From: an uncultured Polyangiaceae bacterium
Lineage (GTDB): Bacteria > Myxococcota_A > Polyangia > Palsa-1104
Length of the DNA: 59,912 bases
Assembly: GCA_964585665.1 (NCBI GenBank)
Contig: CAZPEY010000002.1
Coordinates: forward strand, 1 to 59,912
Direction: 5' to 3'
In this document: in pieces, positions 1-59,912 of the stretch
Layout: every line of letters starts with the position of its first letter
How positions within the stretch are numbered: position 1 is the first letter of the stretch
The notes under the pieces: model-generated
Seen by the model: only the letters and a program-made list of their open reading frames with translations
What the model was told of the DNA's origin: nothing
Database searches by the model: none
Program-made: the position numbers and the translations under genes

Positions 1-754
1 TCATCACCTCGTCGAAGATCAGGAGCGCGCCGTCGTTCGCCGTCAGTCTGCGCAGCGCCTCCAGGTAGCCGGGCTGCGGCGGGACGCAGCCCATGTTGCC
101 GCACACCGGCTCGACGATCACCGCCGCGAGGCGCTCCGCCTCGGGCAGATCGCGGTGCGCCGCGAACACCGCCTCGAGGGCGGCGACGTCGTTCCAGGCG
201 ACCGTCAGCGTGTCCTTGGCGGCCGCCTCGGTGACGCCGGCCGAGCCGGGGATGCCGAGGGTCGCGGCGCCCGAGCCCGCCGCGACGAGCAGGAAGTCGG
301 CGTGGCCGTGGTAGGCGCCGTCGATCTTGACGAACTTGCTGCGCTTGGTCGCGCCGCGCGCCAGGCGCAGCGCCGCCATCGTCGCCTCGGTGCCCGACGA
401 GACGAGGCGGAGCTTCTCCATCGACGGGACGAGCGCCGCGATCTCCTCGGCGAAGCGGACCTCGCCCTCGGTCGGCGCGCCGAACGTCGTGCCGAGATCG
501 ACCGCCGCGTGGATCGCGGCGAGCACCTCGGGGTGCGCGTGGCCGAGCAGCGCCGGGCCCCAGGAGCCGACGTAGTCGACGTACTCGTTGCCGTCGACGT
601 CGTAGAGGAAGGCGCCTTTGGCTCGGGCGAAGAACACCGGCGTCCCGCCGACGCCACGGAAGGCGCGCACCGGCGAGTTGACCCCGCCGGGGGTGCGCAG
701 CTTGGCCTCGGCAAACAGCCGCTCGGAGGTCGGACGCGCGGTCTTGTCGGCCAT
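1..754 (-). CDS. hemL: Glutamate-1-semialdehyde 2,1-aminomutase, N-terminal ~251 aa (3' part lies beyond the left edge)
   Basis: Reverse-strand frame from ATG at 754 reads [77 protein letters not shown]...LIFDEVM, which matches the HemL N-terminus and the FDEVM motif. It is absent from the ORF track because no stop falls in the window. It starts 3 nt after the gyrA stop. Confidence 0.9.
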
Positions 755-757
755 GGG

Positions 758-3394
<2,637 letters not shown>

Positions 3395-3456
3395 GGCGCT
3401 GCTTTTACCTGGAATCGGGGGTTAAAAACAGCGGCATTTTCCGACGGGCGGCGGGT

Positions 3457-3650
3457 CGGACCGGAGGTAAATCCCTGCGGGTCCGGGGGGACGGACCGGA
3501 GGTAAATCCCTGCGGGTCCGGGGGGACGGACCCGGGGGGACGGACCGGAGGTAAATCCCTGCGGGTCCGGGGGGACGGACCGGAGGTAAATCCCTGCGGG
3601 TCGGACCGGAGTTAGGTCCCGGCGGGTCAGGCGGGTCGGACCATAGGTAG
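3457..3650. repeat. Tandem array of a 35-bp REP-like imperfect-palindrome unit (CGGACCGGAGGTAAATCCCTGCGGGTCCGGGGGGA)
   Basis: Identical full copies lie at 3457-3491, 3492-3526 and 3541-3575. A 14-nt partial unit is at 3527-3540 and a truncated copy at 3576-3601. Degenerate copies are at 3602-3636 and 3637-~3650. Units abut with no spacers. Each unit has CGGACC...GGTCCG arms. Confidence 0.95.
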
Positions 3651-3703
3651 ATCGTACACAACAAACCCGCTCGCGCGCCGATAACGGCCCGGAATCGGTG
3701 AGA

Positions 3704-4180
3704 CTACCTACGGTCGTGGGCGCCGGGGGCGGGGGAAACGCGCATTACCGATAGGGCACCGAGAGTTTCCCGCGGCGAAGGCTCGAAATAGAGCCGCACG
3801 TCGTTGTCGAGTTTCAGCACGGACACGTTCCCCTGGAGGCGCTCGCGGACGAATGGTAAGCCCTCCGCCTCGAGCAGGCGCTCTACCTCCTCGATGCGGG
3901 AGTTGTCACGCAACTTCCATGGCCCGAGGGGAACTCGAGGGTGCCGTGCCATTCCACCAAAGTGCTCGCAGTGCAAGAGGAACACGCGATGGTCTTGAAA
4001 GTGCAACTCGACCACGCCGTACTTCCAGATTGCCGCGCTGGAGACATCCGATTCGATCCCCCACTGGTCCGGCTCCCCGAGCCGTTCCCTCACGAATGAG
4101 CGCGGAGCCTGGAGTCCCACCCCTACGATCTTTCCGGTTCGGAGCAGCTCAAGGTACGTCGTCGGCTCAGCTATCGCCAT
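3704..4180 (-). CDS. Hypothetical protein (158 aa), no recognisable catalytic motif. Possibly an immunity-protein-like small globular protein
   Basis: The ORF has a balanced amino-acid composition (W, K, F, H present), unlike GC-artefact frames. A GGAGAA SD lies 7 nt upstream of the ATG at 4180. It is divergent from the transposase gene. Confidence 0.6.
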   Translation of the reverse strand: MAIAEPTTYLELLRTGKIVGVGLQAPRSFVRERLGEPDQWGIESDVSSAAIWKYGVVELHFQDHRVFLLHCEHFGGMARHPRVPLGPWKLRDNSRIEEVERLLEAEGLPFVRERLQGNVSVLKLDNDVRLYFEPSPRETLGALSVMRVSPAPGAHDRR

Positions 4181-4283
4181 CTGCGTCTTCTCCAGTCAAA
4201 TCCGATTGCGATCCCGGCGCGGCGATCCGACCAGAGGCAAACAGGCACGCAACGAAACGTCGGCCGCGCCGATAACGCCGGCC

Positions 4284-5168
4284 ATGAGTAAGCCAAGGCC
4301 CGTGTATCCTGGATCAACGTACCTCATCACTCGACGGGTGAGCCAACGCATGTACTTGCTGCGGCCTTCCCGTCTCGTCGACCACATCGTGCAGTACGCC
4401 ATCGCCGTTGCGGCCAAGAAGTACGGTGTCGTGCTGCACGCCATTACGGTGATGTCGAACCACTACCATATGGTTGTCACCGACCCGCACGGGCGGCTGC
4501 CGGACTTCGAGCGTTGGTGCAACTCGATTATTGCGCGCGCGCTGAACGCGCATCACGGACGGTGGGAGAACTTCTGGGCCCCCGAGCAACCGAGCAACGT
4601 GCGACTCGTTGGCGTCGAGGACGTGCTGGGCAAGACGGTGTACACGGTCTGCAATCCGGTGGCGGCGGGGCTGGTGAGCCACGGCGCGAAGTGGCCTGGG
4701 ATTCGCCTCTTCTCGCCGGGTGTACGGAAGGTGGCACGTCCGCAGGCGTTCTTCGTTGAGGAGGGGGGACTGCCGGAAGTCGTTGCGCTCGAGTTGGTCG
4801 CGCCGCCGCTGGGGGTGAGTTCGCACGATGCGTATCGGTTGGTGCGCGAAGGCGTCGAGGGGAAGGAAGCCGAGATTCGTGCGGCGTTTCGGCGCGAGGG
4901 GCGGTCGTTTCTTGGCGCTGCGCGGGTGATGGCGCAGAAGGTGACGGACGCGCCGGCGACCATCGAGCCGCGGCGGGAAGTCTCGCCCCGCGTGGCGTGT
5001 CGCAACACGTGGCACCGCGTCGAGGTGTTGCGGCGATGCAAGGAGTTCCTTGCGGAGTATCGCGCCGCGTTCAACGCGTGGAAGCGGCGAGCAAGAGATG
5101 TGTTGTTTCCATATGGGACGTTCTTGATGTCGCAAAGGTTCGGTGCGCTGGTCGCGGCGCCGAGCTGA
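4284..5168 (+). CDS. IS200/IS605-like HUH Y1 transposase, REP-associated tyrosine transposase (RAYT)-like
   Basis: HUH motif in VMSNHYHMVV. Catalytic-Tyr motif YTVCNPVAAGLV (the Y-x2-NPV-x-AGLV pattern of PF01797-type proteins). The ATG at 4284 (MSKPRPVYPGSTYLITRR) is preferred over the track start at 4206. REP-like repeats flank the gene. Confidence 0.8.
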   Translation: MSKPRPVYPGSTYLITRRVSQRMYLLRPSRLVDHIVQYAIAVAAKKYGVVLHAITVMSNHYHMVVTDPHGRLPDFERWCNSIIARALNAHHGRWENFWAPEQPSNVRLVGVEDVLGKTVYTVCNPVAAGLVSHGAKWPGIRLFSPGVRKVARPQAFFVEEGGLPEVVALELVAPPLGVSSHDAYRLVREGVEGKEAEIRAAFRREGRSFLGAARVMAQKVTDAPATIEPRREVSPRVACRNTWHRVEVLRRCKEFLAEYRAAFNAWKRRARDVLFPYGTFLMSQRFGALVAAPS

Positions 5169-5330
5169 CCCGCGCTCAGAGTTGTTTGGCGTTTCGGGCC
5201 ATCGTCGGTCCTCGCCGCGCGTTGGCCTCTCGTCGAAATCGAGCCGCTTCTGTCCGGACACCGGACACGGTCAACCTCTGTGCCAGCTCGCAGCGTTCAA
5301 TCCGCCACGTTGCGGCTCCGATTCTATCCG

Positions 5331-5384
5331 CTACCTCCGGTCTGGTGCCGGGGGTGGCTACCTCCGGTCTGGTGCCGGGGGTGC
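5331..5384. repeat. Two tandem 27-bp repeats (CTACCTCCGGTCTGGTGCCGGGGGTGG/C), inverted relative to the 3457-3650 array core
   Basis: Copies at 5331-5357 and 5358-5384 differ only at the last base. CTACCTCCGGTC is the reverse complement of GACCGGAGGTAG. They sit between the transposase stop (5168) and the stop of the convergent kinase gene (5401). Confidence 0.9.
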
Positions 5385-5400
5385 CGGGGCGGGGTGCGCG

Positions 5401-7527
5401 CTACTCGAACCCCCCACCGATGAACTCCCGCAGCAGCGACGTCGGCGGCACATGATCCGGATAGATCGTCACGAAGTGATCGAGCAGCGCGAGCAGCCGG
5501 AACGCCGTCGCAAACGACGGGTGATCGTGCGGCACCTCGAGCAAGTACCGCTGCGCATACACCTTGAGCACCGATAGCTCGTAGATGAGCGAGGTGTCGA
5601 ACACCGCCTGCGCGCGATCCTGGTACGGGAAGATGTGCCGGCGCTCGCCGTCGCGCACCGACGGCCACCGCGCGATGTTCTGCGCGGCGTCGAGGTTGCG
5701 CGTGTGGCGATCGCGGACGATGCGACGGAGCAGCCGCACGTCGGAGGCGTGGACGCGGGTCAGCCGATCGAACGGGAGCTGGGCGAGCGGACAGATGAAG
5801 ATGGAGAACACCTTGCCGTTCGGCACCAACTCCAACAGCCGGGGATTGAGACCGTGGATCCCCTCGAGCATCAAGACGTCGCGCGGGCCGAGCTGCACGG
5901 TGCGACCGCCGTCGGGGAGGCTCTTTCCCGTCTTGAAGTCGTAGCGCGCCAGCGTGACCTTCTGTCCGTCGAGCAGGCGGTTGAGCTGGTCCTTGAGCAG
6001 CGCGGTGTCGAGCGCATCGAACGACTCGAAGTCGAGCTCGCCCTTGGCGTCGCGCGGCGTCTTCTCGCGGTCGACGTAGAAGTCGTCGAGCGACACCTCG
6101 ATCGGGTGCGCGCCGTTGACCTGGAGCTGGACGCGCAGGCGCTTGAGGAACGTCGTCTTCCCCGACGAGGACGGCCCCGCGACCGAGACGATCTGCGCGG
6201 TCTCGGCACAGCGCGAGATCTCGTCGGCGATCGCCGAGATGCGCTTCTCGTGGAAGCCCTCGGAGACGCGGATCAGCTCCGCGACGCTGGTCCCAAGGCA
6301 GGCCTGGTTGAAGTCGCCGACGCTGTTGATCCCGAGTCCGTGCAACCAGCGCTCCTGATGGCCGGTCATGTCGGCAGCCTGGCGAGACACCGCGCGCGCC
6401 TGGATGATCGCCGAGTGGGTCGAGATCTCGTTGCTGCGGATGCTGCTCGGGTAGAGCAGCAACAGCTTCTCGCCGTTGGCGACGAGACGGAAGCCGCGCA
6501 GCGCGCGCGTGCTCGACAGGGGCTCGAGGTGCAGCACGTGGACTCGGCCGTACGTCGCGAGCGGCACCATCGGCTCGCGCCAGGTCGCGAGCAGCGCCAC
6601 TGCGTCGCTCCAGCCGCGCTCGCGGAAGTGCTCGATCGCCTCGCCGCGGGTCCACCACTCATCCTGCACGACGAGGTTCTGATCGAGCAGGCGGTTCATC
6701 TCGGCCTGGATGCGATCGGCGAGCTCGTGGAGGTCGAGCGGCGCCTTGGCGACGACGTCGACGCGCTGGCCGAAGCCAAGGCTGTGGCCGAGGTGCAGGC
6801 TGACCTCGGCCGCGATCCGATCGGCGGCCTCGAGCAGCAAGAGCGCCAGGCTCTGGCGCACGATGCGCTCGCCCTCGGAGCTGTTGGCGACGATGGGCTC
6901 GAGCGTGCACGACGAGGTCAGCGCGTGCGACAGCGGCACCGCCTTCTTGTCGACCAGCGCCGCGACGACCTGTACGCCGTCGATGACGTCGTCGAGCAGA
7001 TCGTCTGCGACCGTGCCCGTCGGCACGTCGCGCTCGCCAGCGGGGGTGCGGACCTTGAGGCGCGTGCGGCGAGGCAGCGAGCGCTCGCGCAGGAGCGCTC
7101 CGACGCTGTCGGTCATCTCCTTCAGGCTGCCGCCAACGCTGCCGACGATCGCCTGGACGAGGCGCAGGGTCGCCCGCGGGTGCTGCGCGGCCATCTCGAC
7201 GTAGCTCGCCTCGGAGAGCTTGGCGAGGCGGAGGTCGGTCACCGCGGTGATCGTCGCGCCGCGCGGCTGCCCGGCGAGGAGCGCCAGCTCGCCGAAGTGT
7301 CGACCGGGCGAGAGCTGCTCGACCTCGATGCCGCCGCGAGTGACGCTGGCCTGGCCGTCGAGCACGAAGTACATGGCGCGATCGCGCGCCCCCTGGTGGA
7401 TGAGCTCGGTGCCGGCGGGGACGTTCACCTCTTCGACGCGCGCGCGGAGCTGTTCGCGGTCGGCGTCGGAGAGCGACGCGAGGAGCGGGCAGTCTTGCAG
7501 GTGGGCGCAGCTCACGGGGACCATCAC
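5401..7527 (-). CDS. Cyclic-nucleotide-binding domain fused to a long uridine kinase/phosphoribulokinase-family nucleoside kinase
   Basis: The N-terminal CAP_ED-like region reads FVLDGQASV...GRHFGELALLAGQPRGATITAVTDLRLAKL. The C-terminal P-loop VSVAGPSSSGKTTFLKRL and the following PRK/Udk-like region (LEGIHGLNP, RRIVRDRHTR) are present. The central region resembles the TGS/ThrRS-SAD-like module of long uridine kinases. Confidence 0.75.
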   Translation of the reverse strand: MMVPVSCAHLQDCPLLASLSDADREQLRARVEEVNVPAGTELIHQGARDRAMYFVLDGQASVTRGGIEVEQLSPGRHFGELALLAGQPRGATITAVTDLRLAKLSEASYVEMAAQHPRATLRLVQAIVGSVGGSLKEMTDSVGALLRERSLPRRTRLKVRTPAGERDVPTGTVADDLLDDVIDGVQVVAALVDKKAVPLSHALTSSCTLEPIVANSSEGERIVRQSLALLLLEAADRIAAEVSLHLGHSLGFGQRVDVVAKAPLDLHELADRIQAEMNRLLDQNLVVQDEWWTRGEAIEHFRERGWSDAVALLATWREPMVPLATYGRVHVLHLEPLSSTRALRGFRLVANGEKLLLLYPSSIRSNEISTHSAIIQARAVSRQAADMTGHQERWLHGLGINSVGDFNQACLGTSVAELIRVSEGFHEKRISAIADEISRCAETAQIVSVAGPSSSGKTTFLKRLRVQLQVNGAHPIEVSLDDFYVDREKTPRDAKGELDFESFDALDTALLKDQLNRLLDGQKVTLARYDFKTGKSLPDGGRTVQLGPRDVLMLEGIHGLNPRLLELVPNGKVFSIFICPLAQLPFDRLTRVHASDVRLLRRIVRDRHTRNLDAAQNIARWPSVRDGERRHIFPYQDRAQAVFDTSLIYELSVLKVYAQRYLLEVPHDHPSFATAFRLLALLDHFVTIYPDHVPPTSLLREFIGGGFE

Positions 7528-7596
7528 GCCATCATAGCCTCGTAGGACTAGTCAATCTCCTTGACCACCCGGCCTCGGCGGCCGACTTTTCGAGAC

Positions 7597-7610
7597 TTGA
7601 TCGATCTCAA
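7597..7610. promoter_or_regulatory. FNR/CRP-type box TTGATCGATCTCAA (9/10 match to TTGAT-N4-ATCAA)
   Basis: The inverted half-sites TTGA/TCAA were read directly. The box lies in the 116-bp divergent intergenic region, with its centre 40.5 nt upstream of the hemerythrin ATG (7644). TAGCCT sits at -12..-7 relative to that ATG, and there is no SD. Confidence 0.5.
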
Positions 7611-7643
7611 GTGGCCGTGCCCACAGCGTCCTAGCCTGTAGGT

Positions 7644-8210
7644 ATGACGCCCCTAGACCTGCTTTCCAAAGAGCATCGTGCCATTCGAGTCGTGCTGCGG
7701 GCGGTCGTCAAGCTGGCAGCGCGCACCGAGCAATCCGGTCCCGTCGATCCGTCGGTGTGGCGCGCCTTCGTCGGCTTCATCCGCCAGTGGGCTGACGGTG
7801 CCCACCACGCCAAGGAGGAGCGCGTCCTGTTCGAGGCGCTGCTCGCAGCGGGCATGTCGCGCGATCGCGGTCCGGTGGCGTGCATGCTCGGCGAGCACGA
7901 CCTGCTGCGTGATCTGCTCCGTCGCGTGGAAGATGCGGCGGCGGCGTTCAGCAAGGGCACAGGGCGCTGGCGCGACATCACCGGCCCGGCGGTCTCCTTC
8001 TGCGACCTCCTCGAGGATCACATCGACAAGGAGGACTTCGCTCTCTATCCGCTGTCGCACAAGATGCTTGGGGACGCGGGCATCGCGGCGCTCGAGGCGC
8101 CGTTCCGGGACGTCGACGCTACGACGATCGAAGAGTTCGAGCGCGCCGCGTCGCGCGTCGCCGATCGACTCACCTCGGCCGAGCCGCTCGTCCAAGCGTC
8201 CGCCAGCTAG
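7644..8210 (+). CDS. Hemerythrin-like (HHE cation-binding) domain protein
   Basis: 188 aa with the typical His/Glu ligand pattern: LLSKEHRAI, HHAKEERVLFEAL, GEHDLLRDLL, HIDKEDFALYP. Confidence 0.8.
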   Translation: MTPLDLLSKEHRAIRVVLRAVVKLAARTEQSGPVDPSVWRAFVGFIRQWADGAHHAKEERVLFEALLAAGMSRDRGPVACMLGEHDLLRDLLRRVEDAAAAFSKGTGRWRDITGPAVSFCDLLEDHIDKEDFALYPLSHKMLGDAGIAALEAPFRDVDATTIEEFERAASRVADRLTSAEPLVQASAS

Positions 8211-8213
8211 CCC

Positions 8214-9893
8214 CTACTCGAGCCACGCCGTCTCGGCGGGGCCGTCGCGGCGCGACAGCGCCGGCGCGACGCTGCATCCACCCACCGACTGCACGCAGGC
8301 TTCCACCGTCGACCAGGCGCGCCGTGCGTCGGTCTCGTTGGCGAGGTACGGGATCGCGCTCGAGCTGAGGAGCTGGAAGTTGCGCCAGCCCCACCCCGTC
8401 GACAGGTTGCGGCAGTAGTCGCCGACGAGACGCGGCGAGCACATCGGCTCCTCGCGACGCGCGACGTACTCGCTCCAACGCCGCGATGCCGTCGAGGGGT
8501 GCGCGTCGGGCCAGTAGCCGAGGAGACGACCATAATGCGTGTACGTCTCGGTGCGATCCGCTCCCGCGCCGAAGCCGGTCCCCACCGTCACCATCGGTAG
8601 GTCGGAAAAGATCGTCGCGCCCGCGGCTGCGAGCTGGGCGGGCGTCGACCACACGGTGTCAAAGAAGCGCTGCGCCGAGCTTGCCGTCTGCCCGAGCGGG
8701 TTGAGCGCGAGGCCGTAGATGCCCATCGCGTACGCGTCGTCAGCGTGCTCGAGGTAGCGCGGCGCGGTCGTCCACCGATACGCCAGGCCGCGGTGCGTTC
8801 GGTAGTGCAGCGGCCCGACGACGTCGGAGTACGCAAGCAGCGCCACGTTCTCGACGGGGAGATTCACCGAGCGCGCCAGATCCTGCAGCAGCGCGGCGGC
8901 TGTGTGGCAGCCGGCCGGCGCGGCGAGCTGGCCGCTGTACGAGAGGTCGTTCCGTCGCTGCAGGCGGCCTGGCGTGTCGAATCCGTAGGTGGCCAGGACG
9001 CGATCCGGCGTCGCGGTCGGGCCGTGGCGCAGGTTGCGGGCGACGAACAGGGTCAGGTTGGCGAGCGTCTGATCGGCCGAGCCACCGACGAGATCGAGGC
9101 CCGAGGTCGAGAGGCCGCGGACGAAGCCGTAGGCCTGCGCGGGCTGGCACACATAGGTCGGCGCATGGATGCGTGCGGGGGCGAGCTGCAGGTCGCGCCC
9201 TGCGAGCAGGCCCGAAGGCAGCGTCGTGGCGCCGGGCACGATCGTCGCGAACATCCGATCGGACGACAAGATCGCGGCCCGCTCGGCGGCGGGGAAGCTG
9301 CGCAGTTGCCACGGCAGCTCGCGACGCGCCTCGAGCGCGAGCGCGTGCGCGACCTGCGCAGCGAAGAGCGAGAAGGCCTGCTCGACGCCGAAGTAGAGCG
9401 GCCCCGCGACACGCCCACCGTAGGCCCACGGCGCGAGGTTGCGTTCCGGCGTCGGGCAGTCGAGCGGCAGCACCGTCGCGCCGTAGACCGCGAGGTAGTA
9501 GAAGGTCGCGAGCACCGAGCGGCGCGCCTCGGACAGCTCCTCGTAGCCGAGCACCCGGCCGTCGCCCTCGAGCCAGCGGATCGAGCTGCGCAGCGACGGG
9601 CAGGCGTAGAGCACGTCGTCGAGGTTCGGGTTCGGCGCCAGCACCCACTTCTGGCTCCACTTGTCCCAGGTCCACGACTGCAAGGCTGGCGTGCAGGTGT
9701 CGGGGTAGAGCGGATTCGAGACGGTGGCGAGCGACGCACTCAAGCTCGAATCGACCGTCAAGTTGGTGGCGCTCGTCGGTAAGTAGGTCGCTGCGGCGGC
9801 GCGCGAGTCGATTGGTGTGTCCGGAGGAGCCGCGCAGGCGGAGGCGAACGCAACGAGAGACAGGGCAGAGCCGAGGCGCAGGCGGCTGCTCAT
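8214..9893 (-). CDS. Lipoprotein of unknown function (559 aa)
   Basis: Signal peptide plus lipobox: MSSRLRLGSALSLVAFASAC. Normal composition with several conserved-looking Cys pairs. I recognised no family. Confidence 0.7.
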   Translation of the reverse strand: MSSRLRLGSALSLVAFASACAAPPDTPIDSRAAAATYLPTSATNLTVDSSLSASLATVSNPLYPDTCTPALQSWTWDKWSQKWVLAPNPNLDDVLYACPSLRSSIRWLEGDGRVLGYEELSEARRSVLATFYYLAVYGATVLPLDCPTPERNLAPWAYGGRVAGPLYFGVEQAFSLFAAQVAHALALEARRELPWQLRSFPAAERAAILSSDRMFATIVPGATTLPSGLLAGRDLQLAPARIHAPTYVCQPAQAYGFVRGLSTSGLDLVGGSADQTLANLTLFVARNLRHGPTATPDRVLATYGFDTPGRLQRRNDLSYSGQLAAPAGCHTAAALLQDLARSVNLPVENVALLAYSDVVGPLHYRTHRGLAYRWTTAPRYLEHADDAYAMGIYGLALNPLGQTASSAQRFFDTVWSTPAQLAAAGATIFSDLPMVTVGTGFGAGADRTETYTHYGRLLGYWPDAHPSTASRRWSEYVARREEPMCSPRLVGDYCRNLSTGWGWRNFQLLSSSAIPYLANETDARRAWSTVEACVQSVGGCSVAPALSRRDGPAETAWLE

Positions 9894-10311
9894 TGCAGCG
9901 GAGAGAAGCAGGTTCCGCGCCCGGGCCGCGTTCGCGCAGGAGCCGCGGGATCTCCGTCGGAGAGTCTCGGCAAGGCGGAGCGTCCTGGGGCCTGGCGACC
10001 TGGAGTCGCGCGACTCCAGTGGGGTCGGTAGTCGCGCCTGTGAGCCGCGGGTCCGTACGGGATCGCGGCTGCTTCCCGACGAGAGAGCGACCTGCTACCG
10101 TCGGCGCATGCACCGTCGGAGACCCGGCTTGGGTGGGGCCGTGTGGCTCGTTGCCGCGAGCGGGGCGGACGGGGCTCGGGCTGGGGAAGGTGAGGTTGCC
10201 GTGGAAGCAGCTCGCGCTCGTCGACGACGGCGCGACGACTTCTCGGGACCACCTCCGTTGGGCTCGACGAGCTGCCGGGCGGCCGGTATGCGCGCTGCGT
10301 GGCGCGGTCGG

Positions 10312-17890: not shown

Positions 17891-18541
17891 ATGCGGCCTC
17901 GCTTCGCCTGGTCCCTGACGCTGTTCCTCTGCATGGCCGGACTCTTTCCGTCCGGTGCGCGCGCTCAGATCGCCATCGCCCATCAACCCGATCCCGCCGC
18001 GTTCTACGACGCCGTCACCAAGGCGCGCGTCGCGGGGCGCCCGACGGAGGCCGCCTTGCTGGCCAAGCGGCCCGAGGCCATCGACGTCGCGGCGCTGCGC
18101 AAGGCGATCGCCGAGCTCGATTGGGTCGACGTCGGTCCGTACCTCTACGTCGATCGTACGCTCGGAGTCGAGTACCTGAAGGACGAACCCTGCCAGCTCG
18201 ATCTGCACCGGTATCTGCCCGACGGGGGCGAGCTCCATTTTTCCTACAACGCCGCGTGCGCCGACAAGCGCAAGGGCAGCATCTCGCACACCAACTTCCA
18301 GAATCCTCCGTCGGTCAGGGTCGCGATCAAGCAGCTCGGAAAGGAGGCCTACTGGGAGAACACCGCCTACGGAGTCGCGGAGCTGCACCGCATCGTCTCG
18401 TTTCGCAACAACGTGCTGATCATCGACATCTCGCGCGACGGCAAGCCGCGCTCGAAGAAGGTCGCGTTCCGCGTCGTGCGGGTCGGGATTCCGCGCAGCT
18501 TTCCGTGGAGCTTCGGCGAGGCAACTCCGGCGGCGCGCTGA
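17891..18541 (+). CDS. Secreted hypothetical protein (216 aa)
   Basis: Signal peptide MRPRFAWSLTLFLCMAGLFPSGARA. It lies 36 nt downstream of the Cys-rich lipoprotein gene, with TAGGGGG before the ATG. I recognised no family. Confidence 0.6.
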   Translation: MRPRFAWSLTLFLCMAGLFPSGARAQIAIAHQPDPAAFYDAVTKARVAGRPTEAALLAKRPEAIDVAALRKAIAELDWVDVGPYLYVDRTLGVEYLKDEPCQLDLHRYLPDGGELHFSYNAACADKRKGSISHTNFQNPPSVRVAIKQLGKEAYWENTAYGVAELHRIVSFRNNVLIIDISRDGKPRSKKVAFRVVRVGIPRSFPWSFGEATPAAR

Positions 18542-18554
18542 TCGCGATTCACGG

Positions 18555-20504
18555 TCAGGGGCGCGCTGCGTGCGGGTCGATCTCGAACACCGCGACCGGG
18601 CGCGCGAAGCCCTTGACCGAGACCTCGCCGCGGGAGCGACCGACGAAGTGATCGTGCACGAGCGCGTAGGTGTCAGCGCTCAGGAGCACCGCGCCCGGCG
18701 TGTCCTTGCCTTCGAGGCGTGACGCCAGGTTCACCGCCTGGCCGATCGCCGTGTACTCGAGGCGGTTCTGGCTGCCGAAGCTGCCGACGGTGGCCTCCCC
18801 GGTGTGGATGCCCATGCGCGCCTGCAGGTCCTCTTCGATCAGGTGGCGCTCGCGCCAGCTCCGGTTGAGGACGCGCAGGCGCTGCTGCATCGCGATCGCC
18901 ATCTCGACGCAGCGGTTGGCCGCCTGCTCGGGCGTGGTCTCGACCGGGGCGCCGAACAGCACCATCACGGCGTCGCCGATGAACTTGTCGAGCGTGCCGC
19001 CGTGCTGGAAGGCGAGGTCCGCCATCTCGGAGAGGTACTCGTTGAGCACCGTCGACAGCTTGTCAGGATCGAGGCGCTCCGCGGTCTGCGTGAAGTCCTT
19101 CAGGTCGGAGAAGAAGATGGTCAGCGTGATGCGCCGCTTGTCCTCGATGGCGTCGCGGTGGCCGGTCAGCATGCGCTCGACGACCTGCGGTGGCAGGTAG
19201 CGATCGAGGTGCTGGCGATGGGCGAGCTCGTGGGCGCGCCGCGCCCCGAGGAGCGCGATCGTGTAGATGTTGCCGAGCGTGCGGAAGGCGGTCAGGCTCG
19301 ATGCGAGATACATCGTGTCGTCGCTGCGCCGGCCGAGCGCCAGGGCGCCGAGCGGCTTGGACTCATGCCAGAGCGGCGCGACGACCTCGTAGACGTCGAG
19401 CAGCGCCGAGCCCCCGCGCTGGCGGCGGAGCTGCTCGCACTCGACGACGAGATCGCTCGGCACCAGCCCCGCGAGCACCTCGTCCTGCTGGAGCTCCTCG
19501 GGATGGAGCATGGCAGCGTTCGACGCACCGAACGTCGACGCGCACAGCGAGAGCACGCGCGCACGCAGCAGCTCTTCGTCGAGCAACGTCATGATCTCGC
19601 TCGACGCACGCTCGACGCGGATCGGCGTCTCGTCCTCCCCGCTGCCGAGCGTCGCCGACAGCCAGCGTGGCAGCCGCGGTCCGAGCACCGCCAGCAGGAC
19701 CAGGCAGATCACGGCCGCGGCGACGTGCGTCGTCGTCGCCTCGCCGTGCAGGAAGCGCCGATCGATCTCGAGCACGAGCGCGTAGGCGCTGGCGAGCACG
19801 ACCGCCGTGAGCACCCAGCCGGCGGCGCGCGTCAGCCATTCACGGAACGAGATCAGCCGATAGCGCAGGCAGGCGTAGCCGAAGAGGACGACGAACGCGG
19901 GCATGCAGAGCGCGCTCACCGTCCCGCCGAACAGGTCGATGCCAAAGTGCGGCAGATAGTCGAGGAGGCTGCTCGCCAGGAAGCCGTAGGCGACGAGCAG
20001 GTACTTGGCGCGGTTGCGATCGAGCGGGTGCGCGGTGCGAAAGTTGTGGAGCAGGATCGCGAGGCCGAACAGCGCAGGCAGCGCGCTCAAGATGGGGCTC
20101 AACACGAACAGGGGATTGCCGCCGACGTAGATGCCCCACGGGTAGCGGTGGATGCGGCCCGAGAAGTAGACGTCCGTGAGCCACACGGTGCCGAGGTTGG
20201 CGAGCGCCGCCAGCGCGATGGCGACGCGCGCCGGACGCACCACCGGCATGCGACACATCAGCGCCGCCGAGACGAGCCCACAGGTCGTTGCGACGAAGGC
20301 CGCCGTCATGTTGACGCGCGCCGCCAGCAGTGCCCACGCCTCGGACCGCGTCTCGATGAACAGTCCGACGCACACCGCTGCACAGGCCAGGCAGAGGAGG
20401 GCGAACCAGACCCGCACCTGGCGCTCCTCCCCCGAAGCCGAGACGAGCGCGGCCATGCCGAGGATCAACAGCGCCGCGAAGAGGAGCATGCGAGACGGTA
20501 GCAC
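18555..20504 (-). CDS. Membrane-anchored class III adenylate/guanylate cyclase
   Basis: The N-terminal ~280 aa carry multiple hydrophobic helices and the central region is GAF-like. The C-terminal cyclase domain reads ITLTIFFSDLKDFTQTAE...FIGDAVMVLFGAP...RMGIHTGEATVGSFGSQNRLEYTAIGQAVNLASRLEG. Confidence 0.85.
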   Translation of the reverse strand: MLPSRMLLFAALLILGMAALVSASGEERQVRVWFALLCLACAAVCVGLFIETRSEAWALLAARVNMTAAFVATTCGLVSAALMCRMPVVRPARVAIALAALANLGTVWLTDVYFSGRIHRYPWGIYVGGNPLFVLSPILSALPALFGLAILLHNFRTAHPLDRNRAKYLLVAYGFLASSLLDYLPHFGIDLFGGTVSALCMPAFVVLFGYACLRYRLISFREWLTRAAGWVLTAVVLASAYALVLEIDRRFLHGEATTTHVAAAVICLVLLAVLGPRLPRWLSATLGSGEDETPIRVERASSEIMTLLDEELLRARVLSLCASTFGASNAAMLHPEELQQDEVLAGLVPSDLVVECEQLRRQRGGSALLDVYEVVAPLWHESKPLGALALGRRSDDTMYLASSLTAFRTLGNIYTIALLGARRAHELAHRQHLDRYLPPQVVERMLTGHRDAIEDKRRITLTIFFSDLKDFTQTAERLDPDKLSTVLNEYLSEMADLAFQHGGTLDKFIGDAVMVLFGAPVETTPEQAANRCVEMAIAMQQRLRVLNRSWRERHLIEEDLQARMGIHTGEATVGSFGSQNRLEYTAIGQAVNLASRLEGKDTPGAVLLSADTYALVHDHFVGRSRGEVSVKGFARPVAVFEIDPHAARP

Positions 20505-20586
20505 GCCCGCTTTACAGTTGCGCGGCGCTGGTCGATGCTCCGCGCGGCCGGCTCAAACGGATCGGCACCTGGATCGGAGGGACACG

Positions 20587-22179
20587 ATGCTCGGGCTCAT
20601 GATGGATCAACCGCTGCTCATCTCGAATCAGCTCGAGTTCGCGGCGCGCTTCTTCCCCAACGTCGAGATCGTGTCGCGCAACGTCGACGGCAGCATCCAC
20701 CGCACGACCTGGGGGCAGGTGGCGGCGCGGAGCCGCCAGCTCGGCCACGCGCTGCGTCGCCTCGGCGTGCAGCCTGGCGATCGCGTCGCGACGATCGCGT
20801 GGAACAACCATCGCCACCTCGAGCTCTACTTCGCGGTGTCAGGCATCGGCGCGGTGCTGCACACGATCAACCCGCGGCTGTCGCCCGAGCAGCTCGTCTA
20901 CATCGTCGATCACGCCGAGGATCTGGCGCTCTTTTTCGATGCGACCTTCGCCAAGCTCGCCGACCTCCTGCGCGCGCGCCCGGACTCGACAGTGCGCCAC
21001 TTCTTCGCCCTCGACGACGCCCAGTACGAGCCGCTGCTCGCGCCGGAGAGCACCGAGCTCGCCTGGCCGCAGCTCGACGAGAAGAGCGCTTCGTCCCTGT
21101 GCTACACGTCGGGCACGTCGGGCAACCCCAAGGGCGTGCTCTATTCGCATCGCTCGACGGTGCTGCACTCGTACGCGATCGCGATGGCCGACGCGCTGGC
21201 GTTCTCGGCCGCCGACGTGATCCTGCCGGTCGTGCCGATGTTCCACGTCAACGCGTGGGGCGTGCCCTACGCGGCCGCCATGGTCGGTGCCAAGCTGGTG
21301 CTGCCCGGGCCGGGGCTCGACGGCAAGTCGCTCCACCAGCTGATTGTCGACGAGCAGGTGACCAGCCTGCTCGGTGTGCCGACGGTGTGGCTCAACCTGC
21401 TCGCGCACCTGCGCGCGGCCGGCGCCAAGCTGACGACGGTGCGCAAGGTCGTCATCGGTGGCTCAGCGGCAGCGCCGAGTCTCATCGAGGCGTTCGAGAA
21501 GGAGCACGGCGCCCGCGTGCTGCACGCGTGGGGCATGACCGAGATGAGCCCGCTCGGCACCGTCAGCGTGCTGCTGCCCAAGCACGCGGCGCTCGGCGAG
21601 GCGGAGCGCCTCGCCATCAAGGCCAAGCAGGGGCGGCCGATCTTCGGCGTCGATCTGCGACTCGTCGACGACACCGGCCAGGTCGTGCCCAACGACGGCG
21701 CGACCTCGGGCCACCTGCAGGTGCGCGGGCCGTGGATCGCCAGCGCCTACTTCAAGCGGGAGCACGACGACACGCACCGCGACGGCTGGTTCGCCACCGG
21801 TGACATCGCGACCATCGATGGCGACGCGTTCATGCAGATCACCGATCGCAGCAAGGACGTCATCAAGTCGGGCGGCGAGTGGATCTCCAGCATCGATCTC
21901 GAGAACGCGGCGATGAGCTGCCCCGGTGTGGCGCAGGCCGCGGCCATCGGGGTCGCGCACCCCAAGTGGGCCGAGCGCCCGCTGCTGCTCGTCGTCAAGG
22001 CGCCGGGGGCCGAGCCGACGCGCGAGGCGATCGCGGCGCACCTCGCGGCGCGGCTGCCCAAGTGGTGGCTGCCGGACGCCATCGAGTTCATCGAGGCGCT
22101 GCCGCTCGGGGCGACCGGCAAGGTGCTCAAGCGAGCGCTGCGCGAGCGCTTCGCCGACTACCAGCTCCCGTCGGCCTGA
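20587..22179 (+). CDS. Long/medium-chain fatty-acid--CoA ligase (AMP-forming acyl-CoA synthetase)
   Basis: Start at ATG 20587 after GGAGGG (MLGLMMDQPLLISNQLEFAARFFP). AMP-binding motif LCYTSGTSGNPKGVLYSHRS. C-terminal GWFATGD...SGGEWISS...GKVLK. Confidence 0.85.
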   Translation: MLGLMMDQPLLISNQLEFAARFFPNVEIVSRNVDGSIHRTTWGQVAARSRQLGHALRRLGVQPGDRVATIAWNNHRHLELYFAVSGIGAVLHTINPRLSPEQLVYIVDHAEDLALFFDATFAKLADLLRARPDSTVRHFFALDDAQYEPLLAPESTELAWPQLDEKSASSLCYTSGTSGNPKGVLYSHRSTVLHSYAIAMADALAFSAADVILPVVPMFHVNAWGVPYAAAMVGAKLVLPGPGLDGKSLHQLIVDEQVTSLLGVPTVWLNLLAHLRAAGAKLTTVRKVVIGGSAAAPSLIEAFEKEHGARVLHAWGMTEMSPLGTVSVLLPKHAALGEAERLAIKAKQGRPIFGVDLRLVDDTGQVVPNDGATSGHLQVRGPWIASAYFKREHDDTHRDGWFATGDIATIDGDAFMQITDRSKDVIKSGGEWISSIDLENAAMSCPGVAQAAAIGVAHPKWAERPLLLVVKAPGAEPTREAIAAHLAARLPKWWLPDAIEFIEALPLGATGKVLKRALRERFADYQLPSA

Positions 22180-23573
22180 CCGTCGGTCGTCTCGGGGCCG
22201 ACCCCGGCGAGGAAGTCGGTCGCAGCGGCGTGGACCTCGGCGCGCACCCGGTCCTCGTCGATGCGCAGCGAGCGGCCGTCTCTTAGCACCAGCTCGCCGT
22301 CCACGATCGCGGTGTCGATCTGCAGGCCGGGGAGGCCGCACGCCAGGTGGCGCCCCAGGCTCTCCTCGGTGAGCTGCAGCCCCGACGCGTAGCGACCGAC
22401 GACGAGGTCGGCTGGCGCGCCGGGCTCCAGGCGGCCGAACGGCGCGGCGAAGAGCTGCGCCATCAGGCTCTGGTGATGGGCGAAGAGCTGCACGGGGATC
22501 GTGTCCTTGCCGTCCTGCCACTGCCCCTCGGTCGCCTCGGCGAAGGCGGCGTAGATCGAGGGCGGTGCGCTGCCGGTGCCGAGGAGCCAGCGCTCGGCGG
22601 ACGGCAGGCGCCTACCGTCGGGGAGGCCGAGGCGGCGGTTCTCGCGCGGTAGGGCGACGAGCGCCGCGCCGAAGCCCGCCGCGGTGGCGAGGTCGTCCGC
22701 CTCGAAGAGCGCGCCGCCCGTCAGGAGCGTCCGTTCGTGCAGCAGGCCGTGCCAGCGCAGCCAGTCGAGCGCCCGCTGCCCGTCCTTGTTCTGGTCGAGG
22801 CTCGACGACGCGAAGTCGATCGAGATCGGCACCTGGAAGCGCGCCGACTGATCGGCGAGGCGATCGGCGAGGGTCCCATCGAGGCTGCCGACCGATTCGG
22901 CGGCGCACAGGCCGCGCACCAGGCGCGGTGTCTTGCTGCATTGCAGCAGAAATTGCTCCGAGTCACGCAGCGCCTGCTTGGCAGGTTCGACGCCGAGGCG
23001 GTTGCTGATCTCGACGCCGAGCTGACCGCGCAGCCCGACCCGCTCGAGCGCCTCGGCGAGCGCTGGCAGGACGCGGCCGCCGAGCTCCAGTGAGTGTCGG
23101 TGGAGCACCGTCGTCACGCCGCTGCGCAGCGCCTCGAGCGCGAAGAGCTGCGCCGTGCCGAGGAGCAGCGCCTCGGGCAGCACGCTCTCGTAGCGCCAAA
23201 GGCCGCTGCGCAGCCGCTGCTGCAGGTTGGTCGCGGCGGGGCGCGGCAGCAGGCGCAGCAACGGCCCGTGCACGCGCGCGAACGCGTTGAGCTGCCCGGG
23301 CAGCACGACGAGGCCCTGGCAATCGACGACGGTCGCGCCAGGCGGCTCTGTCTCGCCGACGCCGCGGATGCGACCGCGTTCGATCAGCAGATCGCCGCGC
23401 CGCACCCGCAGCGGCTCGATCTCGACCAGCAACCCGCCGCGCAGGACGATTGGCGCCGCGGACTTCGCCGCGCTCTGGGGCGCGCTCCGCGGGGTCGGCG
23501 CCGCCGGAGCGGGCGCGACGGCGGGCGAGTCGGACTTGGTCGTGCGAGTGCGCGAGCGCGGCGTGGTGGCCAT
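22158..23573 (-). CDS. Amidohydrolase-superfamily (chlorohydrolase/SsnA-like) homologue that appears to lack the canonical metal ligands
   Basis: Fold-typical N-terminus LLIERGRIRGVGE...ATVVDCQGLVVLPGQLNAFARV (NAFARV where the family has NAHTHL). Later GTGSAPPS sits where GTD is expected. The start at ATG 23573 is chosen over the 665-aa track ORF, which would swallow the upstream OMP gene in another frame. Confidence 0.55.
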   Translation of the reverse strand: MATTPRSRTRTTKSDSPAVAPAPAAPTPRSAPQSAAKSAAPIVLRGGLLVEIEPLRVRRGDLLIERGRIRGVGETEPPGATVVDCQGLVVLPGQLNAFARVHGPLLRLLPRPAATNLQQRLRSGLWRYESVLPEALLLGTAQLFALEALRSGVTTVLHRHSLELGGRVLPALAEALERVGLRGQLGVEISNRLGVEPAKQALRDSEQFLLQCSKTPRLVRGLCAAESVGSLDGTLADRLADQSARFQVPISIDFASSSLDQNKDGQRALDWLRWHGLLHERTLLTGGALFEADDLATAAGFGAALVALPRENRRLGLPDGRRLPSAERWLLGTGSAPPSIYAAFAEATEGQWQDGKDTIPVQLFAHHQSLMAQLFAAPFGRLEPGAPADLVVGRYASGLQLTEESLGRHLACGLPGLQIDTAIVDGELVLRDGRSLRIDEDRVRAEVHAAATDFLAGVGPETTDGQADGSW

Positions 23574-23578
23574 GAGGA

Positions 23579-24178
23579 TCAGAGTCTCCCGCCGATGCTG
23601 AGCACGGCGTCGAAGTCGACGGCGACGAACCGGCCGGCGCTGTCGTTGAAGTCGAAGATCGCGATCGTCGGGCCGAACCAGGCCCCGACCTCGAGATACT
23701 TGATGGGGAAGAACAGGAGGCCGGCGCCGGGCGAGACCGCGACGGACAGCGAGTCGTACTCGACCTTGGGGAGGCCGCGGATGCGCGTCCAGCCGCCGCA
23801 GTAGTCGAGGCCGAGCCCCGCCCGCAGGAAGAAAGCCCCCTTCGGAAAGGGGATGCCGAGGCGGCCGCCGATCGTCGCGCGCGTCCGGGTGTAGCGGGCG
23901 TCGAGGCCGCGGTCCCAGTAGGTCGAGTCGCGCGGATTCTGGGCGATCGCCTCGACGGTGAGCTCGGGACCGAGCAAGACGTGCTTGTGGACCTGCCACT
24001 CGATCCCGGCGCGAAACGAGAACTTGTAGGAGGCGGCGAAGCGGTGACGCCACTCGCTGCCACCGACGGGGACGCTGACCCCGTTGCCGATGTCGGCGTA
24101 CAACACGCCGCGGGCCTCCGCCGGCGTCGCCGCGAGCAGGAGCACGAACCAGCAACCGAGCAGTCGATGCGCCAACAC
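23579..24178 (-). CDS. Small outer-membrane beta-barrel protein (OmpW/OmpA-beta-barrel-like, 199 aa)
   Basis: Signal peptide MLAHRLLGCWFVLLLAATPAEA, then alternating hydrophobic/aromatic beta-strand pattern throughout. Confidence 0.6.
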   Translation of the reverse strand: MLAHRLLGCWFVLLLAATPAEARGVLYADIGNGVSVPVGGSEWRHRFAASYKFSFRAGIEWQVHKHVLLGPELTVEAIAQNPRDSTYWDRGLDARYTRTRATIGGRLGIPFPKGAFFLRAGLGLDYCGGWTRIRGLPKVEYDSLSVAVSPGAGLLFFPIKYLEVGAWFGPTIAIFDFNDSAGRFVAVDFDAVLSIGGRL

Positions 24179-24179
24179 G

Positions 24180-24761
24180 TCAGTACCGTAGACCGAGGCC
24201 GACGGCGAGCGCCAGGGTTGCCTCCGGGATCGACGGCGGCGAGCCGGTGTGTCCGTCGATGTCGAGGCGCGCCGCGAAGATCATCGCCGAGCGGCCATCG
24301 CGAAACTGCACGAGGTCGACCCCGATCGCGACGAAGCCGCCGTAGGAGACGCCGCGGATCGGCCCGTCGCGGAGCTGCCCGCCGGTGAGGCCGATGCGGA
24401 CGCGGACGCGCTGGTTGGCCTGGAGCTGCACCGCCAGCCCCCCCTTGCCGTCCATGTAGAGCTGGCCCGCGTGTCGTCCGATGAGGAAGCGGCCGTTGCC
24501 GACCAGCGCCAGGCCAGGCCGGACCTCGAAGCCGAGAGACATCTCGCCGCCGCCCGCGAGGGTCTCGAAGCCGGGGGCGTCGCCGGTCGAGACGATCGCG
24601 GTGCGCCAGCCACCGGTGCCGATCTGCCACTCGGCGACGAAGCGCTCGCGCAGCCAGACGATCGCGTTGCTCTCGGGCTTGGCGGTCGTCTGCTCGGCCG
24701 CCTGCGCGCTCGTCGCTGCGACGAGCCCCAGCAGCACCAGACCGGCGCAGCTAGCGCGCAT
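24180..24761 (-). CDS. Small outer-membrane beta-barrel protein (193 aa)
   Basis: Start re-set to ATG 24761 (MRASCAGLVLLGLVAATSAQA signal peptide, AAGGA upstream). Alternating strand pattern and a C-terminal ...LAVGLGLRY ending in an aromatic residue. Confidence 0.6.
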   Translation of the reverse strand: MRASCAGLVLLGLVAATSAQAAEQTTAKPESNAIVWLRERFVAEWQIGTGGWRTAIVSTGDAPGFETLAGGGEMSLGFEVRPGLALVGNGRFLIGRHAGQLYMDGKGGLAVQLQANQRVRVRIGLTGGQLRDGPIRGVSYGGFVAIGVDLVQFRDGRSAMIFAARLDIDGHTGSPPSIPEATLALAVGLGLRY

Positions 24762-25539
24762 GTTCCTTCGCGGATCCCGCGTCGTCCTGCTCCTTGGGCG
24801 AGCGCTTGCTGCAGTCGGAGCCATGCGGTCGGGTTGGCGCGAAGTCGTAGACGTTGAGGGTCATCTCGACCTCGAGCGCCGTGAGCGTGTGATCGGGCGC
24901 GTGCGTACCGGCGAACCGGATCTCCTGAACGCGCACGGAGCCGCAGCGATCGTGGATGCCGCGCTCGACGGTGCGGAGCTGCTTGATCCAGTCGGCCACG
25001 TCGACGTCGCGGCATGGGCCCTGGGTGCTGCAGCGGAAGGCCAGCGAGTCGTACCAGCTCTCGGCCTGCTGCCCCCACTCCTTGATCTGGAGGAGCGGCG
25101 CGATGCCTCCCTCGGGCCGCAGCGCCTCGACGCGATAGCGCACGCGGTGCTTGCCGTTGGGGAGATCGACGTAGCCGCAGGCCGCCTCGGGCTCGGCCGC
25201 GCCTGGCTTCTCGAAGGTGCCGTGGCCCGCGATGGTGAGCTTGACGTCGTCCGTGGTGCGGCCGATGCGCAGCTCGAAGCGCTTCTTGCCCGCCGGCACC
25301 CCCTCCTCCTTGCGGGTGTCGATCGCGTTGCCGAAGTTGTCGAGCTCGCGACAGGCGCAGGTCGCGCCCTGGCAGCGCACGCCGCTCATGGTCATGGCGC
25401 GCTCGACCGGCATCGCGGGCAGCCGCCCGTCGCTGGCGCTCGGCGGATCGGGGTTGGTCGTCGAGGCGGTGCCGCCGCAGGCGGCGAGCAGCAGCAGGCC
25501 AGGGAGGACCCGAGACAGGGGGCGAAGCGTGGTCGGCAT
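24751..25539 (-). CDS. Lipoprotein of unknown function (262 aa)
   Basis: Lipobox LLLLAAC, several Cys pairs, no recognisable family. Its end overlaps the next gene start by 11 nt. Confidence 0.65.
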   Translation of the reverse strand: MPTTLRPLSRVLPGLLLLAACGGTASTTNPDPPSASDGRLPAMPVERAMTMSGVRCQGATCACRELDNFGNAIDTRKEEGVPAGKKRFELRIGRTTDDVKLTIAGHGTFEKPGAAEPEAACGYVDLPNGKHRVRYRVEALRPEGGIAPLLQIKEWGQQAESWYDSLAFRCSTQGPCRDVDVADWIKQLRTVERGIHDRCGSVRVQEIRFAGTHAPDHTLTALEVEMTLNVYDFAPTRPHGSDCSKRSPKEQDDAGSAKEHAR

Positions 25540-25560
25540 CGTCCCGTGAAGAGTACCCGA

Positions 25561-26121
25561 TCAGGACTCCCGATAGTGCGGCCAGTTCGTCGGCCGGCTC
25601 CTCGCCACCGCGGCGTCGTAGAGGCGCAGCAGCGGCTCGCGATGCTCCGGCTCGCCAACCGAGGCGAGGGCGGCGGCGATCGCCTCGAGCGTCGAGACGC
25701 CGCCAGGAGCCGCGCGGCGAAAGCGGACGCGCGGCGTCGACTCGACGGACAGGCGCGGCAGCGCCGCGAGGCGTGGGTGGCGCTGCAGCATGCGTCGACA
25801 CTGCCCCCAGGTCCCGTCGAGCAAGAGCAAGCGTGCAGGCGGATTTGGTAAAGTAGCTTGACCACCTGGAAAGACGAGCGCCGTCCCCTCCGCCACGAGC
25901 GCGTCGAGATCGAGCACATCGCCGATGCCGCCGTAGTCGACGAGGGTCAGTCGCTCGAGCGCCAGCGCGGCGAGACGGACGCTGTTGGAGGACCGGTTCT
26001 GTTCGGCGCGGTGGCGCAGCACGAAGATCGGGGTGCGATTGCCGAGACGCTCGACGAGCGCGCAGATGCAGCCTCTCTGATGGAGGCGGCAGCTCTGGCA
26101 GCGGAACGGTTCGTCGAGCAT
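25561..26121 (-). CDS. DTW-domain protein (tRNA-uridine aminocarboxypropyltransferase family)
   Basis: N-terminal Cys motif CQSCRLHQRGCIC and the eponymous LLLLDGTWGQCRRM motif. 186 aa. Confidence 0.75.
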   Translation of the reverse strand: MLDEPFRCQSCRLHQRGCICALVERLGNRTPIFVLRHRAEQNRSSNSVRLAALALERLTLVDYGGIGDVLDLDALVAEGTALVFPGGQATLPNPPARLLLLDGTWGQCRRMLQRHPRLAALPRLSVESTPRVRFRRAAPGGVSTLEAIAAALASVGEPEHREPLLRLYDAAVARSRPTNWPHYRES

Positions 26122-26156
26122 CGAGCGTCGAATTGTGCGATAGGAAGGGCGTCGTG

Positions 26157-26540
26157 ATGAAGAGATTTGCGACCCGCACGGTCGAGGTGGCGCTAGACGA
26201 GGAGGGGATCGTCGCGGCCCGGATCCAGCCAGGCCAGGTGCAGACCGTCGAGGACGCGCGCGCCAACCTGGCCGCTGCGTTCGCTGCCTGCGGCGGACTT
26301 CGTCGACCGCTGCTGCTCGACCTGCGCCATGCGGTCGAGCAGCCGGCCGAGGTTCGGCACGTCTACTCGGGGCCGGTGATGAACGAGTTCTTCACCGCCA
26401 TTGCGCTGCTCGTGCGGGCGCGTCCCCTCGAACGGATCATCGCCTCGATCTACTTGCGGGTCACCAAGCCGAACTTGCCGACGCGCCTGTTCGAGGACGA
26501 GGACGCGGCGCGGATCTGGCTGCGTCAGGCGACCTCGTGA
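26157..26540 (+). CDS. Small hypothetical protein, possibly a STAS/SpoIIAA-like partner of the downstream kinase
   Basis: 127-aa frame from ATG 26157 (GGAAGGG upstream). It ends 3 nt before the kinase start. The fold assignment is only a guess from the sequence pattern. Confidence 0.4.
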   Translation: MKRFATRTVEVALDEEGIVAARIQPGQVQTVEDARANLAAAFAACGGLRRPLLLDLRHAVEQPAEVRHVYSGPVMNEFFTAIALLVRARPLERIIASIYLRVTKPNLPTRLFEDEDAARIWLRQATS

Positions 26541-26543
26541 CGT

Positions 26544-27881
26544 GTGGGTGAATCGCTCATGAAGATCGACGAGACGCGCATCACGGAGCTGCTCGCGACG
26601 ATCGAACAGATGGCGGGCGGCGATCTGTCGCAGCGCGCCGCCATCTCTCCGAGCGGCGACGAGCTCGACGCCATCAGCTACGGCGTCAATGCTCTGTGCG
26701 GAGAGCTCGCGTTTGCGCTCGAGTCGCAGCGCCGCCTGAGAGACGCCGCCGAGCAGACGAACCGTCGCAAGACGCACTTCGTGCGCACGGTCAGTCACGA
26801 GCTCAGAACGCCCCTGGCAGCGATCCTGGCGCTGGCGCAGCTCCTCGCCCAGCCGGACCTCACCGAGGCGCGGCGGGGAGAGCTCGGGGAGCGCATCGCC
26901 AGCAATGGGCGGTCGCTGCTGCAGCTCCTCGACGATCTCCTCGATCTGGCGAAGATCGAAGATGGGCAGCTCGATCTCGAGCGCCGGCCTGTCGATCTGA
27001 TGGCCGCGTGTACCGAGATCATCGAGCGCTTCGAGCCAGAGGCGATCAAGCGGCGGCTGCAGTCGAGCGTGCTGGCGCCCGTCAACCTCCCGGCGGCCCT
27101 TGGAGATGCGCGGCGCGTTCGACAGATCCTCGGCAATCTCCTGCAGCACGCGCTCAAGCAGACCGCGCAAGGAGAGGTTCGGATCACGATCACCCTCGAC
27201 GACACGACGCTGCTGGTGGACGTCTGCGGGAGCCGCCTGGAGCTCGACGACAGCCCCCCGACGGGCCCCTTTACGCCGCTCGATCTCGACGATCAGGAGA
27301 GCGCCCGTCAGCACGGGATCGGCCTGCTCCTCTCGCGGCTGCTCGCCGAGGGCATGGGGGGCTCCCTCGCCGTTGCACCGGCATCGGGTGGGCAGGGCTC
27401 GAGGCTGCGCCTGTCGCTGCCAGCGCTGATCGCCCTGCGCGCGCCGGCGCCGCAGCCGAGCGTGATCGCCCCGACGTTCCGGCCGCTGGCCGATCTTCGC
27501 TTGCTGCTGGTCGAGGACGACGAGGACATCCGTGAGGCGATGGCCGAGCTGTTGGAGGTGGCCGGGGCGGCCGTGGAGCAGGTCGACGACGGCGACGTGG
27601 CGATCGAGCACGCGAGCCGCTCCGTCTACGACGCGATCCTGATGGACATTCGCATGCCCCGCCTCGACGGCATCGCGGCGACGCGGGCCCTGCGGGCGAT
27701 CGGCGTCGAGACGCCGATCATCATCCTGACCGCCGACGCGGTCGAGGAAGGGCGCAGCCAGACGCTGGCGGCTGGGGGCACCGAGTGGCTCACCAAGCCC
27801 ATCGATCTTCGGCACCTCGCGAGCGTCCTCGGGCGGGTCGTCCGGCGCGGCGCCAGGTCGGTGCGCGTCGGAGACGGTTGA
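26544..27881 (+). CDS. Soluble hybrid sensor histidine kinase/response regulator
   Basis: H-box FVRTVSHELRTPLAAIL, an HATPase region (GIGLLLSRLLAEGMGGSLAV) and a C-terminal receiver (LRLLLVEDDEDIREA...ILMDIRMPRLDG...TKP). No transmembrane segment. Confidence 0.85.
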   Translation: MGESLMKIDETRITELLATIEQMAGGDLSQRAAISPSGDELDAISYGVNALCGELAFALESQRRLRDAAEQTNRRKTHFVRTVSHELRTPLAAILALAQLLAQPDLTEARRGELGERIASNGRSLLQLLDDLLDLAKIEDGQLDLERRPVDLMAACTEIIERFEPEAIKRRLQSSVLAPVNLPAALGDARRVRQILGNLLQHALKQTAQGEVRITITLDDTTLLVDVCGSRLELDDSPPTGPFTPLDLDDQESARQHGIGLLLSRLLAEGMGGSLAVAPASGGQGSRLRLSLPALIALRAPAPQPSVIAPTFRPLADLRLLLVEDDEDIREAMAELLEVAGAAVEQVDDGDVAIEHASRSVYDAILMDIRMPRLDGIAATRALRAIGVETPIIILTADAVEEGRSQTLAAGGTEWLTKPIDLRHLASVLGRVVRRGARSVRVGDG

Positions 27882-27914
27882 CTCTTCGCCGTCGATCCCT
27901 AATTGTTCCGGCAG

Positions 27915-28814
27915 ATGCGTCGCCTGATCACGATCTTGTCCGTCGCTGTGCTGCTCTCCGCGTGCGGAGATTCGGCGAGCTTCCTGCGCTCCACCCCGAG
28001 CTTCCAGTCGACGGCCGAGGCCAACTACGAGCTGGGCCTGCGCCAGCTCAAGAACGGCAACTACCAGCTCGCCCAGCAGTACTTCCAGTACATCCGCAAC
28101 AAGTTCGGCTTCACCAAGTGGGCGACGACGGCGGAGCTGGCGCTGGCCGACGTCGAGATGGGGCGCGAGAAGTACACCGAGGCGATCGAGATGTATCGCC
28201 AGTTCATGCGCTCGCACCCCAACCACGAGCGCGTGCAAGACGGCTACGTTGCCTTCAAGGTCTGCGAGGCCACGACCAAGCAGGTGCCGAGCGAGTGGTT
28301 CCTCTCTCCGCCGTCCCACGAGAAGGACCAGGGCCCGGCGAATGACGCGTACCGCGAGCTGAACGACTTCCTGGCGCAGTACGCGGACTCGCCGTACCAC
28401 GGCCAGAGCAAGCAGCTCTGGCAAGAGGTCGTCAAGCAGCTCACCGACCACGAGCTGTACGTCGCCAACTTCTATCTCAAGCTCGACAAGCCCAAGGCTG
28501 CGGTGTGGCGCCTCGAGGGGCTGTTGCGCGACTACAAGGGCGCCAACCGCGCGCCCGAGGCGCTCCTGCTGCTCGGTCGCACGTACCTCCATATGAAGGA
28601 GGCGGGGCAGGCGCGGGGCACGTTCGAGCGTCTGGTCGCGGAGCACAGCAAGGACTTCCGCGCCGAGAAGGCCAAGCTCTACCTGGCGCAGATCAAGAAG
28701 CAGTACGGCGACGTTCCGGTGCCGCCGCCGGCGCCGCCCGTGGACAAGAAGCAGAAGCCCAAGGAGCCGAATCGGCAGGAGCCCACCAGCACCGCCGGCG
28801 AAGGGGAGGGGTAG
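27915..28814 (+). CDS. bamD: Outer membrane protein assembly factor BamD (YfiO-like TPR lipoprotein)
   Basis: Lipobox ILSVAVLLSAC, then AEANYELGLRQLKNGNYQLAQQYFQYIRNKF...HELYVANFYLKLDKPKAAVWRLEGLL, typical of BamD. ATG 27915 is preferred over TTG 27903. Confidence 0.75.
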   Translation: MRRLITILSVAVLLSACGDSASFLRSTPSFQSTAEANYELGLRQLKNGNYQLAQQYFQYIRNKFGFTKWATTAELALADVEMGREKYTEAIEMYRQFMRSHPNHERVQDGYVAFKVCEATTKQVPSEWFLSPPSHEKDQGPANDAYRELNDFLAQYADSPYHGQSKQLWQEVVKQLTDHELYVANFYLKLDKPKAAVWRLEGLLRDYKGANRAPEALLLLGRTYLHMKEAGQARGTFERLVAEHSKDFRAEKAKLYLAQIKKQYGDVPVPPPAPPVDKKQKPKEPNRQEPTSTAGEGEG

Positions 28815-28819
28815 CAGCC

Positions 28820-29524
28820 ATGGCGACGACGATGGACGAGAAGCTCCGCTTGCAGCTTCACCAGGCGCGCGAGCACTACGCCGCCGGGGAGTATGCGGCC
28901 GCCGAGCCGCTCCTCTCCGCGCTGACCAAGCAGGGCGCCGACTTCGCAGACGTCTACAACATGCTCGGCGTCAGCCTGCACAGCCTCGGGCGCTTCACCG
29001 CGGCGCAGCAGGCCTTCGAGGCGGCGCTGCAGCGCAACCCGAGCTACACCGAGGCGGCGCTCAACCTCGCCGTCACGTACAACGACCTCGGCAAGTACGA
29101 CCAGGCCAAGGCGGCCTACGAGCGCGCGGTGGCGCCGGTCAAGAGCGAGCCGCGCAAGCTCGATCCGTTCGCCATGGGCAAGATCGCCAACCTGCACGCG
29201 GCGACGGCCGACGCCTACCTCGGCTCGGGCATGACCGAGGAGGCGATCGCCGAGTACCGGCGGGCGCTGCAGCTCGGTCCGAGCTTCTCCGACATCCGCG
29301 CCAAGCTCGCTGGAGCGCTGCGGGACCTCGATCGCAAGCAAGAGGCGCTCGTCGAGTACGAGCGGATCCGCGCCGAAGCGCCCAAGTTCCTCCAGGCTCG
29401 GCTGAACCTCGGCGTGCTCTACTACTCGCTCGGGCGGCGCGACGCGGCGCGGGCCGAGTTCGAGGCGGTGCTCGCCGAGAACCCGGACAGCAAGAGCGCT
29501 CGGCTCTACCTCGACCTGCTGTAG
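28820..29524 (+). CDS. Tetratricopeptide (TPR) repeat protein
   Basis: 234 aa from ATG 28820. Repeated TPR consensus (AEPLLSALTKQ..., AQQAFEAALQRNPSYTEAALNLAVTY, AIAEYRRALQLGPSF...). Confidence 0.75.
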   Translation: MATTMDEKLRLQLHQAREHYAAGEYAAAEPLLSALTKQGADFADVYNMLGVSLHSLGRFTAAQQAFEAALQRNPSYTEAALNLAVTYNDLGKYDQAKAAYERAVAPVKSEPRKLDPFAMGKIANLHAATADAYLGSGMTEEAIAEYRRALQLGPSFSDIRAKLAGALRDLDRKQEALVEYERIRAEAPKFLQARLNLGVLYYSLGRRDAARAEFEAVLAENPDSKSARLYLDLL

Positions 29525-29685
29525 CGCTCCCCTCGTTCGAGGTCCTCGAACCCGCTCGACGGACGGGAATTCCTCGTGCGCTCGACGCGTACTCCCTTCG
29601 GTTCACATTGCCATGCTACGAAGCAAGGCGCCGCCGCATCTTTTTATGTAGACTTCCGCGGAATAGTTGGGAAAGCGTGCCCGCC

Positions 29686-30360
29686 ATGAATCTGACCTCG
29701 AAGTTTTTGGCCTTCACCCTCCTCGGTGCGGAGTGGGTCCTCTGGCTGCTCATCATCCTGTCCGTGATCTCGGTCGCGATCATGATCGAGCGCGCCTGGT
29801 TCTTCGCCCGTAACCGGTTCGACGTGCGGACGCTCGCCGGGGAGATCCGCAAGCTGATCCAGGCGGGCGACATCGAGAAGGCGCGCGCCAAGCTGCGCGA
29901 CACGAACAGCGTCGAGGGCTCGATCGCCGAGTCGGGCCTGTCGGAGATCGATGGAGGGATGGACGCGGTGCTCGAGGGGCTGCAAGAGGGCAAGGCGCGT
30001 GAGCGGGTCAAGCTCGAGCGCAACCTCGCCTTCCTCGGTACGCTGGGCTCGAACGCGCCGTTCATCGGCCTCTTCGGCACCGTCCTCGGCATCATCAAGG
30101 CCTTCCACGACCTGGCGGGCAATCAGGCCGGCGGCGTCGCCGTCGTCATGGCCGGCATCTCCGAGGCGCTCGTCGCCACCGCGGTCGGCCTGCTGGTGGC
30201 CATCCCGGCGGTCGTCGCCTTCAACATCTTCAACCGCCGCGTGCGCGCGACGATGGCCCACGCCGACGAGCTCATCCACGGCCTGCTCAAGCACCTGCGC
30301 GCCGATCCGGCGCCGGACGCCAAGAGCGGCAAGCCGTCCAAGCTCACCGAGGTGAAGTAG
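29686..30360 (+). CDS. MotA/TolQ/ExbB-family proton channel
   Basis: 224 aa from ATG 29686. Three TM helices and the conserved LGTLGSNAPFIGLFGTVLGIIKAF...GISEALVATAVGLLVAIPAV. Confidence 0.9.
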   Translation: MNLTSKFLAFTLLGAEWVLWLLIILSVISVAIMIERAWFFARNRFDVRTLAGEIRKLIQAGDIEKARAKLRDTNSVEGSIAESGLSEIDGGMDAVLEGLQEGKARERVKLERNLAFLGTLGSNAPFIGLFGTVLGIIKAFHDLAGNQAGGVAVVMAGISEALVATAVGLLVAIPAVVAFNIFNRRVRATMAHADELIHGLLKHLRADPAPDAKSGKPSKLTEVK

Positions 30361-30791
30361 TGGCGGGCAGCTCGATGCCGTCGGGAGACGACGACGGCGG
30401 CATCATCTCCGACATCAACGTCACGCCGCTGGTCGACATCACGCTGGTGCTACTGATCATCTTCATGGTCGCGGCGCCGATGATCGTCAACAACCCGTCG
30501 ATCAAGGTGCAGCTCCCCAAGGCGGCGACCGGCGACGAGACGCTCAAGTCGACGCTCGCGCTCACCCTGCAACGGCAGGAGGCGGGCGGGTACGACCTCT
30601 ACCGCAACGGCGAGAAGGTCGACGAGGCGACGCTCCGCAAGGAGATCCCGGAGCTGGTCAAGCAGAACAAGGACATCCAGGCGATCATCGCCGCGGATCG
30701 CGGCATCGCATATGGCGACGTGATTCATATCGTGGACCTGGTAAAATCACTGGGAGTGGTCAAGTTCGCACTGAACACTGACGCCAAGTAG
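30360..30791 (+). CDS. ExbD/TolR-family biopolymer transport protein
   Basis: SDINVTPLVDITLVLLIIFMV, the signature N-terminal TM with conserved Asp. The GTG start overlaps the exbB-like stop by 1 nt. Confidence 0.9.
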   Translation: MAGSSMPSGDDDGGIISDINVTPLVDITLVLLIIFMVAAPMIVNNPSIKVQLPKAATGDETLKSTLALTLQRQEAGGYDLYRNGEKVDEATLRKEIPELVKQNKDIQAIIAADRGIAYGDVIHIVDLVKSLGVVKFALNTDAK

Positions 30792-30818
30792 GCGCCCGTC
30801 GGAGGACCCGGGACGACG

Positions 30819-31598
30819 ATGTATCGCGACGGCTTCTCGTTTGTCTTTGCGCTCGTGGCGCACGTTGGGGTGGGCGTCTTTCTGACGCTGATGCCGCCGC
30901 CTGCGCCCGCTGGGCCCAAGACGGTCGAGTTCGAGGTCAAGAAGACCGAGCCTCCTCCCGAGCCGCCCAAGCTGACGCCACCCGAGCCACCCAAGCCGCC
31001 CGAGCCGCCGCCGCCGGAGCGCAAGGTCATCCCCAAGCTCAAGCAGGCGCCGCCGCCCGACGCGCCGCCGCCGCCCAACCAGCAGCCGCCCAAGGAGCCG
31101 CCCAAGAACCCGGTGCAGCCGGTGTTCGGCGTCACGATGGACTCGGTGGTCGAGGGCGACTCGGGGATCGCCGTGCCGGTGGGTAACACGACGATGATGG
31201 ACCCGAAGAAGTCGCGCATCGCGACCGGGCCCGTCCAGCCGCTCGCTGCGGCGCCGCCGCCCGTCGCCAAGCCCAGCTACGCGCCCGTCAGCGACCTGTA
31301 CGTCAAGACGCTGCCTGAGATCGACGGCGAGGCGTGCGGCAATTCGGTCAAGTATCCCGACGAGGCGCTGCGCGCCGGGATCGAGGGCACCGTGACCCTG
31401 CGCATCGAGCTCGACGAGAGCGGCAAGGTCCACGGCATCCGCGTCTTGAAGGGGCTCGGCCATGGCCTCGACGAGTATGCGACGCAGACGATGAAGACGC
31501 GCCCCGAGTGTCGCTTCAAGCCGGCGGTGGCCACCGACGGCAAGGCGGTGCCCTACGTGATCCGAAACTATGCCTTCCGTTTCGAGCTCCCGCGCTAG
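30819..31598 (+). CDS. tonB: Energy transducer TonB
   Basis: N-terminal anchor, a Pro-rich spacer (PPPEPPKLTPPEPPKPPEPPPPERK) and a TonB_C domain (VKYPDEALRAGIEGTVTLRIELDESGKVHGIRVLKGLGHGLDE). Confidence 0.85.
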   Translation: MYRDGFSFVFALVAHVGVGVFLTLMPPPAPAGPKTVEFEVKKTEPPPEPPKLTPPEPPKPPEPPPPERKVIPKLKQAPPPDAPPPPNQQPPKEPPKNPVQPVFGVTMDSVVEGDSGIAVPVGNTTMMDPKKSRIATGPVQPLAAAPPPVAKPSYAPVSDLYVKTLPEIDGEACGNSVKYPDEALRAGIEGTVTLRIELDESGKVHGIRVLKGLGHGLDEYATQTMKTRPECRFKPAVATDGKAVPYVIRNYAFRFELPR

Positions 31599-33291
31599 CC
31601 TGGGGCGCGCCGCCTGCGTGGCGCTGGCGCTGCTGGCCGGCTGCGCGACGCGTCCACCGCCGCGCCCGACGATCGCGCGCGCGGTCTCCCTCGACTTCGC
31701 CGTCGAAACGCAGCCGCAGGCCGCGCTCGTCGTCACCCTGTCCTTCGACGGATCTCCGACGGGAGAGACCCAGATCGCGCTGCACGAGCGCTACCTCGGC
31801 CAGAAGACCAACGCCGCCTTCCTCGGGCTGACCGTCGTGGGGCGGAGCGGCGCGCCGCTGCCCATCGGCAAGCCGGCGGCGCACCGCCTGACGGTGAGCC
31901 ATGCGCCGGGCGAGCCGCTCACCGTGCGCTACCGGATCACGCCGCGGCCCGAGCGGGTCATGAGCGGCAGCTTCGTGCGGCCCGTGGTCGCCTCCAGCCT
32001 GGTCTACCTCGTCGGCGAGAGCGGCCTCCTCCTCCCGTCCCACTTCGGTGACGGCGCGATCGAGGTGCGCCAGACCTGGCGAGGGCTGCCGGCCGGCTGG
32101 CGTGCCGTGTCCTCGCTGGGCAGCAACGCCACCGAGACTCGGACCGGAACGATCGACGTTCTGCGCCACGCCGTCTTCCTCGCCGGGCCGCTGCGCACCG
32201 TCGAGCAGCAGGTGGCCAACGGCAAGCTCGTGCTGGCGACGATGGGGCAGTGGCGCTTCACGGACGCGATGCTGCTCGATCTGACGCGCCAGATCGTCGA
32301 CGGGCAGCACACCTATACGCAGGGCAACAAGCCACCCTACTTCCTCGTCGTCCTCCTCCCCGTCGATGCGCCGCGCCGGACGCGACCGGCGATCGCGGGG
32401 CAGTCGCCGTCGAACGGCATCGTGCTCTTCGCGCAGCCGACGCTCGACGTCGGGCATGCGTCGGACTTTCGCCGCCTGCGCCGCGTGCTGGCGCTCTACG
32501 CGTTTCGTCAGTGGAGCGGCCTCGCGCCCGACGCCGATCCGATCAGCGTCTGGATCTCCGAGGGCTTCTCGTCGATGCTGTCGCGCCGACTGCTCTATCG
32601 TGCCGGCCTCTACTCCGTCGAGGAGTACGCCGCCGACCTCAACGGTTCGCTGCGCCACTACTTCCTCAACCCGTGGCGCGATCTGCCGGACGCGCAGCGC
32701 ACCGACGCCCACCTGGCGAGCGAGGAGTACGCGCTGGCGGTGCAGGCGCGGGGCGAGCTGCTGGCGCTGCTCGTCGACATCGAGATGCGGCGGCGCAGCG
32801 AGGGGCGGCAGTCGCTCGATGACGTCATGCACGACCTGGTCGTCGAGGGCAAGCGCAGCGGCCAGCCGTTCTCCGTCGAGCTGCTCGCCGGGCGGCTCGG
32901 GGAGCTCGTCGGCTCCAGCTTCGCGCAGCAGATCCGCGACGTCGCCGCCAACTCGGGCATGACCGGGCTGCCGCGCGACACGCTGTTCCCCTGCCTGCGT
33001 CAGTCGGTGACGCTGCGCGGGCCGTGGAAGCTCGGCTTCGACTTCGACGCGTCGGACCGGGCCCACAAGATCGTCGGCGTCGAGCCGAACGGCCCGGCGT
33101 GGCAGGCGGGGCTGCGCGATGGCCTGCCGCTCGTCGGGGCGCGGATCGACTTCGACAACCCGGGCGAGGAGGTCCGCATCCAGATCAAGGATGGCAACGA
33201 CTCGCGCGAGGTCCGCTACCTGCCGCAGGGGCAGCCGCGCTCGCTGCCGCAGCTCTCGGTCAACGATCCGAATCGCTGCTCGATGCTGTGA
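31570..33291 (+). CDS. Lipoprotein resembling M61 glycyl-aminopeptidase with a C-terminal PDZ domain. The HExxH motif is apparently not conserved
   Basis: Lipobox ALALLAGC. VLALYAFRQWSG...WISEGFSSMLSRRLLY aligns to the M61 HEyfHxW...EGfTsY region with H/E/H replaced. PDZ-like GVEPNGPAWQAGLRDGLPLVGARI. Confidence 0.5.
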   Translation: MPSVSSSRASLGRAACVALALLAGCATRPPPRPTIARAVSLDFAVETQPQAALVVTLSFDGSPTGETQIALHERYLGQKTNAAFLGLTVVGRSGAPLPIGKPAAHRLTVSHAPGEPLTVRYRITPRPERVMSGSFVRPVVASSLVYLVGESGLLLPSHFGDGAIEVRQTWRGLPAGWRAVSSLGSNATETRTGTIDVLRHAVFLAGPLRTVEQQVANGKLVLATMGQWRFTDAMLLDLTRQIVDGQHTYTQGNKPPYFLVVLLPVDAPRRTRPAIAGQSPSNGIVLFAQPTLDVGHASDFRRLRRVLALYAFRQWSGLAPDADPISVWISEGFSSMLSRRLLYRAGLYSVEEYAADLNGSLRHYFLNPWRDLPDAQRTDAHLASEEYALAVQARGELLALLVDIEMRRRSEGRQSLDDVMHDLVVEGKRSGQPFSVELLAGRLGELVGSSFAQQIRDVAANSGMTGLPRDTLFPCLRQSVTLRGPWKLGFDFDASDRAHKIVGVEPNGPAWQAGLRDGLPLVGARIDFDNPGEEVRIQIKDGNDSREVRYLPQGQPRSLPQLSVNDPNRCSML

Positions 33292-33476
33292 CCAACCCCA
33301 GAGCTCACTTCAGTTGATGGACCTCGCTCGTTTTTTTCGCACCAGGCTGCGTCACAAGCTCCGGTGCTCACCTTACGTACCGAAGGGTACGCGCGGTTCC
33401 GCTCCTCGCTTGTTCCTTGCCTGCCGCGAAAGCTCCTTCGCGATCGCCATCAACCGAAGTGAGCTCTGGGGTTAGT
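33291..33476. mobile_element. MITE-like non-autonomous element with 27-30 bp terminal inverted repeats
   Basis: AACCCCAGAGCTCACTTCAGTTGATGG (33294-33320) matches the reverse complement of 33447-33473 (AACCCCAGAGCTCACTTCGGTTGATGG) with 1 mismatch in 27. The match extends to 30 nt with 2 mismatches. The ~126-bp AT-richer interior has no ORF and contains small hairpins (CGTACCGAAGGGTACG). Confidence 0.7.
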
Positions 33477-33493
33477 CCTGGTATAAACAGAGG

Positions 33494-34960
33494 GTGATTG
33501 CCAAGACCGCGGCGTCGGGTGGACCCGGCCTGCACCCTCTCGTTCTCGCCTTCTCGAGCTCGCTCGCGCTCGATCGGACGCTCCTCCTCGAAGACCTGAT
33601 CGGCAGCCTCGCGCACCTGCGCATGCTCGCCGAGACCGGCATCCTCGACGCCGCATCGGCGGTCGCCCTGCATGGGGGGCTCTGCGCCCTCGGGCAGGAG
33701 GCCCTGGCCGGCACATTGCGGCTCCCCGAGGAGGAGGACGTCCACATGGCGGTCGAGGCGCTGCTCGCCGAGCGGCTCGGCGCCGTGGCGGGTCGCCTGC
33801 ACACGGCGCGGTCGCGCAACGATCAGGTGGCGCTCGATCTTCGCCTGCATGTTCGCGAGCAGGCGACCGAGATCGGGCTCGCCGTGTGCGGGCTGATCGA
33901 CACCCTCGTGGCGCGGGCTCGCCCAGGCGCCGATGGCGACGTGCTGCTGCCGTCCTACACCCACCGTCAGCGCGCCCAGCCGATCAGCGCCGCGTATCTG
34001 TTCGCGGCGTATGCGTCGATGCTGGCGCGCGACCTCGAGCTCTTCGACTTCGTCTACGCGGGCGCCGACTGCTCACCGCTCGGCGTCGGCGCGATCGCTG
34101 GCACGACCTTGCCGACCGATCGGCGGATCACGCAGCGGCTGCTCGGCTTCTCCGCCCTGACCCGCAACGGCCTCGACACCGTCGGCGATCGCGACTTCGC
34201 GCTCGACTACGCCTACGCCGCGTCCCGCCTCCTGCTCCACACCAGCCGCATCGCCACGGACTTCGTCGACTTCTCGACGAGCGAGTTCGGCTTCGTCGCG
34301 CTCGACGATGAGATCGCGTGCGGCTCGTCGATGATGCCGCAGAAGAAGAACCCCGACGTGTTCGAGCTCGTGCGCGGCAAGAGCGGCCAGGCGACCGGCA
34401 ACCTGATGGCGCTGCTGGTGACGCTCAAGGGCCTGCCGGGCGGCTACAACCGAGATCAGCAGGAGGATCGCGCGCCGATCCTGCAGACGGCGCCGCTGTG
34501 TCGCGGCGTGCTGCAGATCCTCGAGCTGGCGCTGCAGAAGGTTCGCTTCCGCCGCGATCGCTGTCGCGCAGCCCTCGAGCGGGATTACACGCAGGCGACC
34601 GATCTGGCCGAGGCGTTGGTCGAGCGTGGCGTCGCCTTCCGCGTCGCCTATCAGGCGGTCGGCGCGCTCGTGCGTCGCGCGCAGGAGCTCGGGCTCGGCC
34701 TGGCGCAGGTCGATCTGGCGACCGCCCAGGCGGTCGATCCGCTGTTCACGTCCGAGGTGCTGGCGCGCGTCTCGCTCGACGCGGCGCTCGGCTACAAGCG
34801 CTCCCTCGGGTCGACCGGGCCCGAGGCAGTCGCGGCGCAGCTCGACGAGCTAGTGGCGATCAGCGCTGCGGCGCGCGCCCGCTACGCCGCGCGTCCGCGG
34901 CTCGCGGCGATTTTTGCTGCGTTGCAGCAATCACCCACCGATCCAGGCCGGAGGGAGTAG
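33494..34960 (+). CDS. argH: Argininosuccinate lyase
   Basis: SRNDQVALDLRLHV and the fumarate-lyase signature GSSMMPQKKNPDVFELVRGK. 488 aa from GTG 33494. Confidence 0.95.
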   Translation: MIAKTAASGGPGLHPLVLAFSSSLALDRTLLLEDLIGSLAHLRMLAETGILDAASAVALHGGLCALGQEALAGTLRLPEEEDVHMAVEALLAERLGAVAGRLHTARSRNDQVALDLRLHVREQATEIGLAVCGLIDTLVARARPGADGDVLLPSYTHRQRAQPISAAYLFAAYASMLARDLELFDFVYAGADCSPLGVGAIAGTTLPTDRRITQRLLGFSALTRNGLDTVGDRDFALDYAYAASRLLLHTSRIATDFVDFSTSEFGFVALDDEIACGSSMMPQKKNPDVFELVRGKSGQATGNLMALLVTLKGLPGGYNRDQQEDRAPILQTAPLCRGVLQILELALQKVRFRRDRCRAALERDYTQATDLAEALVERGVAFRVAYQAVGALVRRAQELGLGLAQVDLATAQAVDPLFTSEVLARVSLDAALGYKRSLGSTGPEAVAAQLDELVAISAAARARYAARPRLAAIFAALQQSPTDPGRRE

Positions 34961-34967
34961 CTCCGGC

Positions 34968-37900
34968 GTGCTCGCCCTGGCAGTCGGAGAGGAGCTCGAT
35001 GCCCGGTACCGCATCGTGCGCGAGCTGGGACGCGGTGGCGTCGGCATCGTCTACGAGGCCGAGCGGGTCGCCGATGGGCTGCGCTGCGCGCTCAAGATCG
35101 CGCATGGCGAGAGCGACCTCGCGGTGCAGCGCGGCCGCCTGCAGCTCGAAGCCGAGATCGGGCGCCAGCTCGCCGGGGAGCACGTCGTGGCGATCTACGA
35201 TCACGGCGCCTCTGCGGCGCGTCCCGATCTCTACTACGTCGCCATGGAGCTGCTGCACGGCGTCGACCTGGGCGTGCTCGTCGAGCAGCAGGGTCCTCTC
35301 CCAGCGGACCGGGTGCAGCTCGTGCTCGGCCAGCTCGGCGACGTGCTCGGCCGCGCCCACGCCCTCGGGATCGTCCACCGCGATCTCAAGCCGGCCAACC
35401 TGTTCTGGCATCAGCCGGAGGACGGTCCGGCGACGCTCAAGGTGCTCGACTTCGGGTTGGTCAAGCAGCTTGAACAATCGCTCGGCGGCGCGACGCGGCT
35501 GACGGCGACCGGTGCGATCGTCGGCACCCCGGACTTCATGGCGCCGGAGCAGGCGGCCCAGTCGCACCTGGTCGGTCCTCACACCGACATCTGGGCGGTC
35601 GGCATGGTGGCGATCTACCTGCTCACCGGCGAGCGCTACTGGAGAGCCGGGACGCTGGTCCATATCCTGACCCAGCTCAACGCGGGACCGACGTACGCGC
35701 CCTCTTCGCGATGGCCGCACCTGTCGACCGCCTTCGACGAGTGGTTCTGGCGATCGTGCGATCGTGTCGGCTCGCGCCGCTACGCGAGCGTCGCCGCCCA
35801 GCTCTCGGCGCTGGCGCGTGTGTTGCCGACGTTGCGACCGGCGGAGCGCCCGCTCTCTCTCGGCGCGCTGACGGAAGATCACACCGTGTCGATCTATCCG
35901 GCGCAGCTCCGTGCCTTGCCGCGTCCGCGCGCGGCGCTGCTCGGGCGAACCGAGGAGCTGCGTCAGCTCCATGTGCTCCTCCTGACACGCGGACAGCGCC
36001 TCGTGACGCTGCTCGGCGTCGGAGGCACTGGCAAGACGCGGCTCGCGATCGAGGCCGCCGCCGAGGTCGCGCCGCTGATCAAGGACGGGGTCTACTTCGT
36101 CGAGCTCGCTGGCGTTCGGCAAGACGACGCGCTGCCAGGCGCGCTCCAGACCGGGCTCGGTGTGGTGGTGGAGCCCGGCGAGTCGGCAATCGCCGCGGTC
36201 GAGCGCTTCCTCCAGCCGCTGTCCTGCCTGGTCGTCCTCGACAACGTCGAGCATCTCTCCTCGTTGCCGACGGTGATGGCGCGGCTTATCGAGGTCGCGC
36301 CGACGGTGCAGTGGCTGGTCACCAGTCGGCAGCCGCTGGGGCTGTCCATCGAAGCGCGGATCGAGGTCGCGCCGTTGCCCGTGCCGACCGCCGGCCGCGA
36401 CGTCGGAGAGGCACAGCTTCGGGCCTACGCTTCGGCGCTCCTCTTCGAGCAGCGTGCAGCCGAGGCCAGCCCTGGCTGGGAGCTGCGCGACGAAGACGCG
36501 GCGGCGATCGCCGAGATCCTGCGCCGGCTCGATGGACTGCCCCTCGCCATCGAGCTGGCCGCCGCCCGGGTTCGCCTCTTCTCTCCGAGCGAGCTGCGTG
36601 AGCGGTTGTCACGCCGACTCGGGCTGCTGACCGGCGGGCGATCGGCGACGTCGGAGCGCCACGCGACGATGCGCGCCGCCATCGACTGGAGCTACGATCT
36701 CCTCACGGCGGACGAGCAGCGCGCCTTTCGAGCGCTGTCTTTCTTTCCGGGCGGCGCGAACGTGCAGACGCTGGCCGAGGTGCTCGACGCCGATCCAGCG
36801 GCGATCGCCGACGTGGTCGAGGCGGTGGCCGATCAATCGCTGTGCCGGATCAACGGTGATCGCCGGATCGGGCAGCTCGAGGTCGTGCGCGAGTACGGGC
36901 GCGAGCGCGCCTCGACGGCCGAGGCAGAGGGGCTCACCGCGGCGCTGCTCCGCGTGTTCGTCGGCCTCGCGGAGCGCGCCGAGCCGGAGCTGCGCGGTCC
37001 CCACCAGCTCCTCTGGCTCGAGCGCTTCGATCGCGAACAGGACAACTTGCGGGCCGTCCTCGAGCACGCGATCGCCCGTGGCGACGGCGAGGTCGCGCTG
37101 CTGCTGTCGACGACGCTGTCGTGGTACTGGTACCTGCGTGGCCAGTACGCCGAGGGACGGCGCTGGCTCGAGCAGGCGATCGAGGTCGGCGCGGCGCGGC
37201 CGATGGCGCTGCAGCGCGCCCGTCGCAGCCTCGGCGAGCTCGCCTACCTGCAGTGTGACTACGAGACCGCGCGGCAGCACCTCGACGCGAGCGAAGATCT
37301 GGCTCGCCGGCATGGCGATCTGGCCGCCGCCGCGGATGCGACCCAGGCGCTCGGCTCGATCGCGCGGGAGCGCGGCGACTACGAGCAGTCCCTCTTGCTC
37401 CATCGTCGAGCGCTCGCCGTCTACGAGACGGCCCTGGATCCGCTCAAGGCCGCCCGTGCCCACAACTACCTGGCCTTCGCGGCGTGGCTGTCGGGGGATC
37501 TCGACGAGGCGCGGCGGTACGCGCTGCGCGCCGAGGCCGAGTTCGCCCAGCTCGCCGACGAAGAGGGCGCGATCTGGGCGCTGCTGAACCTGGGCGCCGT
37601 TGACTACTGGCAGGGAGCCCTCGAGGAGGCGCGCACCCGCGTCAACGCGGCTCACCAGCGCAGCCGCACCGCGGGGTTCAAGGAGGGCGTCGCCTGGACG
37701 CTCAACGTGCTCGGCTGGATCGCGCTCGACGAGCTGCAGCGCGACGAGGCCAAGGAGACCCTGCAGGAGAGCCTGGCGGTGCACCGCGAGCTCGGCGATC
37801 TGTGGCGCTCGTCGAGCGTCCTCGAGGCGCTCGCGGCGCTGGCCAGCAGCTGCGCGGACTCCCGTCGCTGCGCCAAGCTGCTCGGCGTCGCCAGCGCGCT

Positions 37901-38060
37901 GCGGCGACGCATCGGCACACCGGTGCCGCGCTGCGAGCGGGCGCGCATCGAGGAGCTTCGCGCCAACTGCCGCCACGCGCTCGGCGATCACTTCGCGCTC
38001 TTGCACGAATCCGGTGCTGCGATGCCGCTCGACGCGGCGTTTCGCTTCGCGCTCGCCTGA
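34968..38060 (+). CDS. Ser/Thr protein kinase fused to a STAND/AAA ATPase and TPR repeats
   Basis: Kinase motifs GRGGVGIVYEA, ALK, HRDLKPANLF, DFGL, GTPDFMAPE. P-loop LLGVGGTGKTRLA with Walker B VVLDNVEH. The C-terminal half is TPR-like. GTG 34968 follows GGAGGGAG and avoids overlap with argH. Confidence 0.85.
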   Translation: MLALAVGEELDARYRIVRELGRGGVGIVYEAERVADGLRCALKIAHGESDLAVQRGRLQLEAEIGRQLAGEHVVAIYDHGASAARPDLYYVAMELLHGVDLGVLVEQQGPLPADRVQLVLGQLGDVLGRAHALGIVHRDLKPANLFWHQPEDGPATLKVLDFGLVKQLEQSLGGATRLTATGAIVGTPDFMAPEQAAQSHLVGPHTDIWAVGMVAIYLLTGERYWRAGTLVHILTQLNAGPTYAPSSRWPHLSTAFDEWFWRSCDRVGSRRYASVAAQLSALARVLPTLRPAERPLSLGALTEDHTVSIYPAQLRALPRPRAALLGRTEELRQLHVLLLTRGQRLVTLLGVGGTGKTRLAIEAAAEVAPLIKDGVYFVELAGVRQDDALPGALQTGLGVVVEPGESAIAAVERFLQPLSCLVVLDNVEHLSSLPTVMARLIEVAPTVQWLVTSRQPLGLSIEARIEVAPLPVPTAGRDVGEAQLRAYASALLFEQRAAEASPGWELRDEDAAAIAEILRRLDGLPLAIELAAARVRLFSPSELRERLSRRLGLLTGGRSATSERHATMRAAIDWSYDLLTADEQRAFRALSFFPGGANVQTLAEVLDADPAAIADVVEAVADQSLCRINGDRRIGQLEVVREYGRERASTAEAEGLTAALLRVFVGLAERAEPELRGPHQLLWLERFDREQDNLRAVLEHAIARGDGEVALLLSTTLSWYWYLRGQYAEGRRWLEQAIEVGAARPMALQRARRSLGELAYLQCDYETARQHLDASEDLARRHGDLAAAADATQALGSIARERGDYEQSLLLHRRALAVYETALDPLKAARAHNYLAFAAWLSGDLDEARRYALRAEAEFAQLADEEGAIWALLNLGAVDYWQGALEEARTRVNAAHQRSRTAGFKEGVAWTLNVLGWIALDELQRDEAKETLQESLAVHRELGDLWRSSSVLEALAALASSCADSRRCAKLLGVASALRRRIGTPVPRCERARIEELRANCRHALGDHFALLHESGAAMPLDAAFRFALA

Positions 38061-38075
38061 GCTGGGCCGACGTCG

Positions 38076-39071
38076 CTACTCGGCGAAGCGCTTGTGGACG
38101 TAGTCGCACGCCGTGCGGTAGTCGGCCAGCGACGCGGTGACCGAGCTGACGAAGGCGCGCCCGAACTCGGTGACGCGGGTGTCGTGATCGCGGATGTCGA
38201 ACCCACGCGGCAGCTCGTACTCGGCGAACACGAGCTGTCGACGGCCCTTGCGATCCCGCTCGATCGCGGGAGCGTCGACGGAAGAGAGGCGAAACAGGCG
38301 GCTCGCGACCGAGGTGCGGCGCTCCTCGGAGCTGCCCGTCGGCGTCGAGGCCAGGTGGCTGGTCAGGTGGTACGTGAAGATCGCCTGCTCCCGCGCAAAG
38401 TGGCGGAGCGTCAGCTTGGCGAGGCGCGCGAAGCGCGTCTCCTCGTCGGTCACCTGCAGACCCTCGACGAGCTCGCCGAGGATCGTGCGGCTCTCTTCGT
38501 CGAACGTGATCGGCAGCGGCCCATGGACGAGCAGGTTGACCAGCTCGTGTTCGCCGCGGCGGGCGTGATCGAGAGCGCGCAGCGCATAGAGCACGGTCGG
38601 GACGCTGTCGGCGAAGATGCCTCGGTTGGTGCGGCGCAAGAGGTCCTCGCTGTTGTCGGACAGGCGCACGAGCGCGTCGGTGCCGAGCTTGCCGAGCGCA
38701 TCGCCGAGCATCGCCCAGCCGCGGTTCTTCTTCATCCCTTCGATGACCTGGCAGATGCCGAGCACGGCGACGACGGGCCACGGGTAGAGGAGCTGACAGC
38801 GCCGCCCGAGCGCCAGGTAGCCGGCGACGCGGCGATGGACGTTGTGGTTGTGGCGCTTGAGGAAGTCGTGCGCCTCGCGGCGGAAGGCGTTGTGCGCCGC
38901 CACCAAGAACTCGCGCTGGGCCGGACCGAGCTTGCCCGTCGCGCTGCGATACTCCTCGAGCGCGGCGCCGAGCTCCTCGGGGCCGACGAGCTGAAGGTCG
39001 TCCCACCAGAGCACGAAGCTCTGCGCGGCGGGGTTGCGCAGGGGACCACGGAGAGAGTCGATGAGCGCCAT
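38076..39071 (-). CDS. Hypothetical protein (331 aa)
   Basis: Normal amino-acid composition and a clean ORF. I recognised no motif. Confidence 0.55.
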   Translation of the reverse strand: MALIDSLRGPLRNPAAQSFVLWWDDLQLVGPEELGAALEEYRSATGKLGPAQREFLVAAHNAFRREAHDFLKRHNHNVHRRVAGYLALGRRCQLLYPWPVVAVLGICQVIEGMKKNRGWAMLGDALGKLGTDALVRLSDNSEDLLRRTNRGIFADSVPTVLYALRALDHARRGEHELVNLLVHGPLPITFDEESRTILGELVEGLQVTDEETRFARLAKLTLRHFAREQAIFTYHLTSHLASTPTGSSEERRTSVASRLFRLSSVDAPAIERDRKGRRQLVFAEYELPRGFDIRDHDTRVTEFGRAFVSSVTASLADYRTACDYVHKRFAE

Positions 39072-39101
39072 CGGCCGGCATGGTAATGTCCGCCGCTGCC
39101 A

Positions 39102-41726
39102 GTGCCTACCCGGAATGTAGCTCAGGCCGTCGTGCTCGCCCTCGCGTGCATCGTCGCGTCACGCGGCCACGCGCAGGCGCCGGCCGGCTTCGTCCCGCCC
39201 GTCTTGACCGAGAAGGCGCAGCCCGACTATCCCCTCGCCGCGCAGCAGGCCGGCATCGAGGGGCAGGTCACCGTCGAGCTCAACGTCGATCCGACCGGCG
39301 CGGTCGCCGACGTGACGCTCAAGAGTGGGCTCGGTCATGGGCTCGACGAGGCGGCGCTCGCCGCGGCGCGGCGCCTGCGCTTCTCTCCTGGGCAGTTCGA
39401 GGGCAAGCCGGTGGCGGTCAAGATCCTCTACCGGTTCACCTTCGCGCTGCCCAAGCCGCCGCCCCCGGCCGAGCCGGAGCCGGAGCCGCTGCGCGAGCCG
39501 GTGGCCCCGTCGGCCCCGGCCGCCGCGGCGGTCGTGCGGCTGCGCGGTGACGTCATCGAGGCGGGGACGCGCGCGCCGCTCCACGGGGCCCAGCTGACGG
39601 TCGTCGACGGCGCGGGCAAGGAGCTCGGCCGCGCGGAGGTCGATGAGCGGGCGCAGTTCGAGCTCAAGCTGGCAGACGACAAGGCCACCGAGCTCACGGT
39701 GATCGTCAGCGCGCTCGATCACAAGACCGCGCGCGTCAAAGAGAAGCTCAAGCCGGGCGAGGTGCTCAAGGTGCGGTACGCGCTGCGCCGCAACACCTAC
39801 GCGCGCTACGAGTCGACCGTGCGCGGCGCACCGGTGCGCGAAGAGATCGCGCGCGTCACGCTCGACGGCGAGGAGCTGCGGCGCATCCCCGGCACGCGCG
39901 GCGATGCGCTCGCCGCGACCTTCAACCTTCCGTCGGTGGCCCGCGCGCCGCTCGACTTCGGGCAGCTCATCCTGCGCGGCTCGGGCCCGGGGCAGTCGGC
40001 GCCGTTCCTCCTCGGCATGGAGATCCCCCAGGCGTTCCACTTCGCTGGCCTGACCTCGACCTTCAACTCGTATCTGCTCGAGCGCTTCGAGCTCATCCCG
40101 TCGAACTTCTCGGCCCGCTACGGTCGCCTCACCGGCGGCGTCATCGAGATCGTGCCGCGCGCCGGCAAGACCGATCGCATCCACGGCGACATCAAGGTCG
40201 ATCTCATCGACGCGCACCTCATGCTCGAAGGCCCCCTCGGCAAGGGCTCGTTCGCCCTCGCCGCGCGCCGCAGCTACGTCGACGCGATCCTCTCGGCCGC
40301 CAAGCTCGGTCCCTTCACGCTCGCGCCCCGCTACTACGACTACCAGGCGATGCTCGACTACCCGGTGCTCGGCGGCAAGCTCAAGGTCATGTTCTACGGC
40401 TCGGACGACGACGTCGCGCTGATCCTCGACGACGCGCCCGATCAAGATCCGGCGCTGCGCGGCCGGTTCTCGAACCGCAACTGGTTCCACGGCCTGTTCG
40501 TCAACTACAAGAAGACCATCGGCAACGTCGATATCGACACGACCTTCCTGGTCGCGCCGCAGCTGTTCTCCGGCGCGGTCGGGCAGGCGGCCAACTTCAG
40601 GTCGCTCGCGGTGCAGACCGACTGGCGCTTCGAGGCACGCTGGCGCGTCTCGAGCCGCTTCCTGCTCGTCGCGGGCCTCGATCTGCAGTCGGGCTGGTAC
40701 TGGGTCGAGCTCAAGGCGCCGCGGCCCGTCACCGAGGAGGGCACGCAGCCGCCGTTCGCCGCCTCCGAGAAGCTGACGCTCAAGAGCCACGGCTACGAGA
40801 TCTCCCCCGCGCTCTACCTCATCGCCAACCTGAAGCTCACCGATCGCTTCACCTTCGAGCCCGGCGTGCGCTTCGACTGGTTCTCCGGCAATCGCGACTA
40901 CACCTATCCGCAGCCTCGGCTGCAAGCGCGCTACGAGGTCTACAAGAACCTCTGGATGAAGGGCGCGCTCGGCTTCTACGTCGGGACGCCCGAGGCGCCG
41001 ACCGACAACTCCGTGCTCGGCAATCCGCGGGTGCGTGCGCAGCAGGCGCTCCACGCGACCCTCGGCATCGAGGGACATCCGATCCCGCGCTATCGCCCGT
41101 TCCGCTTCGAGCTCAACGTCTTTTACAAGCACCTCTGGAAGATCGGGGTCGGCTCGGATCGCAACGTCATCCGCGATGGCAAGATCGTCCCCGAGGTGTA
41201 CATCGACGAGGGCGAGGGGCGCGTCTACGGTGCCGACCTGCTGCTCAAGCACGATGGCCCCAGGTGGTTGTACGGCTGGATCTCGTACACGATCATGCGC
41301 AGCGAGCGGCGTGATCACCCGGGCGAGGGGTGGCGGCGCTTCCAGTACGATCAGACGCATATCCTGACGCTGGTCCTCGGCTACCACCTGCCGTGGGAGG
41401 TCGATGTCGGCCTCCGTCTGCGCTACGCGACAGGCAACCCGTCGACGCCGATCGTCGGCAGCGTCTACCTGTCCGACTACGATGTCTACCTGCCGATCCC
41501 CGGCGCGGCCTTCTCCGAGCGGCTGCCCGACTTCTTCTCGCTCGACCTGCGCATCGACAAGCGCTTCGTCTTCAAGTCGTGGATCTTGTCGGTGTACATC
41601 GATGTCGCAAACGTGATGAACCGACGGAACGTCGAGGCGTATAACTACTCGTACGACTACACGCGCCGCGCGGCGATCGGCGGCTTGCCGATCTTGCCGT
41701 CGCTGGGGCTGCGAGCGAGCTTCTAA
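39102..41726 (+). CDS. TonB-dependent outer-membrane receptor with N-terminal TonB_C-like and carboxypeptidase-regulatory-like domains
   Basis: Signal peptide ...ACIVASRGHAQA. TonB_C-like PDYPLAAQQAGIEGQVTVELNVDPTGAVADVTLKSGLGHGLDEAA. CarboxypepD_reg-like VRLRGDVIEAGTRAPLHGAQLTV. Plug (LRRIPGTRGDAL) and a long beta-barrel ending ...LGLRASF. Confidence 0.8.
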   Translation: MPTRNVAQAVVLALACIVASRGHAQAPAGFVPPVLTEKAQPDYPLAAQQAGIEGQVTVELNVDPTGAVADVTLKSGLGHGLDEAALAAARRLRFSPGQFEGKPVAVKILYRFTFALPKPPPPAEPEPEPLREPVAPSAPAAAAVVRLRGDVIEAGTRAPLHGAQLTVVDGAGKELGRAEVDERAQFELKLADDKATELTVIVSALDHKTARVKEKLKPGEVLKVRYALRRNTYARYESTVRGAPVREEIARVTLDGEELRRIPGTRGDALAATFNLPSVARAPLDFGQLILRGSGPGQSAPFLLGMEIPQAFHFAGLTSTFNSYLLERFELIPSNFSARYGRLTGGVIEIVPRAGKTDRIHGDIKVDLIDAHLMLEGPLGKGSFALAARRSYVDAILSAAKLGPFTLAPRYYDYQAMLDYPVLGGKLKVMFYGSDDDVALILDDAPDQDPALRGRFSNRNWFHGLFVNYKKTIGNVDIDTTFLVAPQLFSGAVGQAANFRSLAVQTDWRFEARWRVSSRFLLVAGLDLQSGWYWVELKAPRPVTEEGTQPPFAASEKLTLKSHGYEISPALYLIANLKLTDRFTFEPGVRFDWFSGNRDYTYPQPRLQARYEVYKNLWMKGALGFYVGTPEAPTDNSVLGNPRVRAQQALHATLGIEGHPIPRYRPFRFELNVFYKHLWKIGVGSDRNVIRDGKIVPEVYIDEGEGRVYGADLLLKHDGPRWLYGWISYTIMRSERRDHPGEGWRRFQYDQTHILTLVLGYHLPWEVDVGLRLRYATGNPSTPIVGSVYLSDYDVYLPIPGAAFSERLPDFFSLDLRIDKRFVFKSWILSVYIDVANVMNRRNVEAYNYSYDYTRRAAIGGLPILPSLGLRASF

Positions 41727-41743
41727 GTGGTTAGGACACGCGA

Positions 41744-42775
41744 ATGAGACGACTTGAGGTGCTGGTACCGTACGCCTGCTTGCTCCTGGGACTGGGCGTG
41801 GCCGGCTGCGGCGACACGCTGCCGGTGCAGAGCTTCGTCGAGAAGCTGCGCGTCCTCGGGGTCCGCGCCGAGCCGCCCGAGATCGCGCCGGGGGAGACGA
41901 CCACGCTCGACGCGCTCGTCGTGCAGCCGCCGACGGCGCGCGCCACGGCGCCCAAGGCGGTGAGCTACCTGTGGGTGTCATGCAGCGTGCCGCCCGGCGT
42001 CGGCCAGCTCGCGCCTTGCGGGGTCAACGATCTGACCGCGGTGCCGCCGTCCTGCGCGCTCGATCCCGGGGCGCCGATCTGCGTCCTCGGGGATCAGGCG
42101 ACGGCGACCTACACCGCGAGCGCCACGACCGTTGGCAGCGACGGCACGGGGCAGCGCCTGATCACGATGGTGGTCTCCGAGACGGATGGTGGCGCGGTCG
42201 GCTGTCTGCTCGACACCGCGCAGAACAAGGGCATCCCGACCGATCCCGATCACTGTGTGCTGACCCTCAAGCGCCTCGTCGTGTCGTCTCCGACGGTGAC
42301 CCCGGCGTCGAACAGGAACCGCAACCCGACCCTGCGCACCCTCGACCTCCACCTCGTCGACGACCAGGACATGCTTGGCGCGGCGCGCTCGCTGCTCGAC
42401 GGGGCGGCGCGCTACACGGTGGCGCCCGACAAGAAGAAGCCCACCTGGCGGCTCACGACCGAGCGCAACGAGGACGCCTCCGAGCAGAAGAGCGACGGTC
42501 GCTACGAGGAGCTCTCGGTCGCCTGGTACATCAGCGCTGGCAAGCTCGCCGGGGCGCGCGCGGTCTTCGAGGACACGAGCTGCCAGGGCGATGGCTGCAA
42601 CCGCATGCCGCCGCCGCTGCAAGTGGATGCCGACTGGACCGCACCGACGAGCGCCGAGCGCGCCGAGGACGTGCCGACCGGCGGCGCGCTCGATGGGCTC
42701 ACCGAGTTCTGGGCGGTGGTGCGCGACGATCGGGGCGGGATCGGGTGGCTCTACGGCACAGCGCGTCCTGAGTAG
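41744..42775 (+). CDS. Lipoprotein of unknown function (343 aa)
   Basis: Lipobox LLLGLGVAGC. It lies 17 nt downstream of the receptor gene and is Cys-containing. I recognised no family. Confidence 0.65.
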   Translation: MRRLEVLVPYACLLLGLGVAGCGDTLPVQSFVEKLRVLGVRAEPPEIAPGETTTLDALVVQPPTARATAPKAVSYLWVSCSVPPGVGQLAPCGVNDLTAVPPSCALDPGAPICVLGDQATATYTASATTVGSDGTGQRLITMVVSETDGGAVGCLLDTAQNKGIPTDPDHCVLTLKRLVVSSPTVTPASNRNRNPTLRTLDLHLVDDQDMLGAARSLLDGAARYTVAPDKKKPTWRLTTERNEDASEQKSDGRYEELSVAWYISAGKLAGARAVFEDTSCQGDGCNRMPPPLQVDADWTAPTSAERAEDVPTGGALDGLTEFWAVVRDDRGGIGWLYGTARPE

Positions 42776-42850
42776 AACGTGATCGGCGGGCGCTCCTCAT
42801 CGCCGTCGACGGCGCGCGCGCGATCGATCGTGTAGAATCGAGATCTCGCC

Positions 42851-43729
42851 ATGAGCATCGAAGAGCGCTTCGCCGACTACGCCGCCGAGCTGCAAACCGT
42901 GATCTGTGACGCGCTGGCCACCGAGGACGGGAAGGCGCACTTCGTCACCGACGTGTGGGAGCGCGCCGAGGGCGGGGGCGGCACGAGCCGGGTGCTCGCC
43001 GACGGCAACGTGTTCGAGAAGGCGGGGGTCAACGTGTCGCGCGTGTTCGGCGCGCTCAAGCCCGACTTCGCCGCGCAGCTCCCAGGCGACGGCCTCGAGT
43101 TCTTCGCCACCGGGATCTCGCTCGTCATCCACCCCCAGAACCCCTACGTGCCGGCGGTGCACGCCAACTTTCGCTGCCTGCGCCGGGGCGCGACCACCTG
43201 GTTTGGTGGCGGGGCCGACCTGACGCCGTACTATCCGGAGCGCGTCGACGTCGAGCACTTCCACCGGACGTGGCAGACGGTCTGCGATCGGCACGACGCG
43301 ACCTACTACGCGCGCTGGAAGAAGTGGTGCGATGAGTATTTCTTCCTCCCGCATCGGCAGGAGACGCGCGGCATCGGCGGGATCTTCTTCGATCAGCTGA
43401 AGAGCGGCGATGCCGAGCGCGACTTCGCCTTCGTCACCGACTGCGGCCGACAGTTCGTCGCCGCCTACCTGCCGATCGTGCAGCGCAACCGCGGCCACGC
43501 CTTCGGCGAGCGCGAGCGACTGTTTCAGCTCCGTCGCCGAGGCCGCTACGCCGAGTTCAACCTGCTCTACGATCGCGGGACGATCTTCGGCCTGCGCACC
43601 AACGGCCGCATCGAGTCGATCCTGATGTCGCTGCCACCGCTGACCCGGTGGGACTACGACGTCGTCTACGAACCGGGCAGCCGAGAAGCGGCGCTCCTCG
43701 ACTGGCTGCGACCGCAAGACTGGATCTAA
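42851..43729 (+). CDS. hemF: Oxygen-dependent coproporphyrinogen III oxidase
   Basis: WERAEGGGGTSRVL, GVNVSRVFG, GISLVIHPQNPYVPAVHANFR, WFGGGADLTPYYP, RGIGGIFFD, GRYAEFNLLYDRGTIFGL. Confidence 0.93.
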   Translation: MSIEERFADYAAELQTVICDALATEDGKAHFVTDVWERAEGGGGTSRVLADGNVFEKAGVNVSRVFGALKPDFAAQLPGDGLEFFATGISLVIHPQNPYVPAVHANFRCLRRGATTWFGGGADLTPYYPERVDVEHFHRTWQTVCDRHDATYYARWKKWCDEYFFLPHRQETRGIGGIFFDQLKSGDAERDFAFVTDCGRQFVAAYLPIVQRNRGHAFGERERLFQLRRRGRYAEFNLLYDRGTIFGLRTNGRIESILMSLPPLTRWDYDVVYEPGSREAALLDWLRPQDWI

Positions 43730-43735
43730 GAGGGA

Positions 43736-45580
43736 ATGTCCAAGCTGCGGAATACCGTCGGAGAGAAGCGCCCGATCCGGCCCGAGACGCTGCGCCGTGT
43801 GATCGACTGCTTCCGCCCGTACTGGCGACGCGGCTCGATTGTGCTCATCGCCGTGCTCGGCTCGGCGACCCTCGGTCTCATCTCGCCGATGCTGGTGCGG
43901 CAGATCATCGACACCGCGATCCCGCGCCGCGACCTCGATCTGTTGTGGATGCTGTGCGGCGGCATGGTGTTCTTCACCCTGCTGTCGGGGGCGCTCGATA
44001 CCTTCGAGACCTACCAGAACACCTGGATCGGCCAGCGCGTGATGTTCGATCTACGGACGCGCCTCTACGCGCAGCTCCAGCGCATGCCGCTCCGCTTCTT
44101 CACCGAGACACGCACGGGCGAGATCCTGTCGCGCGTCACCTCGGACGTGGAGGGCGTGCAGGAGCTGGTGACGACGACGGCGAGCCAGATCGTCACCGAC
44201 ATCGTCATGGTGCTGACGACGCTGACGCTGATGTTCCTGCTCGACTGGAAGCTGACGATGGTGTCGGTGGTGATGATGCCGCTGTTCGTCTGGCCGACGC
44301 GCAAGGCGGGGACGATCCGCAAGCGGCTATCCAAGAAGGTGCAGGAGAAGATCGCCGACGTCTCGGCGATCCTCGAAGAGACCCTGTCGATCTCTGGCGC
44401 GCTCCTCGTCAAGACGTTCGGGCGGCAGAAGCGCGAGGTCCAGCGCTTCTCCGACGCGGGTGAGACGCTGCTCGATCTGCAGCTGCGGCGCGCGATGCTC
44501 GGCCAGCTCCTCTGGGTGACGATCCAGACCTTCTGGGCGGTCGCGCCGGCGCTGCTCTATTATTTCGGTGGCAAGGCGGTCGCGGCGGGCGCGATGACCA
44601 TCGGCTCGGTCGTCGCGTTCGTGACGCTGCAGAATCGGCTGTTCTTTCCGCTCGGGCGCCTGTTCGGTGTGCAGGTGCAGATCCAGGGTGGCCTCGGGGT
44701 CTTCGAGCGCATCTTCGAGTACCTCGACCTGCCGGTGTTGATCGACGACAAGCCAGCGGCGCCGTCGCTGCAAGTGACGCGCGGCGAGGTGGTGTTCGAT
44801 CGCGTGCGCTTCTCCTACAGCGATGCGCAAGGCACGCTGCACGACGTGAGCTTCACGGCGCGCCCCGGCGAGCTGACCGCGCTGGTCGGCCCGTCTGGCG
44901 CTGGCAAGAGCACGATCACGTACCTCATCCCGCGCCTCTATGACGTGACCGGTGGGACGGTGCGCATCGATGGGCAGGACGTTCGCGAGGTGACCCAGGC
45001 GTCCGTCGCTGCCGCCGTGGCGATGGTGACGCAGGAGACCTACCTGTTCCACACGACGGTGCGCGAGAACCTTCGGTACGCGCGCGCCGACGCGACGGAC
45101 GCGGAGATCGAGGACGCGGCGCGGGCGGCGCAGATCCACGAGCGCATCCTGCAGCTCCCGGAGGGCTACGACACGGTGGTGGGCGAGCGCGGCTACAAGC
45201 TGTCGGGCGGCGAACGCCAGCGTCTCTCGATCGCCCGCGTCCTGCTCAAGCGTGCGCCGATCGTCGTGCTCGACGAGGCGACGTCCTCTCTCGACACGAC
45301 GAGCGAGCGGCTCCTCCAGCGCGCGCTCGAGCCGCTGGTCGCAGGACGAACCACCATCGCAATCGCGCATCGGCTCTCGACGGTTCTGTCCGCCGGCCAG
45401 ATCCTCGTCGTCGAGGCGGGTCGGATCGTCGACCGCGGCACGCACAACGAGCTCTACCGCCGCGGTGGCCTCTATACCCGCCTCGTCGACGAGCAGTTCG
45501 AGCAGCCGCTCGGGGATGCGGCCCCGGAGGAGCCCGCGGTCGAGAGCGATCCGCCGCGGACCCCGACGATCGTCAACTGA
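43736..45580 (+). CDS. ABC exporter, fused permease/ATPase (MsbA/lipid-or-multidrug exporter-like)
   Basis: Six-TM N-terminal half. Walker A GPSGAGKST, signature LSGGERQRLSIAR, Walker B IVVLDEATS. Confidence 0.85.
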   Translation: MSKLRNTVGEKRPIRPETLRRVIDCFRPYWRRGSIVLIAVLGSATLGLISPMLVRQIIDTAIPRRDLDLLWMLCGGMVFFTLLSGALDTFETYQNTWIGQRVMFDLRTRLYAQLQRMPLRFFTETRTGEILSRVTSDVEGVQELVTTTASQIVTDIVMVLTTLTLMFLLDWKLTMVSVVMMPLFVWPTRKAGTIRKRLSKKVQEKIADVSAILEETLSISGALLVKTFGRQKREVQRFSDAGETLLDLQLRRAMLGQLLWVTIQTFWAVAPALLYYFGGKAVAAGAMTIGSVVAFVTLQNRLFFPLGRLFGVQVQIQGGLGVFERIFEYLDLPVLIDDKPAAPSLQVTRGEVVFDRVRFSYSDAQGTLHDVSFTARPGELTALVGPSGAGKSTITYLIPRLYDVTGGTVRIDGQDVREVTQASVAAAVAMVTQETYLFHTTVRENLRYARADATDAEIEDAARAAQIHERILQLPEGYDTVVGERGYKLSGGERQRLSIARVLLKRAPIVVLDEATSSLDTTSERLLQRALEPLVAGRTTIAIAHRLSTVLSAGQILVVEAGRIVDRGTHNELYRRGGLYTRLVDEQFEQPLGDAAPEEPAVESDPPRTPTIVN

Positions 45581-45633
45581 CTTGACCAGTCGGGATCCGT
45601 GACCAGCGCGCCGACCTGCGCTACCCTGCCACG

Positions 45634-46812
45634 ATGAAGCTACGCTGGTCGTGGATGTTGGTTGGTCTTGGGCTCGTGACCGTCGGTTGCGCCGACGACA
45701 AGCTGCGCCATCCGGTGCGGATCGCGGTCGAGATGCCGCTGTCTTCGGGGGATCTGATTCCAGTCCAGGTTGCGCAGGCGGCCCGGCTCGCGATCGAGGA
45801 TCGGCAGGGAGTGGTCTGCACCTACTGGGACGTGTCGCTGACCGAGCGCGACGAATCCACCCCGGACGAGTACATCAGCGAAGAGCGCGTCGATCGCAAC
45901 ACGCGCTTCAACATTCGCAACCCCGAGGTAGCGGCCGTCATCGGACCTTTCGCGTCGCGCACCGCCGTACAGCTCTTGCCCGCCACGAATCTCGCCGGGC
46001 TGCTCGTGCTCTCGCCTACCAACACGAACCCCTGTCTGACGCTCGACGCGCCGGACTGCGACCTGCCCGATCTCCGTCCTTCGGGGGTTCGCAACTACGG
46101 TCGGTTCGCACCTCCCGATGCGGTGCAGGGCAGGGCGCAGGCTCGCTTCGCCGCGAGCGGGGCGAGCAAGCGGGTCTACCTCACGTATATCCAGGACACT
46201 TACGGGCTCGTGATCGCCGGCAGCGTGCGCAGTGAGCTGGCGGCCCTCGGCGCGACGCTGGTTGGCGACGAATCCTACGATCGGGATGCGGTGGACTTCG
46301 AGGCGATGGCGGCGCGCATCGTCGAGGCCGCGCCCGACGTGGTGCTCGCCGAGACCTTCGACGAGGGCGGGGACCTGGTCCTGGCGCTGCGCGCCCTCGG
46401 CTACTCGGGCAAGATGGTCTTTGCCGACGGGCTCTTCGGATACCTGCCGGACCTCATCGGTACCGAGGCGGCCAACGGCACGTATGCGACGACCGCTGGC
46501 TATGCCCCAGACGCGCTCACCGGCGAAGCGGCCGCGTGGGCGACGCGGTTTGCGACCCGGTTCGGTGAGGCCCCGGACTTCTACGTGCTCGAGGCGTACA
46601 TGGCGACCGTCCTGGCCCTCGACGCGATGGAGGAGGCCTGCGCGGCCGGCAGCCTGCCGACCGATCGCGCCGCAGTGACGAGGGCGGCTCTCTCGAGCAA
46701 GCAGCGCCAGTCGCTGGTCGGTCCCTATACGATGGATGCCAACGGCGACTTCTCGGCCGCGGGAGTGGCGCTGTATCAGGTGGTGGGGGGGCAGTACGTG
46801 GTGGTCAAGTAG
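45634..46812 (+). CDS. Periplasmic substrate-binding lipoprotein (type 1 PBP, LivK/branched-chain amino acid-binding-like)
   Basis: Lipobox GLVTVGC. The length and sequence pattern (VAAVIGPFASRTA..., LSPTNTNP) fit Peripla_BP_6-type proteins. No adjacent permease genes. Confidence 0.55.
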   Translation: MKLRWSWMLVGLGLVTVGCADDKLRHPVRIAVEMPLSSGDLIPVQVAQAARLAIEDRQGVVCTYWDVSLTERDESTPDEYISEERVDRNTRFNIRNPEVAAVIGPFASRTAVQLLPATNLAGLLVLSPTNTNPCLTLDAPDCDLPDLRPSGVRNYGRFAPPDAVQGRAQARFAASGASKRVYLTYIQDTYGLVIAGSVRSELAALGATLVGDESYDRDAVDFEAMAARIVEAAPDVVLAETFDEGGDLVLALRALGYSGKMVFADGLFGYLPDLIGTEAANGTYATTAGYAPDALTGEAAAWATRFATRFGEAPDFYVLEAYMATVLALDAMEEACAAGSLPTDRAAVTRAALSSKQRQSLVGPYTMDANGDFSAAGVALYQVVGGQYVVVK

Positions 46813-46826
46813 CTTTACTGTCGCCG

Positions 46827-46844
46827 GTGAGCCGCTTGGCTCAC
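46827..46844. terminator. Possible bidirectional terminator hairpin GTGAGCC-GCTT-GGCTCAC between convergent genes
   Basis: Perfect 7-bp stem with a 4-nt loop in the 28-bp gap between the binding-protein and aqpZ stops (it overlaps the aqpZ stop codon). T-containing tract follows on the + strand. Confidence 0.4.
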
Positions 46845-47548
46845 TTGCCTTCGGGCTTGGCGATCATCGGATACAGCACGCCAGCCAGCGCCGCTCCGAC
46901 GATCGGAGCCACCCAGAACAGCCAGAGCTGCGCGAGCGCCCAGCCGCCGACGAAGACGGCCGGCCCCGTCGAGCGCGCCGGGTTCACCGACAGGTTCGTC
47001 ACCGGGATGCCGATGAGGTGGATGAGCGTGAGGCCAAGGCCGATCGCGATCGGCGCGAAGCCGGCGGGTGCGCGCTCATCGGTCGCGCCGAGGATGATGA
47101 AGAGGAACATGAAGGTCAGCACGACCTCGGCGACCAGCGCCGCGACCATCGAGTAGCCCCCTGGCGAGTGATCGCCAAAGCCGTTCGAGGCGAAGCCACC
47201 GTCGAGCGTAAAGCCGCTCTTGCCGCTGGCGATGAGGTACAGCGTCGCGGCGCCGATGACCGCGCCGGCCACCTGGGCGGCGATGTACGCGGGGAGCTCC
47301 TTGGCCGGAAAGCGCTTGGCGACCGCGAGCCCGACCGAGACCGCCGGGTTGAGGTGGCAGCCCGAGATGTGGCCGATCGCGTAGGCCATCGTCAGCACCG
47401 TCAAGCCGAAGGCCAGCGAGACACCGTGTAGCCCGATGCCGACCTGCGGAAAGGCAGCGGCGAGCACCGCGCTCCCACAGCCTCCGAACACCAACCAGAA
47501 CGTACCGAACACTTCAGCAACCGCACGACGAGACAGTGGCAGCGACAT
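46841..47548 (-). CDS. aqpZ: Aquaporin Z
   Basis: [18 protein letters not shown]..., two NPA motifs ([14 protein letters not shown] and [14 protein letters not shown]). 235 aa. Confidence 0.93.
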
Positions 47549-47570
47549 GAGATCTCCTGGTGAGAGGGTG

Positions 47571-48848
47571 CTACTTCAGCTTGCTCGGGGTCTTGGCGTT
47601 CTTGCAGAGGATCGGCGCGGTGTAGCGATGCCAGCGACCGCCGCCCTCCATGTTCACCAGCCAGACGTTCTTCTGGTGGCTCGGCCCGGCGGCCGTGTAC
47701 TTGAAGAAGTTGAACCACTGAATCTCGCACAGATCCTTGGTGAGCTCGGGCGGTCCGATGTGCGGCCACTTGGCGGGTTTGACGACGACGTAGCCGTTGC
47801 CGATCTGGCGCTCGACGCGGTGCCGCAGATGATCCTTGGGATCCGTCTCGTCGAAGGACTGCTTGCTCACGCCGGTCAGGTAGCCGGGGCCGGCCATGAT
47901 CTTGTCGTCCTTCTCGAGGAAGGACTTGATGGACTTGTCGCGCGCCGGATCCTTGCCGGGCGCTTTCGGGAAGCCGACCTCGGAGAGGCGCTTGGCGAGG
48001 ATCGGCTGGAGCGCGGCGAGCTGCTTCTTGGCTTCGGCGAGCGCGTTGCCAGGGCCATCTGCGTCGTCGCTCTCGGTGTACTCCTGCACCTTGGTGAGCT
48101 GCGCCTCCATCGCGACCAGCTCGTTGGCGCGCCCGACGATTTCCATCGCGTGCTTGACCCAGGTTGCGTGGTTGTCCCACTGGGTGAGGTCCTTGAGCTC
48201 GGCTAGCCGCTTGGTCAGGTGGATGAACGGCCCCAGCTTCTCCCGCTTCAGATCGGCGAGGAGGTCATAGACCTTCTTGTTGGCGTCCTCGACGAGGTTG
48301 GTCAGGCCGCGGTTCAGATCGAAGCGCACCTTGGGCGAGATCATGTCGCCGCAGTTGGCCAGCTTGGTGGCGAAGTAGCCATCCACCTTCTGGAGCTGCG
48401 CCCGAGCTGCGCTGATCTTCGCCGCCGTGTCGATGATGCCCTGCATGTTGTCGATGCCGGGCATCTTGGTGTCGAGGAGTGGCTTCCACTCCTCGATCTT
48501 GGCGCGCACCTCGTCCCAGGTCCCGACGTCCGGCACGCCCTTTTGGCGAACCAATTGCCACGCATGCAGATCGTCGAGGTACTCCTTGACGACCTCCTTC
48601 TCCGCCGGGTTCGGGATCTTCTCCACGTCCTCGGCGAGCTTGGCGAACTGCGCGTCCCAGTTGTTCTTCACGTCGGCGGCGCACTTCGCTTGCACATCGT
48701 GACGCAGCCCAGACACCGCGTTGAAGGCGCGTACACCGGGCACGGTCTTGACGTTCTGCCGCTTGGGCTGCGGCGGCTCTTCGACGGCCCACGAGGATGC
48801 TGCGGTCAAGCACACCAGACCGGTGGCCACGAGCTTGGCGATGTTCAT
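47571..48848 (-). CDS. Secreted hypothetical protein (425 aa), Lys-rich and largely helical
   Basis: Signal peptide [29 protein letters not shown]. Composition differs clearly from GC-artefact frames. I recognised no family. Confidence 0.65.
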
Positions 48849-48902
48849 GGAGCGCTCCTTTGAAGCGAGGGGAGAAGGATGTCGTCGGGAAACGAGGCCG
48901 GG

Positions 48903-49772
48903 CTAGTACGGATTCGGCGTCGGCTGCGGCTGCGGCTGTGGCTGTGGCTGATACGGCTGTTGCGGCTGATATGGCTGCGGCTGGTACGGCTGCGAGGGCT
49001 GATACGGCTGCTGCGGATACGTCTGCGGCTGCGGCGCGTACGTCGGAGAGCCCGGCTGCTGGTTCTGGGGCGCGTACGGGTTCGGCTGGTAGGTCTGCTG
49101 CGGCACGCCGTTCTCCGCGTTCCACTGCTGCTGGAGCTGGTTGTATGCCGAGGCTGCGCGCTCGACCTCGATGCGCTTCTGCTCGGCCTTGTTGCGCGCC
49201 TCGTCCCACTTACGCTGGCGCTCCATGTGCTGGTTCTCGTAGTTGGCGACGTTGAAGTCCTCCGAAGGCTTGATGCCCTTCTGCGAGGCCAGACGCGCCT
49301 TCTCGAGCTCGACCTTGGCCGTCGCCGCAAAGCCATGGGCCTCAGCGGACTCGGCCAGCAGCTCGTAGTACTTCTTCTTGGCCGCGACCCACTTGACCTT
49401 GGCGTCGGCGACCTTGAGCTGCAGCTCGGCCATCCGGACATCCTTGACCGCCGTGTTCTTGCGGTTGAGGTCGCCCGACTGATCGGCGGCGGTCTTGCTG
49501 ACCTTGGCGGAGTCGAGCTTGAGCTTGGCCGCCTTCTCCTCGTTCTCCACGATGTCGAGCTCGTTCTTGGCCGCCTTGGCGTCGTAGTTGGCCTTGTTCA
49601 TCTCCTCCTTGGCGACGCTGACCTCGTTCTGCGCCGCCAGGATGGCGCTCTTCTCGTTCGAGCCGATCGACGCGAGGGTCGAATCCGCGACTGCGTACTT
49701 GAGGCTTCCGCCGCCGCACGCCGAAGCGAGCATCAGCGACGAAAACAGTGCTGCGAGAGTCAACCGTTTCAT
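48903..49772 (-). CDS. Coiled-coil lipoprotein with a C-terminal P/Q/Y-rich low-complexity (prion-like) tail
   Basis: Start re-set to ATG 49772 (AGGAGG upstream). Lipobox SLMLASAC. Lys/Glu/Ala heptad-like middle. Tail ...QQTYQPNPYAPQNQQPGSPTYAPQPQTYPQQPYQPSQPYQPQPYQPQQPYQPQPQPQPQPTPNPY. Confidence 0.75.
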   Translation of the reverse strand: MKRLTLAALFSSLMLASACGGGSLKYAVADSTLASIGSNEKSAILAAQNEVSVAKEEMNKANYDAKAAKNELDIVENEEKAAKLKLDSAKVSKTAADQSGDLNRKNTAVKDVRMAELQLKVADAKVKWVAAKKKYYELLAESAEAHGFAATAKVELEKARLASQKGIKPSEDFNVANYENQHMERQRKWDEARNKAEQKRIEVERAASAYNQLQQQWNAENGVPQQTYQPNPYAPQNQQPGSPTYAPQPQTYPQQPYQPSQPYQPQPYQPQQPYQPQPQPQPQPTPNPY

Positions 49773-49783
49773 TGCGCGTCCTC

Positions 49784-51295
49784 CTAAAGTCCGATCCACT
49801 TGAAGAAGGTCTTGAGCTCGTGCTTCCGCTCGGGCGGCAGGTAGTCGAAGTTCACGCCGCGATCGTTGACCTCCCAAAAATCCTCGCTCGTCACGGCGAG
49901 CAGCTCGTCGCGCAGAGAGACCAGGCGCTCGCTGCGCTCCTGCTTGAGATCTTCGAGTACCCGCCGCGCCTGCGCCTCGTCCTCGTGCGCGAGGTAGTAG
50001 GTCGCGAGCCGGAGCTGCGCCTTGCGCACGCCGCGCAGGATCGTCTCCTCGGCGGCGTTCTCCGGCGGGCGATCGAGCTCGAGCAGGTGGCGCAGGATGA
50101 AGTCGTGCGCCGGCGACTTGAGCCGATGCGCGCGCTCGCAGAGCTGCGACAGGTCATAGGCGATCGTCTCGGTGATGAAGGCCAGGTTCGCCTTGTGCGC
50201 GACGTCGCCGTAATACTTGAGGTAGTACGCGATCTCGGACGCCAGCTCGTGCCGGCCCGTGTCGAGGCAGCGCTCGGTCATCGAGCGATACTGGTTGAGC
50301 ACGTTGTACGCGGTGCGGACGCGGCTGGTGTTGAGCGTCGCCCGCATGTACGTGTTGAAGAACTTCACCGCGAGCCGAAAGGCCGCGTCGTCGCCGGACG
50401 CCAGCGCCGCCTCGCCGATGTAGCGCGTGTTGATCGACACGAGGTGGTTGATGTCGGGCGTATTCTGGAGCGCCTCGTTGTAGATGAGCTGGTACTGGCG
50501 CAGCACCTTCCACTCGAGCCAGGTGTGCTTGGCGTCCATCTCGGCGAGGCTGCTCGGCGTCAGCGCGATGAAGTCGGGGTTCTTGCGGAGCTGCGCGTCG
50601 ATGCGGAACCACTCGGCGTGGATCGTCTTCTTGCGTCCGAGATAGCCGACCGCGAGATCGCAGAGCGCGTCGACGGCGCCGTTGGCGATCGCCTTGTCCT
50701 TCTGCGAGACCGCGTTGAGCGCGATGTCGGCGAGCTGCTCTGCGCCATGCACCGTCGCCAGGCGCAGCGCCGCCAGCTCGTCGCCGTGGAGCGCCTCGAG
50801 GGGCGCCGAGGCCAGGGCGTGCTGCTGGATGCGCGACACGACGCGCTCGGGATCGAGGAAGGCGAAGACGTACGCGAAATACGGCACCGTGATGAGCAGG
50901 CACGCCGTGACGAGGATCAGGGTCGAGATCACCGACCACAGCGGGATGAACTTGTTGCCGATCGACATCGACAGCCACGTCGAGTGGAGGCACGCGACCA
51001 CGAAGAAGCCCAGGACGCCGATGTTGGTGCGCTCGCGAAAGAACAGGTCGGCGATGCGAGGGGTGTAGCGCGTGGCGGCGAGCTGCACGACGATCGAGAC
51101 GACGGTGATGACGACGCCGAGGAAGGCCGCCACCATCTGCGACATCGACGCGACGGCGCTCTGCACCTGCTGACCATCGGACAGGAGCTGCGGCATCTCG
51201 CTCCAGCTCGGGTGCTGGCGCAGGACGTCGATGCCGTACAGCACGACGAAGAGCACCAGCGCGCTACCGCCGAGCGCGAGGATCGGATAGAGCAT
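49784..51295 (-). CDS. Integral membrane protein, DUF2254-like (four N-terminal TM helices plus a large soluble domain)
   Basis: Start set at ATG 51295 (MLYPILALGGSALVLFVVLYG). The upstream part of the 664-aa track ORF is Arg/Pro-rich and would overlap the coaX promoter region. The family call is from memory of the topology. Confidence 0.5.
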   Translation of the reverse strand: MLYPILALGGSALVLFVVLYGIDVLRQHPSWSEMPQLLSDGQQVQSAVASMSQMVAAFLGVVITVVSIVVQLAATRYTPRIADLFFRERTNIGVLGFFVVACLHSTWLSMSIGNKFIPLWSVISTLILVTACLLITVPYFAYVFAFLDPERVVSRIQQHALASAPLEALHGDELAALRLATVHGAEQLADIALNAVSQKDKAIANGAVDALCDLAVGYLGRKKTIHAEWFRIDAQLRKNPDFIALTPSSLAEMDAKHTWLEWKVLRQYQLIYNEALQNTPDINHLVSINTRYIGEAALASGDDAAFRLAVKFFNTYMRATLNTSRVRTAYNVLNQYRSMTERCLDTGRHELASEIAYYLKYYGDVAHKANLAFITETIAYDLSQLCERAHRLKSPAHDFILRHLLELDRPPENAAEETILRGVRKAQLRLATYYLAHEDEAQARRVLEDLKQERSERLVSLRDELLAVTSEDFWEVNDRGVNFDYLPPERKHELKTFFKWIGL

Positions 51296-51389
51296 GGTCT
51301 GCCGCCGGCCCGCTTCGGGGCGCGGGGCGGGGGGAGCGTCTGCGGGTGCGTCGGCAGGCACGGGGTTGTCATAGTAGCCGATTTCTGCG

Positions 51390-52205
51390 ATGAACCGAAC
51401 GATGCTTCTAGTCGTCGATGTCGGGAACACCAACACGGTCTTCGGGGTGTACCGGTTCGACGCGCGCAGCGCCGCGCCCGAGAGCGAGCCGGCCGAGCTG
51501 CTCGCGAGCTGGCGCGTCGAGACCCGCAAGGGGCGCACCTCGGACGAGTACGCAGCCGCGCTGCACAGCTTCTTCTCGCTCGCCGGGATGCGCCTGCGCG
51601 AGATCCAGGCGGCGATCATCGGCACGGTCGTTCCGCCGGTGCTGTTCGCGCTCGAGGATCTCTGCCGTCGCCACCTCAACGTCACCGCCCAGGTCGTCGG
51701 CAGCGGACTGCGCACTGGCATGGCGATCCTCACCGAGAACCCGCGCGAGGTGGGCGCTGACCGCATCGTCAACGCCATCGCCGCGTACGAGCGCTACCGA
51801 CAGGGCTGCGTCGTCGTCGATTTCGGCACCGCCACGACTTTCGATCTGGTGACCAACAAGGGCGAGTACGCGGGCGGCGCCATCGCTCCCGGCATCCACA
51901 CGTCGGCGGACGCGCTCTACCATGCGGCGGCCAAGCTGCCGCGCGTCGAGTTCGCGCGCCCACCCTCGGTGGTTGGGCGCAACACGGTGCACTCGATGCA
52001 GGCCGGCCTATACTTCGGCTACGTGGGCATGGTCGACGAGATCGTTTCGCGAATGGTCAGGCAGGTTGACTATCCGGTCAAGGTGGTCGCGACCGGCGGC
52101 TTGGCGTCGATGATCGGCAAGGACAGCCGGACCATCGAGGCGGTCGACGATCAACTCACGCTCGACGGGCTTCGCATCCTGTTCCTGCGCAATCGAGGGG
52201 GATAG
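51390..52205 (+). CDS. coaX: Type III pantothenate kinase
   Basis: MLLVVDVGNTNTVFGVY, ADRIVNAIAA, VVDFGTATTFD and GGAIAPG motifs. 271 aa. Confidence 0.92.
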   Translation: MNRTMLLVVDVGNTNTVFGVYRFDARSAAPESEPAELLASWRVETRKGRTSDEYAAALHSFFSLAGMRLREIQAAIIGTVVPPVLFALEDLCRRHLNVTAQVVGSGLRTGMAILTENPREVGADRIVNAIAAYERYRQGCVVVDFGTATTFDLVTNKGEYAGGAIAPGIHTSADALYHAAAKLPRVEFARPPSVVGRNTVHSMQAGLYFGYVGMVDEIVSRMVRQVDYPVKVVATGGLASMIGKDSRTIEAVDDQLTLDGLRILFLRNRGG

Positions 52206-52208
52206 CCA

Positions 52209-53357
52209 GTGTCGATCGTTCACGGGCCGCTCGAATCGCTACCACCCGCCGTCGAGCGCGCTGCGGGCAGCAAGGCGCCGGCGCCGATGCGGCTGATGGC
52301 GGCGCGCGGCCTCGCGCCCCTCGGCCCGGTCGACCTCGTGACGGCGCTGTACCACCTCGCCCACGACGAAGACGAGACGCTCAAGAAGGCGGCGATGAAG
52401 AGCGCCGCCGAGCTGCCGGAGAAGATCCTCGGTGGAGCGCTCGACTCCCCGCTCGATCCGCGACTGCTCGACTTCTTCGGGCGCCGGCTCATCCACAAGC
52501 AGCCGCTGCTCGAGAAGGTCCTGCTCAACCGGCAGACGGACGACGACACCTTCGTCTTCCTCGCCAAGATGGGCGACGAGCCGACCACCGAGATGATCGC
52601 CAAGAACGAGGAGCGCCTGCTGCGCTGCCCACCGATCATCGCCGCGCTCTACCTCAACGCGAAGACGCGCATGTCGACGGCCCAGCGCGCCGTCGAGCTC
52701 GCGATCCGCAACGACGTGACGGTCGAAGGGATCCCCTCCTTCGAGGAGACGAAGAAGGCGCTCGCCGAGGGGCACGGCGTCAAGCCGACGGACGACGAGG
52801 CCTTCAAGCAGGCCGGCGCGGTCGTGCTCGAGGCGGCCGGCCCCGCGCTGACCGCGCTCGATCCCGAGGAGCAGCGCAAGCTCGACGCGATCCTCGCCGA
52901 GCAGGCCGAGCAGCAGGCTGAAGGAGCCTCGCCCGAGGCCAAGCAAGAGGGCGACGAGAAGCGGGAGCGCATCGATCAGCTCTCCGTCGTCGCCAAGATT
53001 CGGCTCGCGACGCTCGGCAACGCGTTCGCGCGCTCCATCTTGATCCGCGACCGCAACAAGCAGGTTTCCTCGGCAGCGATCCGCTCCCCGGCCATTTCGG
53101 AGAGCGAGGTCGTCCACTACGCGCAGAACCGCTCGCTCGACGAGGACATCATCCGCTACATCTCGAACAAGCGAACCTGGGTGCGCCTCTACTCCGTCAA
53201 GTTCGCCCTCTGCAACAACCCCAAGTGCCCGCTGCCGACGGCGATGCGCTTCCTGCCGCACCTCCGCATCCCCGATCTCAAGGCCCTGTCGCGCAGCAAG
53301 GGCATCCCGTCCTCGCTGGCGACGGCGGCCAAGCAGCTCTCGCAGCAGCGGCAATGA
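52209..53357 (+). CDS. Hypothetical helical-repeat protein (382 aa)
   Basis: GTG start 3 nt after the coaX stop. Helical repeat-like N- and C-terminal parts with an acidic linker (AEQAEQQAEGASPEAKQEGDEKRE). I recognised no family. Confidence 0.55.
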   Translation: MSIVHGPLESLPPAVERAAGSKAPAPMRLMAARGLAPLGPVDLVTALYHLAHDEDETLKKAAMKSAAELPEKILGGALDSPLDPRLLDFFGRRLIHKQPLLEKVLLNRQTDDDTFVFLAKMGDEPTTEMIAKNEERLLRCPPIIAALYLNAKTRMSTAQRAVELAIRNDVTVEGIPSFEETKKALAEGHGVKPTDDEAFKQAGAVVLEAAGPALTALDPEEQRKLDAILAEQAEQQAEGASPEAKQEGDEKRERIDQLSVVAKIRLATLGNAFARSILIRDRNKQVSSAAIRSPAISESEVVHYAQNRSLDEDIIRYISNKRTWVRLYSVKFALCNNPKCPLPTAMRFLPHLRIPDLKALSRSKGIPSSLATAAKQLSQQRQ

Positions 53358-54454
53358 TCGACTGGCTGCGCCGCCTCGGTTCTGCGCTCGTCGCGCCGCG
53401 CTGGCTTGCAGTCAAGCTGCTTGACCAAAAGCCCGGGCGCGCGACCGCGGATGTGCTGGCGCTGCTGCTGCTGATCGTCGTCCTCGCCGAGCCGCCACGC
53501 CTGGTCCGCGCCTATTACGCCGGTCGCGCGCTCGGCTGGGAGATCGGGGCGCAGTCGGCGCTGCAGGCGCTCAACGCGGTGGTGTTCATCCTGCTGGCGA
53601 TGATGGCGGCTGGGATCGTGCTGTCGTTTCTTCTCGGACGGGGCGAAGATCCCAAGCTGCGGCCCCGGATGTCCGATCGGGGGCTCGATCTGGCGGCCTA
53701 CGCGACGGTGCCATACCTCCTCGTCAAGGTCTGCAAGTCGCTCCTGGGAGCGTTCCTCGAGGCCGAGCTGGACGGCTGGAAGATGCGCGTCGCTTGGCTC
53801 TCCATCGGGGTCGGCTGGACCGTGCTCGCCGCTGGTCTCGGCTATCGCGCCTTGCGCGCGGCCCAGCGGACCAACCAAGACCAAGCTGTGCCGCCGCCGC
53901 CAGCGCCTCGGCCCCGCACGACGCTGGTGCTTGGCGCTGCGCTCGTCTGGACGGTCCTGCTCTCCGGCGCGCGCCCACTCACGTACACGCTCAACAACCT
54001 CGAGACCCTGAGCCGGGTCGCCATCGAGCGCGGCAAGCCGGCACCTGGGTGGACGCTGCCAGCGTCCGACGGCAGGGACGTCTCCCTGGATGGACAGCGC
54101 GGCCGAACCGTGGTGCTCGCGTTCTGGGCGATGTGGTGCGGCGTGTGCAAGCAGGAGCTGCCACTGCTCGACAAGCTGGCGCGCTCGCTCGACGGCAAGC
54201 AGGCGGCGCTCTACACCGTCAACACCGATGGACAGGACGCCGACACACGCGCCGCGGTGCGGGCCTACTTCGCCGAGCGCGGCCTCTCGCTACCGGTGCT
54301 CTTCGACAACGGCAGCGTCGCCGGTCTCTACAACGTGACGGCGATCCCGAACCTCGTCGTGATCTCGCCCACCGGCAACGTCACCAAGACCTTCCTCGGC
54401 ATCACCACGCCGGCGACGATCGAGGCGGCGATCCGCGACGCGGCGTCCCGCTGA
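53354..54454 (+). CDS. Membrane protein with Yip1-like N-terminal multi-TM region and C-terminal TlpA/ResA-like thioredoxin domain
   Basis: The ATG at 53354 overlaps the upstream stop as ATGA. TM helices are present in the first ~230 aa. Redoxin motif VVLAFWAMWCGVCKQELPLL. Confidence 0.7.
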   Translation: MIDWLRRLGSALVAPRWLAVKLLDQKPGRATADVLALLLLIVVLAEPPRLVRAYYAGRALGWEIGAQSALQALNAVVFILLAMMAAGIVLSFLLGRGEDPKLRPRMSDRGLDLAAYATVPYLLVKVCKSLLGAFLEAELDGWKMRVAWLSIGVGWTVLAAGLGYRALRAAQRTNQDQAVPPPPAPRPRTTLVLGAALVWTVLLSGARPLTYTLNNLETLSRVAIERGKPAPGWTLPASDGRDVSLDGQRGRTVVLAFWAMWCGVCKQELPLLDKLARSLDGKQAALYTVNTDGQDADTRAAVRAYFAERGLSLPVLFDNGSVAGLYNVTAIPNLVVISPTGNVTKTFLGITTPATIEAAIRDAASR

Positions 54455-54459
54455 CCGAG

Positions 54460-54487
54460 CCCTAGTGGAACTAGGGACAGCCCCTAG
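54460..54487. terminator. Possible bidirectional terminator: three alternating CCCTAG/CTAGGG copies able to form two alternative hairpins
   Basis: CCCTAG-tggaa-CTAGGG-acagc-CCCTAG lies between convergent stops at 54454 and 54484. The last copy overlaps the HlyD-family gene stop. Confidence 0.35.
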
Positions 54488-55737
54488 AGGCCGCGGCGCT
54501 CGACGGCGACGCCCGGCTTGACCTGATCGCTCGGGTGGATGATGACCTGCTCGCCTGGCTGCAGGCCCTTTCTGACCTCGAGCTCGAGGTCGCCGCGCCG
54601 GCCGATCTCGACGGGGCGCAGCTCGACCTTGCCGCCCTTGACGACGTAGGACGCGTAGCCGCCGCCGCTGCGAAAGACCGCGCTCGACTTGGTGAGCACC
54701 AGATCGTTGCCCTCCCACAGCACGATGCGGCTCTCGATGCGGTAGCCATCCCCGAGCGCGCTCCACTTCTCGCGCCGCTCGTCGAGATCCAGCACGACAT
54801 TGACCCGCTGCTCCTCGACGCCGAGCGCCGAGAGCCGGGTGAACGCCGAGGGCTCGACCAGCCGAACGTGCGCTGCCAGCGCCTCCGGGCCACCCCAGCG
54901 CTCGATGAAGGCCTTCTGCCCGGCGCGGATGTGCACTGCGTCGGTGGTCAGCACGTCGACCACGAGCTCGAGCGCGGCGGGATCGCCGACCTCGATGATC
55001 GGCGCGCCCGGCTGCACGACGCCCTCGTTGGCTTGCAGAATGCGCAGCACCCGACCCCCGATCGGCGACTTGACCTCGAGCTGCTCGCCGATGGTGCGCT
55101 TGCCCCCGAGTCGGAGCAGCGCTGCCTTGGCCATCTCGGCCTGATGGTCGGCGACCTTGGCGGCGAACTCGGCTGAGGCGAGCTCCTCCTTGCGGCTGCG
55201 CTCCTCGAGGATGGTTCGGTCGATCTGCTGCTGCGTCGTCGCGCCCTTGCTGCCGAGGGTGCGCTGCTCGGCCGAGGCGCGCTCGGCCAGCTCGAGCGCC
55301 ACCTTGGCGCGCGCCGTGGCGCTCTTGGCCTGGAGCTGCGCTGCCGCCGCTGCGGCGGCGCGCGCTTCGGACTCGCTGCGGGTGCGCGCGTCGAGCAGTG
55401 GCGGATCGAGCGGCACGAGTCGAAACAGCACCTGGCCCTTTTCGATCGTGTCGCCGGGGCGGAGCTCGACGCGGGCCAGGTTGCCGAGCAGGGGGCTGCC
55501 GACGACGTAGCGATCCTTGACGCGCGTGCGCCCGTCCTCGCTCACCGTCACCTCGAGCTTGCCGCGGTGAACCTCGTCGAGGTCGACGGGCACCGGGCGG
55601 GGAAGGGATGAGATCACCAGGACGGCGAGCACGGCGACGAGCACCACCGCGGGCACGATGCGACCGAGCCAGCGACGGAACAGGGCACCACGCTTGCGCT
55701 TTGGCTTGGGCGGAGATTCGGTCGACGACATGGTCAC
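54484..55737 (-). CDS. HlyD/MacA-family periplasmic efflux adaptor
   Basis: N-terminal anchor, lipoyl-like and long coiled-coil hairpin segments (AAAAAAQLQAKSATARAKVALELAERA...) and a C-terminal beta-barrel. ATGA overlap with the permease gene. Confidence 0.8.
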   Translation of the reverse strand: MTMSSTESPPKPKRKRGALFRRWLGRIVPAVVLVAVLAVLVISSLPRPVPVDLDEVHRGKLEVTVSEDGRTRVKDRYVVGSPLLGNLARVELRPGDTIEKGQVLFRLVPLDPPLLDARTRSESEARAAAAAAAQLQAKSATARAKVALELAERASAEQRTLGSKGATTQQQIDRTILEERSRKEELASAEFAAKVADHQAEMAKAALLRLGGKRTIGEQLEVKSPIGGRVLRILQANEGVVQPGAPIIEVGDPAALELVVDVLTTDAVHIRAGQKAFIERWGGPEALAAHVRLVEPSAFTRLSALGVEEQRVNVVLDLDERREKWSALGDGYRIESRIVLWEGNDLVLTKSSAVFRSGGGYASYVVKGGKVELRPVEIGRRGDLELEVRKGLQPGEQVIIHPSDQVKPGVAVERRGL

Positions 55738-58103
55738 TCCCGCGTCTTCAAGACGCCGATGAGGTCGAGCTTGCGAAGCTGTCGACGGACGAGCAGCGCG
55801 CTGCCGAGCGCGATGACCAGCGTCATCGAGGTGGCGAACACGTAGGCGCGCGCGCTGACGAACAGCGGCATGCGAAAGGTTTCCGCATCGATGGTACTCA
55901 TCATGCCCAGCACCATCGTGCGGCCGATGTAGAGCCCGAGCGGTAGCGCGACGAGCACCTGCACGGCGAGCTCACCGAGGAGGATCGCTTCGATCTCGCG
56001 CTGAAAGAAGCCGAGCACGCGCAGGCTCGCCAGGTCGCGGTTCTTGATCTCGAGCGTGATGCGCGCGTTGTTGTATACGATGCCCACCGCGATCGCGGCG
56101 GCGAACAGCGTCAGCAACAGCGTGGTGGTCAGCATCGTCCGGCCAGATTGCTCGCGGAACTGCTCGATCAACGCTTCGCGCCGCAGGATCGCCTGCACCA
56201 CGGGGTAGTCGCGGAGTCGCTCGGTCAGCGTGTAGAGCTGATCCCGCTCGACGGCGATGAGCACGCCGGACACCAGCGGCGGCTCCCCGAACAGCTCGGC
56301 GAGCGGCTCGAGCTGCATGTGGGCCTGCAGGCCCATCGATTCGGCGACGACCCCTGCGATCGGGACGAGGTGGGTGCGGTGATCACCGTCGAGCCGCTCG
56401 ACCTCGATGCGATCCCCCGGGCGCACGTCGAGCAGCTCGGCCAGCTTGTCGGTCAGCAGGAGGCCGCGCTCCGGCACGGGCACGGTACGGTAGGGCCACT
56501 CGACGAGGCGACGCAGCTCGCCATCCTTTGGGTGGCCGAGGAGTGCGGTGTCGCGTCGACGAGTCCCATTGCGCAACCGGACCGGTACGGCGCGCTGCGG
56601 CTCGACGGCGGTGACCCCCGGCAGCGTCGCGATCGTCCGCACGACGCGGCTGCTCACGGCGCGATTGAAGACCACCGCGAGCGATTCGCGCTGCGCCATC
56701 TGGAACTGCATGTCGACGAGCGCGCCGATGGCGTCGCCGAAGAAGCGCGACATCACCAGGATGCCAACGGCGAACGCGATGCCCAGAGAGGAGAGCGCCA
56801 AGCGGAGTGGACGACGGGTGATCTCGCGCAGGATCATGCGCCAGCTCGCCGGCAACAAGCGCAACAGGCCCAATCGGTCGAGAGCGCTCTGCCCGAAGGC
56901 TTCGGGGGCTGGCGGTCGCATCGCCTGCGCGGGCGGCATGCGAATCACGGCGCGGACGGCGATCATCGCGCCGATGGCCCCAGCGACGATGCTGAGCAGC
57001 ATGGCCGTCGTGACGACGTCGCCGTCGATCCGATAGTCGAGGAGCGGAAAGTGGAAGTACTCGGCGTACAGCGACGTCATCGCGCCGCCGAGCCAGCCCC
57101 CCAGCGCGACGCCGCCGAGCGCGCCGGTGACCGTGATGATCGAGACGAGCGCGAGATAGTGGAGGGTGATCTGGCGACCCGCGTAGCCAAGCGCCTTGAG
57201 CGACGCGATCTGTGTGCGCTGCACCGCGACGAGGCGCGACAGCACGACGTTGACGAGGAAGATCGCCACGCCGAGGAACATCGCCGGCATGAAGAAGGCG
57301 AAGGAGCGGAGCTGCTGCAGCTCGCTCTGGAGCGCGAGGTGCGAGGCCTGACGACTGCGCGGGACGACGGAGAGGGCGCCGTAGGGGTCGAGCTGTCGTC
57401 GTACCTCGGCGATCACGGCCGGCTCGGAGGCGCCGGGCTGCAACGTCAGGGCGACGTCGTTGAACGCGCCCTCCATCTGCATGAGCGGGGCGAGCGAACG
57501 ACGATGGAGCCAGAGCACGCCGAAGCGCTTCGGATCGTAGTTGATGCTGCTGCCCGACACGGGCATCACGTACTCGGGGCTGAGACCGAGCCCGACGATG
57601 CGGAAGTCGCGGTAGCGTCCATTGACCACTGCGGCGACTCGATCGCCGAGGCCGAGGTTGTTGCCGCGCGCGAACGGTTCGAGCGCGACGACTTCGTCGC
57701 TGTGACCCTCCTCGGGGAGGCGACCGGCGCGCAGGAACAGTCCGTTGAGTCGCGCCTCGCCGACCTCCGGGATCGCGATCAACTTGCCGGTCGCTGGATC
57801 GCTGGCGCGGTCGAGCGGCAGCAGTACATCGGCCACGACTCGACTGGTGATCTGCGCGACACCGGGGATGACGGCGAGATCGGCGAGGACGGTCTCGGGC
57901 GCTCGCTTGCACACGCCGAACACATCGGCGAAGCGATAGCGCGTGTAGTAGCCGTCGCGGCTGCGCTCGAGCGAGCGCCAGGTGGTGCGCATCGACACAT
58001 AGCTGGCGATGCCGCACGCGACGACGAGCGCGATCGTCGCCGCCTGGCCGCCCATCAGCGACAAGTCACGCAGCAACTTGCGGTTGAGAGCCCGCATCAC
58101 CAC
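55734..58103 (-). CDS. ABC transporter permease with two FtsX-type domains (MacB/YbbP-like)
   Basis: 789 aa. Two blocks of four TM helices are each preceded by a large periplasmic loop, with the FtsX-type pattern LKALGY... Confidence 0.8.
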
Positions 58104-58804
58104 TCGATCTCCGCCGGGCGCGCGCGCGTCGTGTGGACCTCGGTACTGGCGACGAGACCATCGGCCAGCGTGACGACGCGGTTGGCCATCTTCGCGATCG
58201 GCGCGTTGTGCGTGATGATGCAGGTGGTCGTGCCGAGCGACCGGTTGACGTGCTCGAGCACCTCCAGCACGCGCCGGCCGGTGCGGAAGTCGAGCGCGCC
58301 GGTCGGTTCGTCGCAGAGCAGCAGGTCGGGGCGCTTGCAGACGGCGCGCGCGATCGCGACTCGCTGCTGCTCACCGCCCGAGAGTTGCGCTGGGAAGTGA
58401 TCCAGCCGGTCGCCGAGGTCGACCATTCCGAGCGCCTCCTCGGGCGTCATTGGATCGTCGGCCAGATCGGTGACGAGCGCGACGTTCTCCCGCGCCGTCA
58501 GGCTCGGGATGAGGTTGTAGAACTGAAAGACGAAGCCGACGTGCTCGCGCCGAAAGGTGGTCAGCGCCTCGTCCTCCGCCTCCGTCAGATCATGGTCGCG
58601 AAAGACGACGCGCCCGGTCGTCGGCACGTCGAGGCCGCCGAGGATGTTGAGCAGCGTCGACTTGCCGCTGCCCGAGGCGCCGAGGAGCACGAGGAGCTCG
58701 CCTTGCTGCAGCTCGAGCGTCACGCCGCGCAGCGCGTGCACGTCCACCTCGCCCATTCGATACACCTTGGTGAGGTCAATCGCTGACAGGACCGGATCGG
58801 TCAC
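58097..58804 (-). CDS. ABC transporter ATP-binding protein (MacB/LolD-type)
   Basis: The GTG start at 58804 ([18 protein letters not shown]) is chosen to avoid overlap with the Rieske gene. Walker [13 protein letters not shown], signature [14 protein letters not shown], Walker [13 protein letters not shown]. Confidence 0.88.
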
Positions 58805-58833
58805 GGTGGGACGATACCAGAAAACCCGGGCGG

Positions 58834-59736
58834 TCAGCCGACGGTGATCTTGAGGGTCGTGCCGTCGAAGGCCACGGCGTACGGAGCGAGGGGCTTTTCG
58901 GCCGGGCCCTTGACGACCATACCGGAGAGGTCGTAGCGCGAGCCGTGGCATGGGCAGCGGATGAGCATCGCCGTCGCGTCGTAACCGACGGTGCAGCGGC
59001 GGTGCGTGCAGACTGCGGACGTGACGACGAAGTCGCTCGGGCCGGTGCGGATCACGATCAGCGAGTCGGTGAAGCCCTCTGGCCTGCCGGCCAGAAAGCC
59101 GCCGACCTCAGACAGCGCGGGCAGCGTCGCCAGCTCGACGGTGACCACGCCGTCGATTGGCGCGGGCAGCGCGTTGCAGGAGCGCGGTCGCCGCAGATCG
59201 ATGTGCACGGTCTGCGTGAAGGGATCGTAGCTGACGCGGTACAGCTGAAGGTCCGAGCGCGCCGGCAGGTGCATGACCTGGCCCGCGCAGCTCTTGGTGT
59301 CGGCCGGATCGGCGACGGCGCGGAAGCGCGACGAGTGACAGGGGCACTCGATGAGACCGCTTGCCGGGTTGAAGCCGAGCGGGCAGCCGGCGTGCGGGCA
59401 GGCCGAGTCGCACGCGACGAAAGGCGTCTCCTCGCCGCCCTGCTCGACGAGGTGGAGCAGCAAGAGGCCGTCGTCTGGCACGAGGAAGGGGTGCTTGCCT
59501 GGCGGCTGCGGCACGCGCACCGTCGCGGCGCCACCCGGCTGCAGCAGCTCGGGGTAGCGCCCGACGACAACGGTCACCTGCCCGTAGCGCGACGACGTCG
59601 GATCGGCGTCGATCGTGGCGTCGAGGTAGGGCGGGACCTCGACGTCGTTGCCGCAGCCCTGCAAAACCGGCAGGCTGCCCGCGACCGCCACGCCACCCGC
59701 GATCGACCGCAGGAAGGTGCGCCGGTCGCAGCTCAT
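58834..59736 (-). CDS. Tat-exported lipoprotein with two Rieske [2Fe-2S] domains
   Basis: Twin-arginine signal plus lipobox: [11 protein letters not shown]...LPVLQGC. Two complete C-x-H...C-x2-H motifs: [10 protein letters not shown]...CPCHSSRF and [10 protein letters not shown]...CPCHGSRY. Confidence 0.8.
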
Positions 59737-59912
59737 TTGCCGAACACCAGCGCGGCGTCGATCTTCACCTCGTCGTTGACCTTGACGAACATGAGCTGCG
59801 GCCGCTCGACCTTGAACGCCTCGAGGCTGATCGCGAACGAGGCCGTGGCGCGGATCTTGGTCGCCGACTCGACGACGATCTTGACCGGGAGATCGAGCGT
59901 CTTGGTGACGCC
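59733..59912 (-). CDS. C-terminal fragment of a YceI-like (polyisoprenoid-binding) protein. The 5' part lies beyond the right edge
   Basis: Reverse-strand frame reads ...[59 protein letters not shown]. The stop overlaps the Rieske start as ATGA. The family call is tentative, from the C-terminal pattern only. Confidence 0.4.
   Translation of the reverse strand, partial: GVTKTLDLPVKIVVESATKIRATASFAISLEAFKVERPQLMFVKVNDEVKIDAALVFGK

Follow-up and report, generated by a model that had tools for sequence, protein, structure and literature searches.

REP and BIME repeats are dispersed, intergenic and present at high copy number; the REPs of a BIME alternate in orientation, and each REP carries a GT[AG]G sequence at the 5' foot of its hairpin. 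DNA gyrase of E. coli cleaves the y-REPs of BIME-2 elements, and does so independently of transcription (PMC6379681). In REPtrons, a tnpA-REP gene encoding an enzyme with the class 2 Y---NP motif is bracketed by inverted cognate repeats, and the REPs themselves occur in hundreds of dispersed copies (Nunvar 2010, PMC2817692; Ton-Hoang 2012, PMC3333891). The number of flanking repeats at REPtrons varies between strains, and 'local amplification' has been described there (PMC3333891). Pseudomonas genomes have REPIN clusters beside their RAYT genes as well as tandemly repeated REPIN clusters (PMC3116915), and RAYTs are usually single-copy and vertically inherited (PMC5581495).

Related enzymes are also found in species without REPs. 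TIRtrons consist of RAYT-like genes flanked by non-REP inverted repeats (TIRs) that occur singly, as dimers or in clusters, and their enzymes are called TIRYTs, for TIR-associated tyrosine transposases (Di Nocera, De Gregorio and Rocco 2013, PMC3733652). Most TIRYTs have been equated by Quentin et al. with TnpA-Y1 subclass 2.1, which has a DnaA_C-like HTH tail; subclass 2.3, known from Chromatiales and Alteromonadales, has insertions of 10 and 55 aa in its core (PMC6006769). Flanking repeats were not found for either subclass (Quentin et al. 2018, PMC6006769). Elements of this general kind are known but little studied.

Here we analyse an array of repeats next to gyrA in an uncultured Polyangiaceae bacterium. 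The window, meaning the whole 59,912-nt stretch of DNA under study, is contig C2 of a 6.1-Mb MAG with 708 contigs, 69% GC and 91% completeness. The initial annotation, made from the window's letters, described three perfect and several degenerate head-to-tail copies of a 35-bp REP-like unit starting about 60 bp upstream of the gyrA start codon. This description proved accurate: the copies lie at 3441-3653, the distance to the gyrA ATG (3394) is 62 nt, and the CGGACC and GGTCCG arms of the unit are exact complements. The accompanying remark that E. coli BIME/REP clusters are gyrase cleavage sites is also correct, for BIME-2 y-REPs. The functional proposals built on these observations fared differently, and we take them up below together with the origin of the array.

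The array and the Y1 gene

The features of the locus are collected in Table 1.

Table 1. Features of the gyrA-proximal locus, in window coordinates.
Feature	Position	Strand	Description
gyrA, 878 aa	758..3394	-	outside the element; Pfam DNA_topoisoIV E=3e-164 and 6 GyrA C-terminal blades
Putative gyrA -10 hexamer TAAAAG	3402..3407	-	7 nt before the ATG (3394-3392)
Left-end tandem array	3441..3653	-	unit on the gyrA strand TCCCCCCGGACCCGCAGGGATTTACCTCCGGTCCG, core TACCTCCGGTC
Perfect 35-mers	3457-3491, 3492-3526, 3541-3575		CGGACCGGAGGTAAATCCCTGCGGGTCCGGGGGGA
14-nt truncated unit	3527-3540		CGGACC joined to CGGGGGGA
26-nt truncated unit	3576-3601
Degenerate units	3602-3636, 3637-3653
Solo left junction module	3617..3695	-	GCCGTTATCGGCGCG ... 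GTTTGTTGTGT ... first core; nhmmer E=5.5e-12
Inverted core copy	3704..3715	+	CTACCTACGGTC; overlaps the ORF158 stop codon
ORF158, orphan, 158 aa	3704..4180	-	between the solo left end and Y1's own left end
Y1-proximal junction module	4211..4286	-	one degenerate core (TTTGCCTCTGGTCGG); nhmmer E=2.4e-13
TnpA-Y1 (RAYT/TIRYT-like HUH tyrosine enzyme), 293 aa	4287..5168	+
Hairpin	5251..5267	+	TGTCCGGACACCGGACA; conserved 3' non-coding part of the element
Right-end mini-array	5330..5392	+	2 x 27-nt GCTACCTCCGGTCTGGTGCCGGGGGTG and a partial unit
PRK/cNMP gene, 708 aa	5401-7527	-	N-terminal cNMP-binding domain, C-terminal uridine-kinase/PRK domain

The array comprises three perfect 35-nt units, two truncated units and two degenerate units, and it is polar, with the perfect units on the gyrA side and the degenerate units on the ORF158 side. 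Its core points away from the Y1 gene, which lies 640 nt from it. The 14-nt remnant corresponds to a unit from which 21 nt between two CCGG words are missing. On the gyrA strand, TTTACCTCCGGTC forms part of the unit; GTAA occurs inside the perfect units, while GTAG appears in the distal degenerate unit alone (at 3647) and, as CTAC, in the right array. The 27-nt core gave four matches with at most one mismatch, against none in 100 shuffles. As single-stranded DNA the 35-nt unit has a folding energy of -8.4 kcal/mol, which is marginal (z -1.96; 7 of 200 shuffles fold as well), and the sister unit on contig C75 forms no hairpin (z +0.5); we count both of these results against our main explanation. 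The right-end unit folds into a strong hairpin (z -4.69; none of 200 shuffles does as well). No Rfam model matched the array at E <= 1 when positions 3000-4300 were scanned, and sigma-70 and terminator scans of the array region found nothing. A coding reading of the array was rejected, since its 80-aa and 118-aa ORFs lack a codon-position GC signature, as was a CRISPR array, since the units abut with no spacers between them.

Minus-strand copies of the core occupy 3457-3653 and 4222-4235; plus-strand copies occupy 5330-5383, where two 27-nt units directly 3' of the Y1 gene repeat the left-array core in inverted form. Because the same core is present on opposite strands on the two sides, the Y1 gene is bracketed by outward-facing copies of one motif. 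At intact copies of the element a junction module of about 75 nt sits between the Y1 start codon and the array or first core. Apart from the two modules of Table 1, the junction profile, an nhmmer model built from paralogous junctions, has matches solely beside Y1 genes or on contig C99. With ORF158 and a second junction module standing between Y1 and the array, the array is formally a solo left end, and this lack of contiguity with an intact copy also counts against our main explanation. The hairpin 3' of the Y1 gene recurs in all paralogues and in locus L039 (C75, C248, C15, L039 and L083 were checked), with its stems kept and a variable loop (ACA, ATA, ATG or GTG); its role could be that of a terminator or of a right-end hairpin for the enzyme.

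Several smaller features accompany these parts. Inverted cores and a duplicated CGCGCCGATAACG are present in the window. The inverted core copy at 3704-3715 pairs with 3639-3650 at 11 of 12 positions, and a REPIN-like long hairpin between them was discarded as no better than shuffles (z -0.2 and -1.4). An 11-nt direct repeat (CCTGGAATCGG / CCCGGAATCGG) at 3408-3418 and 3688-3698 flanks the solo junction module and the array; it may be a junction scar or have arisen by chance, and as a target duplication the repeat, CCGATTCC(A/G)GG, is compatible with chance and was not retained. ORF158, whose GC content by codon position is 0.70/0.43/0.76, has no match in Pfam or NCBIfam and a single homologue among 5.8 billion proteins searched. 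This homologue (71% identity, at 1478-1957 of locus L082) is preceded by a core-like CCACCTGGTCCG and has no Y1 gene within 3 kb. GC at third codon positions is 0.79 in Y1, 0.76 in ORF158, 0.96 in gyrA and 0.93 in the PRK/cNMP gene.

The Y1 protein has an HuH motif of the form NHYH (H59, H61) and the Y motif YTVCNP (Y119), and residues H59, H61, Y119, N123 and P124 are invariant across 33 homologues. Pfam Y1_Tnp matches it at E=2e-4 and matches 31 of the 33 homologues at E <= 0.1 (best 1.9e-6); NCBIfam REP_Tyr_transpos ('REP-associated tyrosine transposase') gives E=6.5e-13, under its curated cut-off, and many of the homologues are annotated by JGI as RayT. A homologue-profile search of the PDB returned E. 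coli TnpA-REP (4ER8, E=1.5e-4) as the best match, followed by ISDra2 TnpA. A Foldseek search with an AF2 model of Y1 (pLDDT 87.5) likewise ranked 4ER8 first (E=1.6e-7, TM 0.70 on the target), ahead of the ISDra2 and IS608 TnpA proteins, and the predicted core superimposes on 4ER8 over 141 aligned columns with an rmsd of 2.3 A. The C-terminal extension of about 150 aa had no PDB match among the significant Foldseek matches to the model, and a Bac_DnaA_C or HTH family was found in 0 of 33 members at E <= 0.1. Judged by its motifs, Y1 is class 2 (Y---NP) in the scheme of Quentin et al. (PMC6006769), and its NHYH and WE motifs together with its length would place it nearest to the long-tailed subclasses 2.1 and 2.3.

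How the locus relates to the described systems depends on which part of it is compared. The label REP-like is apt insofar as a RAYT-like Y1 gene has this unit as its cognate flanking repeat, but the repeat is low-copy, with an exact unit that is unique in the genome where REPs are dispersed, high-copy and intergenic; its units are all direct and head-to-tail rather than alternating as in a BIME, and no GT[AG]G foot stands in the canonical position. The unit resembles a REPtron in its enzyme, with 4ER8 as the closest solved fold and the REP-associated transposases as the best sequence family, in the class 2 Y---NP motif, in the inverted cognate repeats that bracket the gene and in a flanking-repeat number that differs from strain to strain; the hundreds of dispersed REPs of a REPtron, however, have no counterpart here. 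It also departs from the usual single-copy, vertical mode of RAYTs, with five diverged copies in this genome and none in 30 relatives. With TIRtrons it shares a RAYT-like Y1 gene with non-GTAG inverted flanking repeats, repeat families of low or moderate abundance that stand in dimers or clusters, several diverged copies per genome and a host without classical REPs. In contrast to TIRtrons, the TIR motif GGGGWSAS is absent from both flanks, the ends here are head-to-tail arrays, one of them separated from the gene by an extra ORF, and the HTH tail of subclass 2.1 was undetected in the 33 members. Subclass 2.3 offers the NHYH and WE motifs, a length of about 300 aa, a large C-terminal tail and several non-identical copies per genome with no canonical REP, all of which recur here, but the core of Y1 is predicted to align to 4ER8 rather than to have the insertions of subclass 2.3, and the host phylum is Myxococcota. 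Unlike subclasses 2.1 and 2.3 as reported, the Myxococcota family has evident inverted flanking motifs. Finally, the HUH/Y1 catalytic fold and the short structured DNA at the ends are shared with IS200/IS605 elements (IS608, ISDra2), which differ in having a Y---Q protein of about 150 aa (Y---NP and 293 aa here), both end hairpins on one strand (inverted ends here) and near-identical copies (65-85% nucleotide identity here); there is also no tnpB here.

Paralogues, homologues and variation between strains

In its own genome the exact 27-nt core occurs at this locus alone, by pattern search and, in agreement, by blastn-short, a count that applies to a MAG 91% complete in which repeats tend to remain unassembled. 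A 23-nt core had 0 matches in a metagenome contig collection. Looser cores are concentrated on contigs C2, C75, C99, C248, C15 and C640 and are elsewhere no commoner than a reversed-pattern control; related cores stand at about six other loci, five of them beside Y1 paralogues. The dispersed intergenic family envisaged in the initial annotation was thus not borne out by the whole-MAG search, which found the exact unit to be unique and related cores mainly at Y1 loci. A genome-wide TRF run combined with pattern scans located the sister arrays, which have the core TTACCCCCGGTC on C75, C248 and C99, GCTTCCGGTC on C15 and TTTACTTCCGG on C640. Of the non-coding-type arrays that TRF found in the genome, those whose period is >= 14 nt but no multiple of 3, a related TACYTCCGG core is present in the two strongest, and a third lies within the C75 array.

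The genome has five Y1 paralogues, 65-85% identical at the nucleotide level, each with an outward-facing, often tandemly stuttered motif on both sides. The Y1 copies of C75, C248, C15 and C99 (the last in full in L083) have YCCGGTC-core arrays on both sides, every one of these arrays except that of C640 abuts a Y1 paralogue, and the neighbours of the sister arrays are unrelated genes. The orphan array at C640:1730-1870 (about 4 x 29 nt) has CCGGARGTAAATCCC in common with that at gyrA. It is located upstream of a 208-aa gene on the minus strand, at a distance of about 50 nt, and an inverted core, GCTACCTCCAGTC, comes just past it. The contig, 2 kb long, stops 150 nt after the array, so that there may be a sixth Y1 copy at this place. 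A further array, at C449:566-653 (2.8 x 32 nt, core CTACTTCCGGAGG), may overlap the end of an opposite-strand gene. On C99 (reverse strand 1-2200), a Y1 gene truncated by the contig end has three solo junction modules within 2 kb of it; the region also contains an N gap and a duplication of about 400 nt, which may be an assembly problem.

Across the phylum, Y1 was found in 66 of 401 genomes, often as several diverged copies, and the family as a whole is found in Myxococcota with one source-named Gemmatimonadetes match. None of the 30 family- and order-level relatives has a Y1 homologue at E <= 1e-20, and the element is foreign to this lineage. Elsewhere in Myxococcota, many homologues likewise have an outward-facing, often stuttered motif on both sides. 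At 12 of 32 homologue loci in other genomes, Y1 has an exact inverted repeat (12 nt or longer) on its two flanks at conserved distances, against 0 in the reversed control and 4 in the direct control. The flanking repeats lie 40-300 nt (mostly 40-190) from the 5' end of the gene and, on the 3' side, about 200-400 nt (mostly 200-300) from its end, and the motifs at homologue loci are mutually related (AACCTGGG, ACCCCGGT, CTCTCGGTCGGG and CCTTCGGTC). The core is inverted and common to both sides of the gene, and the same architecture is seen at the paralogues and at many homologues.

The homologue motifs are often multiplied, L056 having 7 + 7 copies and L055 at least 6. Within one genus, three genomes have 2, 9 and 18 copies of the motif, some of them in successive intergenic gaps between unrelated genes; in that genus, dispersal is low-copy and REP-like. 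One locus (L077, G234:C31:1-18000) has at least 8 same-orientation copies of the cognate motif AACCTGGGAAGG in successive intergenic gaps among unrelated genes (GST, lipocalin-like, ICMT methyltransferase, DUF3604), in a region of lower GC. In Anaeromyxobacter oryzisoli (L040), a 144-aa ORF at about 1935-2367 on the minus strand has an N-terminus weakly like that of ORF158 (38% over 39 aa, pairwise E=6e-4) and is placed as ORF158 is, between a plus-strand core copy and the left end of Y1; on its other flank, that Y1 gene has an RHS toxin gene as neighbour.

Assemblies from other samples contain the same locus at 99.4-99.9% identity, and the number of full units among near-identical strains (99.4-99.7% identity) is 1, 2, 3 or 4. 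The ORF158-gyrA interval of 334 nt in L084 (ENA, another sample) has the same unit order as the window, with 2 SNPs; it measures 285 nt in L091 (3 units), 250 nt in L090 (2 units) and 215 nt in L092 (1 unit), and all four spanning assemblies have unchanged flanks, the 62 nt that adjoin gyrA among them. The right array too varies between strains, by partial units, and Logan contigs break exactly inside both arrays. Since these copy-number differences come from short-read assemblies, repeat collapse could account for part of them, which we weigh against our main explanation; counted against collapse are the SNPs by which the contigs differ. The array of the window is interrupted by the 14-nt unit and is thus assemblable. 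Array length changes in whole or partial units between near-identical strains.

The gyrA upstream region and alternative explanations

In the window and in each of the 12 family relatives compared (window 3395-3410 with L006-L016 and L030), a TA(G/A)AAN hexamer, usually with a TGn extension, stands 6-10 nt (mode 7) before the gyrA ATG, and none of these 13 loci has a Shine-Dalgarno sequence before gyrA. The Y1 gene has a similar upstream layout, with GATAAC on the plus strand of its junction module, 7 nt, and the ATG at 4287. From this pattern the gyrA promoter appears to be of the leaderless type, with transcription starting at or beside the ATG. With such a start, the array, at roughly -63 to -260, would stand before the core promoter and outside the leader, so that the suggestion that the array forms part of the gyrA promoter or leader probably does not hold, the predicted start being downstream of it. 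Nor is the array kept in relatives: both it and Y1 are absent upstream of gyrA in 12/12 family-level relatives with a readable upstream region, all of them other genera, and in 30 relatives the 1.5 kb upstream of gyrA contain neither Y1 nor ORF158 nor the PRK/cNMP gene. Because the upstream neighbours of gyrA differ among the relatives, no clean empty site can be defined; all that is kept there is the -10 element at the ATG.

The initial annotation proposed that the array is a REP/BIME-type cluster that could couple gyrase occupancy or local supercoiling to gyrA transcription; on this view it would be a site of gyrase binding or cleavage and, in the strongest form, a selected autoregulatory device. 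Its place directly upstream of the inferred core promoter is in keeping with such a role, as are the cleavage of BIME-2 y-REPs by E. coli gyrase (PMC6379681) and the inverted arms of the units, which could extrude under negative supercoiling. However, the 12 family relatives have neither the array nor a similar motif upstream of gyrA, the sister arrays flank Y1 paralogues near unrelated genes, and a unit number of 1-4 among near-identical strains argues against a tuned element. The units are moreover all direct, which is not the alternating layout of a BIME, and the preference of E. coli gyrase is sequence-specific to y-REPs. With a unit that is also unique in the genome, coupling of gyrase to gyrA is unsupported, and we regard it as very improbable. 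A role as REP-like RNA or DNA punctuation, in which hairpins end or stabilise the transcript of ORF158 and shield the promoter of gyrA against read-through, would suit the shared minus-strand orientation of ORF158, array and gyrA and the folding of the 316-nt intergenic RNA, which is better than that of shuffles (z -2.86). Yet the array has no terminator-like site and no Rfam match, and strains with a single unit exist; such punctuation would in any case be a side effect compatible with our main explanation rather than an alternative origin, and as an account of the array we think it improbable.

The two remaining alternatives concern how the repeats arose or were assembled. Length changes of whole units (35 nt) or of 49 nt (35 + 14), together with a 14-nt partial unit that a deletion at CCGG microhomology explains, are what a plain slippage minisatellite (VNTR) unrelated to the Y1 gene would produce. 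Such a minisatellite would not be expected to have its core recur inverted past the Y1 gene and in arrays at all paralogues, nor to be preceded by a family-specific junction module; core similarity is concentrated at Y1 loci, and the two strongest of the non-coding-type TRF arrays carry a related TACYTCCGG core. We hold this origin to be highly improbable. That the array is an artefact of a fragmented MAG might be suspected from its 708 contigs and from the breaks of Logan contigs inside both arrays, but L084 reproduces the full 334-nt interval with 2 SNPs and three other assemblies span it with fewer units. The locus recurs in independent assemblies of other samples and so is no artefact of this one, a possibility to which we give almost no credence.

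Origin of the array and its implications

The shared inverted core, the layout of the paralogues, the absence from relatives and the variation in unit number together indicate that the array is the left-end cluster of a REPtron/TIRtron-like element of the TIRYT class. We put the probability at roughly 0.8 that it is the stuttered left-end motif of such a unit, with its position beside gyrA incidental and no gyrase-related function. The unit would consist of a class 2 TnpA-Y1 gene bracketed by outward-facing inverted copies of a cognate core of about 12 nt. We suggest that the Y1 enzyme recognises this motif on single-stranded DNA and that units are gained and lost by repeated nicking and rejoining of an end, by slippage at CCGG microhomologies, or by both. 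The element, or a solo end of it, would have inserted into intergenic DNA immediately upstream of a gyrA promoter that is compact and of the leaderless type. The proximity of the array to gyrA is most likely incidental, and an effect on gyrA transcription is possible as an incidental side effect.

We also considered whether the junction module and core might be a putative recombination site at which Y1 joins or captures small genes, in an HUH-driven, integron-like manner, with the array as a by-product. Two modules in the same orientation enclose ORF158, on C99 a small ORF (about 150 aa, by eye) comes after a solo module, and the weakly similar small ORF of L040 occupies the same place beside Y1. 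Against this, the motif copies of G234 separate unrelated genes of mixed orientation, as ordinary REP-like repeats do, and we consider capture of this kind very doubtful.

Under the left-end explanation, an apparent regulatory repeat before an essential gene is accounted for as the footprint of a selfish Y1-transposase element. For annotation, this means that such arrays, which break short-read assemblies, are not to be taken for promoters or CRISPR-like loci. The locus adds documented between-strain copy-number variation at both ends to what is known of the poorly studied RAYT-like enzymes without classical REPs, and the Myxococcota family shows inverted flanking motifs where none were reported for the long-tailed subclasses (Quentin et al. 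2018). The stutters may mark the position at which the enzyme cuts and rejoins DNA, and would in that case point to concrete oligonucleotide substrates for it.

Follow-up and report, generated by a model that had tools for sequence, protein, structure and literature searches.

A RAYT-like Y1 transposase gene between short inverted repeats in a Polyangiaceae genome best fits a TIRtron-type, insertion sequence-like element

The TIRtron/TIRYT concept (Di Nocera, De Gregorio & Rocco 2013, BMC Genomics 14:522; PMC3733652) covers RAYT-like Y1 genes that lie between terminal inverted repeats (TIRs), not REP hairpins, and for the most part it matches TnpA-Y1 subclass 2.1 in Quentin et al. 2018 (PMC6006769) and RAYT group 1 in Bertels et al. 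2017 (PMC5581495). The host genomes lack matching REP families, a few copies of the TIRs are sometimes present alone, as dimers, or in clusters, one genome may hold several diverged genes, each with its own TIRs, and the distribution is patchy and somewhat IS-like. Three other systems are relevant. E. coli TnpA-REP, a RAYT with flanking REPs, forms a REPtron (PDB 4ER8; PMC3479197), and REPs are hairpins dispersed over the genome at tens to hundreds of copies. IS200/IS605 elements (IS608, ISDra2) encode Y1 HUH transposases of ~130 to 150 amino acids (aa) with a Y---Q motif, often carry tnpB, and have no TIRs, both ends being read on the same strand. TnpA-Y1 subclass 2.3 consists of long (~325-aa) NHYH/WE proteins at about 4 copies per genome, without REPs (PMC6006769). 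RAYT-like Y1 proteins that belong to neither the IS200 nor the REP paradigm have yet to be characterized by biochemical work, and what they do biologically is still an open question (PMC6006769).

We analyzed a window of 59,912 nucleotides (nt) from an uncultured Polyangiaceae bacterium. The region at 3449 to 5389 contains the following features (positions are those of the whole window).

3449 to 3655, + strand: left-end tandem array, six copies of the core GGACCGGAGGTAAAT with a 35-nt period
3656 to 3686, + strand: leader remnant, 74% identical to the pre-ATG leader at 4247 to 4277 (ACRCAAC...CGCGCCGATAACG)
3701 to 3735, + strand: right-end-like unit ACTACCTACGGTCGTGGGCGCCGGGGGCGGGG, by local alignment to 5346 to 5389
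3704 to 4180, - strand: orphan open reading frame (ORF) of 158 aa, without a family match
4229 to 4242, + strand: the full element's degenerate left-end core, GACCAGAGGCAAAC, 55 nt ahead of the ATG
4246 to 4283, + strand: conserved leader CACGCAAC...GCCGATAACGCCGGCC, common to paralogs C75, C248, and C99 and to the metagenomic relative L110
4284 to 5168, + strand: Y1 HUH tyrosine transposase-like gene, 294 aa, from the ORF and domain matches
5169 to 5288, + strand: conserved 3′ subterminal region, with ~80% DNA identity to paralogs
5330 to 5389, + strand: right-end array, two perfect 27-nt units GCTACCTCCGGTCTGGTGCCGGGGGTG and a partial third (GGTGCCGGGG)

An earlier, sequence-only reading had reported the ORF, the HUH and Tyr motifs, the arrays, and a hairpin, and all of these lie where it had placed them, far beyond chance. 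The left cores start at 3458, 3493, 3542, 3577, 3603, and 3638, with a single truncated 14-nt unit at 3519 to 3532; the outer units are near identical, and divergence is greatest in the innermost one. Each of the right 27-nt units (5330 to 5383) contains the reverse-complemented core, which recurs as CTACCTACGGTC at 3703 to 3714 within the right-end-like unit. Upon folding, the right unit formed a 9-bp hairpin on the + strand (z = -3.3), and the left 35-nt unit, folded alone, gave no significant palindrome (z = -0.3). The hairpin GTCCGGACACCGGAC (GTCCGG-ACA-CCGGAC) at 5252 to 5266 lies inside the 3′ subterminal region; all paralogs keep its GTCCG/CGGAC stem, with varying loops. The left array starts 55 nt upstream of the gyrA start codon, and the right array ends 12 nt short of the stop codon of a convergent cNMP-binding kinase gene. 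An Rfam search of 3300 to 5500 gave no match, a promoter scan returned 0 sites, and terminator-like matches did not exceed the shuffled background.

The full element occupies 4229 to 5389 and stands beside a gene-less mini-element (3449 to 3735) that is closed by the right-end-like unit at 3701 to 3735; an unrelated small gene separates the two. The left core of the full element is degenerate (GACCAGAGGCA versus GACCGGAGGTA), and the 55-nt distance from its innermost core to the ATG is the same in paralogs C75 and C248. The 158-aa orphan gene could also be a passenger, bracketed jointly by the right array and the perfect outer left array. We consider the region as a whole to be a TIRtron-type, IS-like element, a RAYT-like Y1 gene bounded by short TIRs, with a probability of roughly 0.7.

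The 294-aa protein carries SNHYHMVV and YTVCNPVAAGLV, and H60, H62, Y120, N124, and P125 were invariant in a 24-member alignment, giving the class-2 Y---NP signature. Pfam Y1_Tnp and NCBIfam REP_Tyr_transpos both match aa 5 to 138; REP_Tyr_transpos (NF047646) scored 48.8 bits, below its 80-bit cutoff, versus 15.6 bits for transpos_IS200 (NF033573). An AF2 model (pLDDT of 88) had TnpA-REP 4ER8 as its top fold match in the PDB (E value of 2e-7, TM score of 0.72), and 4ER8 was also best by sequence in a PDB profile search (E value of 5e-5). These motifs and matches identify the predicted product as a class-2 (RAYT-like) Y1 HUH enzyme, not an IS200-like one, which bears out the RAYT-type assignment of the sequence-only reading. 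The RAYT-like N-terminal domain (aa 5 to 138, with H60, H62, and Y120) is followed by a family-specific C-terminal domain (aa ~141 to 294). No helix-turn-helix was found in these ~150 aa (Bac_DnaA_C, HTH_23, and HTH_28), all 24 members matching Y1_Tnp only at an E value of ≤0.1, and the domain folded alone (pLDDT of 81, pTM of 0.41) had no PDB fold match. A profile of the C-terminal domain matched 2,900 clusters at 50% identity, and among the 150 matches listed, it is placed after an N-terminal stretch of ~145 residues in full-length (~300-aa) proteins.

Compared with E. coli TnpA-REP, its closest solved structure and sequence relative in the N-terminal domain, the protein shares HUH, a single catalytic Tyr, and Y---NP but is ~130 aa longer. 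Like subclass 2.3, it has NHYH and WE motifs and a long C-terminal tail, and its genome holds several moderately diverged copies and no REPs. Unlike subclass 2.3, whose 172-aa core contains 10- and 55-aa insertions, its core aligned end to end with the 146-position RAYT model without large insertions; subclass 2.3 occurs in Chromatiales and Alteromonadales. As to placement in the published subclasses, the supplement of PMC6006769 contains no myxobacterial names.

The source assembly is a 6.1-Mb metagenome-assembled genome (MAG) of 708 contigs, with 3% contamination and roughly 9% of the genome missing. The 11-mer GACCGGAGGTA occurs 6 times in the 2 kb of the locus versus 4 times in the remaining 6.1 Mb, the latter being near random expectation by our own estimate, and a chance origin of the repeat cores is thus excluded. 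GACCGGRGGTAA had 17 matches in the genome, every one at a locus of this transposase family. Four intact paralogs (C2, C75, C248, and C15) and a fragment (C99), located on separate contigs, share the layout, and no other Y1 genes were found in this genome. In paralog C15 the left core is GACCGGAAGC and the right core GCTTCCGGTC, so that both ends have changed together. The genome contains no near-identical pairs of copies; paralog pairs had dN/dS ratios of 0.13 to 0.30 at dS values of 0.6 to 1.9, and insertion contexts vary from paralog to paralog. Given their age, their divergence, and the purifying selection on them, the copies in the source genome are probably sedentary at present. A search of the 40 nearest relatives did not find the family. 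No empty site was found for the insertion in the window because relatives are too distant: in 20 relatives, the kinase gene had domain-level matches only and no gyrA-adjacent ortholog, and the empty-site comparison was therefore made in Anaeromyxobacteraceae. A long-hairpin repeat of ~24 copies, considered as a cognate REPIN, was rejected for now, as it has no sequence in common with the ends.

Relatives in Anaeromyxobacteraceae appear to be mobile. One 4.6-Mb Anaeromyxobacteraceae genome holds five copies that are at least 99% identical over ~1257 to 1261 bp and have different flanks and sharp boundaries (..GG|TCCCGACCGAGAG ... CTCGGTCGGGA|), with no target duplication adjoining the ends. In 4 of the 5 copies, CYGG stands 5′ of the left end, a weak hint at target preference. 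A second genome holds three copies at 99% identity. At one Anaeromyxobacteraceae locus, three sister genomes have empty sites with contiguous flanks, from which we infer that the family is mobile in these relatives; at this locus, the left end is separated from the old junction by extra bases, which obscure that junction. The family-wide end core is GACCNRRG (GACC[GC]AGAG or similar in relatives), and relative L110 has GCCCGGAGG at both its left and its right ends. Compared over 52 loci, the two cores belonging to one locus, left and right, matched at 10.6 of 16 positions versus 9.16 ± 0.22 in shuffled pairs, a value reached in 0 of 5,000 shuffles; automatic picking of "innermost" cores is noisy, making the statistic conservative. 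This covariation shows that each gene evolves together with its own ends. Two or more tandem cores were present at one or both ends in 24 of the 51 loci with a detected shared end core. In the five young copies each end is single, the exception being an additional degenerate right-end-like core next to L072; staggered tandem copying of ends tends to mark older copies, not young ones. The complete genome of the A. oryzae isolate Red232 contains a mini-element of ~115 bp and roughly a dozen solo ends. Dozens of independent assemblies, among them this isolate and long-read MAGs, show the same architecture.

The sequence-only reading had proposed a REPtron, that is, a domesticated, single-copy RAYT maintaining genome-wide cognate REPs or REPINs, with two clusters flanking the gene. 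Its architectural half stands: the N-terminal domain is most like TnpA-REP, inversely oriented repeats bracket the gene (and co-vary with it) as in the E. coli REPtron, the right unit is a hairpin, and paralogs with private repeat variants resemble the RAYT/REP pairs of Pseudomonas and Stenotrophomonas (PMC3733652). The flanking repeats, however, are not REPs. The census found them nowhere in the genome beyond family loci, an outcome that the sequence-only reading had itself counted against a REPtron, and the locus is therefore not a classical REP system. Neither is the gene single copy, as had been expected. The census largely refutes the REPtron, which we regard as highly improbable; further points against it are the lack of a significant palindrome in the left unit, the multicopy relatives with 99% identity and empty sites, which are mobile as whole elements, and the few solo ends in the complete A. 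oryzae genome. The architecture matches TIRtron/TIRYT (PMC3733652) better. The sequence-only reading had also counted clustering with ordinary multicopy IS200/IS605 TnpA against a REPtron. The relatives behave as multicopy insertion sequences; the protein is RAYT-like. Common to this element and IS200/IS605 are a Y1 HUH transposase, subterminal hairpins, and, in the Anaeromyxobacteraceae relatives though not in the source genome, near-identical multicopy elements of ~1.3 kb or less without target-site duplication beside the ends; TIRs, a 294-aa protein with Y---NP, and the absence of a second gene in the unit set the present element apart.

The gene could instead encode a resident, domesticated Y1 enzyme and have ceased to move in this lineage, with the flanking arrays as iteron-like binding or processing sites that serve a host role, such as local DNA structure or regulation near gyrA. 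That would suit paralogs that are old (dS of 0.6 to 1.9), intact, and under purifying selection in a genome without near-identical copies, the proximity of the left array to gyrA, and the presence of arrays at about half of the loci with a detected shared end core. Purifying selection between diverged copies, however, is also expected of horizontally spreading transposases, and the patchiness of the family, its differing insertion contexts, and the clear transposition of close family members make domestication unlikely. Misassembled arrays or coincidental inverted cores might be suspected in so fragmented a MAG, particularly as the left array of one paralog contains a run of N, but the recurrence of the architecture in independent assemblies and a complete isolate genome, the covariation of left and right cores within loci, and core enrichment far beyond chance leave such an artifact almost no probability.

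The locus thus best fits a TIRtron/TIRYT element of an undescribed subfamily, characterized by a private C-terminal domain and GACCNRRG ends. It shares with published TIRtrons the features given at the outset and differs from them in four respects: the TIR core is GACCNRRG (GACCGGAGGTA at the locus) and not the GGGGWSAS of most published cases; the C-terminal ~150 aa are neither HTH- nor DnaA-C-like, unlike those of subclass 2.1; recent transposition and empty sites are clear for the present subfamily; and staggered tandem arrays are frequent at both ends. By analogy with IS608 and TnpA-REP, H60 and H62 of the HUH motif would hold a metal ion, Tyr120 would cut and rejoin single-stranded DNA at both ends, and the element would exit and insert without an adjacent target-site duplication. 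The TIRs that bound it are accompanied by subterminal conserved segments and hairpins. More speculatively, this may be a very large, undescribed Y1 subfamily whose enzyme copies its own ends stepwise, with arrays growing outward with residence time, a scenario that we advance tentatively and think doubtful as it stands. If it is true, array length would be a record of past enzyme activity, and the arrays may seed dispersed REP/BIME-like repeat families.

The subfamily provides unusually clean material: its young copies are near identical, have exact boundaries, and can be set against matching empty sites, its old copies carry amplified ends, and ends co-vary with their own gene. Such defined substrates allow one to ask how inverted ends are processed by a single-strand tyrosine nuclease and whether the amplification of ends is a side product of its chemistry. 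The label "REP element-mobilizing transposase RayT" is misleading for these ~298-aa proteins because there are no REPs for them to mobilize.

The 158-aa orphan ORF had no match in Pfam or NCBIfam. Its sole homolog (71% identity) has unrelated neighbors and no Y1 gene nearby, and we therefore rejected the ORF as a component of the family and regard it as a bystander or possibly a passenger.

In the interval from the gyrA start to the stop of a kinase-like gene, all of the repeats, open reading frame (ORF) motifs, and the hairpin described in the sequence-only reading were found, including two perfect 27-nt tandem units that carry the left core in reverse complement. The source assembly is a fragmented MAG (708 contigs, 6.1 Mb, 68.8% G+C), and the names borne by related loci are of Myxococcota type.

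Features of the window locus (strand given for genes and ORFs)
758-3394, minus: gyrA, start facing the repeat region
3449-3655: left tandem array, period 35 nt
3519-3532: truncated 14-nt unit within the left array
3656-3686: leader copy, 74% identical, directly after the left array
3701-3735: right-end-like unit
3703-3714: CTACCTACGGTC
Between mini-element and full element, minus: ORF of 158 amino acids
4229-4242: degenerate left core of the full element
4246-4283: leader of the full element
4284-5168, plus: transposase-like ORF with SNHYHMVV and YTVCNPVAAGLV
Up to 5288: 3′ segment of the full element
5252-5266: hairpin GTCCGGACACCGGAC
5330-5383: the two 27-nt units
5330-5389: right array
5401-7527, minus: cNMP-binding uridine-kinase-like gene, stop facing the repeat region

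The left array, leader copy, and right-end-like unit make up a gene-less mini-element. The 158-amino-acid ORF has a single homolog (71% identity), in an unrelated context. Given that the cores of the outer left array are perfect, unlike the degenerate inner core, this array and the right array might act jointly, with the small ORF as a passenger. The gyrA start codon lies only 55 nt (3395-3448) from the first left-array unit; the gyrA promoter must therefore lie very near the gene or inside or beyond the array, and a simple sigma-70 scan found no promoter.

The RAYT-like affinity proposed for the 294-amino-acid protein held up: Pfam Y1_Tnp scored 22.1 bits, narrowly missing the cut-off of 23, and NCBIfam REP_Tyr_transpos (48.8 bits across residues 5 to 138; cut-off of 80 bits, not reached) outscored transpos_IS200 (only 15.6 bits). 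In a 24-member alignment, H60 and H62 (NHYH), W98, Y120, N124, and P125 are invariant; in the classification of PMC6006769, the last three are the Y---NP signature that marks class 2 (RAYT-like) TnpA-Y1 proteins. The top PDB fold match of the AlphaFold model (pLDDT of 88) was E. coli TnpA-REP with a REP hairpin, 4ER8 (E value of 2e-7, TM of 0.72, rmsd of 2.0), followed by the IS608 and ISDra2 transposases; 4ER8 was likewise the first match in a sequence-profile search (E value of 5e-5). Residues ~141 to 294 form a conserved domain with GRSFLG, EPRRxLSPRVA, and FPxGTY motifs, for which there was no Pfam match in any of the 24 members and no fold match of its model in the PDB. A profile of this domain retrieved 2,900 clusters at 50% identity; among the 150 matches listed, full-length proteins (~300 amino acids) carry an N-terminal stretch of ~145 residues before it. 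Public labels of ~298-residue relatives are "REP element-mobilizing transposase RayT" or "putative transposase."

The locus had been interpreted as REPtron-like, and this interpretation failed on two defining points, dispersed REPs and a single gene per genome. All 17 genomic matches to GACCGGRGGTAA lie on contigs with family gene copies (C75, C2 [the window], C99, or C248), and the 11-mer GACCGGAGGTA is found 6 times between gyrA and the kinase-like gene versus 4 times in the remaining genome, the latter number being, by our own estimate, about the random expectation. Paralogs are borne by these contigs and by C15: three other copies are intact (84%, 81%, and 55% protein identity to the window copy), and a further one is a fragment at a contig end. 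This genome has no Y1 genes outside the family. All paralogs share one layout. A tandem array with core GACCGG(A/G)GGTAA (GACCGGAAGCAAAT in C15) lies upstream; then come a leader (CACGCAAC...GCCGATAACGC..ATG) and the gene, and downstream of it a 3′ segment of ~120 nt with hairpin GTCCG...CGGAC and a reverse-complemented core, frequently doubled. Leader and 3′ segment are conserved. The right 27-nt unit folds into a 9-bp hairpin (z = -3.3), and the left unit, folded by itself, did not outperform shuffled controls (z = -0.3). Both ends change in concert: the C15 end cores are GACCGGAAGC and GCTTCCGGTC, and a metagenomic relative (73% identical) has GCCCGGAGG at left and right ends. With dS of 0.6 to 1.9 and dN/dS of 0.13 to 0.30, the paralogs are old and constrained.

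On C596 of this genome (reverse strand, 121-154), 34 nt that are 85% identical to window 5312-5345 represent a remnant right end standing alone. It retains ~20 nt of element-internal sequence, lacks a gene and a left end, and is probably a relic of a copy since lost. At C15:~13650-13760 (1180-1278 of the region upstream of that locus), an N run breaks the left array of the paralog with 55% identity; because CTGCTTCTGACCGGAAGCAAATGGGCCGCAACCGGCGGAACAATGCCCCGATA is repeated on either side, the true array probably exceeds its assembled length.

In representative genomes, a scan yielded 191 loci, most in Anaeromyxobacter/Anaeromyxobacteraceae and the remainder in Polyangia, Kofleriaceae, and some Planctomycetota. 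The source genome's 40 nearest relatives yielded no family members. Left cores (e.g., GACCGAGAG, GACCCAGAG, GACCGAGGG, and GTCCGAGGTT) stand at a nearly constant 113 to 126 nt upstream of the ATG, and the reverse-complemented core follows ~200 to 260 nt past the stop. Cores of the same locus matched at 10.6 of 16 positions versus 9.16 ± 0.22 for shuffled pairs, and 0 of 5,000 shuffles attained the 10.6 of the real pairs.

The family behaves as an insertion sequence, since near-identical copies occur in different flanks and empty sites exist in sister genomes. One 4.6-Mb Anaeromyxobacteraceae genome holds five copies that are ≥99% identical, four of them across ~1257 to 1261 bp, together with roughly eight diverged members; three 99% identical copies occur in a second genome. 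Flanks of the near-identical copies differ at sharp boundaries (slashes), ..GG/TCCCGACCGAGAGTACC... and ...CTCGGTCGGGA/, and no direct repeat of the flank adjoins the ends. For one copy, both flanks are contiguous in three sister genomes, where the start codon of one gene adjoins the stop codon of the next; in a fourth genome, a diverged member occupies the same place, with end arrays separating it from the old junction. At this empty-site locus (L136 and L075, family members in genomes G047 and G042), the junction CATCTA(C/T)C, where the two codons meet, lies on both element sides in G047. It is ~95 nt and 35 nt distant from the ends, and end arrays occupy the intervals. This pairing could reflect an old 8-bp duplication that array growth has since split; alternatively, it could be a way to keep both genes intact.

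At least two tandem cores occupy one or both ends in 24 of the 51 loci with a detected shared end core. Array units are staggered, with a common outward flank and differing inner stop points. The five young, near-identical copies have single ends, except for an extra degenerate right-end-like core beside one (L072), and in older, diverged members of that genome, some ends are doubled or tripled. Arrays would thus build up once an element has inserted, probably as a side effect of recurrent processing of the ends or of slippage.

Membership in IS200/IS605 was ruled out by protein signature, protein length, and inverted ends. Unlike in a REPtron, repeats here are not dispersed and the gene is not single-copy. 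The element better resembles TIRtrons/TIRYTs (PMC3733652), whose RAYT-like genes are bracketed by inverted repeats; their genomes lack matching REPs, carry several diverged genes each, and contain few solo repeats, if any. In the complete genome of A. oryzae there are three full genes, about a dozen solo-end places, and one ~115-bp mini-element, end numbers far under REP copy numbers. Bertels et al. (PMC5581495) noted that, of the true RAYTs, those of Group 1, the TIRYT counterpart, duplicate at the highest rate. Published TIRYTs are largely subclass 2.1, with HTH tails and mostly GGGGWSAS ends (PMC6006769), none of which applies here; because the concept fits and these traits are absent, the window element is best assigned to a TIRtron/TIRYT-type variant distinct from published ones.

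Two other repeats were observed in the source genome. A long-hairpin element (~24 copies, outside the window; e.g., C4:430-600, C12:~38000-38200, C60:~6000-6200, C130, C165, C260, C308, and C338) has the conserved center CCTCGCGGAGTTACTTTGT.GGAGCACGATCGACCCTGCC.GTGGCACACCCGT.GTCGGGTGACGSAGCGAGG and outer stems that vary among copies yet remain complementary. It shares no sequence with the Y1 ends, matched no Rfam family other than a spurious miRNA precursor, and looks MITE- or REPIN-like, without an obvious transposase. The palindrome GTCAAGC(A/T)GCTTGAC, at window 53405-53426, occurs ~39 times in the genome (two 16-mer variants, 20 plus 19 copies) and could represent a site bound by a regulator or else belong to a repeat.
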